DNA of 32,328 nt, taken from NCBI GenBank assembly GCA_964344235.1, contig CAYFMJ010000009.1, positions 1 to 32,328 on the forward strand, in the 5' to 3' direction. The translations under genes and the position numbers were made by a program. The notes below the pieces were generated by a model, which worked only from the letters and a program-made list of their open reading frames with translations, searched no databases and was not told where the DNA came from. This DNA is from an uncultured Methanosarcinales archaeon (GTDB taxonomy: Archaea > Nanobdellota > Nanobdellia > Woesearchaeales > GW2011-AR9). Numbering within the stretch: position 1 is the stretch's first letter; each line of letters begins with the position of its first letter. Below are positions 1 to 32,328 of this stretch, piece after piece.

Positions 1-2
1 TG

Positions 3-230
3 AGCATCTCAGCAAACATCGCTGAGGGATGTGGAAAATCAACCAAGAAAGATTTCATCCGCTTTTTGCACATAGCTTACGGCAGCGTAAAAGAAGTAGA
101 GAACTACATTATCCTCGCTTCTCGTCTCAACTACTTGAACAGTAATCAAGTTGAGGAAGCGAATTTACGCTGCCAAGAAGTCAGTAAAATGCTTTTCTCG
201 TTCATCCGAGTACTCAAGAACGGGAAATAA
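3..230 (+). CDS. Four-helix-bundle protein (23S rRNA IVS-protein / Avd-like fold), 5'-truncated by the window edge
   Basis: Manual translation from nt 3: SISANIAEGCGKSTKKDFIRFLHIAYGSVKEVENYIILASRLNYL...RVLKNGK*. This matches the SIxxNIAEG...F.RFL.IA.GS..E family signature. Not in the ORF track because the start is outside the window. Confidence 0.85.
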   Translation, partial: SISANIAEGCGKSTKKDFIRFLHIAYGSVKEVENYIILASRLNYLNSNQVEEANLRCQEVSKMLFSFIRVLKNGK

Positions 231-338
231 CTTCTCTTTTTTTTGCAATGCTCAGAACTTCTCCGTCACTACGGACTACGTCCTACGCTCCTACGACCCC
301 GACGTGAAGTCGGGGGAGCTTAACCTCGTTAAGTTTAA

Positions 339-441
339 TTTTTGAATTGCCTAGATAACCTCAATCCTTTCGGATAATCTCTTCTTTAAAACGGTGCTGT
401 CTACGTACTAAATTGTAAAACTAAAAATTAGGGGTGGGGTG
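339..441. repeat. Left arm of an imperfect inverted repeat bracketing 452-1654
   Basis: TTTTTGAATTGCC (339-351), GGTGCTGTC (393-401) and AGGGGTGGGGTG (430-441) are exact reverse complements of 1751-1763, 1732-1740 and 1694-1705, in mirrored order. Confidence 0.7.
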
Positions 442-451
442 TAGATTATTT

Positions 452-817
452 CTAAAAACACTTCCTAGATTCTGCTAAATCTTTATGTGGATAAAGTTCG
501 CTAACACTTAATTCTAGATCTGATCTTATAGCTTCATATTCTTCTTGTCTTGGCAATCTTTCACCAAACGCTAGAACACCAGTCATTCCTAAATGGGCTG
601 GAATTTCTCCCTCTGTTATTACTGGTTCTCTGTCTAATTCTCTACAATGGCTTCTCAACCAATAAGCAAAATTTCTAAATGCACTTTCAAAGTGAGATAA
701 GACTTCACCTTCTGGTGATAGAACTACACCAAATGCTGAGAGTCCATCAAATTTGTAATCTGGTTGCTCTCTTTTGTGAAGATTTCCTATTTTTAAATAT
801 ACATTCGCTGGTTCCAT
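452..817 (-). CDS. Hypothetical protein (~121 aa)
   Basis: ORF track gives 452-883. The internal ATG at 817 (MEPANVYLK) is preferred because the upstream extension is AT-rich and promoter-like. No recognisable motif. Confidence 0.6.
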   Translation of the reverse strand: MEPANVYLKIGNLHKREQPDYKFDGLSAFGVVLSPEGEVLSHFESAFRNFAYWLRSHCRELDREPVITEGEIPAHLGMTGVLAFGERLPRQEEYEAIRSDLELSVSELYPHKDLAESRKCF

Positions 818-930
818 ATTATATCTGATACTCTCGCCACTTATAAATTTATCTAGTTTTTCTTTCAGTATAAGTAGTAACATTGAAATCGTAGCAAATT
901 TTATAAACTACTACTTCTACTACTACTAAA

Positions 931-1182
931 ATGCAAGAAACCATAAATGTCAATAAAATCGGACAGGAAGTTCTTCATCAGTTGGAAGACTTTAATAAAA
1001 AAATGTGGGATGCTGTTTCCTTTAGAATGGTTCATGCAATGATGAGTCAAGAATCAGCATTAAAAGATTCCTACAAAAAGACTCAATCATACAGAAAACA
1101 GAGATGGGAAAAAGCATTAAAGCAAGCCCACGGAAATAAAAGAAAAGCCTACCAACTTCTTGCATCAGAAGAGTTTAACTAA
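931..1182 (+). CDS. Small basic hypothetical protein (83 aa), possible C-terminal helix-turn-helix
   Basis: TTTATAAA at ~900-907 lies about 25 nt before the ATG. The C-terminal WEKALKQAHGNKRKAYQLL loosely resembles a Fis-type HTH. Confidence 0.6.
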   Translation: MQETINVNKIGQEVLHQLEDFNKKMWDAVSFRMVHAMMSQESALKDSYKKTQSYRKQRWEKALKQAHGNKRKAYQLLASEEFN

Positions 1183-1654
1183 AACTCGGCCATCTGATTG
1201 CATTAATGTTTAATTCTTTACAAGTATTCTCAAAAGCAGTATCTCTTACAACAATTATGTTAACTTTCAACTTCCAAAATCCATAAATGATTGGAACATC
1301 TTCATCATTTAATTGATATTTTTGTCCAATTTCTTCAATGACTTCAATATCATCTTCAATCACAACATTTGGAAGTTTCTCAATCATAAACTCTTCAAGA
1401 ATTCTGTCAATTTCTTTATTCGTTTTCGCTTCTGAATAATCATATCTGTTAATCAGAACACCTTTACATTCCCCAATACATTGACGAAGTGTGCAAAGAA
1501 ATTTATCTGGAAATGAGTACCCTCTTTTCTTGAAGTAATCAACTGCTTTTGGATACAGAATTAAATCAACAAGAACATTAGTATCAATCCCATACTTGGT
1601 GAACAAATCTCCGATTACACCACTCGAACTTAACACCATCCTCTTTCTTGCCAT
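1175..1654 (-). CDS. PIN-domain (VapC-like) ribonuclease
   Basis: N-terminal IDTNVLVDL, central E (ECKGVL), and C-terminal DEDVPII...IVVRDTAF acidic motifs typical of PIN domains. Confidence 0.8.
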   Translation of the reverse strand: MARKRMVLSSSGVIGDLFTKYGIDTNVLVDLILYPKAVDYFKKRGYSFPDKFLCTLRQCIGECKGVLINRYDYSEAKTNKEIDRILEEFMIEKLPNVVIEDDIEVIEEIGQKYQLNDEDVPIIYGFWKLKVNIIVVRDTAFENTCKELNINAIRWPSFS

Positions 1655-1693
1655 AACAAACTAATCAATAACATTTCTATATAAAACTTTAGT

Positions 1694-1763
1694 CACCCCA
1701 CCCCTTAAAAACTGTAAAACTAACAAACTACGACAGCACCTGAGAAGCACGGCAATTCAAAAA
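1694..1763. repeat. Right arm of the imperfect inverted repeat
   Basis: CACCCCACCCCT (1694-1705), GACAGCACC (1732-1740), GGCAATTCAAAAA (1751-1763). Confidence 0.7.
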
Positions 1764-2030
1764 CTCTACGCTTCACTACGTTACGCTTGCAGGGGCGTAA
1801 AGCCCCTGAAACTTAACATCGCTAAATTAGCTATATTACTCATTCCGCTACGCTGCATTGCGTCATACACAAAATCAGATTGTTCCCTAACAGGGAAACA
1901 TACTAATTTTGCCCGCAGAGGACAGCAGGGAAATTTAGCGAGCATTATCTACAATTTTTTCCGTTCCTTGATACAACTCTGTAAATGCTTGCGTTAGAAA
2001 TGCTAAAACTCTATATGAGTGGGGAGAAAA

Positions 2031-2702
2031 TTAGGATGCTAGTCTTATCTCTATTCTTTCTTTTCCAGAACCAATATTTTTTCGTTGCAATTCAAGATTT
2101 CCAATTTCAATAGTTGATTTAGGATGCGTTCCTCCACAGGGCATTTTCCATTCTTCACAAGTCCACCATCTTAAATCTGGTTTTTGTTCATCATCTTTTG
2201 TAATTATGGCATGGTTTTCAAGAAGAAATTTATTCACTCTCTCCTGTATATCAGGAAGAACATCATTTAATGGCTTGTCATACATAAAATCAATACGAGC
2301 CTTTTCTTCTGCAATATTTGAACCAATTATTTTCAATTTTCCCAATTTTTCTATAACAAAATAATAGACAATATGGGCTGCTGAATGAAGTTTTCGTAAT
2401 TTTGCTCTTCTCTCTCCATCAATCTTAACCTCAACTTCTTCACCAACATTAAAATCAGGCTCTTTTTCCAATTCGTATTCAATATCAATTATGCTCTCCT
2501 TGTCTCCTTGTTTTACTGCATTGACAACATTTATTCCGCCAATTGTACCTTTATCAGATTCTTGCCCTCCCGAAAATGCAAAGAAAATAGTTTGGTCTAA
2601 TTTTACTTTATTTCCATCTATACAAATTACTTTAGCTTTGCATTCAGTCCTGTATGGATCTTGCCAAAAAAGTTTAGTTAACATCTTGAGGTCTAAATTC
2701 AT
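2031..2702 (-). CDS. alaX: Alanyl-tRNA editing protein AlaX (trans-editing)
   Basis: LDQTIFFAFSGGQESDKG N-terminal motif, HSAAH (HxxxH) and CGGTH zinc motifs, GSGKERIEI tail. The start may be the ATG at 2684. Confidence 0.92.
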   Translation of the reverse strand: MNLDLKMLTKLFWQDPYRTECKAKVICIDGNKVKLDQTIFFAFSGGQESDKGTIGGINVVNAVKQGDKESIIDIEYELEKEPDFNVGEEVEVKIDGERRAKLRKLHSAAHIVYYFVIEKLGKLKIIGSNIAEEKARIDFMYDKPLNDVLPDIQERVNKFLLENHAIITKDDEQKPDLRWWTCEEWKMPCGGTHPKSTIEIGNLELQRKNIGSGKERIEIRLAS

Positions 2703-3360
2703 ATTGATTTAAAAAAGATACCTCTATTTGAAGAGGCTTTATTGAGCTTCGTATTGTTTGTGATGGGTCTATATAAGCATCCAGACAATCTCTCAAACTA
2801 CACACATAAACCATGCTATCTCCATGTTTACTGGTAGACGCAATTATGCCTTTTGCTTGAGTTGCTATAATCTCCTTTTCTATATCACTAACCCAATCAC
2901 CTAAGTGTATTACTCCATCAACATATTTCGCGTGTTGTTCATAACTCGCATCTGATTCTCTCCTAAAGTGTTCAAAATCATGATGTTCGGCCTCATTTGG
3001 GTCAAGAGACATAGCATCTAATCTTCTTCTTGATAACTCAATCTCTTTGTCGTTTCCTATTAATTGAACAGGAGTTCTAGTTTTTTCTCCATATTCCAAT
3101 GGAATAAAAAATTGATAATTGAACACATTTCTAATGTGGTTTTCAATATAACTTGCTCTATCCTGCGATAGCCCCCTACTAACACAGTCAGACAAAGCCT
3201 CCAAATTTCGTTCTATCCATTCACCTCTAAGATGTTCCAAATAGTTAGCCGTTGCTCCGATACCTATTCTATCCGGATTTAAAGAAAATAGTGCCCTTCT
3301 CATCCTTTCTGGACCTTGTGGATCCATTGCACTTATACCAAGTAAATGAACTTTTGCCAT
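2674..3360 (-). CDS. Hypothetical protein, N-terminus weakly TraB/GumN-like
   Basis: 228-aa ORF overlapping the alaX start. VHLLG...LNPDRIGI is reminiscent of TraB-family N-termini (weak). Confidence 0.7.
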   Translation of the reverse strand: MAKVHLLGISAMDPQGPERMRRALFSLNPDRIGIGATANYLEHLRGEWIERNLEALSDCVSRGLSQDRASYIENHIRNVFNYQFFIPLEYGEKTRTPVQLIGNDKEIELSRRRLDAMSLDPNEAEHHDFEHFRRESDASYEQHAKYVDGVIHLGDWVSDIEKEIIATQAKGIIASTSKHGDSMVYVCSLRDCLDAYIDPSQTIRSSIKPLQIEVSFLNQYEFRPQDVN

Positions 3361-3410
3361 AAAGAAAGTAAAACCAGCGGTTAAATTAAACTTTCGCCGT
3401 CATATGCCTG

Positions 3411-4052
3411 CTATTTTAAAGGTTCTATTAACAGATTCATTACTCTTTCTTCAGCTTTCCTAAGATGTTCTTGAAATGTGGTTCGTGGCATTTTTACTTT
3501 TTTAGCCAAATCCTGAACGGATACTTTTCTGGGATATTTGTAATATCCGTATTCAATTGCCAATTCTAGAACTTGCCTTTGTTTCTCTGTCAATTTTGGC
3601 ACTTCATGCTGAATAAAGACTGATGGAGATTCTTGCTTAATTTTCAACATTTCTACATCAGCGATCTTTTCTACCTTATTCAAGAAATCAATTAGCAATT
3701 TTTTCTCCCACGAACCTAATTCCCAATATTCAAATCCATCTTTCATTAAAACAGGTTGAATAAAAAACAAAGATTTTTCAAAGACTTCCGCAATGGAATC
3801 TTTGCCTTCAATCAAAACGAACAATTGGCTTCCTTTCACAGAACATTTTTTGACTCTTTTATCATTCCTTACACTTGTAATGAATTTCTTCTTGTCTTTT
3901 TCTGAACCATATAAGAAAACCATGCCAGTATGAAAATGCTTACCTTTCTTCACATAACTATTTAGAGGAACGCCTCTAGCAACAACTTTATATTTTACTG
4001 TTTTATCCAAAATCCAGTCATCATGTTTAATCTTGAATTTTGCAACCCACAT
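3411..4052 (-). CDS. Archaeal transcriptional regulator with C-terminal HTH_10 (bacterio-opsin activator type) domain
   Basis: LTEKQRQVLELAIEYGYYKYPRKVSVQDLAKKVKMPRTTFQEHLRKAE. Confidence 0.9.
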   Translation of the reverse strand: MWVAKFKIKHDDWILDKTVKYKVVARGVPLNSYVKKGKHFHTGMVFLYGSEKDKKKFITSVRNDKRVKKCSVKGSQLFVLIEGKDSIAEVFEKSLFFIQPVLMKDGFEYWELGSWEKKLLIDFLNKVEKIADVEMLKIKQESPSVFIQHEVPKLTEKQRQVLELAIEYGYYKYPRKVSVQDLAKKVKMPRTTFQEHLRKAEERVMNLLIEPLK

Positions 4053-4084
4053 ATTGATAAGAACAAGCTTTTAATTATTTAAAG

Positions 4085-7000
4085 CTATTTGAATTTTCTC
4101 CCCTTTGAATTCGCCCCTATAACAGAGTTCATTTGACCGCTAAATTGTAAGCGGATAAATTCACCCATGTCTTTTTTAAGGAGCATTGGAATTTCATAAC
4201 GAGCGTAACTATTCCTCTTATCTTTATCAGTCAATACAATATACACTCTGTCTCTATACTTTTTCTTCGCGGCGGCAAACTTCTCATCAGTCCTCCCACG
4301 ATGTTTTTTCAATCCTTTACCTGTCTCAATCTCTAGCACAATTTCCTGTCCAACTTTATTCTTGAACACAATATCGGGTTTCTTCGTTGTATACACAGAA
4401 ACCTCCTCAGTATACTTTTTCAACTCATCAACGATTAATCCAACAAGTAACGTGTGTTCTAATGATTCGTTATGTTTTTGCTTCACGTAATACGTATGCG
4501 GGCCGGATGTTAAGCCGTGTCCTTTCTTCATCACATAGCCATGATTTGCGAGAACATTCACTTGTAACACGGTAAGACCTTTTGCAGGATAGATTAATTG
4601 TGTTAAATCTAAGTTAGCGGATTCTTTCTCTTTGCTGGTATCTTTAGGGGGTTCTTTCTTTTCACTCAGCTTAATCATTTCATCTGGATTCGTGGTGATC
4701 AGCTTATGTTCTTCTGGAGACGCAATTACTTCCAACTCTTGATGTTCATTTTCCAAAATTAGAATGCCATTGCCCAAAGAAGCAGAAACAAGGAAATCTC
4801 TCTCGTTCTGTGATAGATTAAATGTGCGAGCAACGTTTGAAATTACCGCGGGTTTCTGCCTTAATAGAAACGTATACGAAGTATTAGCTAATACTGCATG
4901 CCCTGCTTTTGAACCAACTAAATCAGCAACGTCTTGTGTAATCATTAACAACCCGAGATTATACTTTCGACATGTCTTCACAATTTCAAAGACATATGAT
5001 GATTCTTCCGCTGTTTGCAGCATTGACCACGCTTCATCAATCACCAACAATTTTCTGTTTGAAGACTCCTTCATTTTCATATATACATGATCCAAAACCA
5101 GATACATCACAACCGGTTTTACTTGCTTAGGCATATTACCAATATTAAAGCAGACGAATTTGTTATCAAAATTAATGCGAGTTTGTCGATCCAGAAAACC
5201 AAACACCCCTTTAGAAGTATACATATGTAATCTATTAAGTAATGCCCGATACGTTACCTCTTCCTGCTTAGGAACAGATTTCATCAGTTTTTCAAGCATT
5301 GCATACAAATCACTAAGAATCGGCGGCTCAGAAGCGTCATAGTTATCCCTATCAATCCCTTTGTCTTCATAAGTCATATCAATAGCTCGATCTAAAATGC
5401 TCTTCTGCAGCTCATTTATGTCACCAAACATGATGCCAAACAAATCTATCAAACTAAGGCGTTTCTCTAAGTATTCATGTCCCATCAGATCGAGAGGGTT
5501 AATGATTGTCTTAGAATCTTTAGAGATGGTAATCGTCTCTCCTTTGTATTGCTCTGTAATCGCAAGATATTCTCCTTGCGGATCAATAATAATCACATCG
5601 CATCCATTCATGAATTGCCGTGAAATCAATAGTTTCGTGAAATACGATTTTCCGGATCCAGATGTTGCCAAGATGACACCATTGGCATTCGCCAAATGGA
5701 AAATGTTCTTAATGTATGGAATCTTATTCTTGTTCAATCCTAAGAGGACACCATCAGTGTCAATATCTAAGAAAGGTGATGAAAACGGAAAAAATGCAGA
5801 AAGTCCTTTTGTGTGAATGTTTCTCTTGGCATTAAGTTTGTTCTTCCCTAGCGGCAACATGGATTCATACGCCGCCATCATCTCAAACAATGGCGTTTTA
5901 GATTGAATCATCAAACCATCTAAACCTGCTTTGACTTTTTTCGCAAGCAAATTAACTTCTTGCAGAGATTTACCTTTACACATAATGTATAAGCTAACAT
6001 TGAAGAGCTTCTGCTTTCCCTTCTGCAAATCTTCTAAGACTTTTTTAGTGGACTTAAATTTAATATCTAATGAGGGGTTAATGATTCCTTTCTTCGAATC
6101 TGCATACAAATCAGATTGCTGCTTTTGTAATTCTCTATTAAGTTGAATCATCGTATGCTCGATGGGGAACGGTTCAATATGCACAGAAATATCATATTTC
6201 TCACCAGAAGAAATGATTTTATCTAAGAATCCCATCTCCACAGAGTGGGGGTAACCAGTCACTTGAATGACTTTACAAAAGAGATCATTAACTTTGAAAT
6301 GGTCAGGCATGAATTTGATTTTTTCAGGAGCATAGAGAAAATGTGCTACGTCGTTCGTTTGTTCTTTCTTGAGTTCTTTCTTTTTGTTATGGGCGATATA
6401 GCTGTGAAAGAAAGTTACAGTATCTTCTTTGGTTAGTTTTCGTACTTTTAGTCCTAATTTATCAATACCTTCTTGACAAATCCTAATCTGCATAGATAGC
6501 GTATCTTTCTCAGGAATAATGATGTAAAAATTTCTGTTTTGGATATTGTTCGTTTGAATTGATTGTCGAATAAATTGACAATATGAATCTAAAAGAGGCT
6601 TATATTGTTCTCCTTGTTTCTTGACTTGTTTGTGTGTATATGTGAAATGTTCTCCTAAGTGAATAGGGTTGCTTGTAATATGAATCTGGATAGGGAAATC
6701 TAAAGAATTAAGAAATTTCTCAAAACTAAGTAAAATTGACTCCTGCTCTTCGTTAGTTTTGAGCATGAAATTCATTGGAATGACTTCGAGAATAGCTAAT
6801 TTGTTTTTAGAAAGTTCAATTATATCATCGACTTTTTTCACATCAACGATGCGTTTAAGATCATCACTCAATAATTCCATCTCTTGGTGACGCAGATGAC
6901 CAACCAAACTCTTTGTCTTATGAAGTCCGTCAAAGAACATAAAGAAGCTTGCAGCTGCGATGATGAGTGTTCCGATAGGAATAACTGCTTCAATCGGCAA

Positions 7001-7120
7001 GAATTTGAGCAGAAAGATAATGATGAGTAAAGAAGGCGCTGCTATCGCTAGCTGAAAGAGAGTCAACCTGAAGATGATTCTCTCTTTGTGCTGTAGTGGT
7101 GGTGGGATGTCATATGCCAT
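4085..7120 (-). CDS. virB4: VirB4/TraE-like T4SS ATPase with N-terminal PrgI/VirB3-like membrane region and C-terminal PD-(D/E)xK-like domain
   Basis: N-terminal IIFRLTLFQL plus two TM helices (PrgI-like); FLNSLDFPIQI; LSAFFPFSS; Walker A ATSGSGKS; IIIDPQGEY; Walker B LLVIDEAW; RKYNLGLLMITQ. C-terminal H...PDIV...EIETG. Confidence 0.88.
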   Translation of the reverse strand: MAYDIPPPLQHKERIIFRLTLFQLAIAAPSLLIIIFLLKFLPIEAVIPIGTLIIAAASFFMFFDGLHKTKSLVGHLRHQEMELLSDDLKRIVDVKKVDDIIELSKNKLAILEVIPMNFMLKTNEEQESILLSFEKFLNSLDFPIQIHITSNPIHLGEHFTYTHKQVKKQGEQYKPLLDSYCQFIRQSIQTNNIQNRNFYIIIPEKDTLSMQIRICQEGIDKLGLKVRKLTKEDTVTFFHSYIAHNKKKELKKEQTNDVAHFLYAPEKIKFMPDHFKVNDLFCKVIQVTGYPHSVEMGFLDKIISSGEKYDISVHIEPFPIEHTMIQLNRELQKQQSDLYADSKKGIINPSLDIKFKSTKKVLEDLQKGKQKLFNVSLYIMCKGKSLQEVNLLAKKVKAGLDGLMIQSKTPLFEMMAAYESMLPLGKNKLNAKRNIHTKGLSAFFPFSSPFLDIDTDGVLLGLNKNKIPYIKNIFHLANANGVILATSGSGKSYFTKLLISRQFMNGCDVIIIDPQGEYLAITEQYKGETITISKDSKTIINPLDLMGHEYLEKRLSLIDLFGIMFGDINELQKSILDRAIDMTYEDKGIDRDNYDASEPPILSDLYAMLEKLMKSVPKQEEVTYRALLNRLHMYTSKGVFGFLDRQTRINFDNKFVCFNIGNMPKQVKPVVMYLVLDHVYMKMKESSNRKLLVIDEAWSMLQTAEESSYVFEIVKTCRKYNLGLLMITQDVADLVGSKAGHAVLANTSYTFLLRQKPAVISNVARTFNLSQNERDFLVSASLGNGILILENEHQELEVIASPEEHKLITTNPDEMIKLSEKKEPPKDTSKEKESANLDLTQLIYPAKGLTVLQVNVLANHGYVMKKGHGLTSGPHTYYVKQKHNESLEHTLLVGLIVDELKKYTEEVSVYTTKKPDIVFKNKVGQEIVLEIETGKGLKKHRGRTDEKFAAAKKKYRDRVYIVLTDKDKRNSYARYEIPMLLKKDMGEFIRLQFSGQMNSVIGANSKGRKFK

Positions 7121-7210
7121 GAACTTAATTTTTACTCAAAAGTGACGAAAGATTTAAAAACAAAGAACCAATTTGGTTCTTTATAAACCCATAACGAAGG
7201 TGAATATATT

Positions 7211-8074
7211 ATGACATTACAATTTAGCGGAAAAAGTGAAATGGTTATGCCCTACAAAGCATTTCCTCAAGAAGGAACAGGAAGAATGATTGATATTGTT
7301 CCTCAAGCTGTTGCACAGGGCTATGCTCTCGCATCTGTTGCACAAGTTGCAGATCGTCGAATGAATGCGCCAGAAGATGCGCGCCCAGTATGGCGAAATA
7401 ATTACGTTTTTACTGCCGATGCATTTACAAGAGGAACAGAGGGAGATTCTGTTTTTACGTTAGATGAAGAAGCTCTTTTGACACTTACTCCCGAAGTTGC
7501 TGGTTCTCTTATCGCAGGTGCTCTGCCACGCTCTGCAGAAGAATTCGCACAACTGCGTGAAGATGGACTTTATCTTAGTGCAGAACAAACTGCAGAATTA
7601 AACGGAAAAGGATGGGCATATAGTGGTGGTGTCTGGAAACCAGAGGCGCCTGTTGTTGCAGAGGTTACCGATTTCGTACTACGAGGAATGAGTGAAGCCG
7701 ATCGGATTCAATACCTAAATGGAGTTCGAGATGATTCTAAATCAAATAGAGTAATGAGGTTCTACCATGGTGGTTCAAATGATGACACAGTTCTAATGCG
7801 GTCTGTGGTTGTTGATGGAACTAGGTACGATTCCATTGTTGATGGTGATAGCTATCTCTATAGCAATAATGCCCGTCTCGTCGGGGTAGCGCCGGAGGCG
7901 CCTGTTGCGCGCGAAAAATTAGCTGCGACAGATTTGGAGGGAACACTTCAAACCGCTGATGTTGGCTCAGTACTTGAGGATGCTTCTCGGCTAAATGATT
8001 TCGCACCAAACCAAGTAACATTATTGAGAAACGTTCTTGAGGAAGGTGGTTACCAGATTGTTAAACCCAAGTAA
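7211..8074 (+). CDS. DGR target (variable) protein, 287 aa; CLec-like fold inferred
   Basis: Contains VR in frame (RSVVVDGTRYDSIVDGDSYLYSNNARLVGV), with GAAGGTGA ribosome site at ~7196-7203. No signal peptide or TM helix visible. Confidence 0.92.
   Translation: MTLQFSGKSEMVMPYKAFPQEGTGRMIDIVPQAVAQGYALASVAQVADRRMNAPEDARPVWRNNYVFTADAFTRGTEGDSVFTLDEEALLTLTPEVAGSLIAGALPRSAEEFAQLREDGLYLSAEQTAELNGKGWAYSGGVWKPEAPVVAEVTDFVLRGMSEADRIQYLNGVRDDSKSNRVMRFYHGGSNDDTVLMRSVVVDGTRYDSIVDGDSYLYSNNARLVGVAPEAPVAREKLAATDLEGTLQTADVGSVLEDASRLNDFAPNQVTLLRNVLEEGGYQIVKPK
7798..7888 (+). repeat. DGR variable region (VR)
   Basis: 91-nt ungapped alignment to 8281-8371 has 16 mismatches: 11 A>G, 4 A>T, 0 A>C, and one non-A mismatch (T>G, AAT>AGG). 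Confidence 0.96.
7889..7901 (+). promoter_or_regulatory. IMH-associated hairpin GCGCC-GGA-GGCGC
   Basis: Perfect 5-bp GC stem with a GRA triloop starting immediately after VR. It is absent after TR. Such hairpins are established cis-elements for DGR homing. Confidence 0.8.
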
Positions 8075-8280
8075 GGTTTTGTTTTCAGTTACTTTTTTAT
8101 ACTTCTTCTTTTGTTCTTTTCTTTGTCCCAGCTCGCTCAATGAATCTCATTGGGTTGATTGAGAGAGTTGGTCTACACGTCCTTTCGCCATGGCAGCGTT
8201 GCTGTTATAAAATACAACTCCGACTTGATGCTCTGCACTGAAGGGGTGGTGACTTCACAGAGGCGAGAGGGCTACTCTAG

Positions 8281-8371
8281 GCGGTCTGTGGTTGTTAATA
8301 AAACTAATAACAATTCCAATGTTAATGGTAATAACAATCTCAATAACAATAATGCCCGTCTCGTCGGAATA
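8281..8371 (+). ncRNA. DGR template region (TR)
   Basis: GCGGTCTGTGGTTGTT-AAT AAA ACT AAT AAC AAT TCC AAT GTT AAT GGT AAT AAC AAT CTC AAT AAC AAT AAT-GCCCGTCTCGTCGGAATA. It has 13 AAY codons and 33 adenines in the VR frame. Confidence 0.96.
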
Positions 8372-8431
8372 TACCAACTCTTATGGCTGGGACATCTTTT
8401 ATGGAGCATTTTGAAATGAGTTCTTACAAAT

Positions 8432-10156
8432 TTGTCGTTACTGGGGGGGGCACAACCCTTGCAATCACTTTATGGTGATATTTGTTCTTCAGAGAATATT
8501 GAACTTGCCTTCAAGAAAGCGCGGAAAGGGAAAACTCTCAAACCGTATGTCATTGAGTTCGAGGAAGAACTCGAAAGGAATCTAGCTCAACTTCAGACAG
8601 AGCTTAAACTTTTATGCTACAAACCAATACCACTTGAGACATTTATTCTGCGTGATCCCAAGACACGTAAAATTAGCAAATCTGATTTTCGTGATCGTGT
8701 TGTCCATCACGCAATATGTAACGTTATTGAATCGTTCTTTGAGAAAGATTTCATAAATGATTCCTTTGCAAACCGAAAAGGCAAAGGAACATTTAATGCA
8801 CTCAAACGCTTTGAACAGTTTGCACGAAAAGTATCAAAGAACCATTCACAGGAATGTTATGTCTTAAAAGCTGATGTTCGGCATTATTTCGATACCGTTG
8901 ATCATGCTGTTCTTATTAAAATCCTTGAGAGAAAAATCACAGATGAGAAAGTGTTATGGCTCATCAAAGTTATTTTATCGAATCATAGAACTCAAACTGA
9001 TGGCAAAGGTATGCCACTTGGAAATCTGACATCCCAATTTTTTGCGAACGTGTATCTTAACGAGCTGGATCAATTTGTAAAGCATACCTTGAGAGCAAGA
9101 CACTACATTCGCTACGTAGATGACTTTGTAATCTTAGACACATCTCCCAAGTTACTTCTAGAGTACAAAGAGAAGATCAATCAATTCCTTACAACACGGC
9201 TGCTTCTAACACTTCATCCTGATAAATCAAGAGTGCTTCGGTTGTATGATGGCATTGCATTTCTTGGTATGCGAGTATTCCCTCATCATAAACGTATTCA
9301 AAAACGCAATATTCGCCGCTTTACAAAGAAGTTTACGATTCTTCGAAGAAAGCATCGCGATGGGAAAATTCTTCGTGAGAAAGCACTGGAACACTTTGAG
9401 GGTTGGCTTGCCTACACTTCTCATGCAAATACGTTCAAGTACCGTAAACATCTCGTAAGGATGTTTAATGATTTCTTTCCTCTTGAACTGCCTGTGCCAG
9501 TTCACCATACAAAGAAACATGAAAATTTCGTGAGAAAGGGCGAAGAATCTTCACTGCAATTTAGCGTTCAAAAAACACTACAACTCTTCAAACAAGAAAA
9601 ATCCATTCGGGAGATTTCAAGAATTCGAGCTGTTAAAGAGAGCACAGTCTGGGATCACCTTTCGAATTTGATTGAATTCAATCAACTTTCTGTATGGAAG
9701 GTTCTTGGTAAGGAAAAAGCAAAGTTGATTCTCTCCAAAATAAGTTCTGAAAATGATTCATTAAAAATAATTAAAAGCAGAATCTCAAATAAGGATATTA
9801 CATATGATGAAATTCAATGCGCTCTGGCGTATGTTAAGAGTAAAAATAGAGCAAAGCACATTCATCACCACATTAAGTGGTATAAACAAGTTCATTGCTT
9901 GAGAAAATGCTTCTTCAACAAAGCTCAACGAAGAGAGTGTGCGAAGAAGTTTGATTTGCTTCAATCAAATCAACCAGACTTGAACTTGAAGCGAGACGAT
10001 TTTATTGATTTATTTAACAATCATCTCACAATTTGTGTTCTTCCTGATAAGGAAAAGAGAGGGTATATCTCATGGGAGCAATTTAGGAAAATAAAAGCTC
10101 TTGTAGTGAAGAAAATAAGAGGAAGCGTTACCTTCCCCACCAGTACCAAGCCCTAA
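8432..10156 (+). CDS. DGR reverse transcriptase with C-terminal HTH_40-like domain and Cys/His-containing tail
   Basis: LY..I.S.ENI..AF.KARKGK; PK.R.I....FRDRVVHHA; SFANRKGKGT; LKADVRHYFDTVDH; GMPLGNLTSQFFANVYL; YVDD at 9113-9124; FLG. Start uncertain (TTG 8432, TTG 8459, or an upstream ATG out of frame across the G8 run). Confidence 0.95.
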   Translation: MSLLGGAQPLQSLYGDICSSENIELAFKKARKGKTLKPYVIEFEEELERNLAQLQTELKLLCYKPIPLETFILRDPKTRKISKSDFRDRVVHHAICNVIESFFEKDFINDSFANRKGKGTFNALKRFEQFARKVSKNHSQECYVLKADVRHYFDTVDHAVLIKILERKITDEKVLWLIKVILSNHRTQTDGKGMPLGNLTSQFFANVYLNELDQFVKHTLRARHYIRYVDDFVILDTSPKLLLEYKEKINQFLTTRLLLTLHPDKSRVLRLYDGIAFLGMRVFPHHKRIQKRNIRRFTKKFTILRRKHRDGKILREKALEHFEGWLAYTSHANTFKYRKHLVRMFNDFFPLELPVPVHHTKKHENFVRKGEESSLQFSVQKTLQLFKQEKSIREISRIRAVKESTVWDHLSNLIEFNQLSVWKVLGKEKAKLILSKISSENDSLKIIKSRISNKDITYDEIQCALAYVKSKNRAKHIHHHIKWYKQVHCLRKCFFNKAQRRECAKKFDLLQSNQPDLNLKRDDFIDLFNNHLTICVLPDKEKRGYISWEQFRKIKALVVKKIRGSVTFPTSTKP

Positions 10157-10174
10157 GTTTTCGCCTTAGGAATT

Positions 10175-12202
10175 CTACAATAAAGCAGCAATATACTTAG
10201 CTGCTCGTCCGATGTCATCTTTCAATGATGTGTTTACTGCTCTTTTGATTGCAAATTTTGTCACTAACCACAATGTGTAATTGACAATCATAAAACAGGC
10301 AATCACGATGAACGTTTTCATGTTGGAAAACGTTTCCATTTCTAACAATTTGGAACAAGCTAGAATTATGAGTAAATCAAAAAATGTAATGAACATCATT
10401 AACAGATGTAAATTCATAATGAAGCGACCATACGGTTTTAATGGTGGTACGTAAAAGCAGAAGATGCCAATAGGAAAGAATATGACGCCCAAGCAAATGA
10501 CAATATACCTAAACAATAAGAAGAATATAGTTCCGAGCAATGTAAACACATAAATCATGCTCGTAAGAATCCACATCCCTACATTCAAGATATTATCTGC
10601 AGGTAACAGAAAGAATGTTGGGTCAATCATGCCAACTATCACGGAACTCATATTCACACTAATATCTAACAGTGAATCGTAAATATAATATGATCCATTA
10701 ATCAAGATAATCATTAGAATAGTATCTTTCAGTAATTCTTTTGCATGTGCCCTCTTAATAGGATCAACATTTGACAATAATAATGTATACCCAGCATAGA
10801 TGAAAAAGAAAATGTAGAAGAAACTGAGGATATACGTTATGATTGACCACACTCCTTTAAACAGATGAATAGCAACGTCTGCAAATAATAATTTGTATGC
10901 GATTGCTAATAATGGAGCAATTGGAGCGTTGAATAATAAAAGTAAAAAGTCTTGCAATGTATCTTGCACGCAACTGCCTAAATTTGTGATTGAACACTCT
11001 TTCTCTTCTGCTATCGCTGTTGGGAGAAGTAATAATAAAAGTAGGATTGGTAAGATTATTTTCTTGGCTTGAGATTTGAGAAGTTTGTAAATGATGTAAC
11101 ATACTCCAAGAAAGATAAGAATATACCACAACAAGTTAAGATTAACATCTCTTTTCTCTATTGTAATTGCTTCGTGCTCTTGTGAAGTATTAACCAAGTT
11201 GCAATCTTCTGAATATTTACTAAAGTGATCTTGAACTGTGACTAAGCAAGTGTTGATATTTTTCAGATAGAATGTATTTCCATCAATGTAAATATTATCA
11301 GCTTTGGTGAGGTCAACTTCTTTTGCTTCTAGAAACGCTATATGCAGTGGTTGTTTTTCAAAGACAACACTATATGTGTAATGTTGTTTTGTTAGGCGAG
11401 AATCCTCAAAGTCCAACGTAAACGTACTATAATTCCCAACAGAAAACTCTCCTTTTGTGGTGTTTGAATATTGATCTATTATTGCAACATCGAAGATTGG
11501 TTTCTGATCATACAGCGTTACATCTCTACTCTCACTTATCGCCAAACTATCATAACCATAGGATGTGTGATGGTACTTGCAGAACCACTTCTTCTTTCCC
11601 CAACTCCATTTCTGTTGCCACCAGTAATGTTTAACCTCGATTTCAACATTGATTGTCAGTTCTGATCTAATCTCTCCAGAAGAATCTATGTTTAATATCT
11701 CTGATGTACCTCTATACTCGTCATTAAAGTAATAATTAACCTCTGCGCTGTTGCTTTGCAGTGAGTACGTTCTTTGACAATCGCCATTACTGTTTTGTGG
11801 ATACGAGTTAGCGTAGTAATTTTGCGGTAGCTGCACATCATAATCATAATCACTATGCACTTGCGTCAGAGCAGTAACAAATAACTCATCGTCAACATAC
11901 ACTGATGGAGATAGCCATGAGAATGAAATCCATGCGTTTTTGATGTATGCAGAACTCTTTGTGTTACTGTTGTATGGTTTAGATGAAACATCAATATTGC
12001 CATTATATTTTTTGATGACGTTATGGTTGGGAGTTGATGATTCTGGATACAGTAATGCTGAGTAAACAGCATCTTTATTCACAACATCAGAAGTTTGAAC
12101 AGAATAACAATAGTCTTGCTCTGAAACCAGAGAACAATCAAAAGAAAGGACTGCTGGGAGTAATAAAACAAACAGAACTCCCAGAAGTATTATTTTTCTC
12201 AT
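10175..12202 (-). CDS. Large membrane protein: secreted N-terminal domain fused to a VirB6/TrbL-like multi-TM domain
   Basis: Start at ATG 12202 (MRKIILLG..., signal peptide; ATGA overlap with the pilin stop). The C-terminal ~280 aa has about six hydrophobic helices, with FFLLFRYIVICLGVIFFPIGIFCFYVP resembling VirB6/TrbL. Confidence 0.72.
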   Translation of the reverse strand: MRKIILLGVLFVLLLPAVLSFDCSLVSEQDYCYSVQTSDVVNKDAVYSALLYPESSTPNHNVIKKYNGNIDVSSKPYNSNTKSSAYIKNAWISFSWLSPSVYVDDELFVTALTQVHSDYDYDVQLPQNYYANSYPQNSNGDCQRTYSLQSNSAEVNYYFNDEYRGTSEILNIDSSGEIRSELTINVEIEVKHYWWQQKWSWGKKKWFCKYHHTSYGYDSLAISESRDVTLYDQKPIFDVAIIDQYSNTTKGEFSVGNYSTFTLDFEDSRLTKQHYTYSVVFEKQPLHIAFLEAKEVDLTKADNIYIDGNTFYLKNINTCLVTVQDHFSKYSEDCNLVNTSQEHEAITIEKRDVNLNLLWYILIFLGVCYIIYKLLKSQAKKIILPILLLLLLLPTAIAEEKECSITNLGSCVQDTLQDFLLLLFNAPIAPLLAIAYKLLFADVAIHLFKGVWSIITYILSFFYIFFFIYAGYTLLLSNVDPIKRAHAKELLKDTILMIILINGSYYIYDSLLDISVNMSSVIVGMIDPTFFLLPADNILNVGMWILTSMIYVFTLLGTIFFLLFRYIVICLGVIFFPIGIFCFYVPPLKPYGRFIMNLHLLMMFITFFDLLIILACSKLLEMETFSNMKTFIVIACFMIVNYTLWLVTKFAIKRAVNTSLKDDIGRAAKYIAALL

Positions 12203-12525
12203 GAGAATATCAGCTTCACAATCAACGGTGCAACCCAAATCACAATTAAACCAATCACAACGCCGCCAATCATATGTTTTGCTCGGTCTTTCTTTGCAGT
12301 CTCAGCGCCAGCGGTGATAAACGATACTCCCGCAAAGACAACCATTAACACGCCAATAATTGTCGCTGCGTATTTTAAGATGTTATATACTTTCATCACT
12401 GGTTCTAAGATTGTGTCTACTTGTTGTTCCTCTTCATCACTTAAACCAGAATCAAAGTCAAGCTCAGCCAATGTTATTGGTACAACCAACAGTGCCAATA
12501 AGAATAAAGGCAGAATCCATTTCAT
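12199..12525 (-). CDS. VirB2/TrbC-like pilin
   Basis: 108 aa with a signal peptide, then IIGVLMVVFAGVSFITAG-AETAKKDRAKHMIGGVVIGLIVIWVAPLIV (two TM helices with a basic loop), the typical T4SS pilin pattern. Confidence 0.82.
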   Translation of the reverse strand: MKWILPLFLLALLVVPITLAELDFDSGLSDEEEQQVDTILEPVMKVYNILKYAATIIGVLMVVFAGVSFITAGAETAKKDRAKHMIGGVVIGLIVIWVAPLIVKLIFS

Positions 12526-12770
12526 TGTATATTACCTCCAAAGTTTTTTTCAAATACAGAACTAAGAAGGGAAGGCTCTTCCTCTTGAGGTGGAGCAACT
12601 GGTAAGAGAGGAGTGTTATCAGAAATAGATCTCACGTCAGTTTGCTTTTTCTCAGGAAGAACCTTCCGTTGGGTTACTAATTTAACAATAAGTACGATAA
12701 TCAAAATTATCTCTGTAACAAATATTGAGATAATTACTCCTACAATAATTCCAATAATAAAATCAGACAC
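12522..12770 (-). CDS. Small single-TM hypothetical protein
   Basis: 82 aa with a long N-terminal hydrophobic helix; overlaps both neighbours (translational coupling). Confidence 0.7.
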   Translation of the reverse strand: MSDFIIGIIVGVIISIFVTEIILIIVLIVKLVTQRKVLPEKKQTDVRSISDNTPLLPVAPPQEEEPSLLSSVFEKNFGGNIQ

Positions 12771-13668
12771 AATACATCACCTCTTTTAGATTTGTTGCTA
12801 ACGATTGAGCAAGGAGAGGAGGGACAGCATTGCCGATCTGCTTAACCATTGAAGTCTTAGAACCTTTGAAATGAAACGAATCGGGAAATGATTGCAGCCG
12901 AGCTAATTCTCGAGGCGTGAGAAAGCGATCGTAATACGGATGAATGAAAATGGGTTTCGTGGTAATAGTTTTCGATGGTTTATCGGCACATAGCCTCTGC
13001 CGTGAAAAGTTGTATTTGTTGCATAACTTCTCACCCTGCTTGAGCCCTTTTATTCTTTCTTGTACTTTTGGCGAAGTCTCAAAGAACAAGTGAGCATTGT
13101 GAGGCAAGTCGGAGAGAGATTCAATGACAGTTTTCTCTCTTGTCTTTCTAAGATTAAAGACCGGAAGTTTAATACCAATGATGAAGAGTCTTTTTCGTCT
13201 TTGTGGCACGCCATAATCGGAAGCGGTCAAGACAGAGAATGAAACAAAGTATCCTAATTGTATGAAATCTTGAACGATTTTATCAATAACTTTCCTGCCA
13301 TCATAATCGTTCATACTGAGAAGTCCCTGCACATTTTCCATAACAACTGCTTTTGGTTGGATAATACGGACGAAACGCAGGTATTCTTTGTAGAGCTGGT
13401 TTCGTATATCTTTGGAGTTGCGTTTACCACATAAAGAGAAGCCTTGACAGGGAGGCCCACCAACAATAATATCAGCTTTGTATTGAGCAATGACGGAATC
13501 AGATATCTTAGTAATGTCAGTTCCGATATGAACTGCGTTGCGATGATTTTCTTTATATGTTTCAATAGCTGGTTTCCAATTTTCCACAAAACCAATAATC
13601 TCAAACCCAGCTCGTTCAAAACCAGAACTAAATCCGCCGCAGCCAGCAAAGAGGTCTAACACTTTCAT
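12763..13668 (-). CDS. dcm: DNA (cytosine-5)-methyltransferase
   Basis: DLFAGCGG (motif I), GGPPCQGFS (IV), ENV (VI), QRRKRLF (VIII), RELARLQSFPD (IX), QIGNAVPP (X). Confidence 0.95.
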   Translation of the reverse strand: MKVLDLFAGCGGFSSGFERAGFEIIGFVENWKPAIETYKENHRNAVHIGTDITKISDSVIAQYKADIIVGGPPCQGFSLCGKRNSKDIRNQLYKEYLRFVRIIQPKAVVMENVQGLLSMNDYDGRKVIDKIVQDFIQLGYFVSFSVLTASDYGVPQRRKRLFIIGIKLPVFNLRKTREKTVIESLSDLPHNAHLFFETSPKVQERIKGLKQGEKLCNKYNFSRQRLCADKPSKTITTKPIFIHPYYDRFLTPRELARLQSFPDSFHFKGSKTSMVKQIGNAVPPLLAQSLATNLKEVMYCV

Positions 13669-13793
13669 TGGTATACCCTCCGGTGTGTCTCCTCAGCTTC
13701 CGCTGCTCTGTCCTTGTATTTTCTTTCCAGAAATAAACGACAGTCTTCACAAATTTCATCAAGTTGTTTTCCACAGATAGTACATGTTGCCAT
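13665..13793 (-). CDS. Small zinc-finger protein (42 aa)
   Basis: MATCTICGKQLDEICEDCR with two CxxC motifs; ATGA overlap with dcm. ATG 13793 is preferred over the ORF-track start at 13850. Confidence 0.6.
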   Translation of the reverse strand: MATCTICGKQLDEICEDCRLFLERKYKDRAAEAEETHRRVYQ

Positions 13794-13920
13794 GAAAAAC
13801 TGGCAGATTAGAAAATATAAATAGCACCGAGGGAAAAATAAAGTATTCAAAAAATACTTTTACAGCGATATACAGAAAATTTATCATAAAATATATAACT
13901 AAAGTCTTGATCCAGTTGTT

Positions 13921-14244
13921 ATGACAAACGATTTTTATTGTGATGAAGTGTTTAGTGGTAAAACCGAAGTGAATAAAGTTGTTGAGACAGATAATGTTTT
14001 AGCATATTATCATACAAAGCCGCATTGGCCAACACACATCGTAGTTGTCCCAAAACAACATATAAACTCCCTCTTGACCATCAGAGATGATTCATTACTT
14101 ATAGAAATTATGAGTGTCATAAAGAAAGTAGCAGATAAAGTGAACAAAGAAGAAGGATCTTGTCGAGTTTTGACTAATCTTGGAACGTATCAAGATTCAA
14201 AACACCTGCACTTTCATGTTTGCTCTGGAGATGAATCAAAATGA
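13921..14244 (+). CDS. HIT family protein
   Basis: HIVVVPKQH and HLHFH histidine triad. Confidence 0.92.
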   Translation: MTNDFYCDEVFSGKTEVNKVVETDNVLAYYHTKPHWPTHIVVVPKQHINSLLTIRDDSLLIEIMSVIKKVADKVNKEEGSCRVLTNLGTYQDSKHLHFHVCSGDESK

Positions 14245-14843
14245 TAAAAGCTATCATTTATGATATGGATGGGATGCTCTTTAAGGAGCCACATTTCTTT
14301 ACAAAAGAGATGGAAATTAGATATGGCATCCCAATAAAAGACTCTTTGTTTTCAAAAGATCCAAAATATGATGAATGTAAGAAAGGCAATATTACTCTTA
14401 ATGAATTCCTGGCTCCCTATTATGAGAAATGGAAAGAGTATCCAAGATTTACACTTAATATTGAAGAAGTAAAGAAAGAATGGTTTAACTTTACAGAAAT
14501 ACAGAAAGAAATTCTTGAAGTTGCTAAAACTTTGAAAAAGAAAGGGATATTGAACATAATTATTACAAATAATGTAAAAGAAAGAACAGATTACTTGCAA
14601 GAAAAATACAATCTCTCAGAAATTTTTGAGATTATTGGCAGTCCAGATTTGGGCGTACTTAAACCAAATAGTAAATTCTATGACGTATTAAAAGACCGAT
14701 TCAATTTGGATCCAGAGGATATTCTTTATTACGATGATAAAGAAGGAACAATCTCTGAATTAAAGAAACAAGGTTTCAATGCTTTGGTTTATCGAGGTGT
14801 TGAAGAATTCAGAGAAGAGTTAAAAAGTATTTCGGTCCTTTAG
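14241..14843 (+). CDS. HAD-superfamily phosphatase
   Basis: IIYDMDGML (motif I), ITNN, LKP, YYDDK. Confidence 0.9.
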   Translation: MIKAIIYDMDGMLFKEPHFFTKEMEIRYGIPIKDSLFSKDPKYDECKKGNITLNEFLAPYYEKWKEYPRFTLNIEEVKKEWFNFTEIQKEILEVAKTLKKKGILNIIITNNVKERTDYLQEKYNLSEIFEIIGSPDLGVLKPNSKFYDVLKDRFNLDPEDILYYDDKEGTISELKKQGFNALVYRGVEEFREELKSISVL

Positions 14844-14845
14844 AA

Positions 14846-15550
14846 TCACTTCTTAGCATACACCAACGCTGTGTTAAACTTTCTATAAACTACATCTACT
14901 TGGCTAAATCCCACTCCTTCAAGCCATTTCACTTGACTCTTGAGTGGTGCAAGCCTGTTAAGTCTTTTGTGGTGATCTTTCCATTCTCTGTACGATTCTT
15001 CATCTCGGGCATTTCTTTTGAGATACCTAAAATGCCTAAATTGGTTCCACCACGCTTTTATTGGATTCCTATACGTAACTAAATCACCAAAGATAAAAGC
15101 TCCACCCTCATCTGACGATTCGTAAATTCTCTGAAAAAGTCTCTTTTTATCCTCGTCGGTCTCTTGATGATGAATGCCGACTACAGAAACAACGAGATCG
15201 TTATCTTCTGAGAGTTTAACCAATGAATAATCTCCATTTACAAATGTCACATTGTACTGAGCTAAACGTCGCCTTGCTCCAGCAAGCATTTGTTCAGAGA
15301 AGTCAACTGCTGTATATTCTGCGTGTGGTCTTCTCTTAAGTATTCTTTCTGCTGTTAATCCCGTACCCACACCCAACTCTAAAATTCCAAGTTGTTCTGG
15401 CAAAGATTCTACTAATTGATCAATATGCCTATGTAATTCTTCATGGCCTGGAATAGAGCGGACAATGTCGTCATCATATTTCTCTGTTTCATAATGGTCA
15501 TAGTTCAACTCCTCGGGGTTAACATTAGTTGCCATTATCTTCTCATCCAC
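14846..15550 (-). CDS. Class I SAM-dependent methyltransferase
   Basis: ILELGVGTG, AVDFSEQML, NGDY, VGIHH, GGAFIFGD. The start could be ATG 15535. Confidence 0.9.
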   Translation of the reverse strand: MDEKIMATNVNPEELNYDHYETEKYDDDIVRSIPGHEELHRHIDQLVESLPEQLGILELGVGTGLTAERILKRRPHAEYTAVDFSEQMLAGARRRLAQYNVTFVNGDYSLVKLSEDNDLVVSVVGIHHQETDEDKKRLFQRIYESSDEGGAFIFGDLVTYRNPIKAWWNQFRHFRYLKRNARDEESYREWKDHHKRLNRLAPLKSQVKWLEGVGFSQVDVVYRKFNTALVYAKK

Positions 15551-16896
15551 ATTCCTGTGGGGGTATCTCGTTCGTACATCTGTGAATAATGTTCAATACC
15601 ATTCTGAGTAATTTCATCAACAGCAGAGACTAATCGTGTAACGTCCTCTTGACTATTCACCAATCCAAAACTCGCTCTCACAACTCCAGGAATATTTCTC
15701 GTAATCCCTTTGTCAATCTCTCCAGAAATTATTTGATCATCTTCATCAGAAATCCCTTTCATCTTCCGCATCAATTCGTAAGTACAAAACGATCCTGCCC
15801 TTACTCCGATCCCATAATCATCTCTAAGAATTTCCGCAGTTAACCTACTATCAATCCCCTCAATGTCAAAAGGAATAACACTTCCCAGTTCTGATTCTGA
15901 AACATAAACTTCTACGCCATCAACTTGTTTTAATCCCCTAAAAGCAGTTCCAACTAAATCTGACTCATATTTGTGAATCCTATCATAACCAATTGATTCT
16001 AAGACTTCAGTTGCTTTAGCGATAGAAATTGCTCCTACTGCATTAGGTGTTCCAGGATCATGAGCCTGAACCGTAGGAAATCTCTTTAGTTGTAAATCTC
16101 TTGAGATGTATGTAAGGTTACCTCCACCAATCTGATACGGTGTTGCTTGATCAAAAAATTCTTTAGGTCCAATAAGAACGCCACCGCCAAATGGGGCATA
16201 CATTTTATGTCCCGAAAAAGCAACGAAATCCAAGTGCCTAGAATCATCGTTTGGTAAAACATCCACTCTCTGGTGCTGAATTAACTGACAAGCATCAACT
16301 AAAATCATTGCTCCATACTTATGAGCAAGTTCTGCTAAATCATGAATTGGTGGTTTATATCCCGTAACATTCGAACTACCTGTGATTGTTAGAAGTTTTA
16401 TGTCTTCGTGCGCTTTGAACATCTCTTCAACATCTTCAAGACTTAATGTTCCGTTTGATTTTGTTCTGTACTGAACTACTTCATTCCCAACTAACCAAGG
16501 AAGTAAATTAGAAGAATGTTCAATATCAGAAACGAGGACTTTTCCCGATATTGTTGACCATAATTGTGCAGCATGATTAATGGCTTCAGTAGTATTTTTT
16601 GTAAAAACAACGTAACTATCCAAAGAAGCTCCTGTAAATCGCTGAATCCTATCTCTAGCTTCCTCATAACTTTGAGTAGATGTTCTTGATCTCTGCCCTG
16701 AACCTCTATGAACACTTCCATATGTTCTCAAAAATTCAGCAACAGCATCACTAACGGCGGAAAAAGGGATCGTAGTGGCAGCATTATCTAAGTTAACGTC
16801 TCTTACTATTCCTCTTGTAGTTTCTACTAAGAGTTCTAAGCTACCTTCTGGGAAAAGTGGCTTAATCTCTTCCCCCCAATTAATTTGTCTTTTCAT
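15535..16896 (-). CDS. PLP-dependent class V aminotransferase (cysteine desulfurase/selenocysteine lyase-like)
   Basis: LDNAATT, FTKNTTEAIN, EHSSNLLPW, VDACQ, FSGHKMYAPFG, GTPN, VRAGSFC. Confidence 0.9.
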   Translation of the reverse strand: MKRQINWGEEIKPLFPEGSLELLVETTRGIVRDVNLDNAATTIPFSAVSDAVAEFLRTYGSVHRGSGQRSRTSTQSYEEARDRIQRFTGASLDSYVVFTKNTTEAINHAAQLWSTISGKVLVSDIEHSSNLLPWLVGNEVVQYRTKSNGTLSLEDVEEMFKAHEDIKLLTITGSSNVTGYKPPIHDLAELAHKYGAMILVDACQLIQHQRVDVLPNDDSRHLDFVAFSGHKMYAPFGGGVLIGPKEFFDQATPYQIGGGNLTYISRDLQLKRFPTVQAHDPGTPNAVGAISIAKATEVLESIGYDRIHKYESDLVGTAFRGLKQVDGVEVYVSESELGSVIPFDIEGIDSRLTAEILRDDYGIGVRAGSFCTYELMRKMKGISDEDDQIISGEIDKGITRNIPGVVRASFGLVNSQEDVTRLVSAVDEITQNGIEHYSQMYERDTPTGMWMRR

Positions 16897-16993
16897 AGTA
16901 GTGATTTCAAGTAGAGGATATATAAATCTGGTCTCCCCCTTAGTGGGTTACTGAAGGAAAACTTAATAAAGAAAGAAGCATATTTACAGTAAA

Positions 16994-17746
16994 ATGGATG
17001 AGACTTTACTGGAGAAGCTAGGGTTAACTAAAGGAGAGATTAAGGTATATCTTGCTCTCAATAAGTTAGGAGAATCAACTATTGGTCCGATTGGTAAAGA
17101 AAGTAAAGTTTCAAAGTCAAAGATGTACGATATTCTTGATAAATTAATTGAAAAAGGGTTAGTTGGATATATTACAAAAGACGGAACAAAATATTTCATG
17201 GCAAATGATCCACACATGATCTTAGAATATATTGAGAGAAAAGAAAGTGAACTGGATAAGACCAAAAAAGAAGTTGTGACGGAGGTTTTACCACAATTAA
17301 TGATGCAAAGAGCATCTGTTTCTAAGAAAAGAGTTGCTGAGATGTACGAAGGATTGAATGGAATCAAAGCAATTAGGGAAGAGTTAATGTTAGATTTCAA
17401 GTCAGGAGATACTCTCCTAGTTCTCGGTGCTCCTAAAATTGCTAACGTTAAGTGGGAAGGATGGTTTCTCGATTTTCATAAAAGAAGAGTCCAACGAAAA
17501 GTCAAGATGAAAATAATTTATAACGCAAATGCTAAAGAATATGGGAAGATCAGGAAAAAGATGAAATTAACAGATGTCCGTTATCTTCCAAATAAGTTAG
17601 TTAGTCCAAACTGGATTGATATTTTCCCTGATGCAGTCTTGTTCGTGATGGTGTTAAAGAATCCAATCGCATTTGTGGTAAGAGATAGTGAACTAGCAAA
17701 TAGTTTTAGGTCGTATTTTGATATTATGTGGAAACATTCTAAATGA
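16994..17746 (+). CDS. TrmB-family transcriptional regulator
   Basis: LEKLGLTKGEIKVYLAL...SKMYDILDKLIEKGLV wHTH followed by a C-terminal effector domain. Confidence 0.9.
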   Translation: MDETLLEKLGLTKGEIKVYLALNKLGESTIGPIGKESKVSKSKMYDILDKLIEKGLVGYITKDGTKYFMANDPHMILEYIERKESELDKTKKEVVTEVLPQLMMQRASVSKKRVAEMYEGLNGIKAIREELMLDFKSGDTLLVLGAPKIANVKWEGWFLDFHKRRVQRKVKMKIIYNANAKEYGKIRKKMKLTDVRYLPNKLVSPNWIDIFPDAVLFVMVLKNPIAFVVRDSELANSFRSYFDIMWKHSK

Positions 17747-17778
17747 ACTTGAAAAACACTTCAAAGGTCTTTCTCTCC

Positions 17779-19167
17779 TTATCTATCAAACCGACCTTCA
17801 TTAAATCTCGTAACTTGATCTAATTCTTCTAAACTTAATTCTGGTGTTATTGGTTTAACGTGCTGAGTAGTATTGCCAGGAAGATCACAAATTTCCAAAA
17901 AGTATTTTGTTGCCAATTCCCTCACTGCACTATTTGGGTGTGTTAATTCTGAAGGAAGTGCTGTGAAATCTAATGACTGAAAAGAATCTGGATTATCTAA
18001 TAAACTTTCAACTGTATAAGCATTATCTGTACTTCTCCAGCCATTATTCCCAGGAATAAAATCTTTTGAAACGTGCGGTCTAGGTACCGCTCCATACTTC
18101 TCAACAACCATTGCAGTGACTTGAAGAGCTGCTTTGAGAGATTCTTCATCGTCTGCTTTAGGATGACCAAACACCATTAATATTTCTGGAGTAATTCCAA
18201 AATCTTCTTTAGCTGATCTGATGGCCTCCAGACATTTCTCCTCTGTATTATGTCCTTTCTTAACTGATGCCCAAACTTCTTTAGTCCATCCGTCAACACC
18301 AAAACCAACGGAATGAAAACCTGCTTTCACTAGCTCTTCAATGCATTCTGGCGTTTTGTCTCTTGCTCTTATATACGAATCTACTGTTGCCAAAGCACGA
18401 AGTTTTATATCAAAATTAGGATTATATTTTTTAACTTCCTGAACAGCATAAGCAAATTGTAGTAATTGCTTCGGTGTTTGAAATACATCCAAATTTGACA
18501 TATAAAAATCCAACCCATCCAGGCCAAAAGATTTCGCTTTTCCAACTAAATAACTTAAGTCATCTTTGATAATCCCTAGATCTCTGTATGACTCCTTGAC
18601 TTTTACCATCTGTCCAGTTTCTGGATCCTTGTAAGTCCTTATAGCTGCACAAAAATCACATGCAAACTTGCATCCTTGAGAAACATACAAAGAAGATTCT
18701 CTGGAAAGATACTCTTCCATTGATTCATCATCTAATTTTTTATAAGCTGGAATAAGAGAAGTTTTTTCCGGTGAAGCTAATGCCCTTTCATGTATGCCTA
18801 AAACACGCGCTAATGTTGAATCGTCATTCCCATTATACGTTGAATCTCCAAATAATCGCTTTAATTGATCTGATGTTAAACCTGAAACAACTTGGCCCCC
18901 AACTAAAAAAGTTTTATCTCCTGATTTTTCCCTAATTTCCTCTTGACGTCTTATTACTTCTGGAATATATGGTGCGCCCAAAAGATTAAATCCAACGTAA
19001 TCTGCTGTAATCTCGGCTGGTTTAATGTTCTCATCATGAAATGTAACATCAACTCCAGTATTCAATAATCGTGCACCAGCAGTTAGTAAAGAAGTTGGTA
19101 GGTAAATATGCCCCTGTCCTTCTTGAGGCGCATAATTATGTCTTGGTTGTATTAGATCTATTTTCAT
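17779..19167 (-). CDS. Radical SAM protein with B12-binding-like N-terminus
   Basis: GCKFACDFC (CxxxCxxC). The N-terminal LIQP...YLPTSLL...GVDVTFHDEN pattern fits cobalamin-binding radical SAM proteins. Confidence 0.85.
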   Translation of the reverse strand: MKIDLIQPRHNYAPQEGQGHIYLPTSLLTAGARLLNTGVDVTFHDENIKPAEITADYVGFNLLGAPYIPEVIRRQEEIREKSGDKTFLVGGQVVSGLTSDQLKRLFGDSTYNGNDDSTLARVLGIHERALASPEKTSLIPAYKKLDDESMEEYLSRESSLYVSQGCKFACDFCAAIRTYKDPETGQMVKVKESYRDLGIIKDDLSYLVGKAKSFGLDGLDFYMSNLDVFQTPKQLLQFAYAVQEVKKYNPNFDIKLRALATVDSYIRARDKTPECIEELVKAGFHSVGFGVDGWTKEVWASVKKGHNTEEKCLEAIRSAKEDFGITPEILMVFGHPKADDEESLKAALQVTAMVVEKYGAVPRPHVSKDFIPGNNGWRSTDNAYTVESLLDNPDSFQSLDFTALPSELTHPNSAVRELATKYFLEICDLPGNTTQHVKPITPELSLEELDQVTRFNEGRFDR

Positions 19168-19262
19168 GACTGTTTTGTAGTAACAGCAATATAATAAACT
19201 TCTTTCTTGTTTTTGACCAATTTATAGAAATATTTATATAAAAATACAATATTTGTGGGTGA

Positions 19263-20243
19263 ATGGGGGAAATAAAGCTAGATTTAACGGATCGGAAGAT
19301 TTTGGCTGAACTAGATAAAAATTGCCGAATTTCCAACTCTGCATTAGCTAAAAAAGTGAGCAAATCTAGAGAATCAGTCAAATATCGTATCCAACAATTA
19401 CAAAAAAGAGGTATAATAGAGAAGTTTATTACTTCAATTAATCCCAACAAATTAGGATTCTATATGTTTAAAGTTTATCTCAAGCTTGAAAACATCCCCG
19501 AAGAAAGAGAAAAGTTTTTTGAAGAATTAAAAGACAATAAAGATATCTACTGGATGGGAATTTCAGACGGTGCTTTTGATTTAGTCTTTGCTATTTTGTC
19601 AAAAAGCATTCCTGAATACTTTGCAAAGATAAACTATCTGCTTTCAAAATGGCAGCACCTTATCGTAAGTAAAATTCTTGGGACAATGGTAGATACCAGA
19701 CAGTATAACAAAAAATTCTTCACAAATGATAAAGACTGCAAACAGGTCACCTTCGGAAGTGATGTTGTAGATAACCAAATAGATAAACTTGATTCTAAAA
19801 TCTTAAACATATTAGCCAACGACGCAAGAATACCTATTGCTGAATTAGCAAGAAAAGTTGATTCAACAATTGAAATTGTCAGAGGAAGAATCAGAAAACT
19901 TGAACAAAAAGAGATCATCCTAACTTACAGAATCGCAGTTGATCTTAACAAATTAGGGCTAGAATTCTTTAAAGCGATAATTTACTTCAGAACGTTATCA
20001 GAAAAAGATGAAAGAGCATTATTTGAGTGGATGAGAAGAGAGCCAAATTCTATCTATTACATTAGAAGTCTTGCTCCTTGGGAGGTAGAATTTGAATTTG
20101 CAGTTGAGAGTTATCAACACTTTAACAAAATCATTAATGATTTAAGACAGCGTTTTCCCCATGTAATTAGAAATTATGAACACTTAATTATGATATATGA
20201 GACTTGGATGCCAGCATACCAAGAAATGTTAAAAGTGGAGTGA
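19263..20243 (+). CDS. Tandem (double) Lrp/AsnC-family regulator
   Basis: Two HTH-RAM units: LDLTDRKILAELDKNCRISNSALAKKV and IDKLDSKILNILANDARIPIAELARKV. Confidence 0.9.
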   Translation: MGEIKLDLTDRKILAELDKNCRISNSALAKKVSKSRESVKYRIQQLQKRGIIEKFITSINPNKLGFYMFKVYLKLENIPEEREKFFEELKDNKDIYWMGISDGAFDLVFAILSKSIPEYFAKINYLLSKWQHLIVSKILGTMVDTRQYNKKFFTNDKDCKQVTFGSDVVDNQIDKLDSKILNILANDARIPIAELARKVDSTIEIVRGRIRKLEQKEIILTYRIAVDLNKLGLEFFKAIIYFRTLSEKDERALFEWMRREPNSIYYIRSLAPWEVEFEFAVESYQHFNKIINDLRQRFPHVIRNYEHLIMIYETWMPAYQEMLKVE

Positions 20244-20273
20244 TTTTTCCCTCACAAAGAATTGAAGCAAGTG

Positions 20274-20416
20274 AATACTTCTAAAGGTACTTTCTAAACT
20301 ACTTTTATCGACGCTAAAACAGAAGATTATTTATACTAGGACGCCCTTATAGACGATAATATGCAGAAGCGTGATAGGGCGCGTTCGTAGGAGCCTCGCC
20401 TTCGGCGGGGGCATTT
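20274..20416 (+). repeat. Intergenic repeat element, intact copy (E1)
   Basis: 20274-20336 matches 22639-22701 at 56/63 nt. The 3' motif GCCT-CGCC..CGGCGGGGGCA.TTT (20393-20416) matches 23834-23858. Confidence 0.75.
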
Positions 20417-20737
20417 ACTTTTCTTTTATAAATTGAGTTACATGCCCCGCTCCGGAACAACACTTCAACTCCCAGTCCCAAAGTGGGCATTTTCCATTCT
20501 TTTATAAAACGAAAAGTAGGGCGCATTACCTGAAGTGCAATGCCCTCGGTTGGGGTGATTGCCTCAATTACTTTTCCCCTCTCCTTCCATGTAATGCTTA
20601 AGAAGAATTAAGAAACCGAAGAAGTACTTTTTTGCTATTTCTTCGCATGGGATTAGTTCCAAGTTGTTTAGTCAAAGATAACGTAAAACTGAAGTTTTAG
20701 AGGGCAATATTTTTATACATCACTCTTAAATGACAAC

Positions 20738-22633
20738 TTGATGGCTAAAAAAGAATCATACGACTTCGACATGAAGCGTAAGTACCATGAAAAGCTAAAA
20801 CGTTTTATAGCTCATGCTCTAAGAAAAGAATTAAAAGACTCCACGCGGAGGAAAAAATTGACAGTAGCCTGCTTTCCGGGCCATGAGGGTCTTGAAATTA
20901 CAAGGGTTTATGACAGCCTTGGAATCCCTAGAGAAAATATTGTTGGAATTGAAGGAGATCCTGAGATTGCAGATGAGATTGCAAGAAGAGATTTTGGCAT
21001 CCAACCCTTCCGTGGTTCAGATTATGAATTTTTAACAACAACAGACACACGTTTTGATATTGTTAACTTAGATTATCAGGGGCATCTCACAAGTGCAGTA
21101 CGTGATAGTTTGGCTGTTCTCTGCGGGAGGCCAGTATTGAATCATAATGCAATTCTTGGGACAAACTTTCTTGGAAAGCGCGAGTCTTCTGCAAAATTAC
21201 ATTACGATTCAATTGGAGGAGTAATTGATCGTGGGGATCTAGTGCGTGACAGTATAGCTCATCTTCTCTCAGGGGAAATGAGTGAAGGAAAAGAAATTCT
21301 AGAAAGGTATCTTAAAACAGATATAAGAGAACCAATGAAAGGGATCCCTTTATCTGAAAAAAGAGACAGGGGTATTACTGGCAACATCTTATTTCATATG
21401 ATTAACGGCCGAGGGAATATTGGTTTACCTATGCCGGTAAGAAAACTTATTGAGGCAGATGTTGAGGGAGAACTTTACAAGCATCCTGCAATTCGGGAGT
21501 TCTTAGACATTTTTGATCAAGAGGGGAATTACGCTGAACGTATGAGAGCTCTAACGGAATCACCATTTTTCATATTAATGCACTTTATTGTTACAAATCA
21601 AATGGAGGTTTGTTTACGTGATATTGGGTTAGACCCCGATGCAGCAACAGAAGCTGCAAAATTAATGATTGCTGACTCAAACAATCCGCTTTTAGCTTCA
21701 AGGGTCTACCGAGGGAGGTACATTGGAGATAATGGATCACCCATGCTCTTTGATTTTTTTCATGTTAAAAAATTTAGGAACGTATTTTGGAGGAAGAAAC
21801 CACAAATTGAGTTTAGTAAAGGATTGCAAGCTGTCGTAACTATGGGCGTAGGTGAATATCGTGATGTAATGGAGGAAGTATACCGGTTTGCTCTTTATAC
21901 AAATAAACTCCACCCGGATGGGAGGAATTGGCCTGAAAGGGAATTTTTAGGAAGCTCTGCTCGTACACGGGCGGGTAAAGCAGAAGGAAGCCAACTAGGT
22001 ACAATAGCTCGCGATGAAGCGTTAGACCTTCTCATGGCGGGCTGTACAGCCGAGGAAATAGCTGAATGTTATGAAGGATTCACCGAAGAGCAATTAGAAA
22101 CAATGCGTGGTGAACTGTCACCAAAGACCCCTTATGTCTCAACACGCGAGGAATTACATGCAGCTCTTGATGCAATGGTTGATGTAATGCCAGATAAAGG
22201 AAGAACAGCCTATGTTACAGAGCGTTTGCAAATTGATCCAAATTTAGGAAACCCCCAGCAATTGATTGCTTGTTGGACACAAGCAAGAAAAAGGGAAAGG
22301 GGTAGCTATAACCCCGAAACAAGAAGATGTAGCGTAGACCATTCCGAAAAACCAATGATCGCCGCCGTTGCAAGAATTTATGGTGATAATGTGGCAAGTG
22401 AATTGTTTGGTGTCTCCGCAAAATCAATCCCTGGCTATAGGGCCCATGAAACAATGAACTCATATCAGGTGCGATATGACGCTTTTGTTGATGACGACTC
22501 TGTCTTCATTGCTCCTGAGCGAGATCAAAGAACTCTTGCAAGTTTAATGCATGTATTAATGAGAGAAAATGGTGGACTAGAAAGAATTCCAGACCATGTT
22601 TTAGCTCATCATAAAATTGAGCAAGTCATCTAA
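20738..22633 (+). CDS. Large hypothetical protein with N-terminal SAM-methyltransferase-like region
   Basis: ACFPGHEGLE...VGIEGD...FDIVNLDYQG is Rossmann/MTase-like; the rest is unrecognised. Confidence 0.7.
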   Translation: MMAKKESYDFDMKRKYHEKLKRFIAHALRKELKDSTRRKKLTVACFPGHEGLEITRVYDSLGIPRENIVGIEGDPEIADEIARRDFGIQPFRGSDYEFLTTTDTRFDIVNLDYQGHLTSAVRDSLAVLCGRPVLNHNAILGTNFLGKRESSAKLHYDSIGGVIDRGDLVRDSIAHLLSGEMSEGKEILERYLKTDIREPMKGIPLSEKRDRGITGNILFHMINGRGNIGLPMPVRKLIEADVEGELYKHPAIREFLDIFDQEGNYAERMRALTESPFFILMHFIVTNQMEVCLRDIGLDPDAATEAAKLMIADSNNPLLASRVYRGRYIGDNGSPMLFDFFHVKKFRNVFWRKKPQIEFSKGLQAVVTMGVGEYRDVMEEVYRFALYTNKLHPDGRNWPEREFLGSSARTRAGKAEGSQLGTIARDEALDLLMAGCTAEEIAECYEGFTEEQLETMRGELSPKTPYVSTREELHAALDAMVDVMPDKGRTAYVTERLQIDPNLGNPQQLIACWTQARKRERGSYNPETRRCSVDHSEKPMIAAVARIYGDNVASELFGVSAKSIPGYRAHETMNSYQVRYDAFVDDDSVFIAPERDQRTLASLMHVLMRENGGLERIPDHVLAHHKIEQVI

Positions 22634-22638
22634 TTTAA

Positions 22639-22707
22639 AATACTCTTAAAAGTACTTTCTAAGACACTTTTATCGACGCTAAAATAGAAGATTATTTATA
22701 CCCTTAG
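22639..22707 (+). repeat. 5' part of the second repeat copy, including the left 22-bp direct repeat (22686-22707)
   Basis: AGAAGATTATTTATACCCTTAG is identical at 22686-22707 and 23752-23773. Confidence 0.8.
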
Positions 22708-22714
22708 AAAACTG

Positions 22715-23750
22715 TTTGGGTGACCACAAATTAATCAAAATGTAGTCACCTAAAAGAAAAGATTTAAATATGTAGTCACCTATTTTAATCTATGCACGTT
22801 GAAAAAAGAGTTGTAAATGGTAAAACTAAGTTTTTTCTTTCACACTCTTACCGCGAAGGCAAGAAGGTCCACAAATTCAGGAAATACCTCGGGCAGGATT
22901 TAAGTTCCAAATTACTCAAGGAACGCAAAACAATTGCTGAAAAATTAATTTTAGAAGAGATTCATAAATACAACATTATTAAAGACCCTTTGCATATAGA
23001 ACTGTCAAAAAAAGATATTGCTTCCATAAAGAAACTTGAAGCTAAAATCCAAGTTCATTATTTGTCTACAGAGCAGTGGGAAAAATTTTCAACGTTATTT
23101 ACATATAACACTAACGCGATTGAGGGAAGTAAATTAAACAAATTAGAAGTAAGGGATCTTCTTGAGAAAGACAAATGGCCAAATAAATCTAAAGAAGACA
23201 TTGCCGAAGCCTATGGTGTGCGTGAAGCAATTAATCTAATCCGTAAGACAAAAGAACATATTTCTCTTGATCTTATCAAAAATATTCACAAGACTATTTT
23301 CAGAAATTCGAAATCATTTGCAGGAAAATTTAGGAAAAAAGGAGAAGAAGTTGCAGTCTTCGATAGTAGAGGTAACGTTGTGCACGAAGGAGCACCACAA
23401 TCTCGTGTTCAACACTTACTTCGTGAGTTAGTTGGATGGTATAATAAGAACCAGAAAAAATATCCGACCTTAGTTTTAGCTGCTGTAGTTCACAATCAAT
23501 TTGAAAATATTCATCCATTTGCTGACGGAAATGGAAGGGTTGGCCGTGTATTACTTAATAATATACTTATTAAACACGATCTACCTCCAGTTAACATAGA
23601 TCTAGAAAGGCGGTTTGAGTATTATGCCTCTTTACAAGAATATCAAAAATTTCAAAATTTACAGCCAACTATTGATCTTCTTATGAAAGAATACAGAATT
23701 CTTCAGCGAAAGATGAGGTGACCACTTTTTCAAAATGGTGGTCACCCAAA
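22715..23750. mobile_element. Putative non-autonomous Fic cassette with 13-bp terminal inverted repeats
   Basis: TTTGGGTGACCAC (22715-22727) and GTGGTCACCCAAA (23738-23750) are perfect reverse complements, lying just inside the 22-bp direct repeats. Confidence 0.55.
22792..23721 (+). CDS. Fic family protein
   Basis: HPFADGNGRVGR Fic motif; YNTNAIEGS. Confidence 0.93.
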   Translation: MHVEKRVVNGKTKFFLSHSYREGKKVHKFRKYLGQDLSSKLLKERKTIAEKLILEEIHKYNIIKDPLHIELSKKDIASIKKLEAKIQVHYLSTEQWEKFSTLFTYNTNAIEGSKLNKLEVRDLLEKDKWPNKSKEDIAEAYGVREAINLIRKTKEHISLDLIKNIHKTIFRNSKSFAGKFRKKGEEVAVFDSRGNVVHEGAPQSRVQHLLRELVGWYNKNQKKYPTLVLAAVVHNQFENIHPFADGNGRVGRVLLNNILIKHDLPPVNIDLERRFEYYASLQEYQKFQNLQPTIDLLMKEYRILQRKMR

Positions 23751-23751
23751 A

Positions 23752-23858
23752 AGAAGATTATTTATACCCTTAGTCCTTATCATCTATAAAAACTACAGAA
23801 TCGCAGAAATTCAATAAGGGATCGCGAATGTTGGCCTGCGCCACGGCGGGGGCACTTT
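23752..23858 (+). repeat. Right 22-bp direct repeat plus 3' part of the second repeat copy
   Basis: 23752-23773 is identical to 22686-22707. CGGCGGGGGCA is exact at 23844-23854 and 20403-20413. Confidence 0.75.
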
Positions 23859-23898
23859 TTCCCAAAAACTATTTAACCTCTGTAATTATTTCTAACAC

Positions 23899-24342
23899 AT
23901 GGACTGTTTATTTTGTAAAATCGTCAATGGAGAGGTGCCAAGCCATAAAGTCTATGAAGATGAAGCCCACATAGCGTTCTTAGACATTAATCCAAACATG
24001 AAAGGGATGACCATAGTTATTCCTAAAAAGCATATCTCCTCGGATATTTTTGATGTACCTGAAAAAGAATACATTTCACTTCTTTGCAAAGCTAAAGAAG
24101 TTGCCAAAATATTAGAGGTTAAGCTACAAGTTAAACGAGTGGCTCTCGTGGCTGAAGGTATGGGTGTAAACCACGTACATATCAAATTGTACCCTCTTCC
24201 CGGCCTCAGCAAAAAATTTACAGAAACGTGGGCAGACAAGACAGTCTTCTTTGAGAAGTATGAAGGATATATTACAACTTTGTTAGGGCCACGAGCTGAA
24301 GATAAGGAGTTGGCCGCCTTAGCCAAAAAGATTAGAGATTAG
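23899..24342 (+). CDS. HIT family protein (HxHxK variant)
   Basis: MDCLFCKIVNGEVPSHKVYED, AFLDINP, VIPKKH, NHVHIKLYP. Confidence 0.9.
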   Translation: MDCLFCKIVNGEVPSHKVYEDEAHIAFLDINPNMKGMTIVIPKKHISSDIFDVPEKEYISLLCKAKEVAKILEVKLQVKRVALVAEGMGVNHVHIKLYPLPGLSKKFTETWADKTVFFEKYEGYITTLLGPRAEDKELAALAKKIRD

Positions 24343-25316
24343 TCTAAGTTGAAGAAACGGATCGCATTCCCAGATAAGATGTCTGAAAGTTCCTGTTTAG
24401 TCATTCCCACTTCTCTCGACACTTCCTTAAGTCTCTCTATTGTGTCCCAATCAAAGGCACTCCAATCAGTTCTATCATAAACATTCCACGCGAAATCTGT
24501 ACAGAAAAGGAGTTTGTCTGCATCTATTGTAGTGAGTGCGTCCCGCAAAATATTGTCTGATGGCTGTGCTAGTCGCATGGGTTCAGCTTGAAGCATCATG
24601 TCGGGACCTAATCCGATTGCTACACTTTCTGAATCGTTTACTTCTCTAATTGCCTGCATATCCATTCGTGCCAAGTGAGCTAGTAAGACACGGTATGGAA
24701 AGTTCCTGTTTACCCAGTCTAGCCATGCACAAGGATTATTCCCTTTGATTAAATGATGGAGGTATTGGGGAATTCTTGAATCTTGAAAGTCAGAGTTAAG
24801 CCAGTCCGTATGAACAAAGAGTGGTTTTCTAAAGTCTCGTGTAAGGGAGGCAATGTAGGCTGGAACCTCCTCTGGGGTAACATGTGAAGCCAAACCGTTA
24901 ATTTTCAAACCAACAGTTTCAGGTTGCCCAACTAACGATGAGACTTCTTCTTCTGTGTCCAGTACTGGGTGCACTTTAGGGATGAAATAATATTTAATGG
25001 TTGAAGATTGGTTCAATCTTCTTACCTCAGAAAGAACGTATCTGTTCATAGTTGCATAAGGATTTCTGGGATTAACTTCAACATCATCCTTGTCGCCTCT
25101 TCTTATAAGCCTCTTGTAAACAACTCCTCCGGGTGTTTCCTCCCATATACAGGACACTTCTGTAAAATCTTCAACCTGAATTTTATGTGTTAATGTCGGA
25201 ATTATTATACTTCGCGTAATACCTATTTGGCGAGCTTGTTGATCGTAGTAATCAATGTCACTCTCGGGTCCAAAATAGGATTCGCCTAAATTAACTTGTA
25301 TATCAACAATCTCCAT
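24339..25316 (-). CDS. Amidohydrolase-2-like TIM-barrel protein
   Basis: Start at ATG 25316 (MEIVDIQVNLG), 1 nt after the upstream stop. LFVHTD, LAHLAR, LLFCTDFAW and ILSGNAIRFF motifs; the N-terminal HxH appears as QxN. Confidence 0.75.
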   Translation of the reverse strand: MEIVDIQVNLGESYFGPESDIDYYDQQARQIGITRSIIIPTLTHKIQVEDFTEVSCIWEETPGGVVYKRLIRRGDKDDVEVNPRNPYATMNRYVLSEVRRLNQSSTIKYYFIPKVHPVLDTEEEVSSLVGQPETVGLKINGLASHVTPEEVPAYIASLTRDFRKPLFVHTDWLNSDFQDSRIPQYLHHLIKGNNPCAWLDWVNRNFPYRVLLAHLARMDMQAIREVNDSESVAIGLGPDMMLQAEPMRLAQPSDNILRDALTTIDADKLLFCTDFAWNVYDRTDWSAFDWDTIERLKEVSREVGMTKQELSDILSGNAIRFFNLD

Positions 25317-25317
25317 T

Positions 25318-26448
25318 TTATGGTTGTAGCGTTGTATGAATACGCGGGAAAAGACTTGCAGAATAGATAAAAGGCATCTCCAAAAGACCTTGAACCAAGC
25401 GTTCCCACCCCATACCAAATCCCGAAGTAGATTCATAGTCGTCAAACTTTCTTGATTGCAAATAGGGTGCATAGTCCTCTCGAGGAAGATTAAAGATTTC
25501 GGCTTTCACTCCAAGTTCTTCAACAGATCTTACTCTGTGGCCACTTCCAACAGTTTCTCTATAACCCGGCCAGATAATATCACAATTGTCTGCAACTGCG
25601 GGCACTGATCCATCTTTGACAGCATGATAGAATGGAACTTCAAGAAGAGGCATTTCAGAGACTCCGATAATTCCACCAACAATCTCTGTAAGCCTAACTT
25701 CTTCCCATGATCCAAAATGTTTTAATGTAAATTCTTTGTATCTCTCATCTCCTGTGTCTTCATACAATAATTCTAAAGCTTCTGCAAGAGACACAATTGG
25801 TAGTGGCCCTGCAAACATGTCCCTCAGGTGTTGAATTTTTCTTTGGCCAATAAAGAACTCTAAATCGTCACCATTGTGCTTAATTATATCGCTAACAATT
25901 CTCCGAAGTAGTCCATATGCTATTTCTACATTCTTAGCTTGAGGAACTTTTCCCTCGTATTCCACATGATGAAACTCTGAGAGGTGGGTTGGGTCAGCCT
26001 CTTCTTTTCTGAATGAATGATAATTCGCATAAACATGATCAACTCCGCTTTGCAAGAGAGCTAACTCTAGGTAAATCTGTGATGATTCCGCAAGGAATGC
26101 TTCTCGTGGAAGGTCAAACCAGGAAAGTTTTACTGGACATGTATCAGTTGTATAATCAATTGCTTCTCTTCCATAAACTGCTCCGGGAGAAGAAATCATA
26201 CGAGTTGTTAATGGAACGGGCATAAATAAAGCTCCAAGAGCAGCAAAATATTGGCCAACAGCCATGTTAATCCTATCATTAATTCTTGAGATCCTCGCCC
26301 ACATCTCGTCGTTGTGTATACTTGTGACTCTTTGTTCAATTTCAGAGGTCCCTAATCCAACAGACGTTACATCAGTAATAGGAGAAAATAACCTGTTGCC
26401 CTTAAAATCAATCGTTCTGTTGGCCGAAGCAGTGTAAGGTCCTAACAT
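25318..26448 (-). CDS. AsnRS-like class II synthetase catalytic-core paralog lacking the OB-fold anticodon domain (archaeal asparagine synthetase A-like)
   Basis: FLAESSQIYLE, SFRKE...HLSEFHHVEYE (motif 2), ETVGSGHR, GFGMGWERL...FPR (motif 3). No RGWV OB-fold N-terminus. Confidence 0.8.
   Translation of the reverse strand: MLGPYTASANRTIDFKGNRLFSPITDVTSVGLGTSEIEQRVTSIHNDEMWARISRINDRINMAVGQYFAALGALFMPVPLTTRMISSPGAVYGREAIDYTTDTCPVKLSWFDLPREAFLAESSQIYLELALLQSGVDHVYANYHSFRKEEADPTHLSEFHHVEYEGKVPQAKNVEIAYGLLRRIVSDIIKHNGDDLEFFIGQRKIQHLRDMFAGPLPIVSLAEALELLYEDTGDERYKEFTLKHFGSWEEVRLTEIVGGIIGVSEMPLLEVPFYHAVKDGSVPAVADNCDIIWPGYRETVGSGHRVRSVEELGVKAEIFNLPREDYAPYLQSRKFDDYESTSGFGMGWERLVQGLLEMPFIYSASLFPRIHTTLQP

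Positions 26449-32328: not shown

Follow-up and report, generated by a model that had tools for sequence, protein, structure and literature searches.

The DGR in the window analysed here (the whole 32,328-nt stretch, on contig C9 of a Woesearchaeota-type DPANN archaeon) is probably a self-contained mobile passenger, lodged as cargo in a recurrent slot between the VirB6-like and VirB3-VirB4 genes of an accessory, multi-copy cluster of MPF-FATA type. Related clusters have nothing in this slot or carry defence genes there, which makes the DGR a probable hitch-hiker and no part of the machine; its variable protein is unlikely to be tied in function to the secretion apparatus. A first-pass annotation had described an overlap-coupled run of minus-strand T4SS-like genes ending at 10175, with 18 nt between this end and the RT stop at 10156 of a plus-strand DGR; all of these coordinates hold (Table 1). 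It left two readings of the arrangement: insertion of the DGR into a conjugation or contact apparatus that can spread it, or a stable system in which a hypervariable protein tunes the machine. Insertion is favoured by coupled paralogues of the cluster, by other cargo at the same site and by incongruent gene trees, whilst spread by the apparatus itself may only be supposed. The second reading fares badly against the distribution of related DGRs.

Table 1. Features of the cluster and its DGR, in window coordinates
Feature	Position	Strand	Basis or remark
VirB3-like TM hairpin + VirB4 conjugal ATPase + C-terminal PD-(D/E)xK-like domain, 1011 aa	4085-7120	-	PF19044, NF045971
AT-rich divergent spacer, 90 nt	7121-7210		Sequence; TATA-like boxes in both directions
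Palindrome AGAACCA-ATT-TGGTTCT	7164-7180		Single copy in window
AvpA-family DGR variable protein, C-type lectin fold	7211-8074	+	AF2, Foldseek, family profile
VR	7798-7884	+	87 nt; encodes aa 196-225 of variable protein
RT-16 RNA motif (Rfam RF03019)	8128-8280	+	cmscan; directly 5' of TR
TR	8281-8367	+	87-nt repeat of VR
DGR reverse transcriptase, long form, C-terminal HTH_40 domain	8432-10156	+	PF00078, PF14493
Two-hairpin element	10100-10172	-	Conserved; directly 3' of VirB6-like stop
VirB6-like polytopic membrane protein, 687 aa	10175-12238	-	Structural match only
VirB2/TrbC-like T4SS pilin	12199-12525	-	PF18895, PF04956
82-aa single-pass membrane protein, Pro/Glu-rich tail	12522-12770	-	Translation
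dcm-type C5 cytosine DNA methyltransferase	12763-13668	-	PF00145, 269 bits
Small Cys-rich (CxxC...CxxC) ORF, first in overlap-coupled run	13665-13850	-	ORF list and translation

The DGR, which fills 7211-10156, is complete and of the known AvpA type. TR and VR differ at 14 positions, 13 of which are TR adenines, and every one of these 13 falls on codon position 1 or 2. Its activity is adenine-directed rewriting of some 13 codon positions on the lectin-fold binding face, as in other AvpA-type DGRs. The AF2 model of the variable protein (pLDDT 89.5, pTM 0.80) matched AvpA (5ioo_A) in Foldseek with E 5.4e-7, probability 1.00 and a target-normalised TM of 0.70; the profile of its family, with 1234 representatives among 1.84 billion proteins, found AvpA in the PDB at E 2.5e-21. 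A helical tail of 62 aa follows VR. The RNA motif was matched over its full length (1-158) at 73.8 bits (gathering score 50; E 7.9e-11). The RT matches PF00078 (84.9 bits) and PF14493 (62.1 bits), its exact start codon being uncertain, and is the only RT found in its genome when used as query; across the phylum, 119 of 401 genomes contain a homologue. The match to other long RTs stops near aa 553-560, and the final ~20 codons of the ORF cross the two-hairpin element in antisense.

The minus-strand genes upstream of the slot overlap their neighbours by 4, 8, 4 and 40 nt. The last of these overlaps, between the pilin and VirB6-like genes, shrinks to 4 nt if the VirB6-like protein starts at the ATG at 12202, which is likely its true start. 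The VirB2-like pilin call is borne out by two families, PF18895 (37.2 bits, cut-off 26.6) and PF04956 (31.6 bits, cut-off 27.9), both above their gathering cut-offs, and the gene is kept upstream of the VirB6-like gene across most related clusters. The VirB6-like protein gave no match in Pfam, NCBIfam or PDB-sequence searches, and this call survives instead on fold: the three best VIA-align matches of its C-terminal multi-helix membrane domain (aa 381-687; AF2 model pLDDT 79) are all TrwI/VirB6 of R388 (Z 9.5, 9.3 and 8.2), the best aligning 221 residues at rmsd 5.4. An N-terminal, Cys-rich extracellular part of ~380 aa, itself after a signal-like segment, precedes this domain, and in related clusters the gene always lies between the pilin and VirB3/4. 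The VirB4 half of the PrgI-VirB4 call is supported by PF19044 (97 bits) and by NCBIfam NF045971, the CD1110-family VirB4-like conjugal ATPase (329.9 bits, cut-off 325), with further matches to PF01935 and PF12846. The PrgI/VirB3 label of the N-terminus is putative, assigned by position and topology only; these ~100 aa form an ORF of their own in several relatives. The PD-(D/E)xK-like domain has no Pfam match and is kept across nearly all relatives.

Among the remaining genes of the run, the Cys-rich ORF and the 82-aa membrane protein match no Pfam or NCBIfam family. The former has a paralogue at the equivalent position on contig C8 (67% identity), the latter paralogues on C5 and C8. The dcm gene has a paralogue in the C8 cluster (77% identity) and is found at 9 of 60 related loci. 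Nothing in the genome was recognised as a relaxase, a coupling protein (VirD4) or an FtsK-like protein, and contig C9 also yielded no integrase, tRNA or att repeats. The module is best read as an accessory, multi-copy, MPF-FATA-like VirB2/VirB6/VirB4 cluster. Its distribution is that of an accessory module: of the family's 61 genomes, 15 encode such a VirB4, and at the level of the order the VirB6-like C-terminal domain is encoded by 45 out of 401; a genome may hold up to 4-6 copies of the cluster, and integrases adjoin the copies on C5 and C4.

The junction between the VirB6-like and VirB4 genes exists in several states. In the paralogous clusters on C5 and C8 of the same genome the VirB6-like stop overlaps the VirB4 start as ATGA, and neither RT nor target is present. 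Both genes flanking the junction can be seen in 47 clusters, of which 27 are coupled (gap of at most 20 nt; C5, C8 and 25 elsewhere), 16 hold other cargo and four hold a DGR, one of these four DGRs being in the opposite orientation. Coupled clusters are scattered over the entire VirB4 tree, with at least 10 switches between the coupled and cargo states. The other inserts measure 0.3-3.7 kb and include a full Gabija system, GajA and GajB (L109; PADLOC 632 and 553 bits), a PD-DExK/NucC-like DUF6602 protein (L099), a UvrD helicase (L100), DUF4238 (L108), GIY-YIG (L125) and ZIP, Fur and DUF134 genes (L092). Some 6 clusters out of 50 contain or adjoin parts of a DGR. This is far above the expectation for random sites, at about half a DGR per 1.2-Mb genome, and thus points to a specific affinity, mechanistic, selective or both. 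The DGR is antiparallel in the present cluster, L022 and L024; in L032 target and RT are co-oriented and operon-like, between the VirB6-like gene and VirB3; in L084 the DGR lies downstream of VirB4; and in L132 a target and a TR are located upstream of the C-terminal domain of the VirB6-like protein.

The two borders of the slot carry elements of their own. The palindrome reported in the shared divergent spacer is confirmed as unique, with one occurrence in the window against 0 expected (100 shuffles), and a VirB4-proximal motif of this spacer, CTTTCGTCACTTTT, is common to the present cluster and L022. The two-hairpin element at the opposite border is present here and in L022, L032, L092, L093, L114 and L115, and is seen only in clusters with junction cargo. 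Its first stem covaries about an invariant GCGAAAA loop, and a T-rich stretch comes after the second hairpin, whose loop reads GTAACG; RNAalifold supports two covarying pairs (4 sequences), and no Rfam family matches.

The histories of the DGR and of its surroundings differ. The RT tree groups the present locus with L021 and L022 (SH-aLRT 99), L021 having no adjoining T4SS genes, and the VirB4 tree sets the present cluster apart from L022, a clade of the two being rejected by the AU test (p=1e-7). This incongruence supports the insertion reading. Related RT loci number 62, and 59 of them are free of pilin, VirB4 and VirB6-like genes over ~10 kb; many adjoin tyrosine integrases, and many adjoin gene pairs that resemble HEPN/nucleotidyltransferase pairs, a likeness drawn from sequences alone. 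Linkage to T4SS-like genes is recurrent but a minority state. Fifteen other genomes, 93-100% complete, carry long-RT DGRs; 12 of them lack such a VirB4, and in the remaining three it sits on a different contig from the DGR. All genomes compared are MAGs, so these absences are provisional.

A working partnership, in which the AvpA-type protein would serve the VirB2/VirB6/VirB4 apparatus as substrate, tip or adhesin and owe its place in the slot to co-regulation with the machine, would mean that hypervariation retunes partner-cell recognition by the pilus or mating channel. The recurrence of the adjacency in several arrangements is consistent with this, as are the L032 layout and the divergent spacer, which could co-regulate target and VirB4. 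No signal peptide is evident in the variable protein or in any aligned family member, and the tail beyond VR is conserved; the two together make an unconventional export route possible. Tail-bearing targets are, however, equally present at unlinked loci, and the slot of other clusters holds Gabija, nuclease and ZIP/Fur genes. The decayed cluster L024 is reduced to a VirB3-like stub and the C-terminal domain of the VirB6-like protein, yet its DGR persists with an A-mutated VR. The target of a Bacteroides ICE-borne DGR is dispensable for transfer (bioRxiv 10.1101/2024.11.15.621889). Together with the tree incongruence, the mostly unlinked targets and the genomes lacking such a VirB4, this makes a partnership improbable and speaks against the stable, tuned system first envisaged.

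It is equally doubtful that the DGR belonged to the original cluster, the ATGA-coupled and other-cargo forms having arisen by repeated loss or replacement. The two-hairpin element is common to the present cluster, L022 and the distant L032 clade (VirB4 ~48% identical), and DGR-bearing clusters fall in two deep VirB4 clades, both of which speak for such an origin. Against it, coupled clusters are the majority and occur throughout the VirB4 tree, the long-RT clade lies mainly outside such clusters, the RT and VirB4 trees disagree, and exact deletions would have had to restore, many times over, the ATGA overlap with its in-gene Shine-Dalgarno-like GGAGG, which is unlikely. Mis-assembly or mis-binning of repeated clusters, joining a DGR to T4SS-like genes, might be suspected in an assembly of 37 contigs with several paralogous clusters, in which VirB4 copies are cut off by the ends of C5 and C8. 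It is most improbable, as the same layout and boundaries recur in independent assemblies from another genus (L022) and another family (L024), and the genes beside the DGR on C9 are unbroken and lead on either side into housekeeping genes.

The cassette consists of the variable-protein gene, the RT-16 RNA motif, TR and the long RT with its HTH_40 tail. On the cargo reading, the cluster in its basic form has the VirB6-like and VirB4 genes translationally coupled through ATGA. When split, it has a VirB6-like gene that ends in the two-hairpin, T-rich element and a VirB4 gene served by its own TATA promoter, with the DNA between them turning over among defence systems, nucleases, helicases, metal-homeostasis genes and DGRs. 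The DGR probably arrived by horizontal exchange, most likely by recombination through conserved flanks or the hairpin element. Its link with the cluster would then be shared residence in a mobile gene pool and not a working partnership, although the cluster may transfer DNA between cells, taking the DGR along.

A number of parallels can be drawn with known systems. The variable protein shares the lectin-fold subclass of the AvpA-type DGRs of Nanoarchaeota and Woesearchaeota (PDB 5IOO; PMC5006420; PMC4372165), and common to both are a VR near, albeit not at, the C-terminus with a tail beyond it, an AAY-rich TR, adenine-specific mutagenesis, the lack of an Avd gene and a DPANN host. The present DGR differs in its long RT with a fused HTH_40 domain and in lying within a T4SS-like gene cluster, a context unreported in PMC4372165, PMC8144416 and PMC5006420, where 'secretion', 'VirB' and 'conjug' do not occur. 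DGRs are also borne on ICEs of Bacteroides (bioRxiv 10.1101/2024.11.15.621889) and, as cited in PMC5758913, of Legionella pneumophila. They are cargo beside conjugation genes and spread horizontally; they are, by contrast, bacterial, with integrase, relaxase and full transfer regions where the present archaeal cluster has a minimal VirB2/VirB6/VirB4 set. They diversify surface lipoproteins or pilus tips that carry export signals, unlike the target here, and the cassette between two core T4SS genes is a further difference.

The Ced/Ted DNA-import systems and archaeal conjugative plasmids (PMC9905601) share with the cluster a minimal archaeal triad of VirB2-like pilin, VirB6-like and VirB4-like proteins and the lack of a recognisable relaxase. 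The present VirB4, however, scores 43 bits on the CedD model (cut-off 600) as against its score as an MPF-FATA CD1110-type protein, it is fused to VirB3 and the PD-(D/E)xK-like domain, and the cluster is multi-copy and patchy rather than a conserved chromosomal system. Defence systems also gather in the cargo hot spots of conjugative elements, such as the variable hot spots of SXT-family ICEs. Like the slot described here, these are fixed intergenic sites in a conserved backbone of transfer genes, and their accessory and defence genes turn over quickly; the present slot differs in separating two core genes of an archaeal module that are otherwise coupled in translation, and in having its proximal border marked by the conserved two-hairpin element.

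At 10175 the minus-strand gene run that encodes the VirB6-like protein gives way to the DGR, and the VirB3/VirB4 gene resumes beyond it (see the table). All coordinates that the first-pass annotation gave for this run and for the plus-strand DGR hold, as does the 18-nt gap between the stop codons of the RT and VirB6-like genes, and the palindrome that it reported occurs just once in the window. The window spans the entire 32.3-kb contig C9 of a genome that comprises 1.19 Mb in 37 contigs and is 96% complete. Neighbouring genes on the contig (TrmB and HTH_10 regulators, tRNA-synthetase pieces) are compatible with an archaeal chromosome, and a contig search with the RT found its nearest relatives at two loci, in Nanoarchaeota and a Candidatus Woesearchaeota archaeon.

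Features of the window, of other contigs of its genome (C4, C5, C8, C19, C28) and of related archaeal loci (L numbers; G, genome; C, contig)
Location	Feature	Position	Strand	Remarks
Window	Small Cys-rich ORF	13665-13850	minus	first in overlap-coupled run
Window	dcm-type methyltransferase	12763-13668	minus	PF00145 family call, 269 bits
Window	82-aa membrane protein	12522-12770	minus	in overlap-coupled run
Window	VirB2/TrbC-type pilin	12199-12525	minus	PF18895 37.2 bits, PF04956 31.6 bits, both above cut-offs
Window	687-aa membrane protein, probably VirB6-like	10175-12238	minus	last gene of run
Window	Two-hairpin element	10100-10172	minus	~60 nt
Window	RT	8432-10156	plus	RVT_1 (PF00078, 84.9 bits) and HTH_40
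Window	TR	8281-8367	plus	87-nt repeat of VR
Window	RT-16 RNA motif, Rfam RF03019	8128-8280	plus	full-length match, 73.8 bits, E 7.9e-11
Window	Target gene	7211-8074	plus	VR at 7798-7884
Window	Palindrome	7164-7180
Window	VirB3-like N-terminus (two TM), VirB4 ATPase and ~200-aa tail	4085-7120	minus	one 1011-aa ORF
Window	PD-(D/E)xK-like C-terminal domain of VirB4	4085-4705	minus
L028	Free-standing PD-(D/E)xK-like ORF	11388-11921
L082	Free-standing PD-(D/E)xK-like ORF	9380-9829
L079	Free-standing PD-(D/E)xK-like ORF	17899-18852
C5	Own-genome copy	4819-11284
C8	Own-genome copy	29792-35047
C4	Own-genome copy	8029-11623
C19	Own-genome copy
C28	Own-genome copy
L109 (G556:C6)	Gabija system in junction	4429-8038		GajA 632 bits, GajB 553 bits
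L132 (G351:C33)	AvpA-like gene and TR	5841-6916

The cassette has the hallmarks of its class. A DGR-clade RT adjoins a TR/VR pair, and most of the 20 related loci likewise carry homologues of this RT with A-biased TR/VR pairs. TR and VR differ at 14 of 87 nt; 13 of these mismatches fall at TR adenines, in every case at codon position 1 or 2. The RF03019 motif, which lies immediately 5' of the TR, is probably the structured part of the DGR template RNA. Between target and RT neither an Avd gene nor a separate HRDC accessory gene was found; the RT instead carries a fused HTH_40 domain. The sole ORF in this interval, of 86 aa (8159-8419), is ruled out as Avd by its overlap with the TR and the lack of any family match. 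Avd-less DGRs have been documented for CPR/DPANN genomes (PMC5758913), so an accessory protein is not obligatory. No convincing direct or inverted repeats flank the inserted 3 kb. The G+C content is 43% at 7001-8000, in the target-gene region, against 34-38% around it.

The target protein matches no Pfam family, and 90 of its relatives gave only three stray sub-threshold Pfam matches; an exhaustive profile search puts the family at 1234 representatives. An AF2 model of the target built on 90 family members reached a pLDDT of 89.5, and its sole significant match in the PDB is AvpA (5ioo_A; Foldseek E 5.4e-7, probability 1.00), with a TM-score of 0.70 normalised to the target. In this C-type lectin fold the VR lies within the ligand-binding face, as judged from AF2 and Foldseek. 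A profile of the 90 members finds AvpA among PDB sequences at E 2.5e-21 over chain residues 87-255, including the tail that follows the VR. AvpA is a DGR variable protein of Nanoarchaeota without known function (PMC5006420). By fold and by profile, therefore, the window target belongs to an already known type of DGR target.

In the surrounding module, VirB4 scores 329.9 bits with NF045971, the CD1110-family conjugal ATPase (cut-off 325), and 97 bits with PF19044, and both Walker motifs, A (GSGKS) and B (VIDEAW), are in place. Its C-terminal tail shows a PD...E-x-E-T-G-K pattern. This PD-(D/E)xK-like domain matches no Pfam family, is kept in nearly all related VirB4 proteins and is also found as a free-standing ORF beside DGR RTs at loci without other T4SS genes. 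The pilin assignment withstood profile searches, with two Pfam models above their cut-offs. The VirB6 assignment fared less evenly: neither Pfam (E up to 0.1), nor NCBIfam, nor a 13-sequence profile run against PDB sequences gave a match, whereas the C-terminal 307 residues, modelled by AF2 with a pLDDT of 79, placed TrwI/VirB6 of R388 first to third in a fold ranking, at Z 9.5, 9.3 and 8.2, values that are suggestive, a Z below about 13 being weak for helical bundles. The best of these alignments covers 221 residues, and the next, unrelated match has a Z of 7.7. The position of the gene between pilin and VirB3/VirB4 is fixed in about 50 clusters; predicted fold and gene position together make the 687-aa protein a probable VirB6-like component. 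For the VirB3/PrgI-like part, neither the VirB4 N-terminus nor a free-standing homologue matched any Pfam or NCBIfam model, and a two-TM hairpin, a separate ORF in several relatives, directly precedes the ATPase.

No coupling protein or relaxase (PF02534, PF01580, PF03432) was detected in the 96%-complete genome, whilst control genomes responded to the same models, nor was an FtsK-like protein found there. To our knowledge, archaeal conjugative plasmids likewise lack classical relaxases. The window's contig carries neither an integrase nor a tRNA gene. Tyrosine integrases lie directly next to the C5 and C4 copies of the cluster in the same genome and are present in 9 of 60 related loci, and related clusters are patchy in distribution, multi-copy and often equipped with their own dcm. 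As a minimal archaeal VirB2/VirB6/VirB4 system, the cluster resembles Ced, Ted and archaeal conjugative plasmids (PMC9905601). It differs from Ced in its ATPase, which scores only 43.2 bits with the CedD model against a cut-off of 600, too low for orthology; its best-scoring models are conjugal VirB4 families. On sequence scores, the cluster stands nearest to MPF-FATA conjugal ATPases rather than to Ced.

The window's own genome provides the empty sites. A tblastn search with the window proteins revealed that C5 and C8 carry paralogous clusters and that C4, C19 and C28 have VirB4 copies, at least 4-6 copies or fragments in total with a mutual identity of 47-70%. On C5 and C8 there is no DGR; the stop codon of the VirB6-like gene and the start codon of VirB4 share the sequence ATGA, with GGAGG or GGGGG inside the last codons of the VirB6-like gene. 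For a wider census, clusters were sampled independently of the RT, by VirB4 (15 of 61 genomes of the family) and by the VirB6-like C-terminal domain (45 of 401 genomes of the order), in HMM-scored regions. Both junction genes were visible in 47 clusters: in 27 the junction is coupled, with a gap of at most 20 nt, in 16 it holds 0.3-3.7 kb of other DNA and in 4 it holds a DGR. One junction is occupied by a full Gabija system; others house a PD-DExK/NucC-like nuclease, a UvrD helicase, DUF4238, a GIY-YIG nuclease, a ZIP transporter with Fur and DUF134, or one of several proteins without an assigned family. Coupled and cargo states interchange at least 10 times on the VirB4 tree, so the junction is a cargo hot spot and the DGR one tenant among many.

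Two readings of the arrangement had been put forward at first pass: that the DGR inserted into the cluster, or that cluster and DGR form a stable functional system. The DGR-less paralogues and the varied junction cargo support insertion, as does the conflict between trees. In the RT tree the window groups with L021 and L022 (SH-aLRT 99), and L021 has no adjoining T4SS genes. In the VirB4 tree the window lies among coupled or other-cargo clusters (L083, L084, L100, L105) and L022 pairs with L089; an AU test rejects a clade of window and L022 at p=1e-7. DGR and machine differ in their histories. No recombination tract around the DGR common to the window and L022 was seen: their VirB3-like N-termini (37% identity) and VirB6-like C-terminal domains (~53-55%) are no closer to each other than to those of DGR-less clusters.

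Linkage does recur. Homologues of the window RT occur in 119 of 401 genomes of the phylum, and among 62 RT loci fetched (31 of the long HTH_40 type, 31 short) T4SS genes lie beside the RT in only three. L022 matches the window in both layout and boundaries; L024, of another family, shares the layout but retains no more of the cluster than a VirB3-like stub and the C-terminal domain of the VirB6-like protein; and in L032 a DGR occupies the same junction but runs in the direction of the cluster genes. Sampling by VirB4 brought in L084, where a complete DGR (13 of 13 mismatches at A) lies just downstream of VirB4. The VirB6-based sample added L132, where an AvpA-like gene and a TR lie directly upstream of the VirB6-like C-terminal-domain gene, the TR by ~60 nt; 16 of 18 VR mismatches fall at TR adenines, and no RT is present on its 7-kb contig. 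In all, DGR parts touch about 6 of 50 clusters, far above the random-site expectation, in varying positions and orientations. The stable-system reading is not borne out by the converse comparison: a VirB4 of this kind is missing from 12 of 15 additional genomes (93-100% complete) that carry long-RT AvpA-type DGRs, and in the remaining three it is on a contig other than that of the DGR. AvpA-type DGRs can therefore do without this apparatus. A functional tie of AvpA to the apparatus is an attractive possibility of low probability. On one such reading, which is very unlikely, AvpA-type proteins, none of which has an N-terminal signal or TM segment among the aligned members, would reach the cell surface or a partner cell through VirB2/VirB6/VirB4, and the repeated capture of DGRs in and around these clusters would reflect a hypervariable recognition module recruited to an archaeal machine for cell contact or DNA transfer. 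Were it true, DPANN symbionts would gain a programmable partner-recognition device.

Insertion into the junction, the preferred reading, has its closest known counterpart in bacterial ICEs with DGR cargo. The target of a Bacteroides ICE DGR is dispensable for transfer (bioRxiv 10.1101/2024.11.15.621889), and a DGR as ICE cargo in Legionella is cited in PMC5758913. The literature covered, whose scope excluded the main CPR/DPANN DGR survey (Paul et al. 2017, Nat Microbiol), contained no description of DGRs linked to T4SS-like clusters of archaea. Three points are new: the host is an archaeon, the cassette lies between two core genes of a minimal T4SS-like module, and this junction is recognised as a slot for cargo and defence genes. 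The window illustrates, with empty sites of its own genome as controls, how DGR cassettes move in DPANN archaea; they appear to be exchangeable passengers in a defined slot of an accessory, conjugation-like module. Woesearchaeota-type archaea carry multi-copy MPF-FATA-like VirB2/VirB6/VirB3-VirB4 clusters, and with its Gabija, nuclease and DGR cargo the junction between two of their core genes behaves as do defence and cargo hot spots in bacterial conjugative elements. As to DGR biology, the case speaks against inferring function from gene neighbourhood here.

The slot has a recognisable border. Directly after the VirB6-like stop lies a two-hairpin element that is common to seven cargo-bearing clusters (the window, L022, L032, L092, L093, L114 and L115) from two distant VirB4 clades, is absent from coupled clusters and matches no Rfam family. 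The first stem shows covariation and encloses an invariant GCGAAAA loop; GTAACG forms the loop of the second hairpin, after which comes a T-run or CGATGAC. In the window and L022 the last ~20 RT codons run antisense through the element, and these RT ORFs thus extend past the end of long-RT homology. The element could terminate transcription of the pilin/VirB6-like operon, function as a small RNA or serve as a recombination site where cargo is exchanged, and together with the junction it provides a marker for locating archaeal mobile-element cargo. At the other border, eight split clusters (L100, L105, L108, L109, L118, L121, L122, L125) share the motif TCTCCGA(C/G) and, after it, a TATA-like box; this candidate promoter or operator precedes VirB4 by ~30-60 nt. 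The window and L022 have a different motif there, CTTTCGTCACTTTT.

Some minor observations concern the neighbourhoods of these loci. In genome G298, the ~100 nt upstream of the VirB3-like stub of L024 and of the intact VirB4 of L099 are almost identical, a likeness that suggests a recent partial duplication within that genome. Related DGRs (L023, L026, L028, L034, L037, L040, L043 and others) often adjoin tyrosine integrases and gene pairs that, by sequence alone, resemble HEPN/nucleotidyltransferase modules; such neighbours fit a residence of DGRs in mobile islands. Finally, three adjacent minus-strand ORFs at 25318-27717 of the window encode an anticodon-binding OB domain, a class II (D/K/N) synthetase core and a second, weaker copy of the core, and could represent a split or duplicated Asp/Asn-tRNA synthetase.

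Follow-up and report, generated by a model that had tools for sequence, protein, structure and literature searches.

An Avd-less DGR of a DPANN archaeon with a reverse transcriptase fused to an HTH_40 domain and a cysteine-containing tail

The reverse transcriptases (RTs) of DGRs carry a characteristic signature, which consists of (I/L)GxxxSQ in motif 4 together with the catalytic YxDD. To our knowledge, the mechanism by which DGRs carry out reverse transcription is understood solely from the Avd-dependent system of the Bordetella phage BPP-1 (bRT-Avd-DGR RNA), which needs pentameric Avd and an Avd-binding stem-loop 3' of the template repeat (TR).

DGRs that consist of TR and RT without an accessory gene (Architecture A) account for 29% of DGRs (Wu et al. 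2018, PMC5758913). Both this study and that of Paul et al. 2015 (PMC4372165) reported that RTs can be extended at the C-terminus by up to ~150 aa, in which no motif was found, and assigned 'Avd-like' ORFs by pI and MW only. For nanoarchaeal DGRs, a hairpin with a trinucleotide loop was described as well (Paul 2015, PMC4372165). The HRDC-accessory DGRs (Architecture C, e.g., in Treponema denticola) also recruit a helical nucleic-acid-binding domain of the type found at the RecQ C-terminus, often without Avd; however, HRDC belongs to another Pfam family and is encoded by a separate gene, whereas in the locus described here an HTH_40 domain is fused to the RT.

This locus lies in a window of 32,328 nucleotides, i.e., the whole stretch of DNA that was analyzed. 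It shares with Architecture A and the nanoarchaeal DGRs the order target-TR-RT on one strand, the lack of avd, adenine-specific divergence between the variable repeat (VR) and TR, IMH/IMH*, a trinucleotide-loop hairpin 3' of VR, and a DPANN host. An earlier note on this DNA had suggested that the fused domains may replace Avd or target the cDNA to VR, which would be a distinct DGR architecture; DGRs that lack Avd had been described before, as Architecture A (Wu et al. 2018, PMC5758913). In contrast to the reports on these systems, the RT extension comprises ~215 aa, made up of HTH_40 and a conserved Cys domain, and the spacer upstream of TR is a defined Rfam RNA. Similarities to BPP-1 include an RT with (I/L)GxxxSQ and YxDD, an enclosure of TR resembling the Stop duplex, and IMH plus hairpin at the target, while the cassette lacks Avd, only 5 nt separate TR from the duplex strand, and extra domains are fused to the RT.

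Cassette layout and structured RNA around TR

The DGR is genuine and compact, and its host is a tiny DPANN archaeon of the Woesearchaeota/Nanoarchaeota type. The RT (Table 1) is the only RVT_1 protein in the genome and displays the DGR-type motifs LGNLTSQ (residues 196-202) and YVDD (residues 228-231). Its start may lie at TTG 8459 (565 aa, after the G8 run) rather than at TTG 8432, since alignments with homologs only set in at about residue 10-12. VR and TR differ by 14 mismatches, 13 of which fall on TR adenines, with the remaining one being T>G, and VR ends ~190 nt (63 codons) before the target stop. This divergence is evidence of past, not present, DGR activity. A search for remote VRs elsewhere in the genome returned none. 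The target protein, for which a C-type-lectin (or Ig) fold with VR at the C-terminus would be expected in a DGR, has neither a Pfam match nor a PDB sequence match, and homologous targets were found in the equivalent position in 5 loci with the long RT form, i.e., the form that carries the HTH_40/Cys module (ORF cluster 2).

The 3' end of VR is marked by an IMH-type contrast (GTCGG/GGTAG at VR, GTCGG/AATAT at TR), and the hairpin GCGCC-GGA-GGCGC follows at 7889-7901. A contrast of GG/GGTAG versus GG/AATAG combined with a GC-rich inverted repeat is common to long and short forms, being shared by most of a set of 15 loci, among them 7/7 long-form loci; the motif is missing in the short-form loci L048 and L051. 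Across these 15 loci, the 3' flanks of VR and TR showed no long-form-specific cis element as a recognition site for the module.

The coordinates of the target stop (8072-8074) and the TR start (8281) agree with the 206 nt that the earlier note had given for the spacer. Its conclusion that there is no room for avd stands insofar as the ORF listing contains no avd-sized gene between target and RT; however, the spacer is not empty, as it harbors the RT-16 RNA. The sole ORF between target and RT (8159-8419, 86 aa) extends across RT-16 and TR, and none of 20 related loci has a conserved counterpart of it. Next to the RT on its 3' side comes a minus-strand gene for a membrane protein of 687 aa, and inspection of this gene and of the ORFs within 7211-10156 supports the earlier statement that no avd adjoins the DGR or follows the RT. 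Neither the ORF list nor Pfam revealed a PF05635-type ORF, which would characterize Architecture B, in 7211-10156 or after the RT, and Pfam searches with E up to 1 gave no match of RT or target to HRDC, the hallmark of Architecture C. Furthermore, besides the targets, all-against-all ORF clustering of 21 loci identified no accessory ORF that is conserved in the vicinity of long-form or short-form RTs.

RT-16 was matched over the full length of its covariance model (positions 1-158 of 158; 73.8 bits with a gathering score of 50; E 7e-10), and its 3' end abuts the TR start exactly (8280/8281). It precedes TR and RT in 17 related loci, both long and short forms, and in L025 an 18th match was found, which is on the other strand and 3' of the RT. 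An RT-11 variant occupies the equivalent place in 6 further loci, and among the 26 related loci with upstream sequence, nearly all have one of the two RNAs upstream of TR. RT-16 had been left unassigned by Weinberg et al. 2017 (PMC5737381). It is similar to RT-10 of BPP-1 in being a structured RNA inside a DGR cassette, but RT-16 is positioned immediately 5' of the TR of DPANN DGRs, whereas RT-10 is found between TR and RT.

The RNA upstream of TR is predicted to pair with sequence just downstream of it, which would enclose TR in a scaffold. The strands of the two long-range helices (Table 1) are perfect complements and are present in the minimum-free-energy fold, and the outer helix recurs at the equivalent place, with compensatory changes, in about 14/18 loci. 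A shuffle test was uninformative, because chance alone often yields helices of 9-10 bp once G-U pairs are permitted; the case for the long-range helix therefore rests on its conserved position and the compensatory changes. The outer helix is similar to an element of the BPP-1 DGR RNA, the 'cPRT Stop duplex'. In BPP-1, a scaffold brings the DGR RNA into position for cis-primed cDNA synthesis, and the one described here may act likewise.

Table 1. Features of the DGR locus and of the contig start (positions in the window)
Feature	Position	Strand	Basis
PF05635 (Avd/23S_rRNA_IVP family) gene, 3' fragment cut by contig start	3..230	+	profile match, E 6e-22
DGR target gene, 287 aa	7211..8074	+	ORF containing VR
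VR (variable repeat), 87 nt	7798..7884	+	84% identity to TR
IMH-type divergence and GC hairpin 3' of VR	7885..7901	+	direct sequence reading
5' strands of two nested long-range helices closing around RT-16 and TR	8124..8172 (8124-8133, 8164-8172)	+	
Rfam RF03019 (RT-16) RNA, 5' part of DGR RNA	8128..8280	+	covariance-model match
TR (template repeat), 87 nt, 30 adenines	8281..8367	+	repeat comparison with VR
3' strands of the long-range helices, 5 nt after TR	8373..8394 (8373-8381, 8385-8394)	+	
RT gene, 574 aa from TTG 8432	8432..10156	+	ORF and Pfam
RVT_1 domain, residues 77-282	8660..9277	+	Pfam, E 8e-24
HTH_40 (PF14493), RecQ C-terminal type, residues 378-465	9563..9826	+	Pfam and fold
Conserved core of tail domain, residues 483-548	9878..10075	+	conserved alignment columns

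The C-terminal extension of the RT

More than 7000 RT homologs were found, the best 120 of which all combine RVT_1 with HTH_40, and the fusion is present at 40 loci of GTDB species genomes with Woesearchaeota/Nanoarchaeota labels. This conservation rules out a read-through artefact as the origin of the extension, whose additional C-terminal domains are thus real, as the earlier note had supposed. Paul et al. 2017 aside, no description of the RT-HTH_40-Cys fusion was found in the searchable literature; it is widespread and seemingly undescribed.

The RecQ-type HTH_40-like region that had been recognized from 9563 onwards was confirmed by Pfam, which matched the complete model (positions 1-89 of 89) with E 6.4e-17 and 62.1 bits (cut-off 27); a six-frame search gave 67.3 bits. 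It was likewise confirmed by its fold: the AF2 model (pLDDT 93) has its best structural match in 3IUO, a RecQ C-terminal domain, which ranked at the top of 48,161 chains (VIA Z 9.3, rmsd 3.4, 98 residues), and Foldseek returned a probability of 0.95 but an E of 0.66. The N-terminal part of the domain also superposes on HTH units of LuxR/GerE, AsnC, and sigma-4 (Z 7-8), and the domain has a pI of 9.5. Unlike in RecQ, where it comes after a helicase/RQC module, HTH_40 here is preceded by the RT thumb, and a Cys domain unseen in RecQ proteins comes after it. The genome also encodes an HNH-RQC-HTH_40 protein, representing the usual HTH_40 context.

The presence of a Cys/His tail after the HTH domain was verified as well; it spans 109 aa with 4 Cys and 6 His (pI 10.1) and is conserved in homologs. 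Its domain of ~85 aa is basic and all-helical (AF2 pLDDT 89), with core residues W483, C489-x3-C493, C503, C535, and W548. Across 88 homologs the domain is conserved, with invariant or near-invariant Cys, and in 3/5 aligned stand-alone homologs the third Cys is replaced by His. The resulting signature C-x3-C…C/H…C is probably a metal (Zn) site. Matches to the tail were limited to 56 representatives among 1.84 billion. No match to the tail was obtained in Pfam, and none to its fold in the PDB (best VIA-align Z 4.9 among 48,161 chains; Foldseek E above 4), while the profile of the module found no PDB sequence with an E below 0.1. Leads from the ESM Atlas (DUF7207, EF-hand-like; 143 of 256 shared features) were weak and not confirmed by Pfam. 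The HTH_40-tail pair, and the tail alone, are also encoded as stand-alone genes away from any RT. Stand-alone tail genes adjoin Bro-N regulators.

Avd-family genes and the short-form sister clade

The only PF05635 match on the contig (3-197) is located 7 kb upstream of the target. Formally, this is an avd elsewhere in the genome, which the earlier note had named as a finding that would speak against its reading; however, the presence of the gene is independent of the DGR RT. That this gene acts in trans as the Avd of the DGR would be in line with its membership in the Avd family and with 3 genomes (G000, G025, and G063) in which a PF05635 gene and a DGR RT are 0.5-7 kb apart. Yet in 4/4 relatives examined, the orthologue is found directly 3' of the 23S rRNA gene, at a distance of 136-350 nt, and the family is as frequent in relatives without a DGR RT (32/86) as in those with one (15/35). 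Furthermore, PF05635 was not found in G021, G041, and G094 despite fully assembled rRNA regions. The earlier note had also suggested scoring RT+HTH_40 proteins for avd: among the 40 RT-HTH_40 loci, a PF05635-type gene lies within 10 kb of only 1, and none was found in 25/37 genomes carrying the fusion, many of the compared genomes being incomplete MAGs. We consider a trans-acting Avd very improbable; the evidence makes the gene a neighbor of the rRNA operon that is unrelated to DGR presence, and we judge the fragment not to be part of the DGR.

A single branch with a support of 100/100 separates long from short RT forms in the unrooted tree, and the long forms, with their fusion to HTH_40 and a small basic helical Cys domain, would constitute a monophyletic subclade. 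The short-form clade has neither the HTH_40/Cys module nor Avd. Its cassettes are nevertheless arranged as target-RNA-TR-RT, as in the long form, with RT-16 or RT-11 as the RNA, and carry A-specific TR/VR pairs (e.g., 4 VRs in L048). One genome, G094, contains the short form only and, at 96% completeness on 4 contigs, has no PF05635 and no tail homolog. Avd independence is a property of the whole clade, long and short forms alike, and since the short sister clade lacks both the module and Avd, it does not depend on the fusion.

These observations bear on the suggestion of the earlier note that the fused domains replace Avd. The HTH_40 and Cys domains would in this case act in cis, holding the RT on the DGR RNA for processive, adenine-mutagenic cDNA synthesis, for which one can cite that Avd is missing from the cassette and from most host genomes, that the module is as basic as Avd (pI 9.5-10.1 compared to 9.5 for Avd; Wu 2018, PMC5758913), and that the duplex strand follows TR after just 5 nt, which is all the space left where other DGRs have Avd-binding stem-loops. 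However, the sister clade with the same RNA and cassette has neither the module nor Avd, and HTH_40-tail and tail genes exist apart from RTs. The tail is also not Avd-like: a degenerate Avd was ruled out, as hhalign against the PF05635-type profile gave a probability of 1.5%, and Foldseek against the PF05635-fold entry 2RLD reached only E 9.2 (probability 0.01). The suggestion is therefore not supported; the fused module is probably not an Avd substitute, and we regard such a role as unlikely. Both clades could have a divergent Avd-like protein, or an accessory factor of another kind, that PF05635 does not detect.

Candidate roles of the HTH_40/Cys module

The long-form DGR of the window sits inside a VirB4/pilin (T4SS-like) cluster, as do 4-5/40 long-form loci, compared to 0/10 short-form loci. 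Together with the superposition of HTH_40 on units of regulators such as LuxR/GerE and with the Bro-N neighbors of stand-alone tail genes, this would fit a module that serves as a transcriptional (auto)regulator, tying the expression of the DGR or of the neighboring T4SS-like cluster to RT levels without any role in retrohoming chemistry. However, HTH_40 is characteristically a C-terminal domain of helicases and not a repressor family, neither a palindrome nor an operator specific to the long form was seen, and long-form loci near T4SS-like genes are a minority. We thus consider a regulatory function quite improbable.

Instead, the module is most likely nucleic-acid binding, which would parallel the C-terminal domains of RecQ and the HRDC accessory proteins that other DGRs use. 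As the best overall explanation, in which we place moderate confidence, we propose a two-gene Avd-less DGR with the order target with VR, RT-16 RNA, TR, and RT, in which Avd independence is clade-wide, presumably carried by the RT and the RNA scaffold. The HTH_40/Cys module would be an add-on, because the short clade runs the same cassette without module or Avd, and would bind nucleic acid, thereby coupling the RT/cDNA complex to DNA. Candidates for this DNA contact are the VR-flanking hairpin and replication or repair intermediates. More tentatively, and with considerable doubt on our part, HTH_40 and the Cys domain might be a built-in retrohoming factor that recognizes either the DGR RNA scaffold or the DNA of the IMH and hairpin flanking VR, which would make the RT a single-polypeptide, Avd-independent DGR enzyme.

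DGRs without Avd make up about a quarter of all DGRs and include most of the DPANN ones looked at here. The sister RT clades, which have a common RNA scaffold and target architecture and differ only by the HTH_40/Cys module, amount to a natural experiment, and with the long/short pair the requirements of an Avd-less DGR can be addressed concretely. In addition, the orphan Rfam motifs RT-16 and RT-11 gain a place, and our analysis points to a small conserved domain, without a solved-structure match here, that is found with RTs and in mobile-element contexts. DGRs with only two components (RT and RNA) would be attractive for targeted-mutagenesis tools. If the module were indeed a retrohoming factor, the ~85-aa Cys domain would represent a new metal-binding, nucleic-acid-binding fold, and the long and short clades would be a ready pair with which minimal RT+RNA diversification systems could be dissected and engineered.

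The retroelement cassette and its surroundings

Contig C9, which constitutes the window, is a 32-kb part of a 1.19-Mb genome (completeness 96%), and its relatives carry Woesearchaeota or Nanoarchaeota labels. The variable repeat (VR) of its diversity-generating retroelement (DGR) differs from the template repeat (TR) at 14 positions, 13 of which are TR adenines, and an IMH/IMH* contrast follows directly after the repeat (GGTAG at VR, AATAT at TR). Genome-wide searches revealed the RT ORF as the sole RVT_1 gene and no additional VRs. As described in an earlier note, 206 nt separate target and TR, and the cassette contains no ORF for the accessory protein Avd. A minus-strand membrane gene follows the RT.

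Features of the DGR cassette in the window
Feature	Position	Strand	Basis
Target ORF, holds VR	7211-8074	+	ORF call
VR, 87 nt	7798-7884	+	Inside target ORF, repeat match to TR
GC hairpin, 3-nt loop, 3' of VR	7889-7901	+	Read from sequence
Outer long-range helix	8124-8133 with 8385-8394	+	Sequence complementarity
Rfam RT-16 (RF03019) RNA, ending at first base of TR	8128-8280	+	Full-length match, 73.8 bits vs gathering score 50
Inner (nested) long-range helix	8164-8172 with 8373-8381	+	Sequence complementarity
TR	8281-8367	+	Repeat match to VR
RT ORF	8432-10156	+	LGNLTSQ and YVDD motifs present

The RT start is ambiguous (window 8432-8478): the ORF opens at TTG 8432, yet homolog alignments begin only at residue ~10-12, and an alternative TTG at 8459 comes after a G8 run (8443-8450), a candidate ribosome-binding site. 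On one side of the DGR lies a VirB4/TraG-like ATPase gene, and on the other are membrane and T4SS-pilin genes (4085-7120, 10175-12525), a neighbourhood found at 4-5 of 40 loci whose RT carries the C-terminal module described below (long form) and at 0 of 10 loci without it (short form).

A structured RNA enclosing the template repeat

Except for RT-10, which was assigned to the BPP-1 DGR, the RT-n motifs were left unassigned by Weinberg et al. 2017 (PMC5737381). RT-16 reached its gathering score in 18 of 29 related RT loci, lying 150-310 nt 5' of the RT in 17 of them; unlike at all other loci, the match at L025 (G048:C61, 2688-2863) is downstream of the RT, here a short form, and is encoded on the opposite strand. 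At six more loci, all short-form (L020, L023, L024, L026, L028, L030), the same spot just 5' of TR is occupied by RT-11 (RF03106), with E-values of 1e-9 to 1e-24 that remain under its high gathering score. RT-11 and RT-16 appear to be versions of a single DGR RNA element.

Pairing between the 5' edge of RT-16 and a stretch 5-27 nt past TR forms two nested helices. RT-16 and TR both lie inside these helices, whose formation competes with that of the Rfam model's 5' hairpin. Since ~14 of the 18 loci have the outer helix in the same place, with compensatory base changes (e.g., CCCAGC/GCTGGG, CTCAGC/GCTGAG, CCTCGC/GCGAGG), the Rfam model may miss a 3' partner.

The C-terminal module of the RT and its distribution

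The HTH_40 domain that the earlier note recognized in the RT extension was recovered with Pfam at 9563-9826 (residues 378-465, E 6.4e-17). Residues 351-574 were modelled with AF2 from 88 homologs (pLDDT 93), and the best structural match of model residues 25-123 is the RecQ C-terminal domain 3IUO (Z 9.3, 98 residues aligned). The second HTH_40 protein of the genome (L003, G000:C4, 1468-2709) joins an HNH nuclease, an RQC winged helix and HTH_40 in 413 aa and is a RecQ C-terminal module minus the helicase.

The last ~100 RT residues, which include the four Cys already noted, form a separate, basic domain (pI 10.1) that is all-helical in the model. C489, R491, K492, C493, C535 and W548 are invariant in 17 aligned tails, W483 nearly so, and C503 is invariant among 88 RT homologs, with His in its place in 3 of 5 stand-alone homologs; this conserved Cys pattern points to a candidate metal site. 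Modelled alone (pLDDT 89), the tail had no fold match in the PDB (best Z 4.9, Foldseek E >4), and its profile matched just 56 proteins among 1.84 billion representatives, comprising RT fusions, stand-alone HTH_40-tail proteins and stand-alone tails. Within the L061-L070 set, stand-alone HTH_40-tail proteins have ~203 aa, one adjoining hicAB, while stand-alone tail genes (93-131 aa) lie beside Bro-N, AbiEii, TPR or Schlafen/AlbA_2 genes. Some stand-alone tail proteins bear an extra C-terminal CxxC.

All 120 best homologs (545-613 aa) combine RVT_1 and HTH_40, and the fusion occurs at 40 loci in GTDB species genomes, 37 of which also encode the tail. Among 121 related genomes, 35 contain a DGR RT of this type, with lengths falling into two classes: ~550-607 aa with the module and ~365-420 aa without. 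A single branch of the unrooted RT-core tree (support 100/100) parts 11 long from 17 short sequences. Short-form loci share the target-RNA-TR-RT layout of the long form and, in most of the loci compared, its IMH and hairpin. Their TR/VR pairs are adenine-specific (at L048, four VRs belong to a single TR), and no conserved extra ORF was found among the ORFs of the compared loci. Two metagenome contigs (L071, L072) encode RT and HTH_40-tail parts in different frames with a ~35-nt overlap; there the fusion is either split or frameshifted.

DGRs that lack Avd (Architecture A, 29%) and RTs with unexplained C-terminal extensions were already known (Wu 2018, PMC5758913), as were nanoarchaeal DGRs since 2015 (Paul et al. 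2015, PMC4372165). A link between HTH_40 and DGRs was not found in the searchable literature, and database labels for the fusion homologs read merely 'helix-turn-helix domain-containing'.

Absence of Avd and a proposed role for the module

The earlier note held that its reading would fall if a required avd existed elsewhere. Indeed, a PF05635 (23S_rRNA_IVP/Avd family) fragment lies at 3-197, within a gene part (3-230) that opens C9, and could act as Avd in trans. However, the family's presence is unrelated to that of the DGR RT (15 of 35 genomes with vs 32 of 86 without). It occurs in 47 of the 121 genomes, mostly as one copy and in many cases at 300-1000 nt from the end of a contig, because it adjoins the 23S rRNA gene (136-350 nt 3' of it in 4/4 relatives examined, L073-L076). 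It is missing from 25 of 37 fusion-bearing genomes, and a PF05635-type gene accompanies 1 of 40 fusion loci (flanks up to 10 kb). Two long-form genomes, G021 and G041, and the short-form genome G094 (4 contigs) have it nowhere, despite complete LSU genes and assembled flanks. Action in trans is thus very improbable, and the gene is best read as an rRNA-operon neighbour unrelated to the DGR. Although the fragment starts C9, the single LSU gene of the assembly lies inside C3 (90408-93647), which may reflect a second rRNA operon or a misassembly. A weak second match lies on C36, which, like C30 and C32 (~1.1-1.4 kb each), is probably a contaminant, given a GC content of 57-70% vs ~39% in the rest of the genome.

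The tail was rejected as an Avd-like domain (hhalign probability 1.5%). Together with the PF05635 distribution, this means that the RT-HTH_40 family is truly Avd-less at this search sensitivity.

Conservation extends to the cassette, its RNA and the domain composition of its RT, and Avd-lessness is independent of the fusion. The latter, the same cassette at loci without the module and the tail's dissimilarity to Avd weaken the earlier proposal that the fused domains replace Avd, making a surrogate role unlikely. That the module is a regulator is quite doubtful. Instead, cis-primed, adenine-mutagenic cDNA synthesis would require no more than the RT and the TR-enclosing RNA scaffold in this clade. 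Comparison of loci of both forms revealed no long-form-specific cis element as a ligand for the HTH_40/Cys module. The module would add nucleic-acid binding and, most plausibly, tether the RT or its cDNA to DNA, a role analogous to those of RecQ C-terminal domains and of the HRDC accessory proteins of other DGRs (Wu 2018, PMC5758913).
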